Part shown: one piece after another, positions 1 to 33,968 of the stretch
Numbering within the stretch: position 1 is the first letter of the stretch
How the letters are laid out: every line of letters begins with the position of its first letter
Source: a virus
Reading direction: 5' to 3' (one strand)
Virus record (IMG/VR): IMGVR_UViG_3300034375_008105
Length of the DNA: 33,968 nucleotides
Made by a program: the position numbers and the translations under genes
Notes under the pieces: model-generated
What the model saw: only the letters and a program-made list of their open reading frames with translations
Database searches by the model: none
What the model was told of the DNA's origin: nothing

Positions 1-99
1 ACCGCTTTGCGCAGAGTTAACCCGTCGCTGTACGTTTAAGTTTGACTGGTGGCGTGTATACCCGGGAAAGAACTTGCGACTAAAAGCGTTATCAGCCTG
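1..99. repeat. Left copy of a 99-bp terminal direct repeat. It is identical to 33870-33968 and marks the contig-end overlap of a circular or circularly permuted genome.
   Basis: Read directly: accgctttgcgcagagttaacccgtcgctgtacgtttaag...atcagcctg occurs at both ends of the window. A minus-strand reading frame crosses the junction in phase. Confidence 0.95.
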
Positions 100-444
100 C
101 GATAAAAACTCTTGTCGGGCCTCATCGCTTGGGGCCGTATCAGCAATATCATTTACCCGTGATTGGTAATCAGATTGCAGAGTTTCTAAATCAACATCAG
201 CACCGCGTGTTTCGATATCAGCCAAACGCTCAGTCTCACCGCGCAGCAATCTATTAGTGGACTCAGTGAGGAATGCGGCATCGTCAGCATCTTTCTGTTG
301 CTTGATAAATTGATTAGCAGCCTGCCCCACTTGCCCAGCAACCTGACCAACAGCACGACTAACAGCAGTAGCAGCCGCCAAACTTGGAGCCGTACCCCTG
401 GCACGATCCTGAAATGAACGAGTTAACGTTGGGATTTGCGGCAT
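1..444 (-). CDS. N-terminal part (148 codons) of a wrap-around gene of 687 aa. Likely an internal virion or ejection-type protein. It continues at 33869 and runs down to 32250.
   Basis: ATG at 444-442 with GGGGG 6 nt upstream, in a TAATG overlap with the stop of the preceding gene. I translated the minus frame by hand from 444 to 1 and found no stop. The phase matches ORF 32250..33827 across the 99-bp overlap. The ORF track omits it because it runs off the window edge. Confidence 0.8.
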   Translation of the reverse strand, partial: MPQIPTLTRSFQDRARGTAPSLAAATAVSRAVGQVAGQVGQAANQFIKQQKDADDAAFLTESTNRLLRGETERLADIETRGADVDLETLQSDYQSRVNDIADTAPSDEARQEFLSQADNAFSRKFFPGYTRHQSNLNVQRRVNSAQSG

Positions 445-893
445 TATCGACCCCCAAAACCAGTAAGCAGAGTCCCGACAGCGCCAACTCGGCCGGCCTT
501 TTGCGCTTGTTTGCCTTCAAATAGACGGGCTTGACTTCCGGCAGCAGCGCCAAACTGGATGTTTAGCGCCTCCTCTTCGGCCTCTTGTGCGGTCTGTTTC
601 ATGACCTCAAGCACCGAGCCAGTACGCCGGACGCCCGACTTAGCAAAGCCTGTTTTCTGCCTCGCCAATGTGCGCTGTTTTTCTCTATCCAGCGCCTGAA
701 GATCTAAGTCTTTCTGACGCTGGATTAAATCAGACTCTTGCTTGGCAACATCTAAAGCCGCATCGCCAGCTTGAAGTTGAGCGCCTGCTTGAATGATAGG
801 CGCAGCTACGGAAGCAACATTAGCAACTGTAGAGCCAATGCTTGATGCGCTAGAAAATATATCTGCAATTGCCTTACCACACATATCAGTCAT
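444..893 (-). CDS. Virion-module protein of 149 aa, Ala/Gly/Gln-rich with coiled-coil character. Function unknown.
   Basis: ORF track. Translationally coupled on both sides within the tail/internal-protein block. Confidence 0.6.
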   Translation of the reverse strand: MTDMCGKAIADIFSSASSIGSTVANVASVAAPIIQAGAQLQAGDAALDVAKQESDLIQRQKDLDLQALDREKQRTLARQKTGFAKSGVRRTGSVLEVMKQTAQEAEEEALNIQFGAAAGSQARLFEGKQAQKAGRVGAVGTLLTGFGGR

Positions 894-2928
894 TCGTCCT
901 TAGCTTCGGCATTATCGCCAGAACCGTCATAGGTAGCGGCTGATCCTGCCTAATAAATATTCTGCCTTCTGTTTCATATCCTGAATTAAAGGCAATCTTT
1001 TTGTCACCAGTGAACCGGGGCGGTGCTTGGTTCATTTCATCCGCAGAGGTTCTGAAAGGTATTATATCAAGCTTATCGGCATTCGGCCCAACCTGCGCCC
1101 CCAATGTGTCAAAGAAGCGGATGGATATATCGCTGATGCGCTTTATCTTCCCCTGCGCCGTTCCGTTAGCCGACCCCGCCTCTATCCTCATCGTCTCCAA
1201 ATCAGACACATAACCAAGACCGACGCTTATTTTTGACGCCGGAGTAGTTAGTGTTACAGACCCATTATTAACAACCTGATCCGGCAGCACAGCCCCGTCC
1301 GCAAGTATTTGAACAGTCTCGCCTTCAAGGTGAGCCAGCCCACTAACAAAAGTTTCTGCAGGGCCAGAATAAAAAACGCCAGAGTCCACAAAGTAATCAT
1401 CGCCGTCAACAGGGTTTATATTGTCGCGGCCCTTCTCGATTATCTCTATCTGCCTCTGCACACCGCCATCAACGAAGCGTTTAACAGATAGCCACACCTC
1501 ATCTCTGTCGCTGCCAGGAATTACACCGACGCTTTCTACCTGCGCCGTTGCGCCCTGTGCATCACTTACACCACCAAGCGTATGTCGATGCCAGCCAATA
1601 ACCTCCTGATCTCGCTCAAAGGTGACGCCAATCAATGCGCCGTCCTCGCGAACCATCCACACAATGGAGTCAGGCTCTCTCTGATAATCCATCTCAACAA
1701 TACCTTTCCCGGTAATATGCTCAGATAGCAGGGTTAAATCAGGGGCTATATACGTGTCAGATTCGAACTGGTAGATAAACTGTCTTAGCTTTCGGCCAGT
1801 ACGTTGAAGGAATAGCACGACACCATTGGATCTAACAGGCTGCACATATGCGCCACCGTACTCAGACTGGCGCACAATCTTAACGTTTGTCGGCGTAATA
1901 GCCTCATCCCGGGTTGATGCAGACATTAAGAACTCTCCGCCAACAGTCCCGATAGTTAATGACTTACCAGGCGACAGCCAGCGAATAGCGTTTACCTGAT
2001 CCGAAGCAATCGTGTAAATAAACGAATCTGACGCCTCTACACCTATACTGAAGTCGTTATATATCCCTGACTGAGACCCCCATATTGTTTGCGGGTCTAA
2101 TGGAGTTCCGGCGTAACAAATCCGGTCTTCATAGAATGCCGCCGTTGCTGGGTATCCAGTGGTCTCGCTAAACGCACCTAGCCGCCAAGTTTTCTCGGCA
2201 CCCACAGACACAAAATCATCCTTTACAAGCGCGGTCACTGAAGTGGCTGATCCGAAAACGGTTATTTCCGCATATCCAAAGTCTGCGCCCTCGTCAATAC
2301 GAACTAGTCGGCCCACGTCAGTAGAAACAAATACGTCAGCCGATGCGGTGATGGTTATTGTGCCCGTCGTCCCGCTAGGGTTTAAAGTCGTATCTGTGGT
2401 GTTCTCATCAAGCCAGGGGCCGTTTACAAACTCCTCATCATCCAAGCTGAACGAATCAACAGCAGTGCGGGATAGCTTTGCTGGCGGATGATTAGGGTGC
2501 ACGATGTAAAGAATGTCGGCGGATTGTATGAACTGAATTTCGAATAATTCAGATTCAAGATATGTAGTTGCCAGCTCAACGGCATTAGCTACCTGAGAAA
2601 AGCCATTAGAAAACCCATTGGAGAAGCCGCCACCACCAATCAGCGCCCGGTCACGATAAAACCGAATATAGTTCTCGCCAAACTCAAGCATATACGCCTG
2701 CTCAACAGAGAACTGAAAAGGGATTAAGCGAATCTTTTTATCATTCGTCTTGGCGTTTGATATATGCAGAGTACCGCCGCGCCGGGTTGCGCCACCGTGG
2801 GTATGAATAATCATATCCTTTAACGTGCGAACACCGTTGTAATACTTCGATATATCCACTCGCCCCTCTAATCGAGGAGACAACTCACCGGCCGTAAAGT
2901 TTGTTTGTATTGCTGCAGCTCTTGGCAT
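886..2928 (-). CDS. Large tail structural protein of 680 aa, in the position of a nozzle or tail tubular protein B.
   Basis: ORF track. N-terminus QTNFTAGELSPRLEGRVD. Lies directly after the adaptor-like gene in a podovirus-type structural order. The call rests on position and size only. Confidence 0.45.
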   Translation of the reverse strand: MPRAAAIQTNFTAGELSPRLEGRVDISKYYNGVRTLKDMIIHTHGGATRRGGTLHISNAKTNDKKIRLIPFQFSVEQAYMLEFGENYIRFYRDRALIGGGGFSNGFSNGFSQVANAVELATTYLESELFEIQFIQSADILYIVHPNHPPAKLSRTAVDSFSLDDEEFVNGPWLDENTTDTTLNPSGTTGTITITASADVFVSTDVGRLVRIDEGADFGYAEITVFGSATSVTALVKDDFVSVGAEKTWRLGAFSETTGYPATAAFYEDRICYAGTPLDPQTIWGSQSGIYNDFSIGVEASDSFIYTIASDQVNAIRWLSPGKSLTIGTVGGEFLMSASTRDEAITPTNVKIVRQSEYGGAYVQPVRSNGVVLFLQRTGRKLRQFIYQFESDTYIAPDLTLLSEHITGKGIVEMDYQREPDSIVWMVREDGALIGVTFERDQEVIGWHRHTLGGVSDAQGATAQVESVGVIPGSDRDEVWLSVKRFVDGGVQRQIEIIEKGRDNINPVDGDDYFVDSGVFYSGPAETFVSGLAHLEGETVQILADGAVLPDQVVNNGSVTLTTPASKISVGLGYVSDLETMRIEAGSANGTAQGKIKRISDISIRFFDTLGAQVGPNADKLDIIPFRTSADEMNQAPPRFTGDKKIAFNSGYETEGRIFIRQDQPLPMTVLAIMPKLRTND

Positions 2929-2930
2929 AC

Positions 2931-3488
2931 TTATAGCCTCGTATTAAGCCACTGGTCAGCTTCAACGCTGCGCGGCACACCTTCCTGCCCATCCATTGAG
3001 CGTGCCTGCCTGATACGGCTCAAGGCCTTCTGCTCCATGATCTGGACTAGCTGAGTGTTATCGGCAAGATTGTAAGCTAAATACGCACCAATGCGATCCG
3101 AAAGCGCCTCGACAAACAGAGAATCAAACATGGTTGTATCTTCAACGCGGGAAATATACTCAATCTTCACTGAGTCGGAGTTAACCAGCAGGGATTTACC
3201 CTCGATGCGATACGGCGAAAGGTCGTCATCAGTGCGCAAAACCTTCAAGCAGTCAGAAGGAAGCTGAAACTGCGCATCAAATTCAAAGATTGGATCAGTG
3301 GTTAACCGGGCAAGCTGAGCGCGCTTTATCGCAAAATTCCACGGATGCTCTCTAAGCATCGTATCGCGCAAGTCAGCATAGATTTGATTGCATAACCTGG
3401 CGGCTTTTGAGTTCTCAGTGAGATCGATAATCGTGTCTTCACCAATCTTGATCAGCGCCTTGTTACATATGTCTACTGTAGAGGCCAT
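2931..3488 (-). CDS. Head-to-tail adaptor or tail tubular protein A-like, 185 aa.
   Basis: N-terminal DICNKALIKIGEDTI...HPWNFA pattern, recalled from adaptor/tubular-A annotations in BPP-1/epsilon15-type podoviruses. Position between capsid genes and the large tail protein supports it. Confidence 0.5.
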   Translation of the reverse strand: MASTVDICNKALIKIGEDTIIDLTENSKAARLCNQIYADLRDTMLREHPWNFAIKRAQLARLTTDPIFEFDAQFQLPSDCLKVLRTDDDLSPYRIEGKSLLVNSDSVKIEYISRVEDTTMFDSLFVEALSDRIGAYLAYNLADNTQLVQIMEQKALSRIRQARSMDGQEGVPRSVEADQWLNTRL

Positions 3489-3500
3489 TTATCACCCATT

Positions 3501-3521
3501 AAAAAAGGGGCCGAAGCCCCT
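3501..3521 (-). terminator. Rho-independent terminator after the capsid-decoration genes.
   Basis: Minus-sense GGGGC-UUCG-GCCCC followed by UUUUUU. A second CC-UUCG-GG hairpin lies just upstream. Confidence 0.8.
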
Positions 3522-3564
3522 CCCGCCCGAAGGCTAACCAGCGGTAAGGGGCCGCAGGGTTCTG

Positions 3565-4068
3565 TTAATCGAGAGTGTAAAACAGCTCGATTGTCATCGT
3601 TCCGCCAACGTTAACATCAGCATCCGCCAGCGTAATCTTGATATCAAGATCCGCTTTAGGGTCTTCTGTCTGGCCGTTGACATGCTCCCATAGACGCTTG
3701 CCGTAGTTGGCAATATCCTTGATTACAGCAGTGTCAGTCACTGTTGCAGCGTCAATGCCATCATTCAGCGCGTCCGGGTCGTCAGTGATATTTGTCTTGC
3801 CGGTGCGGTTGAACACACCGATATCCAGAGTTGGAGCGCCAGCCGATGCCAGATCATCTGTATAAAGCTTAGACGCACCTAAGATACGCGCATTAGATGG
3901 CAAACGAGCCATCAGGTATGTGGAGGTTGCAGAGTCAGCCGCACCGACCTCCACTGTTTCCACCCATGAGCGTACAGCGCCGTCACCGATGCCAGGGCCG
4001 CCTAGCTCAACGGGATCTGCCGCAAGGCCGGTCATAATCAGTGAGCCGTTCAAGTTTACAATAGCCAT
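3565..4068 (-). CDS. Head decoration or cement-like protein, 167 aa.
   Basis: ORF immediately downstream of the major capsid gene and followed by a strong terminator. The call is positional. Confidence 0.45.
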   Translation of the reverse strand: MAIVNLNGSLIMTGLAADPVELGGPGIGDGAVRSWVETVEVGAADSATSTYLMARLPSNARILGASKLYTDDLASAGAPTLDIGVFNRTGKTNITDDPDALNDGIDAATVTDTAVIKDIANYGKRLWEHVNGQTEDPKADLDIKITLADADVNVGGTMTIELFYTLD

Positions 4069-4083
4069 CTTTATGACCTCCTA

Positions 4084-4947
4084 TTAAGCTTCAGAACAAG
4101 CGATTTCAACAACTTTGTCTTCTTCCATGCGGGTTGCGCCGAAGTCTTCGGAACGGAATACCTGCACAGAGTAAGACTTATCAGGCCGCTCAGTAACTCG
4201 TGTAATATTGTTAGTGCCCTGAGCCAGCAACAGGCCGTCTTCAGCCCATGCAATAACCTGACGGTCACCGCTACCGTCGGTAGTCAGTCGCTCAGTACGA
4301 ACAAACATGAAGCCCATGTATTCGTTAATCTTGCCTTCAACCAGTGCTTTCACGGTGTTGAAATCTGAACTGGTGATTTCGGTAGATTCCAGCAAGTCTG
4401 TCAGCTGCTTAGACGTGATTGCCATATAGCGACGGATATCAGGGTCTACATCATTGCCGTTCAGGATCTCAGCCGCAGAACGCAGCTTATCAATGGTCAG
4501 GCCGGTACCGCCAACAGGAACCTTTTGACTAGAAGGCAGAACAACGTTAGTTGTACCTTTCTTGCCGGTACGCGCAGTACCCAGAGCCGCTTCAATGATA
4601 ATATCATCACGGCTACGGTTCATTGCCATCATGGCAGACCTGGCATAGGTAGAGGTTGGGTCGATCAGCATCCGCACCTTATCCGCCTGGTCAATCAGGT
4701 CAGCCCACTCAAAGGTGGACATAGTGACTGCACGGCGAGCGTGTGGAGTGTCAACGCGTGGAGTATCGGAGTGGCGAGAGGTACGCTCGATTGCTGCAGT
4801 AGCACCAACCTGCTCATAAAAACCAGTCTCACCGGTTTGTGATTCCATCCGCAATTTATTCATGAAGCGGCAATCTTTCTGCTGTGACAGCAGGTCGATG
4901 TTTGCACCGAATTGGTTTACAAACGCCGTGGTAATTTCAAAGCTCAT
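4084..4947 (-). CDS. Major capsid protein (287 aa from the ATG at 4947).
   Basis: Follows the scaffold gene. AAGGGG lies 7 nt upstream of the ATG that starts MSFEITT. The track start at 4968 is a TTG with no SD. Size and position are typical of HK97-fold capsid genes. Confidence 0.75.
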   Translation of the reverse strand: MSFEITTAFVNQFGANIDLLSQQKDCRFMNKLRMESQTGETGFYEQVGATAAIERTSRHSDTPRVDTPHARRAVTMSTFEWADLIDQADKVRMLIDPTSTYARSAMMAMNRSRDDIIIEAALGTARTGKKGTTNVVLPSSQKVPVGGTGLTIDKLRSAAEILNGNDVDPDIRRYMAITSKQLTDLLESTEITSSDFNTVKALVEGKINEYMGFMFVRTERLTTDGSGDRQVIAWAEDGLLLAQGTNNITRVTERPDKSYSVQVFRSEDFGATRMEEDKVVEIACSEA

Positions 4948-5067
4948 AACAAGCCCCTTATTAAACAAAAGTTAAGTTTTGTCTAGCTTGCGGGGTTGTC
5001 GTTTCCGGTCCCTTATCACTAGATGTATCAGCAAAAGGTTCCGGCCCTGAAAGGGTTGTCGGAGGGT

Positions 5068-5104
5068 AGTGGCTAAGGGCGACAGCATGAAGCCCCCAAC
5101 CACT
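5068..5104 (-). promoter_or_regulatory. Strand-specific RNA stem-loop in the leader of the capsid gene.
   Basis: Minus-sense agugguugggggc / gcccuuagccacu forms 13 bp around an 11-nt loop. Three of the pairs are G:U, which would be A:C mismatches in the plus sense. Confidence 0.45.
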
Positions 5105-5111
5105 GATTGAC

Positions 5112-5139
5112 AGTATAGCGCTATCTCAGAAAGGTTCAA
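5112..5139 (-). promoter_or_regulatory. Candidate sigma70-type promoter for the capsid gene.
   Basis: Minus-sense TTGAAC (5139-5134), 16 nt, TATACT (5117-5112). It overlaps the scaffold stop codon and the 10-bp palindrome ATAGCGCTAT (5115-5124). Confidence 0.3.
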
Positions 5140-5966
5140 CCGTACTGCAGCTTAAATGAGTCCTGCACACGACGCATAATTTGCTGGTGCTCGGGGTGGC
5201 GTTTATCCATATACGCAGGATGAGCCATTAAGCTATTGCGCTCGTCTTCAATCTCTTGCGGCGTCTTAGCTTGCTCAGAGCCTACACCCTCAAGCTTACC
5301 GCTTTCCATCATAGACTTGCCGATATTACCAAACATGCGAGCCAATACAGGATGGTCTGCCAGCTTAACGCCATTGACTGTATTCTCTTGCAGGAACTTA
5401 ACATCTGCCTCGCTGGCAAACTCAGTTACAGCCCGGTTAGCGATCTGCACATTCTGCTCAAACGCATTGCCCCACTCAGCTTTAAGCGCTGCAATCTGCT
5501 CGTTAGTGGCCGCCTCAGTTGCTCCGGCCTGAGCCTCACCCCGTGCTTGCTGATCAGAGAAGTACCAGTCGGTTAACTTCGACATTTGCTGCTGATTAAG
5601 GCCGACGCTATGCGCAATATCCTTAAACGCACCCTGGGCTTGCTCATCAATTTCGAAGCCTTCCGGAGCTGAAATCTCATAGGCTGCCGCTTCTTCAGGA
5701 CGGCCAAGGCGAGCATATGTGTTTGACCAATCATCATCAGTCTGCGGCATTGGAATCTTGTCAGCACCGATTAAACGCTGGGCGTTCTGCCAGGACTTAG
5801 CCATAGTTTCGACAGAATCAAACTTGGTAATATTCTGGTCTTCGCGCATCTCTTGCGGCAGAGAGTCATACCAGTTGCCACCCTCGGCTGGAGCCTCTGC
5901 AACTGGCGCGCCGCCGCCCGCTTCGCCTGGTTCATCGTTCATCAATACAAATTTAAATCGGTTCAT
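5136..5966 (-). CDS. Scaffolding protein, 276 aa.
   Basis: Acidic, Ala/Glu/Gln-rich, helical-looking protein between the portal-side genes and the capsid gene. Confidence 0.65.
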   Translation of the reverse strand: MNRFKFVLMNDEPGEAGGGAPVAEAPAEGGNWYDSLPQEMREDQNITKFDSVETMAKSWQNAQRLIGADKIPMPQTDDDWSNTYARLGRPEEAAAYEISAPEGFEIDEQAQGAFKDIAHSVGLNQQQMSKLTDWYFSDQQARGEAQAGATEAATNEQIAALKAEWGNAFEQNVQIANRAVTEFASEADVKFLQENTVNGVKLADHPVLARMFGNIGKSMMESGKLEGVGSEQAKTPQEIEDERNSLMAHPAYMDKRHPEHQQIMRRVQDSFKLQYG

Positions 5967-6211
5967 TGCTTAGCCCCTTCTGCTGTTTCAATGAAGTTTT
6001 TTTCATTCCAGTTTAATTTCTGGAGGATGGTCATGCCGGCGTCGCGCCGACCCTCACGGATCAGCACGGCGTTAGTCTCAATAGAGCCGGTCAGCGGCTC
6101 AAGCACATGACAGTAAGCAAGAATATCCTCTAGCACTCGCTGACCCTGCTCAGTGCCAAACACTTGTTTATAGTCGATATGCAGCTGCTGCTCTGCTGTT
6201 TTATTTGGCAT
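5963..6211 (-). CDS. Bbp19-like small head-module protein (82 aa from the ATG at 6211).
   Basis: GQRVLEDILAYCHV...REGRRDAGMTILQKL resembles the Bbp19 family of BPP-1-type phages (from memory). The ATG at 6211 avoids a long overlap with the upstream gene. Confidence 0.5.
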   Translation of the reverse strand: MPNKTAEQQLHIDYKQVFGTEQGQRVLEDILAYCHVLEPLTGSIETNAVLIREGRRDAGMTILQKLNWNEKNFIETAEGAKQ

Positions 6212-6395
6212 TTCGAGCCGCCTTCTTTGGCTTTTCTTCAACCGGCTTAGCCAGCTCGATAGTCGGCGCTAAATACTCTACATGACGTTCTGAGCATTTT
6301 AGCTGATTACAGCGAACCATAGTGTTTTCTTTGTGATACTGCATAAGGCTGCCGCATTCGCCGCAATGAATCTGAGCTTGAATAATTGCTTTCAT
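6201..6395 (-). CDS. Small zinc-ribbon-like protein, 64 aa.
   Basis: CGEC...RCNQLKC cysteine pairs. Coupled to the portal gene. Confidence 0.5.
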   Translation of the reverse strand: MKAIIQAQIHCGECGSLMQYHKENTMVRCNQLKCSERHVEYLAPTIELAKPVEEKPKKAARNAK

Positions 6396-6397
6396 GA

Positions 6398-7987
6398 TTA
6401 ACCACCCCCTTCAGTGGCTTGGTTGATTGCTTGCCCCGCTTCACCGGCCTGCTGAGCCGCCGCTAAGGCTGTTTGTAACTGCTGAATCTGCTGCCTTTGC
6501 TGGCGCTGCACATCTCTGCCTTTCTCTTCAGACAACTTATCCATGCCTACACCAAACATTTGTAAGGTATCACGAACAAGCACGTCGCCATTAACGTTGT
6601 CAGTTAGCAGTTCAGGCTGTAATTGTAGCATAGGTGAGACAGATTCAACCGCCCTTAAAAACCCTGCCGCTTCCTGCTGCTGCTGGGCCTGTGCAACTGA
6701 GCCTGTAAATTCAAACTCAAACTTTTCAGGGATGGATTCTGGCGGCTGGCCGAAGCGACCTTGACGCAGCAAGATACCAAATACCCTGTCTAGCACAGGC
6801 CCCAAGTATTCAGACTGCACACGACCAAGCACCGGACCCATTAGGCGCAGCTTTTCCTCTGTGCGCTGCAATACTTCAGTGGCAGTCATTTGCGGACCAC
6901 CAGCCAACTGAAGCTGATCAACAAAGAAGATGGATCGAATCTTGTCCTCAAGGAACTGCACAAAGTCTAAACCAATACCAGGGTTAGCAGATGGCAATTG
7001 GCCGACAGCTCCAGCAGCGTCACTTCCATCAAACACGTTAACACCGCCGGGGACTGTTCGCAGCGGATTCATAAAGCCGTCGTTAGTCACAACTAGAGGC
7101 GGATCTACAGACTTTTGAGCCGCCTTGATGGTGGTTTTCATCACCTCATTAAGCATCTTAATATCAGGAAGCGCCGTCATAGCCGGTGACCGACCATATG
7201 TTTCCATTGGAGATTTATAGAATCGACCTACAGGTAATGGCATTTCCTGAAATCCGCCTTCCTCAAGCACGGCCTTATCCTGCTGAAGAACGTAAACAGA
7301 CTCTATCGGCATCCCTTCAAAATTGCGCTTGCCTTCCTTCACATCCTTTCGAGGCTGGATGCAGTGAATAATAAACAGCTTCTCATTAAACTTGTCAGCC
7401 TTAATTAAATCAGCAACAGTCTTACTATTGTGATCCGGCCACCGCTGCTCTATCTGCTTAGCCGTCCATTCAAAGCGGCGGTAAACAGTATCAACCTGCC
7501 CGTCCGGGTTTTCAGCTATAACAATTTCAGATAACGAGCGGGATTGAAAAGACAGCCCGGCCTTGCTTTCATTCTCATCAATGAATACCCCAGCTGTACC
7601 AAATGCGCCGAACTCTAAGAAGTACTCATATGACGAAGTGTAGAAGTTGCTGGCAGGCGCGTTAATCTCTTCAAGCATGATATCAGAGGCATTATCAAGC
7701 CAGCGCTTAGCCTCTTCATCCATGCCCTCTGTGTTAGCCTTAAACCAAGTAGTGGCCGGGTTGACGTTTAGCGAAACAAGACCAGAGGCTAGCAGCTCAT
7801 TAGCCTGGATCGGTGTCGAATTAAACACCTTGGTCATGCGCTTTTCACCAGGAGAGCGCTTGGTATCAAAGTCATCGCGGCGAGGGTAAACAAGCTCGGC
7901 AACTTCGCGCCAATGGCTATCCCACGTCCCTCGGTCAGACTTCAGCTTTTCATATCGCTTTACTATCTGTTCAGCATCAACAGCCAT
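6398..7987 (-). CDS. Portal (head-tail connector) protein, 529 aa.
   Basis: Size, position downstream of the terminase genes, and an N-terminal ...DRGTWDSHWREVAELVYPRRDDF pattern typical of podovirus-type connectors. Confidence 0.8.
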   Translation of the reverse strand: MAVDAEQIVKRYEKLKSDRGTWDSHWREVAELVYPRRDDFDTKRSPGEKRMTKVFNSTPIQANELLASGLVSLNVNPATTWFKANTEGMDEEAKRWLDNASDIMLEEINAPASNFYTSSYEYFLEFGAFGTAGVFIDENESKAGLSFQSRSLSEIVIAENPDGQVDTVYRRFEWTAKQIEQRWPDHNSKTVADLIKADKFNEKLFIIHCIQPRKDVKEGKRNFEGMPIESVYVLQQDKAVLEEGGFQEMPLPVGRFYKSPMETYGRSPAMTALPDIKMLNEVMKTTIKAAQKSVDPPLVVTNDGFMNPLRTVPGGVNVFDGSDAAGAVGQLPSANPGIGLDFVQFLEDKIRSIFFVDQLQLAGGPQMTATEVLQRTEEKLRLMGPVLGRVQSEYLGPVLDRVFGILLRQGRFGQPPESIPEKFEFEFTGSVAQAQQQQEAAGFLRAVESVSPMLQLQPELLTDNVNGDVLVRDTLQMFGVGMDKLSEEKGRDVQRQQRQQIQQLQTALAAAQQAGEAGQAINQATEGGG

Positions 7988-7988
7988 A

Positions 7989-8459
7989 TCACTGCCCTAA
8001 TAATGTTTTTCGTTGCTCTTTGGCAATAGATCTGCCCGCCAGTATAGTGCTGCGCCGCCCACTAGAAGCCGCGCGCCTTGTATCTTCTGCTGCTGCTGTA
8101 GCAGGATCTACCGCAGCAGTAGTGGCAGCTGAAGTAGTGGCCGTATCACCAGCACTCAAGATACCCTTGGCCCGAATGACTCCGCGACCGCCCCTAGATG
8201 GGTCGTCAAGGCCCACGCCAGGGCCGCCCGGATTGGTATCCAAGTCAGCAAGAGCACCAGCGAGAGCACCAAACACCCCCCCTAAAGGGCCGGTAACCTT
8301 ACCTAAAGTTTTTGCGGCCGTCTTCCCTGCTTCACGGGTCTCGCCAAACTCACCCGTTGGATCGCCTGGGCCGGCTTTAGCAGCCTTGTCCTGCGCCTCT
8401 AGCCTGCCTACAGCAGCGGAGCGCCCTCCAGCTGAACCGCCTCTATCTCCACCGCACAT
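7989..8459 (-). CDS. Gly/Ala/Thr-rich low-complexity protein, 156 aa, function unknown.
   Basis: Tightly packed between the GNAT and portal genes on the coding strand. The antisense ORF 8020..8478 is a by-product of the composition. Confidence 0.55.
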   Translation of the reverse strand: MCGGDRGGSAGGRSAAVGRLEAQDKAAKAGPGDPTGEFGETREAGKTAAKTLGKVTGPLGGVFGALAGALADLDTNPGGPGVGLDDPSRGGRGVIRAKGILSAGDTATTSAATTAAVDPATAAAEDTRRAASSGRRSTILAGRSIAKEQRKTLLGQ

Positions 8460-8463
8460 AATA

Positions 8464-8913
8464 TTACCCTTTGTTTAGTATTACGCCTGACTCAACAAAG
8501 CCCATGCGCTTGTATAGTTCTACAGCGCTATCACCGGAATCGCCAGTGGTAACGCCAACGGAAATCTGATCCTCTCGCACACCGCAGCAGATAGACCAGT
8601 CAATAAATGTCTTAACCAGCTTAAATGCATGGCTTCCGCCTCGATTCTCGGGACGGACATACAAAAGCAAGTCAAAGGACTTAAGTGTTGGCCCAAAGTA
8701 ATGTTCCTGAATCATACCAAAGAACATACCTACAACCTTGCCATTCACCTCAGACACCCAAGCCTGCATGTGCGGCTGTTGAATTAGGTTAACACACAGC
8801 TGCGCAACCTTTGCCGGGCACCACTCAGTCACCGCGTAGCTAGAATTGCTGTACATATCATACCCCATTTCAAGAATCGCCGGGATATCGTTACCATTAA
8901 GCTCTCTAATCAT
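8464..8913 (-). CDS. GNAT-family N-acetyltransferase, 149 aa.
   Basis: Motif A VRPENRGGSHAFKLV and motif B LYKRMGFVESG. Confidence 0.75.
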   Translation of the reverse strand: MIRELNGNDIPAILEMGYDMYSNSSYAVTEWCPAKVAQLCVNLIQQPHMQAWVSEVNGKVVGMFFGMIQEHYFGPTLKSFDLLLYVRPENRGGSHAFKLVKTFIDWSICCGVREDQISVGVTTGDSGDSAVELYKRMGFVESGVILNKG

Positions 8914-8922
8914 ACCAGCCCC

Positions 8923-8991
8923 TTACCAGTTGAATAATAGCCACATTCCAAACGCGCCGAACGCATAGGCTGCAAAGTAAAGCGCGCACAT
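8923..8991 (-). CDS. Possible 22-aa hydrophobic micropeptide (MCALYFAAYAFGAFGMWLLFNW).
   Basis: ORF below the track cut-off in the 88-nt TerL-GNAT gap. Its stop TAA sits in the AAGGGG SD of the GNAT gene. Its own SD is weak. Confidence 0.2.
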   Translation of the reverse strand: MCALYFAAYAFGAFGMWLLFNW

Positions 8992-9001
8992 TCCAATTTT
9001 T

Positions 9002-10480
9002 TTAAAGGCTGAACGGGTCATATTGCTCCTCCGAGTGCTGAACAAATCGTCTCTCTTGCGTCCGCTGTTTAACCTTAGGCTTCCACATGGTCATCATTAC
9101 AGAGTCGCCCATGTTAGGCGATGATATCTGTAGCTTAGCCATATCCTGCTTGCTCATAATTTGAATCAAGCCGCCCGGATTCGGCTTAGTGGGTATACGG
9201 CACAACTCAGACCGTAGCGCCGCCATGTTCTCTATGCCCTCAGAGCTAAAGCTAATCATCTCATCAACGTCGCAATACTCGCCCTTAACGACCACCCGAT
9301 AAGTGTTATAGCAGCGATCCGCTAAGTCAGTATAGTACTGTGACCGGTTATTCTTAAACGTCTCTGCATATGTTAGCTGATCTTCGCCTGGAACATTCCT
9401 TTCTTTCAGGTAAATATCGTCCGCATTATCCTGCCCGCTACCAGAGTGCGACCCCTTGAACATATGCCACTTAACCCGCGTTCCTTCAAAGGCGTCAGCT
9501 ATCTGCCGCTTTAAGCCGGTACCCATGCCGTCACCGTCCCACAAGAACCAATCAACGCGCTGCTTATGAGACAAGTCACATGCCCAGTCGCATTTATCAT
9601 CTATCTCGCCTTCATCCTTTTCCTTCACGCATTCAATAATTGATCCGTGTCGAATAGCAAAGCCGGCTGAGTCATTACCGGAGTCGGATGGATCATGCGC
9701 AGCTACTACTGCCCCCCTTGGCTTAAATAGCGCCTTCAGGTTTGGCTTAAGGTGAGCATCAATGCAGGCATCAAACCATTCAGCCTTGATGATTGACCCG
9801 TCAACCTCGTCGTTGTACTTGCCTTCCCAGATCCAGTCATACTTAGCCCGCGGCAAGTTCTCTTTGTCCCATACACGAAGCTTTTCAGATTCTTCGCTAT
9901 GCCAGGGGTTGTCTCGCCAGTTAATAACTATGATCAGATGAAGATCATCCTCATAGATTCCGTCTCGGTCTAAGTATTTCTGATACGGAACAATAAAACG
10001 CTGGGAAAACGGGTCCGCTGATGACTGGGGGTTAGCACCAAACCAGCACTCAGCCCCAGGGTTACGCAGGATAGTAGGCAGCAGCTTATCAATACTTGCC
10101 TGACTCATCGTGTGGGCTTCTTCGAACCAGCTGTACTTGTAGCCCTGAGCAGACTGGATAGAGTCCGGGTTGCGTGCGGCCCCTTTATACTTGGTTACAG
10201 CCCCGTTAGGAGCCTGTACCCGGTCATTAGTGACTGACCAACCCTCTAGCTTAAGTCGCTCCTGTATCGAGCCTATAAACACCCGGTGCACAGAGTCAGC
10301 AATAGAGTCCTGAAACTCTCGCAAGCAATATATATCAGCGGCCTCTGTGGCCATCTTCATAGTGAGCATGTCACCAAAGCCAATAGACTTGCCTGAAGAT
10401 CGACCACCGATAGCGACTTTGATCTGTTTGCGAGTCGTTAAGAACTTCTCTAGCTTACGATTTACTTTCAGGTGTGGCAT
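9002..10480 (-). CDS. terL: Terminase large subunit, 492 aa.
   Basis: Walker A motif GGRSSGKS near the N-terminus, size, and position after the small subunit. Confidence 0.9.
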   Translation of the reverse strand: MPHLKVNRKLEKFLTTRKQIKVAIGGRSSGKSIGFGDMLTMKMATEAADIYCLREFQDSIADSVHRVFIGSIQERLKLEGWSVTNDRVQAPNGAVTKYKGAARNPDSIQSAQGYKYSWFEEAHTMSQASIDKLLPTILRNPGAECWFGANPQSSADPFSQRFIVPYQKYLDRDGIYEDDLHLIIVINWRDNPWHSEESEKLRVWDKENLPRAKYDWIWEGKYNDEVDGSIIKAEWFDACIDAHLKPNLKALFKPRGAVVAAHDPSDSGNDSAGFAIRHGSIIECVKEKDEGEIDDKCDWACDLSHKQRVDWFLWDGDGMGTGLKRQIADAFEGTRVKWHMFKGSHSGSGQDNADDIYLKERNVPGEDQLTYAETFKNNRSQYYTDLADRCYNTYRVVVKGEYCDVDEMISFSSEGIENMAALRSELCRIPTKPNPGGLIQIMSKQDMAKLQISSPNMGDSVMMTMWKPKVKQRTQERRFVQHSEEQYDPFSL

Positions 10481-10844
10481 TTACAAACTCTACCTTCCAG
10501 TTGCTGTCTATATCGTCAGGCTTATCACTATGGTCAATCGTCTCCTGCTTATCAGACCACCCATGCCGGTTCTTCATGTTCATATACCAGCCGGTGTAAC
10601 TAAAGTCCTTGTTCTCGAGATTCTTCCTGCCTTTTCTTTCCCACCAAGCCCTTGACAAAGCCTCTCCGCGCTTTATGGCTTCGGAAAACTCTGGATTAAC
10701 TTCAGGCTTTTGCCACTCACAAAGAGTATCAATATGGATATCAAGCTCTGCGGCTACCTCGTATTTAGAAGCACCATCTTTCATTAGCTCTAATACTACA
10801 TCGCACATTTCTGGCTCGTATTTTGTAGGTCTTCCGCCCGGCAT
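10455..10844 (-). CDS. terS: Terminase small subunit (129 aa from the ATG at 10844).
   Basis: MPGGRPTKYEPEMCDVVLELMKDGASKYEVAAELDI is a typical TerS N-terminal HTH. AAGGAG lies 7 nt upstream of this ATG. Confidence 0.8.
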   Translation of the reverse strand: MPGGRPTKYEPEMCDVVLELMKDGASKYEVAAELDIHIDTLCEWQKPEVNPEFSEAIKRGEALSRAWWERKGRKNLENKDFSYTGWYMNMKNRHGWSDKQETIDHSDKPDDIDSNWKVEFVNATPESKS

Positions 10845-10845
10845 A

Positions 10846-11127
10846 CTAAGACTCCTTAATATCAAGCACTACTGGCGCGGCCTTAGAATGCTTGTTGTCG
10901 TATATGTCGGTATTTACTTCCTTGCATTGGACAGCCTTAATCGCCTCTATGAAAACCAGAAATTCCTCAAAACTCCGTTCGCTTTGATCTTCGCTCTCTA
11001 AGAATCTCCGGTGCTCCTTTTCTACGTTAAAAATTTTTGCGGCGACATAAGCGCCTTTTATTTCATAGTCAGAATAATCACCGCCAGTAAAAACTAGCAA
11101 TTGACCTTTTGTGATGCTCTCAGCCAT
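10846..11127 (-). CDS. Hypothetical protein, 93 aa.
   Basis: ORF track. Its stop abuts the terS SD. Confidence 0.5.
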   Translation of the reverse strand: MAESITKGQLLVFTGGDYSDYEIKGAYVAAKIFNVEKEHRRFLESEDQSERSFEEFLVFIEAIKAVQCKEVNTDIYDNKHSKAAPVVLDIKES

Positions 11128-11136
11128 ATGACCCCC

Positions 11137-11391
11137 TTAGTCATTACTTTCCCCGCCTTGCCTGGCTGTCGCCTTCGCCAACCCAGCTTTAGCGCGATCA
11201 AAGGCAGCAATGCTGCATTTATTGAATTGAGCCATGCTTAAATCGTCGGCCAATACGTCCGACCACTGATAGAGCTTGCCATCAATGAGCGCGGTATTTA
11301 TAACAGCCACGCTCCCGTCTTCGCGAAGTTCCTTATATAAAACAAAGCTCTCCGCGCATCCGTTATATTCTTTTAACCTTTGATTATGCAT
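11137..11391 (-). CDS. Hypothetical protein (84 aa from the ATG at 11391).
   Basis: GGGGAA SD before MHNQRLKEY. The track start at 11457 would overlap the upstream gene by 53 nt. Confidence 0.45.
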   Translation of the reverse strand: MHNQRLKEYNGCAESFVLYKELREDGSVAVINTALIDGKLYQWSDVLADDLSMAQFNKCSIAAFDRAKAGLAKATARQGGESND

Positions 11392-11404
11392 ACTTCCCCG
11401 CTCT

Positions 11405-12079
11405 CTAGTTGCGCAAGAAGTGCTGCAACGCCCAGCCTCTAACAATACAGGTTGCATTGCCGTCCGAGCTTACCTGAAACTTCCCACCATTATTTAAGGT
11501 ATTCGCGTCACCCATATAAACCATTGAGAAACGGTTTATCTCATGAACACCCGCGTTTTTAAATACATTCTCAGAATACGGCAGGGTATATGGCGAGCCG
11601 CCAACCGCCAACTGAAGCTGGACAGTGACAAGCTGATTGGGCGACGTTGTTGTTACCTCAATATCTAGCCGGATGTTAACCTGATCTCCTAGCGACAATT
11701 CCGACCAATCAAATAGATTTGTTCCGGTGTCCCATAAGTCTGTAACCCCGGAGGCAGCATAGGTTTTATTAGTAAACGCCCCTAGTCCATCGTTTGTCAT
11801 ATCGACAAATGCGCCGGTATTAGGAATGACAATCGGAGTTGTTGCCGTTGCTAGGTCGTTATAATCAAGCAAGCCCATGCGGCATTGGTCAGCATTTATA
11901 GTGGCATTGTTAATCTTGCTTGCCACGTTCTGGTTAGTTGTTTCAACCAGGTTTAGATTGGAGTCCTTTGCAGTCTCATGGATCGTGCGCACATCCTGCG
12001 GGCTGATATCCCCGGTTGCGTTATTAGCCAGGAGAGAATCAATCTCTGTCTGTATATCCGCTCTATTCTTGGCCGCCAT
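11405..12079 (-). CDS. Putative second fibre or receptor-binding-like virion protein, 224 aa.
   Basis: N-terminal RADIQTEIDSLLANNATGDISPQDVR resembles N-termini of annotated phage fibre proteins (from memory). The C-terminal half looks beta-rich. Confidence 0.35.
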   Translation of the reverse strand: MAAKNRADIQTEIDSLLANNATGDISPQDVRTIHETAKDSNLNLVETTNQNVASKINNATINADQCRMGLLDYNDLATATTPIVIPNTGAFVDMTNDGLGAFTNKTYAASGVTDLWDTGTNLFDWSELSLGDQVNIRLDIEVTTTSPNQLVTVQLQLAVGGSPYTLPYSENVFKNAGVHEINRFSMVYMGDANTLNNGGKFQVSSDGNATCIVRGWALQHFLRN

Positions 12080-12359
12080 TTACCTCTCCTGACTGCTTAG
12101 CTTCTTTCAGCTTTATTTTGTTTAATTCTCGGGTCTGCTCAAGTATTGCCATTTCAAGCTTTGTCTTTTTTACGCTGGCCCGATAAAGCAGCCAGGGTAT
12201 TAGTATGCCAGATACCGCAGCTATAATGTTTGCATTGTCTTTAATCCATAGCGCGGCGTTTCCCATAGCGCTTAGAAACCCAACAATCTTCACACCCGCG
12301 GGGCTTAATATCGCATCCACTGCAGATTGATGCAGCCATGTCTTTAAGTCTTCGGTCAT
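12063..12359 (-). CDS. Two-transmembrane (TM) membrane protein with a basic coiled C-terminus, 98 aa, holin-like topology.
   Basis: Hydrophobic segments VKIVGFLSAMGNAALWI and IIAAVSGILIPWLLY, followed by KKTKLEMAILEQTRELNKIKLKEAK. Confidence 0.4.
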   Translation of the reverse strand: MTEDLKTWLHQSAVDAILSPAGVKIVGFLSAMGNAALWIKDNANIIAAVSGILIPWLLYRASVKKTKLEMAILEQTRELNKIKLKEAKQSGEVNGGQE

Positions 12360-12826
12360 GGCCCCACGCCTTCACGATGAAAAACGCCTTCACTGTAAGG
12401 CTGAAGGCTACCAGTAACGCCAGAAGCTCCGTCATTGTCGCGCCTTGTCATAATCAGCAACCTTATAATCAGTGCGCAATTCAATAGGAACATAGCGCCT
12501 GCGTAAAAATACCCTTTATCACCGGCATAATATAAACCTCCGCCAATGATATTAAGCACACACATTGCAACTAACAGCCAGCCGACATGCTTTATATACA
12601 GGGGCTGAAAATCCCTGAACATGAAGCCAAGCAATACAATCAATAATATGTCGGCAATTATAGCGAAAAAGTAATAAAAGCACTCGTCAAGGTACAGCCA
12701 TGCAGAAAGCTCGGCATGGATACCGAACATCATTAATATTAAACAAACAGCCTTACCCCTTCTATGCCGATTCAATAGCATAACAAGGATCAAGACCGCC
12801 GGCATAAGGTCGTTAGGATTAAGCAC
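12356..12826 (-). CDS. Polytopic membrane protein, 156 aa.
   Basis: Four to five hydrophobic stretches. Start-stop overlaps on both sides. Confidence 0.5.
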   Translation of the reverse strand: MLNPNDLMPAVLILVMLLNRHRRGKAVCLILMMFGIHAELSAWLYLDECFYYFFAIIADILLIVLLGFMFRDFQPLYIKHVGWLLVAMCVLNIIGGGLYYAGDKGYFYAGAMFLLNCALIIRLLIMTRRDNDGASGVTGSLQPYSEGVFHREGVGP

Positions 12827-12935
12827 GACGCGCCTTTGTTTTTTTCTTTGACCGAACCTGTCCGCCAGATGACAGTTTAGTGTTTTTCTTTGCCGGTCTT
12901 GCGTTGTTGGTCCGCGTGCCTTTTTGTGCCTTCAT
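12819..12935 (-). CDS. Possible 38-aa highly basic peptide (MKAQKGTRTNNARPAKKNTKLSSGGQVRSKKKTKARRA).
   Basis: ORF below the track cut-off in an otherwise empty 129-nt gap. AGGA lies 7 nt upstream. Its stop overlaps the GTG start of the next gene. Confidence 0.4.
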   Translation of the reverse strand: MKAQKGTRTNNARPAKKNTKLSSGGQVRSKKKTKARRA

Positions 12936-12955
12936 TGCTTATTCCTGGTTACTAA

Positions 12956-13150
12956 TTAGTGATTATCCAATATTAACACTTTTTGATCAGCTAGCGAATC
13001 TCTCTCGTCTAAGGAAAATTTAGAAAACTGTATGCATGCAGCAACAAAGATATCCCATTCATCGTCACTGTCTACGTTATTGATGGTTAGGTACTCCATG
13101 TTGAGAAAGTTCGGTACGTATCCCACAGCTAAATCCTGGCCTAAGTGCAA
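12956..13150 (-). CDS. Small acidic hypothetical protein. The start is uncertain: 64 aa from the TTG, or 47 aa from the internal ATG.
   Basis: ORF track only. No convincing SD. AT-rich. Confidence 0.3.
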   Translation of the reverse strand: MHLGQDLAVGYVPNFLNMEYLTINNVDSDDEWDIFVAACIQFSKFSLDERDSLADQKVLILDNH

Positions 13151-13189
13151 AGGTCAGGATTATAGTTAATTCCACAATAGATTCCGAAC

Positions 13190-14023
13190 TTAGGATACAA
13201 GGTCGCTTTGAGCCAATTCGCAGAAGATGCCACAACTGATGTCCGACTCGGCCTCATAGCTGCCTGCGTCTTTAGGCAGCTCTCGCAATGTTGGACGCCA
13301 ATACTGCTTTTCTAAGGGCTCGTCAGTTGCTATCAGGTGTCGGACTTTATCAGGATAGCGCTTTAGTGCCTGGGGCATTCCAATCTTGCACACCGTTCGA
13401 CCGAGATGCTCTTCCATCATAGCCATTCTTTCGTAGGCTTCTGGGAAATCGACACGTATCTTGTTCCAGTATCCTGCCTCACCCTTAACGCATCCGATAC
13501 AGTTGTTGTTCTTATACCCGAGCTTATACATGGCAGGTAGCTCGATGCCCTCTTTTGCCAAGAGAGCCAGGCAGTCCTGCTTAGCCAGGCCTTTGTCAAT
13601 CAAGGGAGCCCAGATATCAACATCGTTGTTGGCATCGATAAACTGATCAACACGACGCTGCTCTTCGACGGTATAGCCGAAAACCTGCCGATCACCTGGC
13701 TGTTCAAACTGCTTGCGCATACCTTTCTTCAGAAGCCTTGTGCAAGCAGCACCAGATGGGCCTTTTAGAAATCGCTCCTTGCGGAACACTTCGTAAATAG
13801 ACGCCTCGTATTTATGATTTCCGATTATCTGAATCTCTTGTCCAAACCACTTCTCGCACTCAGATAGGAACCTGGAATTGTCGGGATGCTCTTCACATAC
13901 TTCTGTGTATGCAATTACCAGCGGCAGCTTTTCATTCTTGTTGTTATGAGCAATGGCAAGCTTTGTAGCTACAGCAGATGCAGCCCCGCACGAAAACCAG
14001 CAGACAATTCTCTCATTACTCAT
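13190..14023 (-). CDS. PAPS-reductase-like protein (adenine nucleotide alpha-hydrolase superfamily), 277 aa.
   Basis: N-terminal VCWFSCGAASAV PP-loop-like motif, plus C-terminal cysteine pairs CIGC and CGIFC. Confidence 0.7.
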   Translation of the reverse strand: MSNERIVCWFSCGAASAVATKLAIAHNNKNEKLPLVIAYTEVCEEHPDNSRFLSECEKWFGQEIQIIGNHKYEASIYEVFRKERFLKGPSGAACTRLLKKGMRKQFEQPGDRQVFGYTVEEQRRVDQFIDANNDVDIWAPLIDKGLAKQDCLALLAKEGIELPAMYKLGYKNNNCIGCVKGEAGYWNKIRVDFPEAYERMAMMEEHLGRTVCKIGMPQALKRYPDKVRHLIATDEPLEKQYWRPTLRELPKDAGSYEAESDISCGIFCELAQSDLVS

Positions 14024-14283
14024 AACTCACCCCGAGCCTTGGCTAGAACGTTGTCAAGACACTCTATCGAGTCCTTAAATACTTCAGCATCGTGAGCTTC
14101 GAAAATATCACGGATAGCTTTCAGCTCATCATACATCTCAGGCGCTGCGGCTATTAGGTGGGCGTTGGCTTTGCCTTCATTGAAAACCGTAACCTTGGCC
14201 AAGCTAATACAGCAAACCGTAGACTTAACTTCGTAGCTGTCCGCGTACCATTCTCCCCCGGTAAACTTCGCTTCTTTACTCAT
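14020..14283 (-). CDS. Conserved phage hypothetical protein, 87 aa.
   Basis: GGAGAT SD. The ANAHLIAAAPEMYDEL motif is common in small phage proteins of unknown function (from memory). Confidence 0.6.
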   Translation of the reverse strand: MSKEAKFTGGEWYADSYEVKSTVCCISLAKVTVFNEGKANAHLIAAAPEMYDELKAIRDIFEAHDAEVFKDSIECLDNVLAKARGEL

Positions 14284-14593
14284 CCCTATCTCCTTATTGG
14301 TTAACTGGCCACACTACAGTCATAGATACCCTTACCGGACATCTGCGCTTTAATATGGCCTTGATCATAATCAGTAATCTTTTATCACAAACCCAATACA
14401 GTCCTAGTAGCTGGGTCATACTCTCTGCTGTGTCCGGTATAAGGTGTGTTTATCCCCTTCTACGGCTGTCAGGGGCGGTCGGTATCAAACCCGGATCACT
14501 GATTATGTTTTGCTTATAAAGTTTTGTTGTCCGCGGTAAACTTTGACCGTAAAACCGCGGGAGTGTGGAGAGATCTTAGAAAGGTTCGGACAT

Positions 14594-14687
14594 AAAAAAA
14601 GGCTGCTTAGAGTAACCCCAGAACTTGGAAGGGGCTGTTTCAGAACTGGCGTCTTAATCACCCGGACTGAAGTTACTCTAAATAGCC
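14594..14687 (-). terminator. Long composite hairpin followed by U7. Probable terminator of the leftward early operon, with internal alternative pairings.
   Basis: Minus-sense GGCUAUUUAGAGUAAC (14687-14672) pairs with GUUACUCUAAGCAGCC (14616-14601) as 10+4 bp, followed by UUUUUUU (14600-14594). Inside it, agaacugg (14699-14692) can pair with ccaguucu (14649-14642). Confidence 0.55.
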
Positions 14688-14754
14688 TTAACCAGTTCTA
14701 TCAAACAATTTTCTAAAGACGCTTCCACACGCCTACTACACAACTAATTTTAAA

Positions 14755-14940
14755 CTAATCCTCCTGCTTATCAAGCCCTTTGGCAAACCCGTTCAAGTCG
14801 TCTACCGCATTTCTAAGACGCTCAATCTCTTCATCAATACCCTTAACCCTCTCTTTATGAAATTCACGCTGCATAAATAAAGCCAAGGCTAATACAGCAG
14901 ATAAAAACGCCCAAAACTGCCAGTAACTAAACAATTCCAT
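14755..14940 (-). CDS. Small single-TM protein (61 aa from the ATG at 14940).
   Basis: AGGTGGTGA SD upstream of MELFSYWQFWAFLSAVLALALF. The track start is a GTG inside the SD. Confidence 0.5.
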   Translation of the reverse strand: MELFSYWQFWAFLSAVLALALFMQREFHKERVKGIDEEIERLRNAVDDLNGFAKGLDKQED

Positions 14941-14944
14941 ATTA

Positions 14945-15352
14945 CTACTCACCACCTTTTAGCTTATCTGTGTTGCTGGGTAGCAGTACTGTAGGGAGTT
15001 CTACTTTTGTAAATTTCGCATACTCTTCAGGGAACGCCTTCTGTAAATTCTCAACAAGGCTTTTCGCCTGATCTTCAGTAGCTCTATCAATCGCAAAATC
15101 CATGACCTTAATATAATCGTCTCTCGGCACCAGCACATAGCCCTCTGGTGGGGTGTCGTGGTTATTCTGCGCCGCTGCCAGATCGTCTTTCAGCCTGGCT
15201 ATCTCTGCGTCCTTCAGCATCAGGCTTTGCTGATCCACCGTGCTATGTGTTTCGATAGCCTCACGGACCAAGTTAATAACACCCTGGGCGTTTAGCTGGC
15301 TATCTGGTAGCGATGCCTCAAGGTCGTTTAGGTAGTCTTCTAATGCGCTCAT
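14945..15352 (-). CDS. Hypothetical acidic protein, 135 aa.
   Basis: ORF track. ATGA overlap with the upstream gene. Confidence 0.55.
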   Translation of the reverse strand: MSALEDYLNDLEASLPDSQLNAQGVINLVREAIETHSTVDQQSLMLKDAEIARLKDDLAAAQNNHDTPPEGYVLVPRDDYIKVMDFAIDRATEDQAKSLVENLQKAFPEEYAKFTKVELPTVLLPSNTDKLKGGE

Positions 15353-15540
15353 TTCCTAATCCCCATATCCATAATTAGCAGCAAACCACTTGCCGCAAAA
15401 CATACAAATCCAATATTTAATCTACGCCCACTTACCGGATATATTCCCCAGCCTATCAAGGGCGCCCCTATCATCCCCAATACTACACTCGCATATAACA
15501 TCTGCTTACTTCTTTGGTTAGTTAGGTGCCCCGGACCCAT
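15349..15540 (-). CDS. Small two-TM membrane protein (63 aa, or 50 aa from the internal ATG).
   Basis: Hydrophobic [19 protein letters not shown] and [13 protein letters not shown]. Overlaps the 3' end of the pentapeptide-repeat gene. Confidence 0.45.
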
Positions 15541-16165
15541 CTACCAGAACCGCATCGCGCAGGTTGGCATCGCGCAGGTTGGCATCGCACAGGACGGCAC
15601 CGCGCAGGTTGGCACCCCACAGGTCGGCATCGCGCAGGTCGGCATCGCACAGGTTGGCACGGCACAGGTCGGCACCCCGCAGGTCGGCACCCCGCAGGTT
15701 GCCACCGCGCAGGTCGGCACCGCGCAGGTCGGCACCGCGCAGGGTGGCACGGCACAGGTCGGCACCCCGCAGGTTGGCACCGCGCAGGTTGGCATCGCAC
15801 AGGTTGGCATCGCACAGGTTGGCATCGCACAGGTCGGCATAGCGCAGGTTGGCACCGCGCAGGTTGGCATCGCACAGGTTGGCATCGCACAGGTCGGCAT
15901 CGCGCAGGTTGGCATAGCGCAGGTTGGCATAGCGCAGGTTGGCACCGCGCAGGTTGGCACCGCGCAGGTCGGCATCGCGCAGGTTGGCACCCCGCAGGAC
16001 GGCACCGCGCAGGTCGGCACCGCGCAGGTCGGCACCCCGCAGGTTGACACCGCGCAGGTTGACACCGCGCAGGTCGGCACCGCGCAGGTCGGCACGGCAG
16101 CCGCCGTCTTCACCGTTAAGCCACTTATTATGCAGCTCTAATACTTCTTTAATATCAATATTCAT
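15518..16165 (-). CDS. Pentapeptide-repeat protein, 215 aa: a 22-aa cap, 37 uninterrupted pentapeptides, then an 8-aa tail.
   Basis: Translation reads [R/C][G/D/Y]A[D/N]L x37, for example [23 protein letters not shown]. The N-terminal cap [22 protein letters not shown] is typical of the family. GGTGAG SD. Confidence 0.9.
15545..16099. repeat. Tandem array of 37 copies of a 15-bp unit (plus-sense consensus about cgcgcaggttggcac), coding for the pentapeptide repeats.
   Basis: Visible periodicity in the raw sequence. All six frames are open across it, which accounts for the six overlapping ORFs in the track. Confidence 0.9.
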
Positions 16166-16269
16166 AATCTCACCAAAGATTTAGTTTAGCTGGTTGCCCC
16201 GACTGCTTTGCTGGGGCGGTATTGCGATGGCCGGTCAGCTCTTCGACGGCGGCTCTCCAACCACCGGTA

Positions 16270-16479
16270 TTAAATCTTGTTGCGCTCCAAAAACTCATCA
16301 AGCAATCCGTGATCAAACAGCATCAGCGCCATTTCAATCAGATTCTCACCGTATTGTGGAACGCCTGGCGAAGACTTCCAGCGAGTAACCGTACTTGCAT
16401 CTACACCAATCAACCGGCAAAACCGGGCATGGGTTAATCCTAGCTTGGCCCTTGCCGCCTTAAGCTGTTCGAACGTCAT
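16270..16479 (-). CDS. Small HTH DNA-binding protein, 69 aa.
   Basis: LGLTHARFCRLIGVDASTVTRWKS is an XRE/Cro-type HTH. AGGAGAG SD. Confidence 0.6.
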   Translation of the reverse strand: MTFEQLKAARAKLGLTHARFCRLIGVDASTVTRWKSSPGVPQYGENLIEMALMLFDHGLLDEFLERNKI

Positions 16480-16552
16480 TTGCTCTCCTGTATGCGTTGT
16501 TGATGTGTCTAATGTAGTGCATTATACATATGAGCGCAACACATATTTGCAA

Positions 16553-16942
16553 TTAATTTAAAGTTTTTTGCAGATCGTTTGCGAGCTTGTTGTAGTGGGC
16601 CTCGACCTTCTCAGCTTTGGTAAAGCTTGCTATGGAGAATTCAATGAACTCCTCACCTTTCTTCACATCCACTTTTTCCAGCGTCATACGGTAAATATCT
16701 TTGTCGTCAAACCCGTATTTCTTTTGCAGGCAGTCAACAAAGCACTTAACCGGGTTGTCTATGTCCGCTCTTTTGTTGCTTAGGCCGAATCTCAGGCTCA
16801 CTGAAAGCTTTTCTTCTGGGATTGATATGCTGGGAAGGATCATAATTACATCGCGCTCATAGCGGCTGTAAGAAGCTGTTTTGAATCTGCGCCCTTTCCA
16901 GGCTTCGTTAACAGATAGAGGCTTAATCGGTATGCGGTTCAT
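16553..16942 (-). CDS. rusA: RusA-family Holliday-junction resolvase, 129 aa.
   Basis: RADIDNPVKCFVDCL...GFDDKDIY matches the RusA DxDN...DD acidic motifs. Lies downstream of a YbcO-like gene, as in lambdoid nin regions. Confidence 0.8.
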   Translation of the reverse strand: MNRIPIKPLSVNEAWKGRRFKTASYSRYERDVIMILPSISIPEEKLSVSLRFGLSNKRADIDNPVKCFVDCLQKKYGFDDKDIYRMTLEKVDVKKGEEFIEFSIASFTKAEKVEAHYNKLANDLQKTLN

Positions 16943-17256
16943 TTCATCCCCTCGATTTTAATTACACCCATCTCAACCAGCTTGCGCCAGGTTCTCACCA
17001 TAGCCCGCCGCATGTAGTTTTCTTTGTCTGCTGGTTCCAGATAATGCTTTACCCGGCCATCGATTACAGAGTGGCAGTTATCACAGGCAAAGCAGGCGCT
17101 GATATCGTCAGACTTACGCCCCATTCCGTGGCTTTCATCCGGTAGGTGGGCCAGCACTACTGTGCTTGTGTCGTAGCTGCATACGCCTACGATCTGGAGG
17201 GTGCATTGCTGGCCTCTGGCCGCGTCTCTGACTTTCTTCGATACGATCTTAAGCAT
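16939..17256 (-). CDS. YbcO-like (DUF1364) putative zinc-binding nuclease, 105 aa.
   Basis: AARGQQCTLQIVGVC...VLAHLP...CFACDNCHSVIDG pattern. Confidence 0.65.
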   Translation of the reverse strand: MLKIVSKKVRDAARGQQCTLQIVGVCSYDTSTVVLAHLPDESHGMGRKSDDISACFACDNCHSVIDGRVKHYLEPADKENYMRRAMVRTWRKLVEMGVIKIEGMK

Positions 17257-17722
17257 ATTCCATCATCCCATTTACTACCCTTTCCATTTCGCTCTCTGTC
17301 CAGCCCTGAACATGGCGCATTACCATCTTCCAGAGAACGCTAAATGCTGCCCGGTATAGCTCCTCAAACTGTGCATCATCCATGTTCCCAAAACTGATTG
17401 ACTTGGGTACCAGCTGCACATCGCCCTTGAGGTTCGACACCACATCATAAAACCCGGCCATTACCGTCACGTCGCTACGGAACTTTTCGAAATTCTTTTC
17501 TGTAGTACGGCCCTTGTACTCACCCTTTGGCGGCTCCCAGTACTCATAAGCCATATTCAAAAGTGAGAAGAATTTGCGGTGAAACTTGATGTTTCTAGCC
17601 TTCACCAGATCCGCCCGTATCTCCTGACCTGTTCGCAGAGACTGAATATACTCCAACCCCTGCTGATCTACAGGCACAAGGGTGTTGTGATTACCCTTGC
17701 GCAGTATTACCTGTTTACTCAC
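17249..17722 (-). CDS. DUF1367-like lambdoid nin-region protein (157 aa from the GTG at 17722).
   Basis: GGAGG 7 nt upstream of the GTG, in a GTGA overlap with the upstream stop. KARNIKFHRKFFSLLNMAYEYW motif. Confidence 0.6.
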   Translation of the reverse strand: MSKQVILRKGNHNTLVPVDQQGLEYIQSLRTGQEIRADLVKARNIKFHRKFFSLLNMAYEYWEPPKGEYKGRTTEKNFEKFRSDVTVMAGFYDVVSNLKGDVQLVPKSISFGNMDDAQFEELYRAAFSVLWKMVMRHVQGWTESEMERVVNGMMEYA

Positions 17723-17898
17723 TGCCACACCTCCGCCAGTTCCTTTTCCATTCTCCGCGCTTCCTGGTGATCCTCTACCGTTCTGCGCCGATAGCATTCA
17801 CGCTTCTTTTCCGGCGATATCTCTTTAGGGATTACTACACGCTCTGGGTTAGTGATTACGAATTTGTGCTTGTATTCCGGGGCTGATGTAATGCTCAT
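17719..17898 (-). CDS. Hypothetical protein (59 aa from the ATG at 17898).
   Basis: TAATG overlap with the upstream gene. The track start at 17940 lies inside the upstream gene. Confidence 0.45.
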   Translation of the reverse strand: MSITSAPEYKHKFVITNPERVVIPKEISPEKKRECYRRRTVEDHQEARRMEKELAEVWQ

Positions 17899-18257
17899 TA
17901 CTCTGCCCCCTTCATCATCAGGTAGCAGATGGCTGCGCACCGCAGTAATTCATCATGCCGGGCGGAACATTTAGCGGATTCATTAAAGTAACTGCTTACA
18001 TGTACTTGGCATGTATCAAAGCTGTATTGGATGCAGTTTTTAATCATAATCGGACCCATCTGCTCCCATTCTCCGGTGTAGTCGTAACACTCTTGGCGCC
18101 ACCAATCATCCGTAAACTCTGGCGCCCACTCGAACAAGGCACTTCCACCATCGCACTCTTTAATCATATCATCAGGGTGTTTTGCCAGCTCCGGATGCTC
18201 AAGCATAGCCACCAGCACGTTTAGCTCAAAGTTTGTCTTTTCGGTTAAGTTAGTCAC
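17898..18257 (-). CDS. DUF2591/NinX-like hypothetical protein, 119 aa.
   Basis: FELNVLVAMLEH...FTDDWW...GPIMIKNCI loosely resembles DUF2591 (from memory). Confidence 0.35.
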   Translation of the reverse strand: MTNLTEKTNFELNVLVAMLEHPELAKHPDDMIKECDGGSALFEWAPEFTDDWWRQECYDYTGEWEQMGPIMIKNCIQYSFDTCQVHVSSYFNESAKCSARHDELLRCAAICYLMMKGAE

Positions 18258-18270
18258 CTTCTATCCCCTT

Positions 18271-19635
18271 CTACAAATTAAATCCGCGACGCTGCGGCTT
18301 TGGTTTTTCAATTACTGGCAATGGCCCGTCAAATACTGCAAACCGGTTTTCTGCACCGATAAAGTTTAGAAAATCAGTACCCTTTTCGCCGTCTCGAAAC
18401 TTGGCTGTGATCAGTTCAGCAATACCCCGGAAAGGCGTGTCTTCGTTGTACACCTCATCCCTGTAGATAAACTGGATTACATCGGCGTCCTGCTCAATCT
18501 GCCCAGACTCACGAAGGTCTGACAGGATAGGCCGCTTGTCTGCCCGCTCTTCAACCTTTCGGCTTAGCTGAGACAATGCGATTACTGTGCAGTCCAATTC
18601 CTTAGCCAGCGCCTTAAGCTTTCGGCTAATACTGGACACCTCATCGAATCGGTTTTTGCACTGGCGATCCGTCAGCAGCTGAAGGTAATCAACCAGAACC
18701 AAATCTAATCCGCTTTGACGCTTCTCACGACGGCAGCGGGTGCGCAATTCGTTCACATCCAAACTGGCCTGATCATCAATTTTAATGCTGGCCTTCGTTA
18801 GCTTATGAACAACATGAGTTAATTTATGCGCCTGCTCGTCGTCAGATAGCACCTCAGCGCTTTTTAGGAGTGACAGCGGTATCTTGCCTATGTATGCAAA
18901 TAAACGCTGCGTGAGCTGTCTGGCTGGCATTTCTAGGCTTGAGATATAAACCTTGCCGCCAGCTAATCCGATATTTGCCGCCCAATTCATAGACAAAGTG
19001 GTCTTACCCATGGCAGGACGAGCAGCAACAACATAGAATTCACCGCCTTTCAGGCCCTGCAACCGCTCATCAACGTTAGTCAGTCCGGTTTCCAGTCCGT
19101 GAATGCCCGGGTTTTCATGACGGTATTCAAGAAAATCGAGATAATCCTTAACCGCTTCGACAGTGCCTATCGCCTTATCGCTGCTTGGGCCTTCATTGCC
19201 AGCGGCGGTTATGATTGCTTCCGCCTCCTGCAAGCGCTCATCGGTGTTCATGCCGTCAGTCATTAGAACCTTTTGAGCCTCAACCAGTCCGTTGAACAGA
19301 TCACGCTCCTTTGCAAACCGGATGATGATGTTAGCCCATCCCTTAATGTTTGCAGCGCTTGGCGTGTTCTGCATCAGGTCGATCACGTAATCCATGCCGC
19401 CTATATCTGCGAACAGCTCGGAATCCTTTTCTTCCAAGAATTCAGACAGGGTGATCATGTCAACAGGATGGTTCATTTCCTGCATTGCGCAGATACCGTC
19501 AAACAGTGTCCGGCTAGCCAGGTCGTAAAACATGCTTTCAGTTAACAGGCCATCAATCTCATCGTATGACTTTGGCTGAAAGATCAATCCGCCTACTACG
19601 CCTTGCTCTGCTTCGATAGAAAATAGCTCTCTCAT
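18271..19635 (-). CDS. dnaB: DnaB-type replicative helicase, 454 aa.
   Basis: N-terminal EAEQGVVGGLI, Walker A ARPAMGKTT, Walker B LVLVDYLQL, and the SGQIEQDADV motif. Confidence 0.92.
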   Translation of the reverse strand: MRELFSIEAEQGVVGGLIFQPKSYDEIDGLLTESMFYDLASRTLFDGICAMQEMNHPVDMITLSEFLEEKDSELFADIGGMDYVIDLMQNTPSAANIKGWANIIIRFAKERDLFNGLVEAQKVLMTDGMNTDERLQEAEAIITAAGNEGPSSDKAIGTVEAVKDYLDFLEYRHENPGIHGLETGLTNVDERLQGLKGGEFYVVAARPAMGKTTLSMNWAANIGLAGGKVYISSLEMPARQLTQRLFAYIGKIPLSLLKSAEVLSDDEQAHKLTHVVHKLTKASIKIDDQASLDVNELRTRCRREKRQSGLDLVLVDYLQLLTDRQCKNRFDEVSSISRKLKALAKELDCTVIALSQLSRKVEERADKRPILSDLRESGQIEQDADVIQFIYRDEVYNEDTPFRGIAELITAKFRDGEKGTDFLNFIGAENRFAVFDGPLPVIEKPKPQRRGFNL

Positions 19636-20591
19636 AAACTCCCCTCTACTACCTGCTGGACCGTTTTCTTTGAAATTATGTAGTCGTAACTAACGACTAT
19701 CCCAGCGTTGTTGTTTCCCTTGTGCCAATCAGTGGCAGATCCAAAGAAGTATTTAAAATACTCTCGTACCTTATCGTTGCTTTTCCCCATCAGATAAAAG
19801 AATGCCTTAGTGTTGGTCACACGGTTATCATCTACAACAATCTCAACAGGCCTGAATGGTTCAACCACTTCTTCGTTATAAATACTAACCACATCAATTA
19901 CATCTTGATCGGTGTCCGTGGACCAGTCTTGACTAAAGTGTTGGTCAGGCCCAAAGAACGTCGCAGCCATCTTCACAAAGTTAGTTCCAATGCTTCCTTC
20001 CTTTTCACAGAAGGCTAGATATTTTTCTGTTCCGACTTTCATATCGACCCAAGTGCTACCTTCTTTAATTCTTGCAAGGCAGGCTGAATAAGTTTTTTTC
20101 TTATTGCTACCGCCTTTTCGTTTTGGATAGATGGCCCAAATGTTTTCGAACTCATCACAATATTTATTACCTTCTTTTCCCTTATTACATTCTTGTTTGT
20201 GTACCGCCTGTTGTCCGCCTGTTGTACCGCCTGTTGTACCGCCTGTTGTACCGTCTGTTGTACCGTCCCCCTGAAAAGCCTCGTAATTACATATACTTAT
20301 GACGCTAGTTAGGTGTCCCGTTTCCTGAGCAATCATACCGTCTTTTTCAAGCTGCTCTAAAAACCTTCTAACCTTTCCTCTTGACCATTTCCACGTCTTC
20401 GAAAGGGTTATTTCTGAACGTGCCTGCTGACCTCTTTTAAGCTCAACAACCGTACTCTTAATAGATATTTTACGGTCCGTATGGCCTGCATTAAGAATGA
20501 GGTCCACCCATGCTTGCCCTTTCGAAAAAGGCTCAGAAGACCATAACCAGTGGTCAGCAATGCCGCGATGTAGTTTGATCCATCCAGCCAT
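19632..20591 (-). CDS. Replication initiator: an N-terminal winged-HTH domain, a GTT-repeat linker and a C-terminal domain (319 aa from the ATG at 20591).
   Basis: MAGWIKLHRGIADHWLW... is typical of phage DnaD/O-like initiators. ATGA coupling to dnaB. GAGG SD at 20605-20602. An alternative GTG start lies at 20618. Confidence 0.7.
   Translation of the reverse strand: MAGWIKLHRGIADHWLWSSEPFSKGQAWVDLILNAGHTDRKISIKSTVVELKRGQQARSEITLSKTWKWSRGKVRRFLEQLEKDGMIAQETGHLTSVISICNYEAFQGDGTTDGTTGGTTGGTTGGQQAVHKQECNKGKEGNKYCDEFENIWAIYPKRKGGSNKKKTYSACLARIKEGSTWVDMKVGTEKYLAFCEKEGSIGTNFVKMAATFFGPDQHFSQDWSTDTDQDVIDVVSIYNEEVVEPFRPVEIVVDDNRVTNTKAFFYLMGKSNDKVREYFKYFFGSATDWHKGNNNAGIVVSYDYIISKKTVQQVVEGSL
20201..20266. 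repeat. Five and a half tandem copies of a 12-bp unit (plus-sense gtaccgcctgtt). Iteron-like, inside the initiator gene.
   Basis: Units at 20201, 20213 (11 bp), 20224, 20236 and 20248 (one mismatch), plus a partial unit at 20260. They encode GTTDGTTGGTTGGTTGG. The AT-rich stretch 20150-20200 is adjacent. Confidence 0.85.
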
Positions 20592-20599
20592 GCTATAAT
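20591..20599 (+). promoter_or_regulatory. Extended -10 promoter element TGCTATAAT, antisense to the initiator translation-start region.
   Basis: Perfect TGnTATAAT on the plus strand, 24 nt upstream of a plus-oriented intrinsic terminator. Confidence 0.4.
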
Positions 20600-20605
20600 T
20601 ACCTC

Positions 20606-20652
20606 GTTTTTGACTCACTCTTAGCCCGTCCTAGCCGACGGGTTTATTTTTT
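20606..20652 (+). ncRNA. Candidate cis-antisense RNA of about 45 nt (oop-like), ending in an intrinsic terminator.
   Basis: Hairpin CCCGTC (20625-20630) / GACGGG (20637-20642) with a 6-nt loop, then TTTATTTTTT (20643-20652). The T-run is on the plus strand only. Confidence 0.35.
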
Positions 20653-20847
20653 CCGGTATTTAACCAGCTTTACTTTTTCGTATCCAAGCTCATCAAGGAT
20701 AGGCTGAGTAATTCCGGTCAGACCCTTAATCATGTTGTTTACTTGCTGCGGAGAAATACCCCAAACCTTTGACGCCGCAACCTGACTGCCATAATTTTTC
20801 TTAACATGGCCAAGAAGCTTCAACCGCATTGCTGTATCATCAAGCAT
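20644..20847 (-). CDS. Cro-like small HTH protein, 67 aa.
   Basis: SQVAASKVWGISPQQVNNMIKG HTH. AAGGAA SD. Confidence 0.6.
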   Translation of the reverse strand: MLDDTAMRLKLLGHVKKNYGSQVAASKVWGISPQQVNNMIKGLTGITQPILDELGYEKVKLVKYRKK

Positions 20848-20900
20848 AAACTGTTTTCCTTTTATTTACTAATGTGTTTTTACTTTACGCTAAGTGTTTA

Positions 20901-21551
20901 TTAAATAACACCCTCACTAATCAGCTTCTCGTTAATCCATACTTCACCGGCTGGCGTAAACAGTGCCTGAGAATGCCCCTGCTCTGTCTGCTTCATTTCA
21001 CCGTAGCCGCTATCTAAGAATGCCTGAATAAATACCCGGCCACGCTTTACGCTCTTGCTGTACACTCCGCCCAGTTCATCAAGAAAGCGGTTAAGCTTAA
21101 CGGCTGACATTTTGTGCTTCTGGCCGATCTGGGTAGCGGTCATTAGTGTTGAGCGTTCAACCAAGTTATCGACAAACTTAACCTTAGGGGCGGCCAGTTC
21201 TAATTGCTTGGCCTGATCTGCTGCCAGCTGTAATGCTTCTGCAAATGTGCCGGGCAACTGTGGAGCGCTCTTTGTTTCCAGCTCCTCAAGTCGGTCAATA
21301 ATCTTGGCCCGCAATCCAATACTGTAGCCAGACACCAGAAGCAAAGTTTCGCGCTTAGGAAGGTTATATTCGTCATATGTGCGGCTATTGCTCACATACT
21401 GACCAAGGTACAGATCTGTACCCTCGTTTAATTGCTCAAGCATAATACGAACGTCGCGCATTACCGTTTTATGCTCTTTGCCAGTTAGCTCTGCAATCTC
21501 GCGACTGCTCATTGTTAACTTATCTGTTTGTGCTAGTATTACGTCTTGCAT
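20901..21551 (-). CDS. Rha-family regulator / KilAC-domain antirepressor-like protein (216 aa from the ATG at 21551).
   Basis: N-terminal LTMSSREIAELTGKEHKTVMRDVR (Rha-type) and C-terminal ATQIGQKHKMSAVKLNRFLDELG (KilAC-type). AGGTG lies 6 nt upstream of the ATG. Confidence 0.75.
   Translation of the reverse strand: MQDVILAQTDKLTMSSREIAELTGKEHKTVMRDVRIMLEQLNEGTDLYLGQYVSNSRTYDEYNLPKRETLLLVSGYSIGLRAKIIDRLEELETKSAPQLPGTFAEALQLAADQAKQLELAAPKVKFVDNLVERSTLMTATQIGQKHKMSAVKLNRFLDELGGVYSKSVKRGRVFIQAFLDSGYGEMKQTEQGHSQALFTPAGEVWINEKLISEGVI
21512..21539 (+). promoter_or_regulatory. Candidate antisense promoter (Psar-like) inside the 5' end of the antirepressor-like gene.
   Basis: TTGTTA (21512-21517), 16 nt, TG-n-TAGTAT (21531-21539) on the plus strand. 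Confidence 0.35.
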
Positions 21552-21596
21552 ATGATTCACCTGTCTTTAAGGCTGCCCACCCGGCGGCCTTTTTTT
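21546..21596 (+). ncRNA. Candidate antisense RNA of about 50 nt (sar-like) covering the SD and ATG of the antirepressor-like gene. It ends in an intrinsic terminator.
   Basis: Hairpin GGCTGCC (21571-21577) / GGCGGCC (21583-21589) followed by T7 (21590-21596). The T74:G86 pair is a legal wobble only in the plus-sense RNA. Confidence 0.4.
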
Positions 21597-21735
21597 ATGC
21601 GTGCTTAATTTTCAGCTCTTTCCGCAGCATCTGCTCAATCATTACCGAAAGATTCATGCCGCGTTTCCGGGCCTCTTCCTGAGCTGCCGCCTTTACTGCT
21701 TCAGTCAGCGTTATATTTGTCGGTTTCTTTTTCAT
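21595..21735 (-). CDS. Arc/CopG-type ribbon-helix-helix (RHH) protein, 46 aa. Not in the ORF track.
   Basis: MKKKPTNITLTEAVKAAAQEEARKRGMNLSVMIEQMLRKELKIKHA. AGGAG lies 6 nt upstream. The strand-helix-Gly-helix pattern fits RHH repressors. Confidence 0.65.
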   Translation of the reverse strand: MKKKPTNITLTEAVKAAAQEEARKRGMNLSVMIEQMLRKELKIKHA

Positions 21736-21767
21736 GCTTACTCCTGTTTCCGTGTTTGTATGCAGCA

Positions 21768-21796
21768 ATAATGCGCTTTAATTATGCGCATGTCAA
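21768..21796 (-). promoter_or_regulatory. Leftward early promoter with an embedded 21-bp palindromic operator candidate.
   Basis: Minus-sense TTGACA (21796-21791), 17 nt, CATTAT (21773-21768). The spacer holds ATGCGC-N9-GCGCAT (21771-21791). Confidence 0.5.
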
Positions 21797-21810
21797 ATGC
21801 AAAATTTATC

Positions 21811-21840
21811 TTGACGTTGCGTATAAGTCTGGCTTATAGT
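21811..21840 (+). promoter_or_regulatory. Rightward early promoter.
   Basis: TTGACG (21811-21816), 18 nt, TATAGT (21835-21840), 38 nt upstream of the first plus-strand gene. Confidence 0.5.
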
Positions 21841-21877
21841 TCACCCCATCAACAACGAAACACGCAGGGGATATAGG

Positions 21878-22282
21878 ATGGTCGAGTTAAAAGAAATCTT
21901 TCTAAACCAAAATAACGTGAATGAGTGGCAGGAAGAGGATGTTCATTCTTTTCGTGGCCGCGAATGCCTTGATAAGCACATGGAGTTACACAGCGCTCTT
22001 GATGATGCTCTAGGTGGCCGCACAGATTGGGGCGGACGATATGCGTCTTGGCTAAGCAATATCGGCGTATCACATGAATCGGACGCTGGCTGGTGGAATA
22101 AAACAGCAGTCTGTCGTGAAAATCTTCTCTGCTTTGTTCAGTATTATTCAGAAGAGGAAGAAAGCGAAATGGCAAAGGCTTACGATAAGCGCAAAGAAGC
22201 TATCGAAAATCTGCCAAAGCGCTGCTCAGTAAACAGTATTGATTGCTATGTAAATATCCGCGATCTACTTGAAGACTACTAA
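21878..22282 (+). CDS. Hypothetical early protein, 134 aa.
   Basis: ORF track. GGGGATATAGG precedes the ATG. First gene of the rightward operon. Confidence 0.55.
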   Translation: MVELKEIFLNQNNVNEWQEEDVHSFRGRECLDKHMELHSALDDALGGRTDWGGRYASWLSNIGVSHESDAGWWNKTAVCRENLLCFVQYYSEEEESEMAKAYDKRKEAIENLPKRCSVNSIDCYVNIRDLLEDY

Positions 22283-22322
22283 CCGCCCACCGGGCACAAC
22301 AATCTCAGATAAGGGGATGATT

Positions 22323-22838
22323 ATGAGCAAACGATTTGGACGACAGCAGAAGAAGAAGCTTAAGGCGCAGGTTGAAGCCCTGCAGATATGTAACGATCAT
22401 GAGAAGTCTAAGATCAAACATATGAATAGCGAACTGAAGTTTGTCGATGATGTGCTTGGTAATATTTCAGGGCTTACTCAGCGTGAAGTTATCCAGATCA
22501 ACAACCCGCGCGACTTTAGGTCGTGGCAAATGTATTCGCCAAATCAACTGATGACTGATCCTTATGTTGGCGAGCTGATGGCAGATTCACCCGAGCCGTA
22601 CCCCACGCACTTTCATGCGCACATTGAAAGCATCGAGCCGGTCAAGCTTGAACAGGTTCGCGATGATATCCGCAACGCTAGACATTTTTACTTTACTGCC
22701 GGCAATGGTCAGTGGGCCTATGCTGCATCACCGGAAATGTTAAGACTTTCCGGGCAGAAAGCGATGGTGCGCCGCATTTCAGATGAGCTGGCCGGCATGA
22801 TTGAAGAGTATATGCGAACCGGTCAAACGTTTGCATAA
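22323..22838 (+). CDS. Hypothetical early protein (171 aa from the ATG at 22323).
   Basis: AAGGGG lies 6 nt upstream of MSKRFGRQQ. The track start is a TTG inside the upstream gene. Confidence 0.55.
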   Translation: MSKRFGRQQKKKLKAQVEALQICNDHEKSKIKHMNSELKFVDDVLGNISGLTQREVIQINNPRDFRSWQMYSPNQLMTDPYVGELMADSPEPYPTHFHAHIESIEPVKLEQVRDDIRNARHFYFTAGNGQWAYAASPEMLRLSGQKAMVRRISDELAGMIEEYMRTGQTFA

Positions 22839-22887
22839 CCCCCGGGCTGGCACCCAGTCAGCCCATTAGTATTTAGAGGAGAGGATT

Positions 22888-23100
22888 ATGAAAACGCACC
22901 TTAAAATTGCGGGCGTTGATTCCCGAAGCAGCGGACAAACTGAATATGAATACACCCATCAAACAGCCTGCGGTTACGTAAGGAAGCAGGTTACTGAAAA
23001 TATGGATTCAGTTGATTGCTTTTACTGCCTTAGGTCTAAAGAAATGGAGCACTACCATAAAATAAACTCACTAATTACTGATTCATCTGGATGCTACTAA
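22888..23100 (+). CDS. Hypothetical Cys-containing early protein, 70 aa.
   Basis: Strong SD GAGGAGAGG upstream. Confidence 0.55.
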   Translation: MKTHLKIAGVDSRSSGQTEYEYTHQTACGYVRKQVTENMDSVDCFYCLRSKEMEHYHKINSLITDSSGCY

Positions 23101-23127
23101 CACCCGGCCCCGGGCCTTACTGAGGTA

Positions 23128-23316
23128 ATGAATATGAAACTAACACTCGAACAATTCGAAGCGCTGGCGGCATGGGTAGATGCCACAGCAGAAGATGCAG
23201 TAAACCGTATGACGTATGCTGGTGCCAGGGCTGGCGAAGAACAGGCCCCAGACGCTAAACGCCGGGCTTATGAGTCACTAGTAGGGGATGAGCCATGCGG
23301 CGAGCAAGGGAAATAG
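23128..23316 (+). CDS. Hypothetical early protein (62 aa, or 60 aa from the ATG at 23134).
   Basis: GAGG SD. ORF track. Confidence 0.5.
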   Translation: MNMKLTLEQFEALAAWVDATAEDAVNRMTYAGARAGEEQAPDAKRRAYESLVGDEPCGEQGK

Positions 23317-23402
23317 GCGTAGCTATTGGGATGGTTGCAGCTGGCGGTGTATCAATCATCGCCTTCCTGGTGTTGATTGAAATTGCAAATCGCACGGGAT
23401 AG
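23295..23402 (+). CDS. Possible 35-aa single-TM peptide (MRRAREIGVAIGMVAAGGVSIIAFLVLIEIANRTG).
   Basis: ORF below the track cut-off. AGGGGA lies 6 nt upstream. Overlaps the end of the preceding gene out of frame. Confidence 0.35.
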   Translation: MRRAREIGVAIGMVAAGGVSIIAFLVLIEIANRTG

Positions 23403-23460
23403 TTGTTGCATTATACATACGCATGACTCATAATTAGTTCAAATTAACAGGAGATGAGAT

Positions 23461-23790
23461 ATGAGCACTCAAGACTTAAAAGATGAAAAAATCCAGATTT
23501 TAGTTAGCCGCATCATTGCAGGCGAACCCGTCTATTATCAGACCGGAATTCCCGGCATAACCAAGCTTGGGAAAAAGCGCATATGGATGACAGATGCTCT
23601 CCATAAAATCTTAGATGATGCCTGCGACGACCCAAGCGGTGAAGAGTACGAAAAAATGTCTGAGATGGTATGCGATGCTGCAAACGGCAACCGTACTGTA
23701 TTGTTCGACAAAATTAATGATGTGCTTGGCGGAATTGTAGAGGATCGCTTTGACGATATTGTTGAGTACGAGCGGGAGAAAGCGCGATGA
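23461..23790 (+). CDS. Hypothetical acidic protein, 109 aa.
   Basis: AGGAGATGAG SD. TTGCAT-17-CATAAT promoter-like sequence at 23406-23434. ATGA coupling to the next gene. Confidence 0.55.
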   Translation: MSTQDLKDEKIQILVSRIIAGEPVYYQTGIPGITKLGKKRIWMTDALHKILDDACDDPSGEEYEKMSEMVCDAANGNRTVLFDKINDVLGGIVEDRFDDIVEYEREKAR

Positions 23791-24473
23791 GCAACATGGC
23801 TATCTGGGATCAGGTTTGTACTACCGATCCAAATCAAACAAAAACAGTTAATCAGCGCGGCGGATACACCGCAATTGTTCCACAGTATCAGATTCAACAG
23901 GCTACCGAGGTGTTTGGCCCGTATGGCAAGGGCTGGGGTTTTGCTTCATGCGATCTTGATATGTCGCAGATTGAGCCGCTTGGGCTTGTAATTGTAAAGG
24001 CTATTTTCTTTTATGTTACTGGTGGTGACCGTAGCGAATTTCCAATCAATAACGCATGGCCTGTTAAGCAAGGATCTCGCATTGATCCAGACTTTGCCAA
24101 GAAAGCAGAAACAAACACCATGAGCAAAGCGCTATCAAAGCTTGGGTTTGGGGCTGATGTATTTATGGGTCAGTTTGATGATAACGAGTATCTTCAAGAA
24201 GCAGCTAAGACAGCCAGCGTAAAGAGCGCTGAATCAGCTCTTGATAAAAAGGAACGTGAGGAGCAGGAGTACAACGATTGGATGCAGGAAATGTACGAGT
24301 CGTTTGCTAACGCATCAACAATGCAAGAGCTTCAGGCAGCACACAAATCGCGAATCAGAAAGGCCAAGGCTCGAGGGTACGATACTGCAATCCTTCACAT
24401 TGAGCGCGCCAAGGATAAGCACAAGGAGCGTTTAGAGTCACAGGAGGTGAGTACCAATGACTCAACTGTATAA
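23787..24473 (+). CDS. Rad52-superfamily single-strand annealing protein (Sak/DUF1071-like), 228 aa.
   Basis: GGYTAIVPQYQIQQATEVFGPYGKGWGF and TNTMSKALSKLGFGADVF motifs. Context with Gp157 and SSB. Confidence 0.55.
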   Translation: MSNMAIWDQVCTTDPNQTKTVNQRGGYTAIVPQYQIQQATEVFGPYGKGWGFASCDLDMSQIEPLGLVIVKAIFFYVTGGDRSEFPINNAWPVKQGSRIDPDFAKKAETNTMSKALSKLGFGADVFMGQFDDNEYLQEAAKTASVKSAESALDKKEREEQEYNDWMQEMYESFANASTMQELQAAHKSRIRKAKARGYDTAILHIERAKDKHKERLESQEVSTNDSTV

Positions 24474-24951
24474 AGTGTCAGAGCAGCACAGGGAGCTTCA
24501 GGAGTTGGTGTCCGATGGCGAAATGACCGATGAAGACCTTAAAGATACTTTCGAAGGATTGGAGGGCCAGTTTAACGAAAAGGCCGTTTCTCTCATTCAG
24601 GTTGTAAATAACATGGAATCTGACACTTCAGAGATTGATGCAGAGATCGACCGGCTTCAGGCAAGAAAGAAAGCAATCAACAACAAAAAAGATTCATTGC
24701 GCGAATACCTGCGCACCAATATGGAAGCCACAGGAATAACTAGCATTAAGTGTCCGTTGTTCTCAATCACATTAGCAAATGGCAGGGATATTGCTGTTGT
24801 AGATAGTGAAGCGGATGTTCCAGATGAGATGATTGAGGTGTCTGTTGTTCAGAAGCCAAACAAAGCTGAGATTCTGAAGAAGCTCAAGGCTGGCGAACAC
24901 GTGCCTGGCTGTCGGATGGAAAAAACAAAAACATCGTTACGTATCAAATAA
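24457..24951 (+). CDS. Siphovirus Gp157-family protein, 164 aa.
   Basis: LYKVSEQHRELQELV...DTFEGLEGQFNEKAVSLIQVVNNMESDTSEIDAEIDRLQARKKAINNK...HVPGCRMEKTKTSLRIK follows the family pattern end to end. Confidence 0.75.
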   Translation: MTQLYKVSEQHRELQELVSDGEMTDEDLKDTFEGLEGQFNEKAVSLIQVVNNMESDTSEIDAEIDRLQARKKAINNKKDSLREYLRTNMEATGITSIKCPLFSITLANGRDIAVVDSEADVPDEMIEVSVVQKPNKAEILKKLKAGEHVPGCRMEKTKTSLRIK

Positions 24952-24969
24952 CACACAGGGGATAGATAG

Positions 24970-25407
24970 ATGACACACACAGTAACATCCAAGCTAAACA
25001 AAGATGCGCGTCAGCATCCTAATCAATCCGGCGTTACTTTCTTTGTATCGCTGGGAGAGAAGAACTACAACTTCCGGACTAAACAGTCTGAATACACAAA
25101 CTACGAAGCGGCTCTGTTTGCTAAGGAAAATCAGGTTCAGTTCTATTCAGCTAAGCTGGTGGCTGGGGCGGTTGTTAGTGTCACCGGCACAGGACTGATT
25201 ATTGAGCCTCAGACCGATTCTAATTATCAGCCTCGCCTTCAGATCCAAGATGCAAAGCTAACGTTTGTCCACAGCTCTGATCAGCCGCAACAGGCTCCGC
25301 AGCAACAAGCACCGCAACAGCAGTATCAGCAACCGCCTCAACAGCAGGCACCGGCACCGCAGTCTGCACCGGGTATGGATGATTTCGACGACGGTATCCC
25401 GTTTTGA
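24970..25407 (+). CDS. ssb: Single-stranded DNA-binding protein with a divergent OB domain, 145 aa.
   Basis: Gln/Pro-rich linker and the canonical acidic tip MDDFDDGIPF at the C-terminus. Confidence 0.7.
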   Translation: MTHTVTSKLNKDARQHPNQSGVTFFVSLGEKNYNFRTKQSEYTNYEAALFAKENQVQFYSAKLVAGAVVSVTGTGLIIEPQTDSNYQPRLQIQDAKLTFVHSSDQPQQAPQQQAPQQQYQQPPQQQAPAPQSAPGMDDFDDGIPF

Positions 25408-25428
25408 TCAGCAAAGGAGATAAATATT

Positions 25429-25752
25429 ATGGAATTAAGCGCAACAATAGATAAAGGTGATTTAGAGCTGATCCGAGAGCTATACGTGTTTAACGGATTT
25501 AGTGTGGCGGCACTGGCAAAAAAGTGGGAAGTCACCTACAAAACAATGCACAACTTTATCAGCCGGAATAAGATTCGTACGCCAGCAGTGGAAGGATTCA
25601 CCACTATCAAAGCCGGAGATATGGGCGTGGTTCCAATGGATGGAGCCAAGTACCTGATGAAAAAACGAAACGAGCAGCTTTACGTATCTGTGCCGGCTCA
25701 AGAGTTTTTCGAAATGCAGAAGCAGCTGCAGGAGCTTAAGAATAGCGGCTAG
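25429..25752 (+). CDS. HTH-containing protein, 107 aa.
   Basis: FSVAALAKKWEVTYKTMHNFISRNKI. AAGGAG SD. Confidence 0.5.
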   Translation: MELSATIDKGDLELIRELYVFNGFSVAALAKKWEVTYKTMHNFISRNKIRTPAVEGFTTIKAGDMGVVPMDGAKYLMKKRNEQLYVSVPAQEFFEMQKQLQELKNSG

Positions 25753-25816
25753 ACGAAACCAGCAATAAGGGATAGTATTAGATCCACAAAGTGACTCAAA
25801 TCTATCGCCATAGACC

Positions 25817-25848
25817 AAAAACCCGGAACAATCCCCACCGGGTTTTTT
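25817..25848. terminator. Bidirectional intrinsic terminator between the convergent rightward early operon and the late/lysis operon.
   Basis: AAAAA-CCCGG (25822-25826), 11-nt loop, CCGGG (25838-25842), TTTTTT. Confidence 0.75.
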
Positions 25849-25856
25849 ATTGCTTG

Positions 25857-26258
25857 CTATTTCTTGGGCTTAACGCTTTCTATAAATCCGCCTCCGAAGT
25901 AGAACGAGATGATCGCCATCATTATCCAGCCTACATTAAATTCGGCCATAAGCTCTTTGATTCCTTCTACCTGCTTCTCGTCCAGATATCCAGCGAATAT
26001 AGATCCAAGGATAGCCAGAAAGCACAGAAGGTAAACCCCAGTGAATGAAAATGCTATGACCCGCTGAGCTAGTTTAAACGGCGCGTAAGCCGTAATTAAA
26101 TCAGCCTTGGCGCGAGTCTTCGTTTCAATCAAACTCTTCTTAGCGGCTGCGTCAGCCTCGATTAGCTCCACATCTGATGTGTGGAACTCATCTATAAGGT
26201 CAATTCCTTTGCTAACTACATCTCCGGAGCCAAAGATCTTGCCAAGTATCTGCCACAT
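25857..26258 (-). CDS. Holin, 133 aa, similar in layout to the 3-TM gene-transfer-agent-type holin family.
   Basis: Soluble N-terminus followed by hydrophobic segments VIAFSFTGVYLLCFLAILGSIF and VGWIMMAIISFYFGGGF. Lies immediately downstream of the endolysin. Confidence 0.55.
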   Translation of the reverse strand: MWQILGKIFGSGDVVSKGIDLIDEFHTSDVELIEADAAAKKSLIETKTRAKADLITAYAPFKLAQRVIAFSFTGVYLLCFLAILGSIFAGYLDEKQVEGIKELMAEFNVGWIMMAIISFYFGGGFIESVKPKK

Positions 26259-26259
26259 A

Positions 26260-26628
26260 TCACACCTCTATCTGAAAGTGAGGGCCGTCCTTAAAAGTCT
26301 CCCAGTCGCCGCCCCAGGTAATGGTAACGCCCAGCTCTTCAGCAGCCTGCTTCATTGCACGGGCAAGCTCATAGTATGGCGGCCAGTCCCAGCTAATACG
26401 ACCGTCTATATAGGGAGCTATATCAACCGCCTCCCCAATAAGGTGAAGGCTTTTCATGGTCTGCGACGCGCCCTTAGCCACAAGCTCCCGCTGACGCTCC
26501 TCGCTACGCATACCCTCAAGCACGGTGAAATCTATTTCAGTGATTTGAATAGCACGCTTAACTACTCGAGCCAAGTCGCCATTTATGCCCTCTAGTCTGT
26601 CAAGGCTTCGCTTACCTAGCTTGTACAT
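26260..26628 (-). CDS. Endolysin, peptidase M15 family (L-alanyl-D-glutamate or D,D-peptidase type), 122 aa.
   Basis: EGMRSEERQ...SLHLIGEAVDI...GGDWETFKDGPHFQ zinc-ligand pattern (H, D, H). Confidence 0.8.
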   Translation of the reverse strand: MYKLGKRSLDRLEGINGDLARVVKRAIQITEIDFTVLEGMRSEERQRELVAKGASQTMKSLHLIGEAVDIAPYIDGRISWDWPPYYELARAMKQAAEELGVTITWGGDWETFKDGPHFQIEV

Positions 26629-27233
26629 TACGCCCCCTTAATGCTCGCCTTAACCGCCTGTAGTTCTGCGGTAAGCGCGTTAATCACGCCTGTGTTGTCT
26701 TCGTCATCCACCAGCAAGCCCTTAGCGTGACTGCATCGCTGCTCAATCTTGCTGAGATAGAACTCAAAAGTAAGCTTGTTGTTCATAATGCTGTCAGCCT
26801 TGGCTTGCACCTTGGCCCAACCAGCAGCATCTATGGTGGCGACCTCTGCGGATATCTGGGCCAGTGTTAGCGGGGAGCTACCGTTAACTACCTCAACGAT
26901 CTTGGCTAAAAGATATTTTTGCTCATCGTCTGCATTGCCTGCGATATAGGCTTTTGCCGCTTCACCCTTTACCGGGAACGTGTTTATTTCTTCCTGGCTG
27001 TATCCGTTTTGCAGAGTATGCATAGCGTCTTTGTACAGAAATGCTATTTTTTCCTCGCATAACGATAGTGGTAGAACCCACGCACCGTTGATGTAAATCT
27101 GCTTCGCGTCATCAGGCGGGTTATCTACCTCAATATACCCAGCCGGGGCGGCGGAATCGTCATACGCCCCTAAATACACGCCATTTCCATCAATTAAGTA
27201 TTTCAAAGCGATGCCTCCACAATAAGTCTCCAT
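26628..27233 (-). CDS. Tail-fibre assembly or chaperone-like protein. A likely alternative start is the TTG at 27206.
   Basis: N-terminal KYLIDGNGVYLGAY...PAGYIEVDNPP...INGAWV, and a DUF4376-like GYSQEEINTFPVKGEAAKAY. GGAGG lies 7 nt upstream of the TTG, in a TTGA overlap with the fibre stop. Confidence 0.45.
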   Translation of the reverse strand: METYCGGIALKYLIDGNGVYLGAYDDSAAPAGYIEVDNPPDDAKQIYINGAWVLPLSLCEEKIAFLYKDAMHTLQNGYSQEEINTFPVKGEAAKAYIAGNADDEQKYLLAKIVEVVNGSSPLTLAQISAEVATIDAAGWAKVQAKADSIMNNKLTFEFYLSKIEQRCSHAKGLLVDDEDNTGVINALTAELQAVKASIKGA

Positions 27234-28417
27234 CTTGTATTAACAATAGATGCTTGCAATCCGTCATTAGCTCTTAATATATTCAATGCCTCAGAATCTG
27301 AACCGTATCTAATAATTATCTGAGTTCCTGTTTTTCGCACGGACAAACCCCGGTTATCTTGGTCTGTTGCTGCGGTTTGCCCCAGAGGCATAATAAGAAC
27401 ATCGCCAACAGAATAATTTTGGTCTGCTGTTTTACAAATAATGCTAACCATAACCTGAGCAGGTTCACCACTTAAGCCATGATTTAGCGTTAAAAGACCA
27501 CCCGATGTAATGGTCTGCTCAGAAGATTTAAAAGACTCTTTGACCTGTACAGGGTTTAATAGCTCTACTCGGTCATTAATCGTATTTCGTCGGAATACAG
27601 CCTCAATTGGCATGTTCCCCGCCTGCAATGGCAGGCCGCCGTTTTTTGTTATTGTCTTGGCGGACGCTCCATCTATCTGAATCGTAGGGGAGGTAGCTGT
27701 ATTAGGCCCAAGAGTTCTCACCCTAAACTGTCGCCCATCAATTGTTGTATCAAGGTCTGGTGTATAGTCAACAATTAAAGCATCAACCGATCCCGTGGCG
27801 ATAGAAAAAGGATCTGTGGCTGATAGGATTTCCTCAGTAGAATTCACATCTAAAAGCGTTCTAGCTTCCGAGGCGTCAGTAGTAACTACCAGATCTCTAC
27901 CAAAATCAGTGATAGCTATGCTGCCCTGGCCTGCAATATCGGTGTTCTTTAGGTTGCCATCAGCGTCCCATTGTAAAAACTTTCCTTCATCCGGGGACGG
28001 CACTGTCAACCCTGAAGATACTTCAGACTCCTGCAGCTTAAGTGACCGATCTATGTCGTCCTGCTGCTGCTGGACAATCATTGTCAGCTTATCAAGGGCA
28101 CGCTCATGAGATTCGGCCGGAAACGGGTCGTTCTCAACATAATCAGTTTCCTGAGTTATCGACACGTTCCGCAGAATAGAAATCTTTTCGCCGGTCGATG
28201 GTGCAACAATCATTGCCACAGTGCCGCCGGCATCCAGTCCGGCCCCGGTTACAGTGTAGTCAGTGTTCAAAACCTTCTCTGATTCAGCTCCGGTGGCCGT
28301 TACCGTCACGATTACTTTTAAATCCTGATTCTGCAGGAATCTAAATTCGGTAGCGAAATCAGTTGTCGCCCCATCTCCGAGATAATCAGCCCGGCGTGTT
28401 TCTGATGATACTGTCAT
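27203..28417 (-). CDS. Tail fibre or receptor-binding protein, 404 aa.
   Basis: N-terminal RRADYLGDGATTDFATEFRFLQNQDLKV pattern common to podovirus fibre N-termini. Followed by a chaperone-like gene. Confidence 0.65.
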   Translation of the reverse strand: MTVSSETRRADYLGDGATTDFATEFRFLQNQDLKVIVTVTATGAESEKVLNTDYTVTGAGLDAGGTVAMIVAPSTGEKISILRNVSITQETDYVENDPFPAESHERALDKLTMIVQQQQDDIDRSLKLQESEVSSGLTVPSPDEGKFLQWDADGNLKNTDIAGQGSIAITDFGRDLVVTTDASEARTLLDVNSTEEILSATDPFSIATGSVDALIVDYTPDLDTTIDGRQFRVRTLGPNTATSPTIQIDGASAKTITKNGGLPLQAGNMPIEAVFRRNTINDRVELLNPVQVKESFKSSEQTITSGGLLTLNHGLSGEPAQVMVSIICKTADQNYSVGDVLIMPLGQTAATDQDNRGLSVRKTGTQIIIRYGSDSEALNILRANDGLQASIVNTRWRLIVEASL

Positions 28418-30930
28418 TTAATCAAAACCTCTTGGTCGTTTTCTTTCTTTAATCGCCGTTCCATTCTTCGCTTATATCCTGGGCTAAGAGACTCCATTAC
28501 ATTGTAATATATTAAGTGGTCTAACGTAGCTTTTACATAGACAGCATTTATTACTGAGGCGGGAGGGTATGCAACCGAGGCAGCGGCTGGCGCAGTCTGA
28601 TATGCAAGCCTAAACAAATCAATACCAGCGTCTTCGCCGTCTCGCGCCTTTCCGTAGATAGTGGCAATCCTATCCAGAGTACCCGCTGTAGGACCGGCTA
28701 AAGTAGAAACCAACCCGCCCCCAAATCTGTTTTTAACATCGCCGAACAGGAAGTCCCCGTATATCCCTGCCGCGCCCCCTTGGAGAAATGCCGCCACTGC
28801 TGTCTTAGGGTCTGCCGGGTCTCTAGGCTCTCTATTCTTAGCAATGTCTTTCGCGCTCATGGCCAAGTAGCCAAAAATCATAGAGGCCGTCATAAACTCA
28901 GCCATTCCCGCAACGGATGAGCCTCGACCCTCACGCCCCCTTATTTCACGACCCCATACCTTTTGAACAATAGCAAAGGGAAACGCCTTAAACTGCGTCA
29001 AATGTCTAAGCAACTCGCCCGCAACAGTCCCCGGCTGGGAGTCTCGAAGCATAATAGAACGTGTCTTCGCGTCAGGCTCAATTACAGCAAATTGTGAGCG
29101 ATCGACATAATATCCCCTAAGGGAATCTTTCAAATCTGTTTTAAGTTTTTTAATCTGGAATTCTGTAGGCTTTACGCTGATAGATTCAAGATGATTCGAT
29201 AGTAAACCATCATCAATCCCATCAAGCATCTCAGGCGTTAAATATTTGCCATCCACACCGTCAAACTCTTTAGCTCCTACCGATCGTATTAAATCCCACT
29301 CAGCGCGACCAATACCAAACAAGGTAAGAGTATCTTGCAAGCCCTTAGGTATCCTACCAAACGACATGGCCGACAAATCGCCAACATGCTGCGCCATACC
29401 TATCATTGAACCGGCACGCATTGAATCCGTCCATAAGGTTAATCCGTTAAGCCTAAAAAACGTCCTCATAGCGTTAGATACTCGCCCTGGGATTGCTTCC
29501 CCTTGCGGGTCAAACCTTGATGTAAATAGTCCTGTCGTAGCATCAAGGCTAACACCAAGCTCAGCAAGTACGCGGCGAGACTGTTTATTTCTAACCGTAA
29601 GCCTTCTGTTAGCTATTGATTTGCCCATATCGCCGATAGCACCCGCACCATTTTTTAGCGCTGAGCCATACGCATCAAGAAAACCTTTGCCTTGATACCT
29701 CATTTCTGATGCACCTACAGGGACATCAGCAATAGATGATATGACAGCTCCACCAAGCTTAGTTAGCGACTCATACGCCCTAACTACTTGACCAATCTGA
29801 GCGCCCATTGCGCTGCCTGGGATATTGCTTGCGCCGGTCACTTGTTTAACAAAGTTATCCAGCCTTCCTTTCTGAGCATTGGCAAGACTGACTGCACCAG
29901 ATGGGTCGGTCTTTCTTAAATCCTTAAGGATGGATTCAACAGCAAGATCATAATTTCCTTCAGCGTTAGGACCTAAAACCTTAAGTAGGCCGGTATTCTG
30001 GCCTGACATTCTCATTCCCTGCATAACAGTATCAACAAGACCGCCCCTGCCAAATCTTTCATTGTATTGAAACCACCCATCAGCCTGCCTGAAATGAAGC
30101 ACCCTCTCTTGACTTGCTGCCTTGGCTATATTCTTCGTTCCCTTTAATCCAGGCACAGAACCAGCCCCAAAATGAATGCCAGTTGATAGACCCTGAAATG
30201 CGCTATCCAGAAACGCCTCCCTGTCTTCAACTCCTTCAAATGTTCGCTCATCCAAAAGCGGCTCTATTGTTCTCCGCCATTCAGCAAATCCTGCATTCCT
30301 GATTTTATCCATATCATGAGATTGGCGGGTAATGTAACCAGGAAGCTTTTTAATATATGCGCCAGCTTCATTTGCATCAATACGGGCCTTCTCTTGCCAC
30401 TTGTGCAAAACCTTCGCGACACCGACTGCATCTGCAGTAATACCGCTAAAGTCATCGCCATTGTCTATCTTCCAGAGTGCGCGAGCTATATCTAAATCAA
30501 GATCACCAGATGTAAACGCATCAAACGCGGTGCGGCCTATATCCTCTATATCAGCGACCATTCCAGCCATATAAGATTCTTGCAAAGAGGCTTGCATATT
30601 AGCAACAGATCTTCGCGACCCCATCTTTACATCGTTAATCCCCACAAGAAGAGCCTCAAACCCTAAAGCTGGGTCACCCTCAAAGCCGCTAACAAACTGA
30701 TCTATCTGCCGTCGGGCGACAGAATTTAAAGCCGTGTTTCTTGCCTCTATTTTTTTTGCAATAGTTTGATCGAGAATGCTTTGCTCTAGCTTGGCAAATA
30801 TCTGATCTTCAGAAAGCCCGACAGAATCCTTTACAATTCGATCAGCCTCCTCAGCCATGCGTACTTGGTCAGCAAGTGGCGCACCCTGCATTGCATCTTC
30901 TATTCTTTTTATACAGTTAGCGGCTGGCAT
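28414..30930 (-). CDS. Large internal virion or ejection-type protein, 838 aa.
   Basis: Size and position between the tail-tube genes and the fibre. No catalytic motif recognised by eye. Confidence 0.5.
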   Translation of the reverse strand: MPAANCIKRIEDAMQGAPLADQVRMAEEADRIVKDSVGLSEDQIFAKLEQSILDQTIAKKIEARNTALNSVARRQIDQFVSGFEGDPALGFEALLVGINDVKMGSRRSVANMQASLQESYMAGMVADIEDIGRTAFDAFTSGDLDLDIARALWKIDNGDDFSGITADAVGVAKVLHKWQEKARIDANEAGAYIKKLPGYITRQSHDMDKIRNAGFAEWRRTIEPLLDERTFEGVEDREAFLDSAFQGLSTGIHFGAGSVPGLKGTKNIAKAASQERVLHFRQADGWFQYNERFGRGGLVDTVMQGMRMSGQNTGLLKVLGPNAEGNYDLAVESILKDLRKTDPSGAVSLANAQKGRLDNFVKQVTGASNIPGSAMGAQIGQVVRAYESLTKLGGAVISSIADVPVGASEMRYQGKGFLDAYGSALKNGAGAIGDMGKSIANRRLTVRNKQSRRVLAELGVSLDATTGLFTSRFDPQGEAIPGRVSNAMRTFFRLNGLTLWTDSMRAGSMIGMAQHVGDLSAMSFGRIPKGLQDTLTLFGIGRAEWDLIRSVGAKEFDGVDGKYLTPEMLDGIDDGLLSNHLESISVKPTEFQIKKLKTDLKDSLRGYYVDRSQFAVIEPDAKTRSIMLRDSQPGTVAGELLRHLTQFKAFPFAIVQKVWGREIRGREGRGSSVAGMAEFMTASMIFGYLAMSAKDIAKNREPRDPADPKTAVAAFLQGGAAGIYGDFLFGDVKNRFGGGLVSTLAGPTAGTLDRIATIYGKARDGEDAGIDLFRLAYQTAPAAASVAYPPASVINAVYVKATLDHLIYYNVMESLSPGYKRRMERRLKKENDQEVLIK

Positions 30931-32253
30931 TTATTTCCCCAACATACATGCAACAGCTTCCCTTAGGCCATTAGCCTCTATTTCAGCTGATTGGTTAATT
31001 TCATCTATCTCTGACCGGATGCTAGCGGTATCCACATCCTGCTCGTCAAGTGATAAAAGTATATCATCTGTTAGCTTATCTATAGACTCTGGTGATGGCT
31101 CTATAGACTCATCCAGCGTCTTATTTGCTTCTAATGATGAAGATATAGAGGCTTCTGGTGATTTAGGGTTAAGTATTGGGGCTGGTGCTTCAAAATCCTC
31201 TATCCTTGATTTAACGACTTTCGCAACGTCATCAATAAAAACATCTGGAACGCGCCCCGCCTCAAGATCCTGAACCGCCCTAAAGGAAACGCCATCAGGT
31301 AGCCCATTAGCCTTAGCTATCAACTCCGGTCTAAGCTCATCCATTACCCGGTTAAATTCTCCTGCTACCCTGGCGTCAACCTCAGAACCCTCAATAGCTC
31401 TTGCTACTTGATTTGACCGCCATTCTTGACGGAAACTTTTATCTAGTTTGGCAACATAACCAACATCAATAGGATTATTATCCATTACCTGACCAATTGA
31501 AGAGCGGAGTAAATCCTCTTTAGTTGCTGCTGATGACTTGCCAATTGCGTCACCTATGCCGCCTAAGCCAGCATGCAAGCCCCCACCCAGAACAGCACCA
31601 AAAGCCAAGTTTAAGAACGAATCATAGAGCCCGTAGTCAGCCTGCTCAGCCTCAGCTGCATACAAAACTATAGGTTCAATTAGCGCAGCACCAACAGCAC
31701 CTTCAGCAACCCCAACGCCAGCACGAACCCCGGCGCGGCCTGTTGCAGTTGAAACACCCGCGACCAACTTTGCATACCTGGCCTGCCCAACAATAGGAAC
31801 AAATGCAGATGCGACGCCAATAGGGTCAGCAAGCGACACAGCCAAACCTGTGCCTATTTGAGCGGCACCAGACCAAAACCCCTCTGGCGCTGCTTGAATT
31901 AATGCATCACGCTTAATTTCTTCTCGTTTCCTATCAATCATCAAAGACAAAGCGCCATCAGGAATCCCGCCTTCGCCTATATCTAAACTTACACCGGCGT
32001 CCTTCGCTTTTTTGTCAGCGTCCTTTTTACTAAGGACGTCAGTTTGCGGCCCCTTAAACTGAGCGCCTTTTGTCCCGGGAACAAAGCCGCCAAATAGCTC
32101 CTCTTCTAATTTTGATTGCCTGAATGCTGAACTGGACGGATTTTCAACCCATATTTGTTGCGCGAGCGCTGATAGTGATGTATCTAGGCCCGTCGTTAAA
32201 TCTTCCAGCTCCTGGGTTCTGCTAACCTTGTAAGCGTCCATCTGTATTGTCAT
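30931..32253 (-). CDS. Internal virion-type protein with a Gly/Ala-rich hydrophobic core, 440 aa.
   Basis: ORF track. The central GAVGAALIEP...AFGAVLGGGLHAGLGG segment looks membrane-active. Confidence 0.5.
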   Translation of the reverse strand: MTIQMDAYKVSRTQELEDLTTGLDTSLSALAQQIWVENPSSSAFRQSKLEEELFGGFVPGTKGAQFKGPQTDVLSKKDADKKAKDAGVSLDIGEGGIPDGALSLMIDRKREEIKRDALIQAAPEGFWSGAAQIGTGLAVSLADPIGVASAFVPIVGQARYAKLVAGVSTATGRAGVRAGVGVAEGAVGAALIEPIVLYAAEAEQADYGLYDSFLNLAFGAVLGGGLHAGLGGIGDAIGKSSAATKEDLLRSSIGQVMDNNPIDVGYVAKLDKSFRQEWRSNQVARAIEGSEVDARVAGEFNRVMDELRPELIAKANGLPDGVSFRAVQDLEAGRVPDVFIDDVAKVVKSRIEDFEAPAPILNPKSPEASISSSLEANKTLDESIEPSPESIDKLTDDILLSLDEQDVDTASIRSEIDEINQSAEIEANGLREAVACMLGK

Positions 32254-33968
32254 TGTTCGACGCTCCCGGACTGGAATATATCGAACCCGCTAGGCTGATC
32301 GACAGCAAGCTCAGCCCAAGGAATGATGAAAGGGTTGTTATTTGTATCGAAAATAGCATTACCATTTTGGTCAACAAACAAAATACCATCCCCGTCAGGG
32401 CTTGTTATAGGCGTAGGCCTCAACGCAGATAGATAAACCTCCTCTCTGTCTTCAGGGTTTACAACTTGGCTAGACTCCGGGACTCTTAAATTAAACTCCC
32501 CCGCCTTGATTCGATCTAAGGCATTATCTATCCCTAACTCAACATTATCAGCATTTACCTTAGCCGGTACTCTATAAGTATCTTTAAACGTAAATCGAGA
32601 ATCTAAAACATCAGCCTTTGCTTGATTTATGGCGTCGCCAGTATCATCAAATACACCATCAGCCATGTATTTCATTGATAGAGTTTCTATGGCTGTTTTA
32701 TGCTGGATAAAAGCCGCCTCAGCTCCTGGTTGCCCTCTCAGAGTGCTCTGAAAGTCTTCAAGCTCCTCTATTGTATCGGCCTTTATATCCTTAAAATTAT
32801 CATCCCCTATAACCTCTTTATAGGTTTTCTGCGGTAATGATAACGCCTCACTTAGCCTTACAGCCTCAGGCCCAAAATCCATGCCAGCCAGTACGCGAAG
32901 CCCGGCACCCATTTTAATATTACTTTGTAACTGCCTCTGAACCGCTGTCCACTCTGAGCCGAAAGCTGTTTTCATGGAATCGATTTGTAACACCACATTT
33001 TTGCCGCCTTGGCTGAAGTCATTCAACACTGAAGCAAAGTTGTTCTCTAACTCCTTTGGAAGTAATTGCACACCAGCGGGTTTTACACCCAAGTCCTCTT
33101 GAGATGTTCTCTGTATAGCCGAGAATTCTTGTGCAGCCTGATTTATTGCTGCTTGATCACCGGACTGAAGCGCATTAGTTAGACTTTTAAATGAATCTTT
33201 TGCTAGGTCGCTGTTATTAATTACATACTTCGAAGGATCTTCAGCAATAGCCTTATTTCTAACTTTGATAGCCCCATCGAGAATAGCTAACTGCCTGGAC
33301 TCGCGACGAAACTCCTCTTGGCCTTCAGGCGTCTCTCGCTCCACTATGGCCGCCAGCTCTTTAGTGCTGGCTGTTTTGATCTCATTTAAAGTATTGCCGA
33401 AGTCGCGAGCATCCTTTATTTGCTCATTTATTGCGCCGCCCTGCTCACCAAACACAGCAGAAACATTGGTCGGACTAAACTTCTCTGATAAATCTTCGCT
33501 ATCCTTGCCTGATGATAGAAACGCCACATAATCATCAAGCGCTGAAGCAAATTGTTTCTTTTGAGCTGCGCCTCTCTGTTTTATATCAAGCTCGGCTGCT
33601 GACATAATCCGGCCCAACGTATTAGCGTCTGTAAGCTGATCCCACTTCCCATCCTTAATCTCAGAGATTACAGAAACGGAATCACCAGATTTAATGCGCC
33701 CACCTAATGAGCTGGATACGATTTGATTAAAGGTAGACGTCCTTAGCTTGTCGATATCAACAACACCCCCGGCAGTCTCTTCAAGGCCAACAATAGCAGC
33801 CTCAGCCCTTGCCACCGCTTCAGGCACACTGGTTCGTCCGGCTAATACTTCGGATTGAATATCATCTAAACCGCTTTGCGCAGAGTTAACCCGTCGCTGT
33901 ACGTTTAAGTTTGACTGGTGGCGTGTATACCCGGGAAAGAACTTGCGACTAAAAGCGTTATCAGCCTG
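32250..33968 (-). CDS. C-terminal part of the 687-aa wrap-around gene. The N-terminal part is 444..1.
   Basis: The track M at 33827 is an internal GTG (Val). The frame stays open from 33827 up to 33968, which I checked codon by codon for 33825-33869, and is in phase with 444..1. Confidence 0.8.
   Translation of the reverse strand, partial: QADNAFSRKFFPGYTRHQSNLNVQRRVNSAQSGLDDIQSEVLAGRTSVPEAVARAEAAIVGLEETAGGVVDIDKLRTSTFNQIVSSSLGGRIKSGDSVSVISEIKDGKWDQLTDANTLGRIMSAAELDIKQRGAAQKKQFASALDDYVAFLSSGKDSEDLSEKFSPTNVSAVFGEQGGAINEQIKDARDFGNTLNEIKTASTKELAAIVERETPEGQEEFRRESRQLAILDGAIKVRNKAIAEDPSKYVINNSDLAKDSFKSLTNALQSGDQAAINQAAQEFSAIQRTSQEDLGVKPAGVQLLPKELENNFASVLNDFSQGGKNVVLQIDSMKTAFGSEWTAVQRQLQSNIKMGAGLRVLAGMDFGPEAVRLSEALSLPQKTYKEVIGDDNFKDIKADTIEELEDFQSTLRGQPGAEAAFIQHKTAIETLSMKYMADGVFDDTGDAINQAKADVLDSRFTFKDTYRVPAKVNADNVELGIDNALDRIKAGEFNLRVPESSQVVNPEDREEVYLSALRPTPITSPDGDGILFVDQNGNAIFDTNNNPFIIPWAELAVDQPSGFDIFQSGSVEQ
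33870..33968. repeat. Right copy of the 99-bp terminal direct repeat.
   Basis: Identical to 1-99. Confidence 0.95.

Follow-up and report, generated by a model that had tools for sequence, protein, structure and literature searches.

A pentapeptide-repeat gene with a length-variable array of 15-bp units in a marine/estuarine podovirus

The window analysed here, 33,968 nucleotides of IMG/VR virus record IMGVR_UViG_3300034375_008105, harbors a pentapeptide-repeat protein (PRP) gene. It is a real, protein-coding and accessory gene of a marine/estuarine podovirus with a genome of roughly 33.9 kb. The gene and its immediate surroundings are listed in Table 1. Its ATG start is preceded by a GGTGAG ribosome-binding motif (positions 16169-16174, 3-8 nt upstream), and the order of genes before it is O-like, DnaB, NinX, NinB, YbcO, RusA and HTH. 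No family match was obtained for the small hydrophobic ORF downstream (Pfam, PHROG) or for the conserved protein that follows (Pfam, PHROG, PADLOC and NCBIfam). Neither promoter-like nor terminator-like sites were found near the PRP gene on the minus strand. Because it lacks a promoter and terminator of its own and is placed after the replication and nin genes, it is probably co-transcribed with the delayed-early operon. The initial annotation was right to place the gene next to the HTH gene on one side and small membrane proteins (here a small hydrophobic ORF) on the other, but called the operon leftward; in lambdoid terms it is a delayed-early operon of PR type. We rejected the idea that the spacer upstream contains a terminator or regulatory RNA, as the RNA fold there is not significant (z=-1.5) and Rfam gives no match in the window, which is also free of tRNAs. 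Sequence comparison gave no pointer to the host: the tail tube B of the phage is only ~47% identical to that of HTVC010P-type pelagiphages and its DnaB at most 39% identical to that of any cultured phage. A genome_contigs scan returned mainly cyanobacterial PRPs of ~50-60% identity and no cap homologue, and the stretch of 44 nt shared with Alteromonas phage PB15 falls within a hypothetical gene and does not help.

Table 1. Features of the PRP locus (positions in the window)
Feature	Position	Strand	Remarks
PRP gene, complete	15518..16165	-	215 aa + stop; ORF listing, PF00805, phrog_7713, AF2 beta-solenoid (predicted)
N-terminal cap, 22 aa	16100..16165	-	AF2 helix predicted at residues 5-16
Array, 37 x 15-bp units, hypervariable part	15545..16099	-	unit dissection, TRF, position counts
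C-terminal tail VDGSGAPN + TAA stop	15518..15544	-	without C-terminal domain, without helix
Spacer, 104 nt, HTH gene to PRP start	16166..16269	-	holds GGTGAG
Xre-type HTH gene, 69 aa, upstream	16270..16479	-	weak HTH_31, HTH_3 and PHROG transcriptional regulator matches
Small hydrophobic ORF, 50 aa from ATG at 15501, downstream	15349..15501	-	predicted membrane protein, GRAVY 1.13
Conserved protein, 135 aa, downstream	14945..15352	-	anchor for allele recovery

Dissection of the ORF into units agrees with the cap and the 37 uninterrupted pentapeptides first described, to which an 8-aa tail has to be added. The array encodes [R/C/W][G/D/Y/R]A[D/N]L in exactly 37 in-frame units, and TRF describes it by a period of 15, 36.3 copies, 87% matches and 0 indels. 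Individual units deviate from the consensus CGCGGTGCCAACCTG (RGANL) at 0-3 positions, except for the last one with 5 (mean 1.7). The originally proposed motif [R/C][G/D/Y]A[D/N]L has exceptions: a single Trp (TGG) stands in the place of Arg, three units read 'CR', three have Val or Gly instead of Ala, and in four the D/N residue is replaced by Val or Thr. The ten Cys repeats were counted correctly, TGC standing where CGC or CGG is found otherwise. At 68% GC, the 555-bp array is visibly richer than its flanks (~47%), as had been noticed; per 500 nt, the value is 0.68 for 15501-16000 against ~0.41-0.51 in the neighbouring windows. All three frames of the coding strand of the array are free of stops. 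The statement that all six frames are open holds for four of them, while two plus-strand frames carry 3 and 2 stops.

Codon choice within the array is frozen, which speaks for the recent expansion or homogenisation of units suggested before. Leucine is encoded by CTG in 37 of 37 units, compared to 23% genome-wide, and alanine by GCC in 33 of 34, compared to 20%. Such uniformity is not a matter of chance. Out of 64 differences between units, only 4 fall into Ala and Leu codons and none into those of Leu (p ~9e-10). Unit variation is almost wholly restricted to the three outward-facing residues (R/C, G/D/Y and D/N), with the inward Ala and Leu fixed. This depletion in core codons could be partly a result of shuffling of few old unit types, and not of ongoing purifying selection.

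Profile searches place the protein firmly within its family. With PF00805 of Pfam, whose cut-off is 20.2 bits, it scores 215.4 bits (E=3.7e-65), it matches phrog_7713 with E=2.2e-74, and its 37 units far exceed the eight contiguous A(D/N)LXX repeats, scoring above the gathering threshold, by which the PRP superfamily is delimited. AF2 models a beta-solenoid over residues 26-206 with a beta-bridge every 5 residues (mean pLDDT 81.4); the only helix is predicted in the cap, with none after residue 16. In Foldseek comparison of this model with PDB, the top 50 matches were all PRPs, so the right-handed quadrilateral beta-helix postulated in the initial annotation is supported by prediction. The protein is, as modelled, a bare beta-solenoid with a helical N-cap, ~9 coils at 37 units and no C-terminal domain; being uncapped at its C-terminus, it may associate end to end. 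Nearest to it among solved structures, both by sequence (E=2.6e-39) and by fold (TM-score up to 0.80, the best value being that of a synthetic consensus solenoid), are the synthetic consensus beta-solenoids ('beta1' series, 4yc5, 4yfo, 5dns) and Nostoc Np275/Np276. They share with it near-consensus A(D/N)LXX units without loops. Unlike the phage protein, however, they are designed or cyanobacterial and capped at both ends, by engineering or naturally, and they are uninformative on function.

Two more specific assignments were rejected. The score for Alr5209 'equivalog' membership (195.8 versus a cut-off of 125) is a sum of five repeat matches to a 113-position model. The model of the Cys-every-fifth RiPP precursor CefA (NF038108) reaches 27.8 bits versus a cut-off of 30, on residues 84-126 only, and the product is a protein of 215 aa, not a short peptide; family searches of the neighbours revealed no radical-SAM or maturase gene near the PRP gene. 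Comparison of the PRP with the PADLOC-DB defence models gave no family at E<=0.01.

The same gene exists in markedly different lengths on otherwise nearly identical genomes. Alleles were recovered by look-ups of the identical flanking proteins, i.e. the 135-aa protein and the 69-aa HTH protein. At least seven array haplotypes were found, with 13, 14, 18, 23 or 37 units besides partial ones, and their flanks are 99.4-100% identical; the repeat-number variation among related phages predicted initially is thereby documented. All recovered alleles share an identical cap, and the complete ones also agree in tail and reading frame, apart from one silent SNP in the tail of contig L180. An independent JGI contig (L178) contains the 37-unit form again with one unit changed, and some haplotypes hold units missing from the window array. 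Across the complete alleles the unit counts modulo 4 are 1, 2, 2, 3 and 1, which means that relative rotation of the two solenoid ends is not conserved.

Assembly collapse was rejected as the sole cause of short alleles: they hold units absent from the long one, the 37-unit form was assembled twice independently, and the longest exact repeat inside the array (52 nt) does not reach the 99-nt overlap of the assembly. Tandem repeats assembled from metagenomes may nevertheless be chimeric between co-occurring strains, and single haplotypes may be imperfect. Identical copies of the 135-aa protein are encoded by 20 contigs; ten of these were inspected, and the majority begin in or just past the array. 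For the HTH protein, at least 22 contigs encode an identical copy, and the majority of ten that were inspected stop in the array. Other routes were less productive, namely exact-protein look-up of the 215-aa product (no record), scanning of viral contigs with cap DNA (0 matches) and scanning of metagenomes with tail DNA (just 1 contig). At the DNA level, the array evolves as whole 15-bp units are added or lost, by slippage during replication or by unequal recombination of identical units. Near-identical genomes therefore have 13 to 37 units and differ in unit order.

Phage genes of this kind have been described already, and changes in repeat number have been published for other phages (PMC8022706, PMC11053796), so the novelty implied at first was overstated. 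The Yersinia phage fEV-1 gene gp01 encodes a 279-aa PRP with 34.5 x 15-bp repeats (PMC8309999). Like the window gene, it consists of a near-perfect array of about 35 units at which short-read assembly broke. It differs in its codons (GCA-AAT-CTG), in the length of its product and in its host, as fEV-1 is a dwarf myovirus of Yersinia, and no population-level length polymorphism was reported for it. The P22-like orf232 family (ST64T orf-232, phage L orf232, ST104 ORF19, epsilon34 gp42 and g341c gp37) has the DNA unit of the window array, CGC-GGT-GCC-GAC-CTG, with 83-91% array identity. Its members share the helical 'L..H..W' N-cap and the R/C dimorphism with the window PRP. In contrast to it, they carry a C-terminal domain of ~85 aa (PDLTFVILGEKYF...GCQNHT...), have 15-24 units and map to the PL operon, flanked by ral and gene 17, instead of the nin region. 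Phages L and ST64T, >99.9% identical, differ by one repeat unit (PMC8022706). A much larger step separates the nearly identical Caulobacter Riverwalk-cluster isolates RW and GB2A, where 375 bp (25 x 15 bp) are deleted in frame from the PRP gene (PMC11053796); a large change in repeat number is viable there. The phage group is a different one.

The most similar N-cap (MDIKEILKKHKMWLNNEIGG) belongs to phage PRPs of the DUF5758 (PF19062) type (e.g. P0049 and P0029). These share the unit alphabet of the window PRP including many Cys, vary in single-unit steps and also reside in replication or DNA-modification neighbourhoods, but possess a beta-rich C-terminal domain of ~110 aa (AF2 pLDDT 90.6) that the window protein lacks. 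Pfam detects PF19062 in the homologues and not in the window PRP. Sequence search of this domain against PDB returned nothing, the literature search found no mention of it, and in Foldseek with a full-length model the solenoid matches swamped the output. More generally, the alphabet [R/C][G/D]A[D/N]L is common to 120 homologues, the cap type 'L..H..WL...GG' occurs in many phage PRPs (P0049, P0029 and P0026 among them), and within groups of homologues whose termini are identical, unit number runs from 20 to 24 or from 24 to 30 by steps of one. Compared to the two-domain phage PRPs, the window protein displays the N-cap motif 'L..H..W(L/I)...G' and shares the single-unit steps between close relatives, and it has no C-terminal domain of ~65-125 aa. 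Such a domain (at least 60 aa) is present in ~75% of related viral PRPs and in nearly all of the top 120 homologues; bare cap-plus-solenoid PRPs occur in other viral contigs too, e.g. L034, L069, L074 and L094. In individual loci and in the neighbour census, related PRPs were placed in early, replication or DNA-modification regions, some adjoining methylases or PAPS reductase.

Taking the evidence as a whole, we favor a bare solenoid with a slippage-varied array that acts as a delayed-early, cytoplasmic, multivalent binding rod or decoy, and we give this explanation a probability of about one half. The protein would be expressed with the delayed-early replication/nin operon and would presumably act in the cytoplasm. 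Its most likely action is protein-protein binding through a repetitive, near-neutral surface of Arg, Asp, Asn and Cys. The target may be a protein of the host or of a rival element, plausibly a DNA-handling one, and repeat number might then tune avidity and not exact shape. The anti-defence role put forward in the initial annotation is a candidate one. Sequence counts give a net charge of -1 for the whole protein (pI 5.9), with +3 for the repeat body and -3 for the cap; by coil they are +2 each for coils 1-3 and -2, -1 and -2 for coils 4, 5 and 8. The early caution over an Arg/Asp-mixed surface was therefore in place. The Cys residues do not form the single ladder envisaged before and are grouped on two adjacent faces (3 and 4) of coils 4-6. 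Several points count against the binding-rod model. No conserved partner gene emerged from a census of 126 neighbours, which leaves no pointer to a target. The tolerance of 13-37 units and the viable GB2A deletion (PMC11053796) would be just as compatible with a gene that is dispensable or close to neutral.

The strongest rival is that the gene is a nearly neutral passenger, or a decayed remnant of a two-domain phage PRP that lost its C-terminal effector domain and whose array persists and varies in length only through frequent slippage and a stop-free coding strand. The domain typical of its relatives is indeed missing, alleles of very different length coexist, GB2A tolerates loss of 375 bp, and a conserved partner gene is lacking. 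Against it stand the identical cap, tail and frame of all complete alleles, the intact start and ribosome-binding site, and a variation that avoids the core Ala and Leu codons. Besides, bare PRPs recur in other viral contigs, and neither the ORF listing nor Pfam reveals a remnant of the C-terminal domain downstream. We hold this explanation possible but on balance unlikely.

More doubtful still is a further step beyond the binding rod, in which the array itself would be a slippage-driven diversity generator and a contingency locus for an anti-defence decoy. As 15-bp units of a small alphabet (R/C, G/D/Y, D/N) are added, deleted and reshuffled, the phage population would continually produce solenoids of varied length and surface code. 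Selection would act on this standing variation in an arms race, the opponent being a protein of host defence or DNA processing that either is bound by the solenoid or senses it. Such a generator would be distinct both from DGRs and from Qnr-type mimicry.

Resemblance to Qnr, MfpA and AlbG was part of the initial annotation, and the corresponding hypothesis is that the solenoid, as a mimic of a DNA T-segment, binds to the GyrB/ParE clamp of the host and in infection either modulates gyrase or protects it. Fold and size speak for it, the 37-unit allele being within the 180-220 aa class and QnrB1, MfpA and AlbG appearing among the Foldseek matches, though ranked below consensus PRPs. The gene also sits in a DNA replication module, and gyrase inhibitors encoded by phages are known, albeit not PRPs (PMC10886550). 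On the other hand, the NCBIfam scores are far below the cut-offs: 67.8 bits versus 240 for Qnr and 66.6 versus 360 for MfpA, three to five times too low, and 42-58 versus 425-500 for QnrA, B, C, D, E, S and VC. Gyrase-targeting PRPs are all head-to-head dimers joined via a C-terminal alpha-helix (PMC8145042), whereas in the AF2 model of the window PRP only 8 residues follow the last repeat and no such helix is formed. Unlike Qnr, MfpA, AlbG and EfsQnr, it has no loops A or B and no bulge, its 37 units running in perfect 5-residue register, and the near-neutral charge (a sequence count, not a 3-D map) differs from an electronegative, DNA-like surface. Finally, the three-fold length polymorphism without a modulo-4 constraint argues against a precise mimic of DNA shape. 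By no feature testable from sequence or model is the window PRP Qnr- or MfpA-like, and we consider a gyrase role improbable; the action proposed above would differ from the dimeric T-segment mimicry of Qnr and MfpA.

It is very unlikely that the protein is virion-associated, or packaged and ejected with DNA. When purified fEV-1 was analysed by LC-MS/MS, its PRP was listed under 'phage particle associated proteins' (PMC8309999), and PHROG gives a weak match to a tail-fibre family (phrog_28766, 7e-07). Yet detection in that preparation is not specific, since 240 proteins of the host and more than half (56%) of the phage gene products were present in it too (PMC8309999), and the window gene lies in an early replication/nin block away from structural genes, encodes no signal peptide and has no recognisable partner in the structural module. 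The least probable explanation, that the DNA array is itself functional (a recombination hotspot, protein-binding array or structural DNA) and the ORF incidental, could draw on nearly invariant third codon positions, on four open frames and on recurrence of CGC-GGT-GCC-GAC-CTG in unrelated phages with array GC well above that of each locus, but the same peptide pattern is written with other codons in fEV-1 (PMC8309999) and in L014 (CGT-GGT-GCA-GAC-CTG), the array always lies within an ORF bearing a matching helical cap, the fEV-1 protein is translated (PMC8309999) and variation follows the inward and outward positions of the solenoid.

PRP genes are common in phage genomes and none has an established function; likewise, our literature search found no phage PRP with a demonstrated one. 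The alleles described here represent a natural series, in which one gene, free of a confounding C-terminal domain, has 13, 14, 18, 23 or 37 units on essentially identical genomes. It is convenient for asking what the solenoid does on its own and whether its length matters. If the variation is selected and not neutral, repeat slippage would join the known ways in which phages diversify their host-interaction proteins. A warning for practice is that contigs of this phage usually break off at the array; numbers of repeats read from assemblies have to be confirmed by long reads. Because the arrays break short-read assemblies, PRP genes are under-represented in viromes; in long-read marine data they are 26-fold enriched (PMC9238414).

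The number of repeats in the pentapeptide-repeat protein (PRP) gene is hypervariable in the window's own phage. Alleles, i.e. array versions with a given number and order of 15-bp units, were recovered from contigs that encode an exact copy of a protein flanking the array, either the downstream one of 135 aa or the HTH protein of 69 aa. Each yielded about 20 contigs, from Delaware/Chesapeake estuary samples, and most inspected contigs break off in or at the array. The alleles contain 13 (contigs L003/L177 and L005), 14 (L180), 18 (L013/L185), 23 (L010) or 37 units (window and L178), on flanks 99.4-100% identical over 4-6.5 kb; length variation, predicted by the initial annotation, is thus present. 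Further partial haplotypes have at least 30, 20 and 11 units, each in its own unit order. In every allele the protein terminates 8 residues past its final repeat. Judged by their sequences, short alleles look like the long one after one or two internal deletions between identical units.

Individual haplotypes come from metagenome assemblies and may reflect strain chimerism. Nevertheless, L010 and L013 are not collapses of one sequence, because some of their units or unit orders do not occur in the window. The 37-unit allele is supported in three ways. Firstly, the same array, save for one changed unit, was assembled independently by JGI from a different sample (L178). Secondly, the ends of the window overlap exactly by 99 nt, which marks it as the product of a k=99-type assembly and as a circular genome, complete at ~33,869 bp. 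Thirdly, exact repeats inside the array reach at most 52 nt, which makes the assembly path through it resolvable.

Change of unit number extends across the family and has been published before. The 120 best homologues of the window PRP include groups whose N- and C-termini are identical while the unit number changes one by one, over 24-30 and 20-24 units. Phages L and ST64T are >99.9% identical and one 15-bp repeat apart in orf232 (PMC8022706), and Caulobacter phage GB2A, compared with RW, carries a 375-bp deletion in a PRP gene (PMC11053796). The 279-aa PRP gene of Yersinia phage fEV-1, with 34.5 x 15-bp repeats, was not assembled by NGS; LC-MS/MS detected its protein (PMC8309999). Long-read marine viral data show a 26-fold enrichment of PRPs over assembled data (PMC9238414).

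Features of the window, with genes of the minus strand numbered in their order
Feature	Position	Strand	Order	Details
Ant-like protein		minus	1	
O-like initiator	19632-20618	minus	2	contains the putative iterons
Iterons	20200-20265			12-bp unit
DnaB, NinX, NinB, YbcO, RusA-like protein		minus	3	
NinB/DUF1367	17249-17797	minus		one 182-aa ORF
HTH protein		minus	4	69 aa
PRP ORF	15518-16165	minus	5	ATG start, 215 codons
PRP N-terminal cap				22 aa, then repeats
PRP array	15545-16099			exactly 37 units, perfect register
CDANL run	15788-15916			PRP residues 84-126
PRP C-terminal tail				8 residues, VDGSGAPN
Small hydrophobic ORF and 135-aa protein		minus	6	no assigned function (135-aa protein)
PAPS-reductase/DndC/SspD-like protein	13190-14023	minus	7	277 aa; phrog_424 1e-45; PADLOC SspD 1.8e-13
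TerS, TerL		minus	8	
Acetyltransferase-like gene	8464-8913	minus		phrog_1249 1.5e-27
Terminal direct overlap	1-99 and 33870-33968			exact, 99 nt

The array belongs to a protein-coding pentapeptide-repeat gene, with a GGTGAG motif directly upstream of its start codon. Tandem Repeats Finder gives the array a period of 15 and 36.3 copies, with 87% matches and without indels. The consensus unit, CGCGGTGCCAACCTG, encodes RGANL, and a unit departs from it at 1.7 positions on average. GC of the array is 0.68, against ~0.47 in the surroundings. Ten units carry Cys (TGC) and one Trp (TGG) in place of the Arg (CGC or CGG) of the others. The 37-unit feature described initially is real and the description accurate, save for the statement that all six frames are open: four are stop-free, and two plus-strand frames carry 3 and 2 stops.

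The protein matches PF00805 (215 bits, E=3.7e-65) and phrog_7713, a family without assigned function (E=2.2e-74). In the single-sequence AlphaFold2 model (mean pLDDT 81.4, pTM 0.74), an N-terminal helix (5-16) caps a continuous solenoid (26-206). All its top Foldseek matches in PDB are PRPs, in agreement with the fold proposed from sequence. Synthetic consensus solenoids (TM up to 0.80), Np275/276 and HetL lead the list, and QnrB1, MfpA and AlbG rank below them; BFVD matches are uncharacterised PRPs from phages and giant viruses. The 64 nucleotide differences from consensus within the array are spread very unevenly. The Leu codon has none, the two codons for Ala and Leu have 4 between them where 40% would be expected (p about 9e-10), and third codon positions have only 8. 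Polymorphic sites are nonsynonymous transitions (CGC/TGC, GGT/GAT, GAC/AAC) at three outward-facing residues. Conservation thus lies in the solenoid core and variation on its surface. The 120 homologues generally use the [R/C][G/D]A[D/N]L alphabet, with R at 0.55 and C at 0.19 at i+1.

Codon choice within the array is frozen. Leu is CTG in 37/37 cases (genome-wide 23%), Ala GCC in 33/34 (20%) and Asn AAC in 19/19 (53%); Asp is always GAC at i-1 and GAT at i+2. Units that were duplicated recently or evolve in concert leave this pattern. The same unit with its position-specific codons occurs in ST64T orf-232, in Edwardsiella phage PVN06 and in two metagenomic phages with unrelated flanks. Arrays sharing it (viral loci L001, L002, L015, L016) always exceed the GC of their locus by 10-26 points; the phages are unrelated, and their locus GC differs. 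Locus L014 and fEV-1 (PMC8309999) keep the peptide pattern with other codons, so the protein pattern is the conserved feature. The DNA unit shared by some lineages could be a horizontally exchanged cassette or result from codon-level selection.

The window PRP is of a kind already known among phage genes, and its unusual point is the domain-less architecture. A C-terminal domain of at least 60 aa is present in nearly all top homologues and in about 75% of 74 related IMG/VR proteins, in at least four types: DUF5758, P22-like 'PDLTFVILGEKYF...GCQNHT', 'RIDGSTYEG.CA' and 'ALDM.SWHTCDTTHC'. Bare PRPs form a minority of roughly 10-15%. The cap most similar to that of the window PRP belongs to DUF5758-type proteins, whose C-terminal domain the window PRP lacks. 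AF2 models this domain confidently as a beta-rich module; structure, PDB sequence and literature searches gave no assignable fold or function for it.

The best-supported reading is that the PRP is an accessory cytoplasmic solenoid, a candidate binding rod or decoy. Its repetitive surface would provide this role in the cytoplasm, and slippage would supply variation in solenoid length and surface. The main rival sees the PRP as a dispensable, nearly neutral passenger. An anti-defence role, as put forward initially, is a possible one. Literature searches found no phage PRP with demonstrated function. Membership in the Qnr/MfpA class is rejected. Scores with the family HMMs fall short of the cut-offs by a factor of 3-5, the array has no loops, net charge is -1 (repeat body +3), and the C-terminal dimerisation helix, present in all gyrase-targeting PRPs (PMC8145042), is missing. 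Moreover, alleles range from 13 to 37 units without a mod-4 constraint, so neither length nor relative rotation of the ends is conserved. These features argue against precise shape mimicry, and the gyrase/DNA-mimic analogy drawn initially finds no support in any testable family feature (HMM scores, helix, loops, charge, length). A DNA-enzyme target may still be compatible with these findings. Finally, the CDANL run scores 27.8 bits (threshold 30) with NCBIfam 'Cys-every-fifth RiPP peptide CefA', which we judge a repeat-pattern coincidence; there is no maturase gene in the vicinity.

The phage is a mosaic of HTVC010P podovirus-type structural genes (about 47% aa identity) and lambdoid early genes; no integrase, tRNA or Rfam match was found in the window. 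The O-like initiator gene contains 5.6 tandem copies of TGTACCGCCTGT, probably origin iterons, comparable to those inside lambda O and inside gene 18 of P22 and of phage L (PMC8022706). On the minus strand, neither a promoter-like nor a terminator-like site borders the PRP gene, which is therefore plausibly co-transcribed with the delayed-early genes.

Two small polymorphisms accompany the operon. A DUF6948 gene (87-90 aa) directly downstream of the PRP gene is present or absent among genomes otherwise at least 99.4% identical: the window lacks it (it would fall between 15501 and 15518), and contigs L003 (5607-5870), L004, L006 and L010 (394-666) have it. The NinB/DUF1367 region, a single ORF in the window and L179, is called as 59-aa and 157-aa genes in L003 (3564-4213), L178, L180 and others.

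In ST64T the PRP gene lies between ral and gene 17; other phage PRP genes adjoin C5 or Dam methylases and PAPS reductase. A total of 126 genes directly adjoining viral PRP genes (IMG/VR loci L017-L096) include no conserved partner, only scattered methylases, HTH, HNH, PD-(D/E)XK, DnaB, RecT, Rad52, Thy1 and one Tad6. Nine of these neighbours are PRPs themselves, which means that PRP genes in tandem, or single genes split in the calling, are not rare. The window's PAPS-reductase-like gene is situated between nin-like genes and terminase, and PAPS-reductase or DNA-methylase genes also adjoin PRP genes in L016, L015 and Edwardsiella phage PVN06. The acetyltransferase-like gene lies between large terminase and portal; in HTVC010P-type pelagiphage records, an acetyltransferase is annotated beside tail tubular protein B.

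Follow-up and report, generated by a model that had tools for sequence, protein, structure and literature searches.

Judging by its DNA sequence, a marine phage probably has a gene for a short antisense RNA located between two protein genes, of which one is small and repressor-like and the other antirepressor-like; the unit is probably built like the arc-sar-ant circuit of phage P22, from unrelated parts. The first of the two protein genes encodes a ribbon-helix-helix (RHH) protein of 46 residues, and the second is rha. We consider sar-like antisense control of rha, combined with autoregulation by the RHH protein, to be a fairly probable mechanism. The window, that is, the whole stretch of DNA that was analysed (33,968 nucleotides), appears to come from a cI-less lambda/P22-like podophage of marine and estuarine metagenomes and would include its early control region.

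Two back-to-back early promoters, which the host sigma-70 RNA polymerase would use, are predicted in this region (Table 1). The leftward promoter is placed within a divergent intergenic region of 140 bp and is predicted to drive the RHH gene, rha, the 67-aa gene, the replication genes and further genes downstream. The order on the leftward transcript would be the 46-aa RHH protein, the Rha/ANT protein, the 67-aa protein, the replication initiator and DnaB. The 67-aa protein gives only weak helix-turn-helix (HTH) signals (HTH_3, E 0.024, below the cut-off), and its gene is called on metagenome contigs. The rightward promoter has an inverted repeat of its own, TATAAG-N5-CTTATA (21822–21838), and the genes downstream of it include those for an exonuclease, a Gam-like protein and SSB. 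A megablast search of the region against phage genomes returned no match. The metagenomic copies (8 of 19 contigs with the exact protein, L038–L045) are identical across 20560–21900 where covered. Another inverted repeat, with its arms in the two 5' UTRs (21745–21757 and 21851–21864), was dismissed as being at chance level for a 200-nt region.

Table 1. Features of the early control region, listed from right to left; promoters, operator and RNAs are predictions
Feature	Position	Strand	Remark
Rightward early promoter, TTGACG-18-TATAGT	21811..21840	+	lambda pL-like, back to back with the leftward promoter
Leftward early promoter, TTGACA-17-CATTAT	21768..21796	-	10/12 match, joint best in the window; lambda pR-like position
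21-bp palindrome, ATGCGC-N9-GCGCAT	21771..21791	no strand	candidate RHH operator
46-aa ribbon-helix-helix gene	21595..21735	-	heads the leftward early operon, in the Cro slot
Intrinsic terminator of antisense RNA 1	21569..21596	+	9-bp stem, 5-nt loop, T7
Predicted antisense RNA 1, ~50 nt	21546..21597	+	predicted start 21543-21548
Predicted antisense promoter P-as1, extended -10, TTGTTA-16-TGcTAGTAT	21512..21539	+	inside rha codons 5-14
rha, 216 aa	20901..21551	-	Rha N-terminal and ANT/KilAC C-terminal domain; SD AGGTG 21562..21558
67-aa gene between rha and the replication gene	20644..20847	-	cII position
Second, oop-like antisense unit (predicted)	20591..20652	+	sequence geometry
Replication initiator gene, DnaD-like / O-like, 319 aa	19632..20591	-	gene call on metagenome contigs
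DnaB gene, directly after the replication initiator	18271..19635		Pfam DnaB

The predicted antisense promoter P-as1 consists of TTGTTA (21512–21517) and TAGTAT (21534–21539), with the TG of the extended -10 element at 21531–21532 within the 16-nt spacer. It scores 8 of 12 plus the TGn, which is under the threshold of a simple scan, and pyrimidines occupy the expected start (21545–21547). Some 30 nt beyond P-as1 there is an intrinsic terminator that ranks first among the terminator-like sites of the 34-kb window. Its stem, AAGGCTGCC/GGCGGCCTT, is situated at 21569–21591, and its T7 run (21590–21596) overlaps the RHH stop codon. The initial annotation had described this succession of antisense promoter, GC hairpin and T7, and the elements are present as stated, except that the stem has 9 bp and not 7 bp. 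It had also pointed out that a T:G pair is legal, and a T-run present, in the plus sense only; this was confirmed, and the hairpin folds more stably as + strand RNA (-15.8 kcal/mol, z -2.8) than as - strand RNA (-13.1 kcal/mol, z -1.0). The predicted RNA would reach exactly from the upstream stop codon to the rha start, and it complements rha codon 2, the ATG, the Shine-Dalgarno sequence and the entire RHH-rha intercistronic region. In its predicted fold, an open 5' part is followed by the anti-Shine-Dalgarno sequence UCACCU in a small loop and then by the terminator hairpin.

Taken singly, these motifs could be matches that arose by chance. In this region, promoter-like and terminator-like sites are as numerous as in shuffled sequences, and TGNTATAAT is about as frequent as expected. 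The arrangement is significant because it is conserved in relatives, each motif alone being within chance. With positions that are conserved across lineages of different sequence, an origin of the window elements by chance is extremely improbable.

Conservation was assessed over 40 distinct rha loci. An antisense-oriented terminator is present just upstream of rha in 21 of them, and the unit is missing in about half. Where the terminator occurs, an antisense promoter at the rha start codon nearly always accompanies it (20 of 21 loci, versus 1 of the 19 without a terminator; Fisher p 5e-9, a value that overstates independence, given that the loci are related by descent). All 21 terminator loci have their T-run on the antisense side, and sense-oriented terminators were found in only 2 of the 40. 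The hairpin with its T-run immediately precedes the ribosome-binding site of rha in Vibrio phages, in Pasteurellaceae and Moraxella prophages and in marine contigs, with at least eight different stem sequences that vary between lineages. Compensatory changes occur at three of nine pairs, and 90% of the cells are paired, versus 29–59% in slid controls; this count was confined to eight sequences because MAFFT alignments of the hairpin set the lineages out of register. When all loci were taken together, 18 of 320 crude genes had a strong antisense terminator at most 120 nt upstream of the start, namely 15 rha genes and three replication-initiator genes. A covariance model of 12 relatives (R1) left the window unit unmatched at E≤10 in a search of the whole window; in a 1.4-kb search it found the right place and strand with 10 bits and E 0.5, misaligned.

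In the closest subfamily, the antisense -10 element stays TAnnnT, 9 nt from the start codon, while the encoded residues change: TAGTAT, TAGAAT, TATACT and TATAAT occur with VILA, LILP, LSIA and LIIQ. The gene upstream of the unit codes for an RHH, HTH, Phd/YefM-like, CII or Cro protein in different relatives. Because this preceding gene varies, the RHH protein seems to be an early regulator that fills the Cro slot, and it is apparently rha with which the antisense unit travels.

The + strand terminator might serve as an insulator only, one that stops stray antisense transcription from rha and the replication genes before it reaches the divergent promoters, with an RNA that has no specific regulatory role. 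The low consensus score of P-as1 would suit such a function, as would the fact that the two best terminators of the window both face the + direction inside the leftward operon. We nevertheless judge it unlikely, since the promoter at the start codon of the next gene goes with the terminator in the counts given above, the antisense -10 element is kept despite the amino-acid changes, and the unit invariably encloses just the translation-initiation region, as sar does.

It is also conceivable that the hairpin acts in the sense mRNA, either as a processing site for RNase III or RNase E or as a stabiliser that makes the RHH and rha cistrons independent of each other, and that the promoter motif is a by-product of AT-rich N-terminal codons. 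The sense RNA does still form most of the stem, and the stems of two relatives (L011 and L033) are free of G:U pairs and equally good in the sense direction. In the window, however, the sense fold is no better than that of shuffled sequences. In 12 of 14 loci the antisense hairpin is the stabler one, since only the antisense RNA allows its G:U pairs, which turn into A-C mismatches in the sense RNA. The consistent side of the T-run and the scarcity of sense-oriented terminators point the same way, and AT-rich gamma-proteobacterial loci that lack the hairpin also lack the promoter. A role of the hairpin in the sense mRNA is therefore quite unlikely, and antisense control of rha is the reading followed below.

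The RHH gene had been proposed as an unlisted ORF of 46 codons with a good Shine-Dalgarno sequence, and a profile search had been suggested for it. GGAG is indeed found 6 nt ahead of the ATG, and the product belongs to RHH_1 (PF01402) with E 2e-6 and 27.9 bits, above the cut-off of 20.5, over residues 6–42, which covers the strand-helix-helix. The only further Pfam matches are CcdA (E 4e-6) and DUF6364, and the nearest proteins in a PDB search are the RHH antitoxin Rv0298 (E 4e-4) and CopG (E 0.2). Gene callers annotate the ORF on eight metagenome contigs, and a tblastn search against phages gave no match. Comparison with Arc gave a BLASTP E value of 0.14, no match to Pfam Arc (PF03869) and neither Arc nor Mnt in the PDB search; the RHH protein of one relative, L003, reaches PF03869 with 21.5 bits. 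A gap-free alignment with Arc had been offered earlier, and it does hold the Gly in register, but BLASTP favours another register and neither is significant, so that the alignment supports a generic RHH fold only. By its profile and structure matches, the RHH protein is CopG/antitoxin-like and not of the Arc family.

Matches to the CcdA and Rv0298 antitoxin families invite the explanation that RHH and Rha/KilAC form a toxin-antitoxin-like module of two genes, in which a KilAC protein that may be toxic is kept in check by a small DNA-binding "antitoxin", with the antisense RNA as a further safeguard. In relatives, the upstream slot is filled by Phd/YefM-like, XRE-type and RHH proteins, whose folds are those usual for antitoxins. 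Repressor-antirepressor pairs with Bro, Ant and KilA-C domains have been noted as toxin-antitoxin-like, and some Ant-domain proteins are toxic (PMC2701414). The pair in the window is no stand-alone cassette; it heads the early operon and runs into the replication genes, and Pasteurellaceae prophages have CII or Cro as the upstream gene, which makes a module of this kind very unlikely. Such a module is compatible with the antisense mechanism and not opposed to it.

The 21-bp palindrome that had been noted in the spacer of the leftward promoter proved to be exact and unique in the window. It reaches from the last base of the -35 element through the third base of the -10 element, can alternatively be read as the direct repeat AATAATGCGC/AATTATGCGC, and is a candidate operator to which the RHH protein may bind. 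In P22, Pant contains a 21-bp symmetric stretch (307–327) that is placed in the same way relative to the promoter elements.

The earlier reading of rha as a Rha/KilAC antirepressor-like gene with its own Shine-Dalgarno sequence is upheld by matches to Phage_pRha (PF09669; residues 14–92, 51.6 bits) and ANT/KilAC (PF03374; residues 115–210, 49.1 bits), both over the curated cut-offs, and to PHROG 63 "anti-repressor Ant" (E 3e-53). The closest cultured relatives of the protein are in the Nahant Vibrio phages, with 73% amino-acid identity. As the initial annotation had remarked for integrase and a CI-like repressor, neither a repressor nor an integrase was found among the ORFs scanned, which were those of at least 100 aa in the window and several shorter ones of the early region; Mnt and c2 are likewise not visible in the window. 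An antirepressor role for Rha is unsupported because the scanned ORFs include no repressor or integrase.

In P22, the sar RNA is a translational repressor of ant (PMC12197685). Rfam places it (RF00262, 97.8 bits) at 599..532, between the arc stop at 531 and the ant ATG at 600. It thus spans the distance from the arc stop to the ant ATG, and antisense RNA 1 is predicted to have the same geometry. The two units also share a strong promoter in front, a small RHH protein as the product of the first gene, and a target that annotation names an antirepressor. The extended -10 antisense promoter, known in P22 and predicted in the window, is within the first codons of the next gene, and the RNA of the window would, like sar, cover exactly the intercistronic region with the Shine-Dalgarno sequence. 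Psar reads TGcTATACT-ATT-CAT and is 3 nt from the ant start; the Vibrio phages L001, L003 and L004 have TGcTATAAT-ATT-CAT, and the first 15 nt of their rha genes are identical to those of P22 ant at 14 positions. The two systems differ in that sar consists of two stem-loops whereas antisense RNA 1 would have one terminator hairpin with a T-run. P22 Ant matches P22_AR_N and P22_AR_C only; Rha of the window matches neither and has the Rha and ANT/KilAC domains. Finally, immI of P22 is a separate late-region unit, whereas the unit of the window is at the head of the replication operon. Of the arc-sar-ant-type circuit that had been proposed, the architecture holds and is supported by the comparative data, but none of the three parts is in a P22 family.

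A scan of the whole window with Rfam at gathering scores yielded nothing relevant and matched neither sar nor C4, nor did a permissive scan (E≤10) of 21000–22300. The only matches, Phe_leader and suhB (E 6–8), were dismissed as terminator look-alikes. Rfam found nothing in six relatives either. The Nahant Vibrio phages MG592583, MG592600 and MG592494, whose Rha proteins are 58–73% identical to that of the window, show the same order of small regulator, rha, replication initiator and DnaB and the same antisense promoter-terminator unit. They differ in the hairpin sequence and in the distance of the -10 element from the start codon, which is 3 nt versus 9 nt in the window. Their upstream regulator is an HTH protein in two of the three, and the records annotate no RNA. 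In the literature searched, mostly outside subscription journals, no description of an antisense RNA of Rha was found.

In the mechanism that we propose, a dimer of RHH dimers would bind the palindrome that fills the promoter spacer and lower the expression of its own operon, as Cro or Arc does. The weaker extended -10 promoter in the first rha codons would fire in the opposite direction and give an RNA of ~50 nt, ending at the strong terminator that abuts the RHH stop codon. Perfectly complementary to the start codon and the Shine-Dalgarno sequence of rha, this RNA would block ribosome loading by pairing, and the duplex with rha mRNA would probably be a substrate for RNase III. Rha synthesis would in this way be limited independently of the upstream and downstream genes, as sar does to ant in P22. 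Convergent transcription may contribute interference. The elements, their geometry and their conserved co-occurrence are present in the sequences, from which we infer production of the RNA, its effect on rha and binding of the RHH protein to the operator.

A second, oop-like antisense unit is predicted at the start of the replication gene. Its perfect extended -10 element, TGCTATAAT (20591–20599), adjoins the complement of the ATG (20591..20589). Transcription is predicted to start near 20606, just beyond the anti-Shine-Dalgarno sequence, and the terminator AGCCCGTC/GACGGGTT at 20623–20644, placed as in lambda at the 3' end of the preceding gene, is followed by TATTTTTT. The same design is seen in the relatives L007 and L010 and in lambda pO/oop, where comparison with lambda 38580–38750 showed the -10 element abutting the start-codon complement and the start just past the anti-Shine-Dalgarno sequence. 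As with oop, the antisense RNA would be made within a pR-type early operon, from a promoter that overlaps the start of the next gene, and would run back toward the upstream regulator gene. The oop RNA has a 55-nt overlap with cII, on whose mRNA it acts via RNase III (PMC3985674, PMC12197685). The first unit differs from oop in two respects: it extends over the ribosome-binding site of the gene downstream, and it has a terminator of unrelated sequence. No Rfam model detects oop in lambda. The c4 RNA of P1/P7, another small RNA, pairs around the ribosome-binding site of the antirepressor gene ant and so prevents its translation (PMC12197685); it differs in that it is released by processing from the transcript that also contains its targets, which lie downstream of it, and acts in trans on short complementary boxes.

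In textbooks, sar and oop stand as single cases, known from two E. coli/Salmonella phages. We tentatively put forward, as a possibility, that phage rha genes of gamma-proteobacteria (Vibrionaceae, Pasteurellaceae, Moraxellaceae and uncultured marine ones) carry a portable antisense "governor", a unit of start-codon promoter and terminator that moves with the gene by mosaic recombination whatever the upstream regulator. In repressor-less lambdoid phages, the sar-like and oop-like RNAs would then be a two-RNA timer of the early operon. If confirmed, the sar/oop design would recur as a transferable module across many environmental and veterinary-pathogen prophages. It would also provide a regulatory handle for the poorly understood Rha/KilAC proteins, Rha being probably dose-sensitive because its gene needs an antisense brake of its own. 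The rha-associated unit is not represented in Rfam and, if confirmed, would be a new target for Rfam-style annotation, found in about half of the distinct rha loci sampled. Immunity logic of the P22 immI type could exist in a phage with no visible repressor, which raises the question of the role of Rha there.

In 12 relatives, several of which are near-duplicate contigs, the terminator core of oop, GGTTGCCGCCG, is found again ahead of either rha or the replication gene, on the antisense strand.

Scans against PHROG and Pfam of the ORFs of at least 100 aa, together with several shorter early-region ORFs, show the window to be that of a lambda/P22-like podophage. The leftward operon encodes, in order, an RHH protein, Rha, a 67-aa protein, a DnaD/O-like initiator, DnaB, NinX, NinB, HNH and RusA, followed by terminase, portal, capsid and tail genes, and the rightward operon encodes an exonuclease, a Gam-like protein and SSB. 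In these scans, the region separating the divergent promoters held no repressor gene and the rightward operon did not end in an integrase gene, in agreement with the initial annotation, which had seen neither an integrase nor a CI-like repressor. From the leftward gene order and the missing repressor gene, the RHH gene is placed in the Cro slot, with the 67-aa gene in that of cII. Nineteen metagenome contigs of marine or estuarine origin encode the identical Rha protein; in the eight shown, gene order is the same and 20560-21900 is identical wherever covered. Between the nin-like genes and terminase, the leftward operon also contains a PAPS-reductase-like gene (13190-14023) and a gene for a highly repetitive 215-aa protein (15518-16165), assigned to PHROG 7713 with six matched stretches.

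Reading both strands of 21300-22100 revealed every element that the initial annotation had listed. The two top-scoring sigma-70 matches of the whole-window scan lie in divergent orientation within the 140-bp intergenic region, and the palindrome spans the leftward promoter from the final -35 base to the third base of its -10. The assignment of the 46-aa ORF to the RHH families was borne out by a profile search, in which it scored above the Pfam RHH_1 cut-off and also matched CcdA. A different inverted repeat, TATAAG-N5-CTTATA (21822-21838), overlaps the -10 of the rightward promoter; because it is unlike the leftward palindrome, a second regulator may act there. Similar 5' leaders (AAACACG...) on the two divergent mRNAs arise from a 12-13-nt inverted repeat (21745-21757 and 21851-21864), which is close to chance expectation for 200 nt.

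Features of the early control region and of the antisense units before rha and the replication gene
Feature	Position	Strand	Details
Rightward early promoter	21811-21840	+	TTGACG-18-TATAGT
Leftward early promoter	21796..21768	-	TTGACA-17-CATTAT
Palindrome	21771-21791		ATGCGC-N9-GCGCAT; exact, single occurrence in window
RHH gene	21735..21595	-	46 aa; first leftward gene
Antisense terminator	21569-21591	+	9-bp stem, then T7 overlapping RHH stop codon; 30 bases past antisense promoter
rha	21551..20901	-	N-terminal Rha, C-terminal ANT/KilAC domains; 43 bases downstream of RHH gene
Predicted antisense promoter	21512-21539	+	TTGTTA-16-TGcTAGTAT; within rha codons 5-14
oop-like unit, terminator	20623-20644	+	followed by TATTTTTT; between 67-aa gene and replication gene
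oop-like unit, extended -10	20591-20599	+	TGCTATAAT, perfect; before terminator

The hairpin and T7 described before rha stand as a predicted terminator, with a longer stem than the 7 bp first reported, and this site ranks first among the terminator-like sites of the 34 kb in the whole-window scan. The plus-strand RNA is predicted to fold with -15.8 kcal/mol (z -2.8), leaving the anti-Shine-Dalgarno UCACCU exposed, and the complementary-strand RNA with -13.1 (z -1.0) and without the T-run. None of the single motifs of the control region exceeds shuffled sequence, and the argument is therefore based on relatives.

The closest cultured relatives are Nahant Vibrio phages (Rha identity 58-73%), four of which were fetched along with 22 IMG/VR loci, 10 prophage loci and 33 metagenome loci. 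In Vibrio phages, in prophages of Pasteurellaceae and Moraxella and in several uncultured marine phages, the rha ribosome-binding site is immediately preceded by a hairpin and T-run in antisense orientation, the sense strand showing the corresponding A-run. The stems vary by lineage, being GGCTGCC/GGCGGCC in the window and GCCTCG/CGGGGC, GGCTGGCC/GGTCAGCC, GGGTTG/CAGCCC, AACCCG/CGGGTT, GCCCG/CGGGC, CCACCG/CGGTGG, CCACGG/CCGTGG or CCCACG/CGTGGG elsewhere. Owing to its G:U pairs, the hairpin is more stable in the antisense RNA than in the sense complement at 12 of 14 loci; a processing hairpin on the sense strand is less well supported. In the eight alignable hairpins 90% of the cells are paired, with compensatory changes at 3 of 9 pairs, compared with 29-59% paired in slid controls. 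Among 320 genes from all loci (crude gene calls), a strong antisense terminator in the 120 nt preceding the start was found for 18, namely 15 rha and 3 replication-initiator genes.

Collapsing near-duplicates left 40 distinct rha loci. An antisense promoter-like element, with its -10 ending 1-11 nt short of the rha start-codon complement, is present in 20 of the 21 loci with the antisense terminator and in 1 of the 19 without it (Fisher p 5e-9, treating the loci as independent despite their relatedness). Sense-oriented terminators occur at 2 of the 40. A terminator acting purely as an insulator is less well supported than a regulatory antisense RNA. Within the closest subfamily, the residues encoded over the -10 are V-I-L-A in the window and L-I-L-P, L-S-I-A and L-I-I-Q in the relatives L046, L050 and L052; even so, the antisense hexamers remain TAGTAT, TAGAAT, TATACT and TATAAT, all 9 nt from the start codon. 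The gene preceding the unit varies (RHH, HTH_3, Phd/YefM-like, CII, CP76-type CII, Cro/YdaS), which indicates that the unit moves together with rha, independently of the regulator. Searching with a covariance model from 12 relatives did not recover the unit of the window; what the predicted units have in common is their architecture. The early promoters of L046 (1-45), L050 (100-165) and L052 (1-110) have repeats in or beside the spacer (AGTACGcaCGTACT; TATATAtttaccATATATA; TGTACA twice), and their first gene is Phd/YefM-like or unclassified. This fits a putative autoregulator of any fold in the first-gene slot.

For P22 immI (record X01916), the Rfam match to sar covers 599..532 and exactly fills the interval from the arc stop (531) to the ant ATG (600), and the antisense strand upstream of the sar start reads GTGTTA-17-TGcTATACT-ATT-CAT. 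Three Vibrio phages (L001, L003, L004) have a similar TTGT(T/C)A-16-TGcTATAAT-ATT-CAT, and the first 15 nt of their rha are identical to P22 ant at 14 positions. The 21-bp stretch at 307-327 of Pant, which we take to be the Arc operator, runs from the last -35 base to the third -10 base, as does the window palindrome. The matching sar geometry, promoter sequence and placement of the 21-bp element indicate a truly P22-like arrangement. The arc-sar-ant-type circuit of the initial annotation thus holds as an arrangement, but its parts, judged by sequence, are not P22 homologues. The Arc-type identity claimed for the RHH protein was not upheld, as Pfam Arc was not reached and BLASTP against Arc gave E 0.14; the Rfam sar model had no match in the window, even at E<=10 over 21000-22300, and P22 Ant is P22_AR_N/C, whereas the window protein is Rha/ANT. 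Among solved structures, the RHH protein is closest to an RHH antitoxin and CopG. A toxin-antitoxin-like RHH-KilAC pair (PMC2701414) is less well supported than the antisense circuit.

In the proposed mechanism, the RHH protein would autoregulate the leftward promoter via the palindrome as candidate operator, and a roughly 50-nt antisense RNA would pair with the rha translation-initiation region and limit Rha synthesis, as sar limits ant synthesis in P22 (PMC12197685). Two further effects discussed for pO/oop (PMC3985674), promoter interference and cleavage by RNase III, may contribute. The circuit is entirely testable. In the literature searched, no antisense RNA was described for Rha genes; among phage small RNAs, a review from 2025 includes sar, oop and c4 and nothing like this unit, and Rfam scans of the window and six relatives gave no family covering it. 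The circuit type itself is long known.

The early operon seems to carry two predicted antisense RNAs, one sar-like and one oop-like. The terminator of the latter is the second-best canonical (T-run-bearing) one and third in the whole-window list, and TGCTATAAT adjoins the complement of the replication-gene ATG (20591..20589). The same design is present in the relatives L007 (1790-1890) and L010 (3870-3970), and the geometry is that of lambda pO/oop, where the complement of the O start codon lies inside CATAAT and the start site just beyond the anti-Shine-Dalgarno. The oop terminator core GGTTGCCGCCG (lambda locus L079, 311-321) recurs in 12 fetched relatives (L007, L010, L017, L019, L020, L024, L025, L056, L060, L062, L066, L067), which include several near-duplicate contigs; in each it lies on the antisense strand, 5' of the replication gene or rha. 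Its occurrence in the early operon of lambda and of Pasteurellaceae-type and marine phage loci suggests that this terminator is a module exchanged widely. Metagenome gene callers start the replication gene at ATG 20591 with a GAGG Shine-Dalgarno (19632-20591, 319 aa); a mechanical ORF list begins it at GTG 20618, a start that would place the terminator hairpin 5 nt upstream. Within this gene, GGT ACN codons are repeated in a run at 20190-20260 (TTDGTTGGTTGGTTGG in the protein), and these could be iteron-like or linker repeats.
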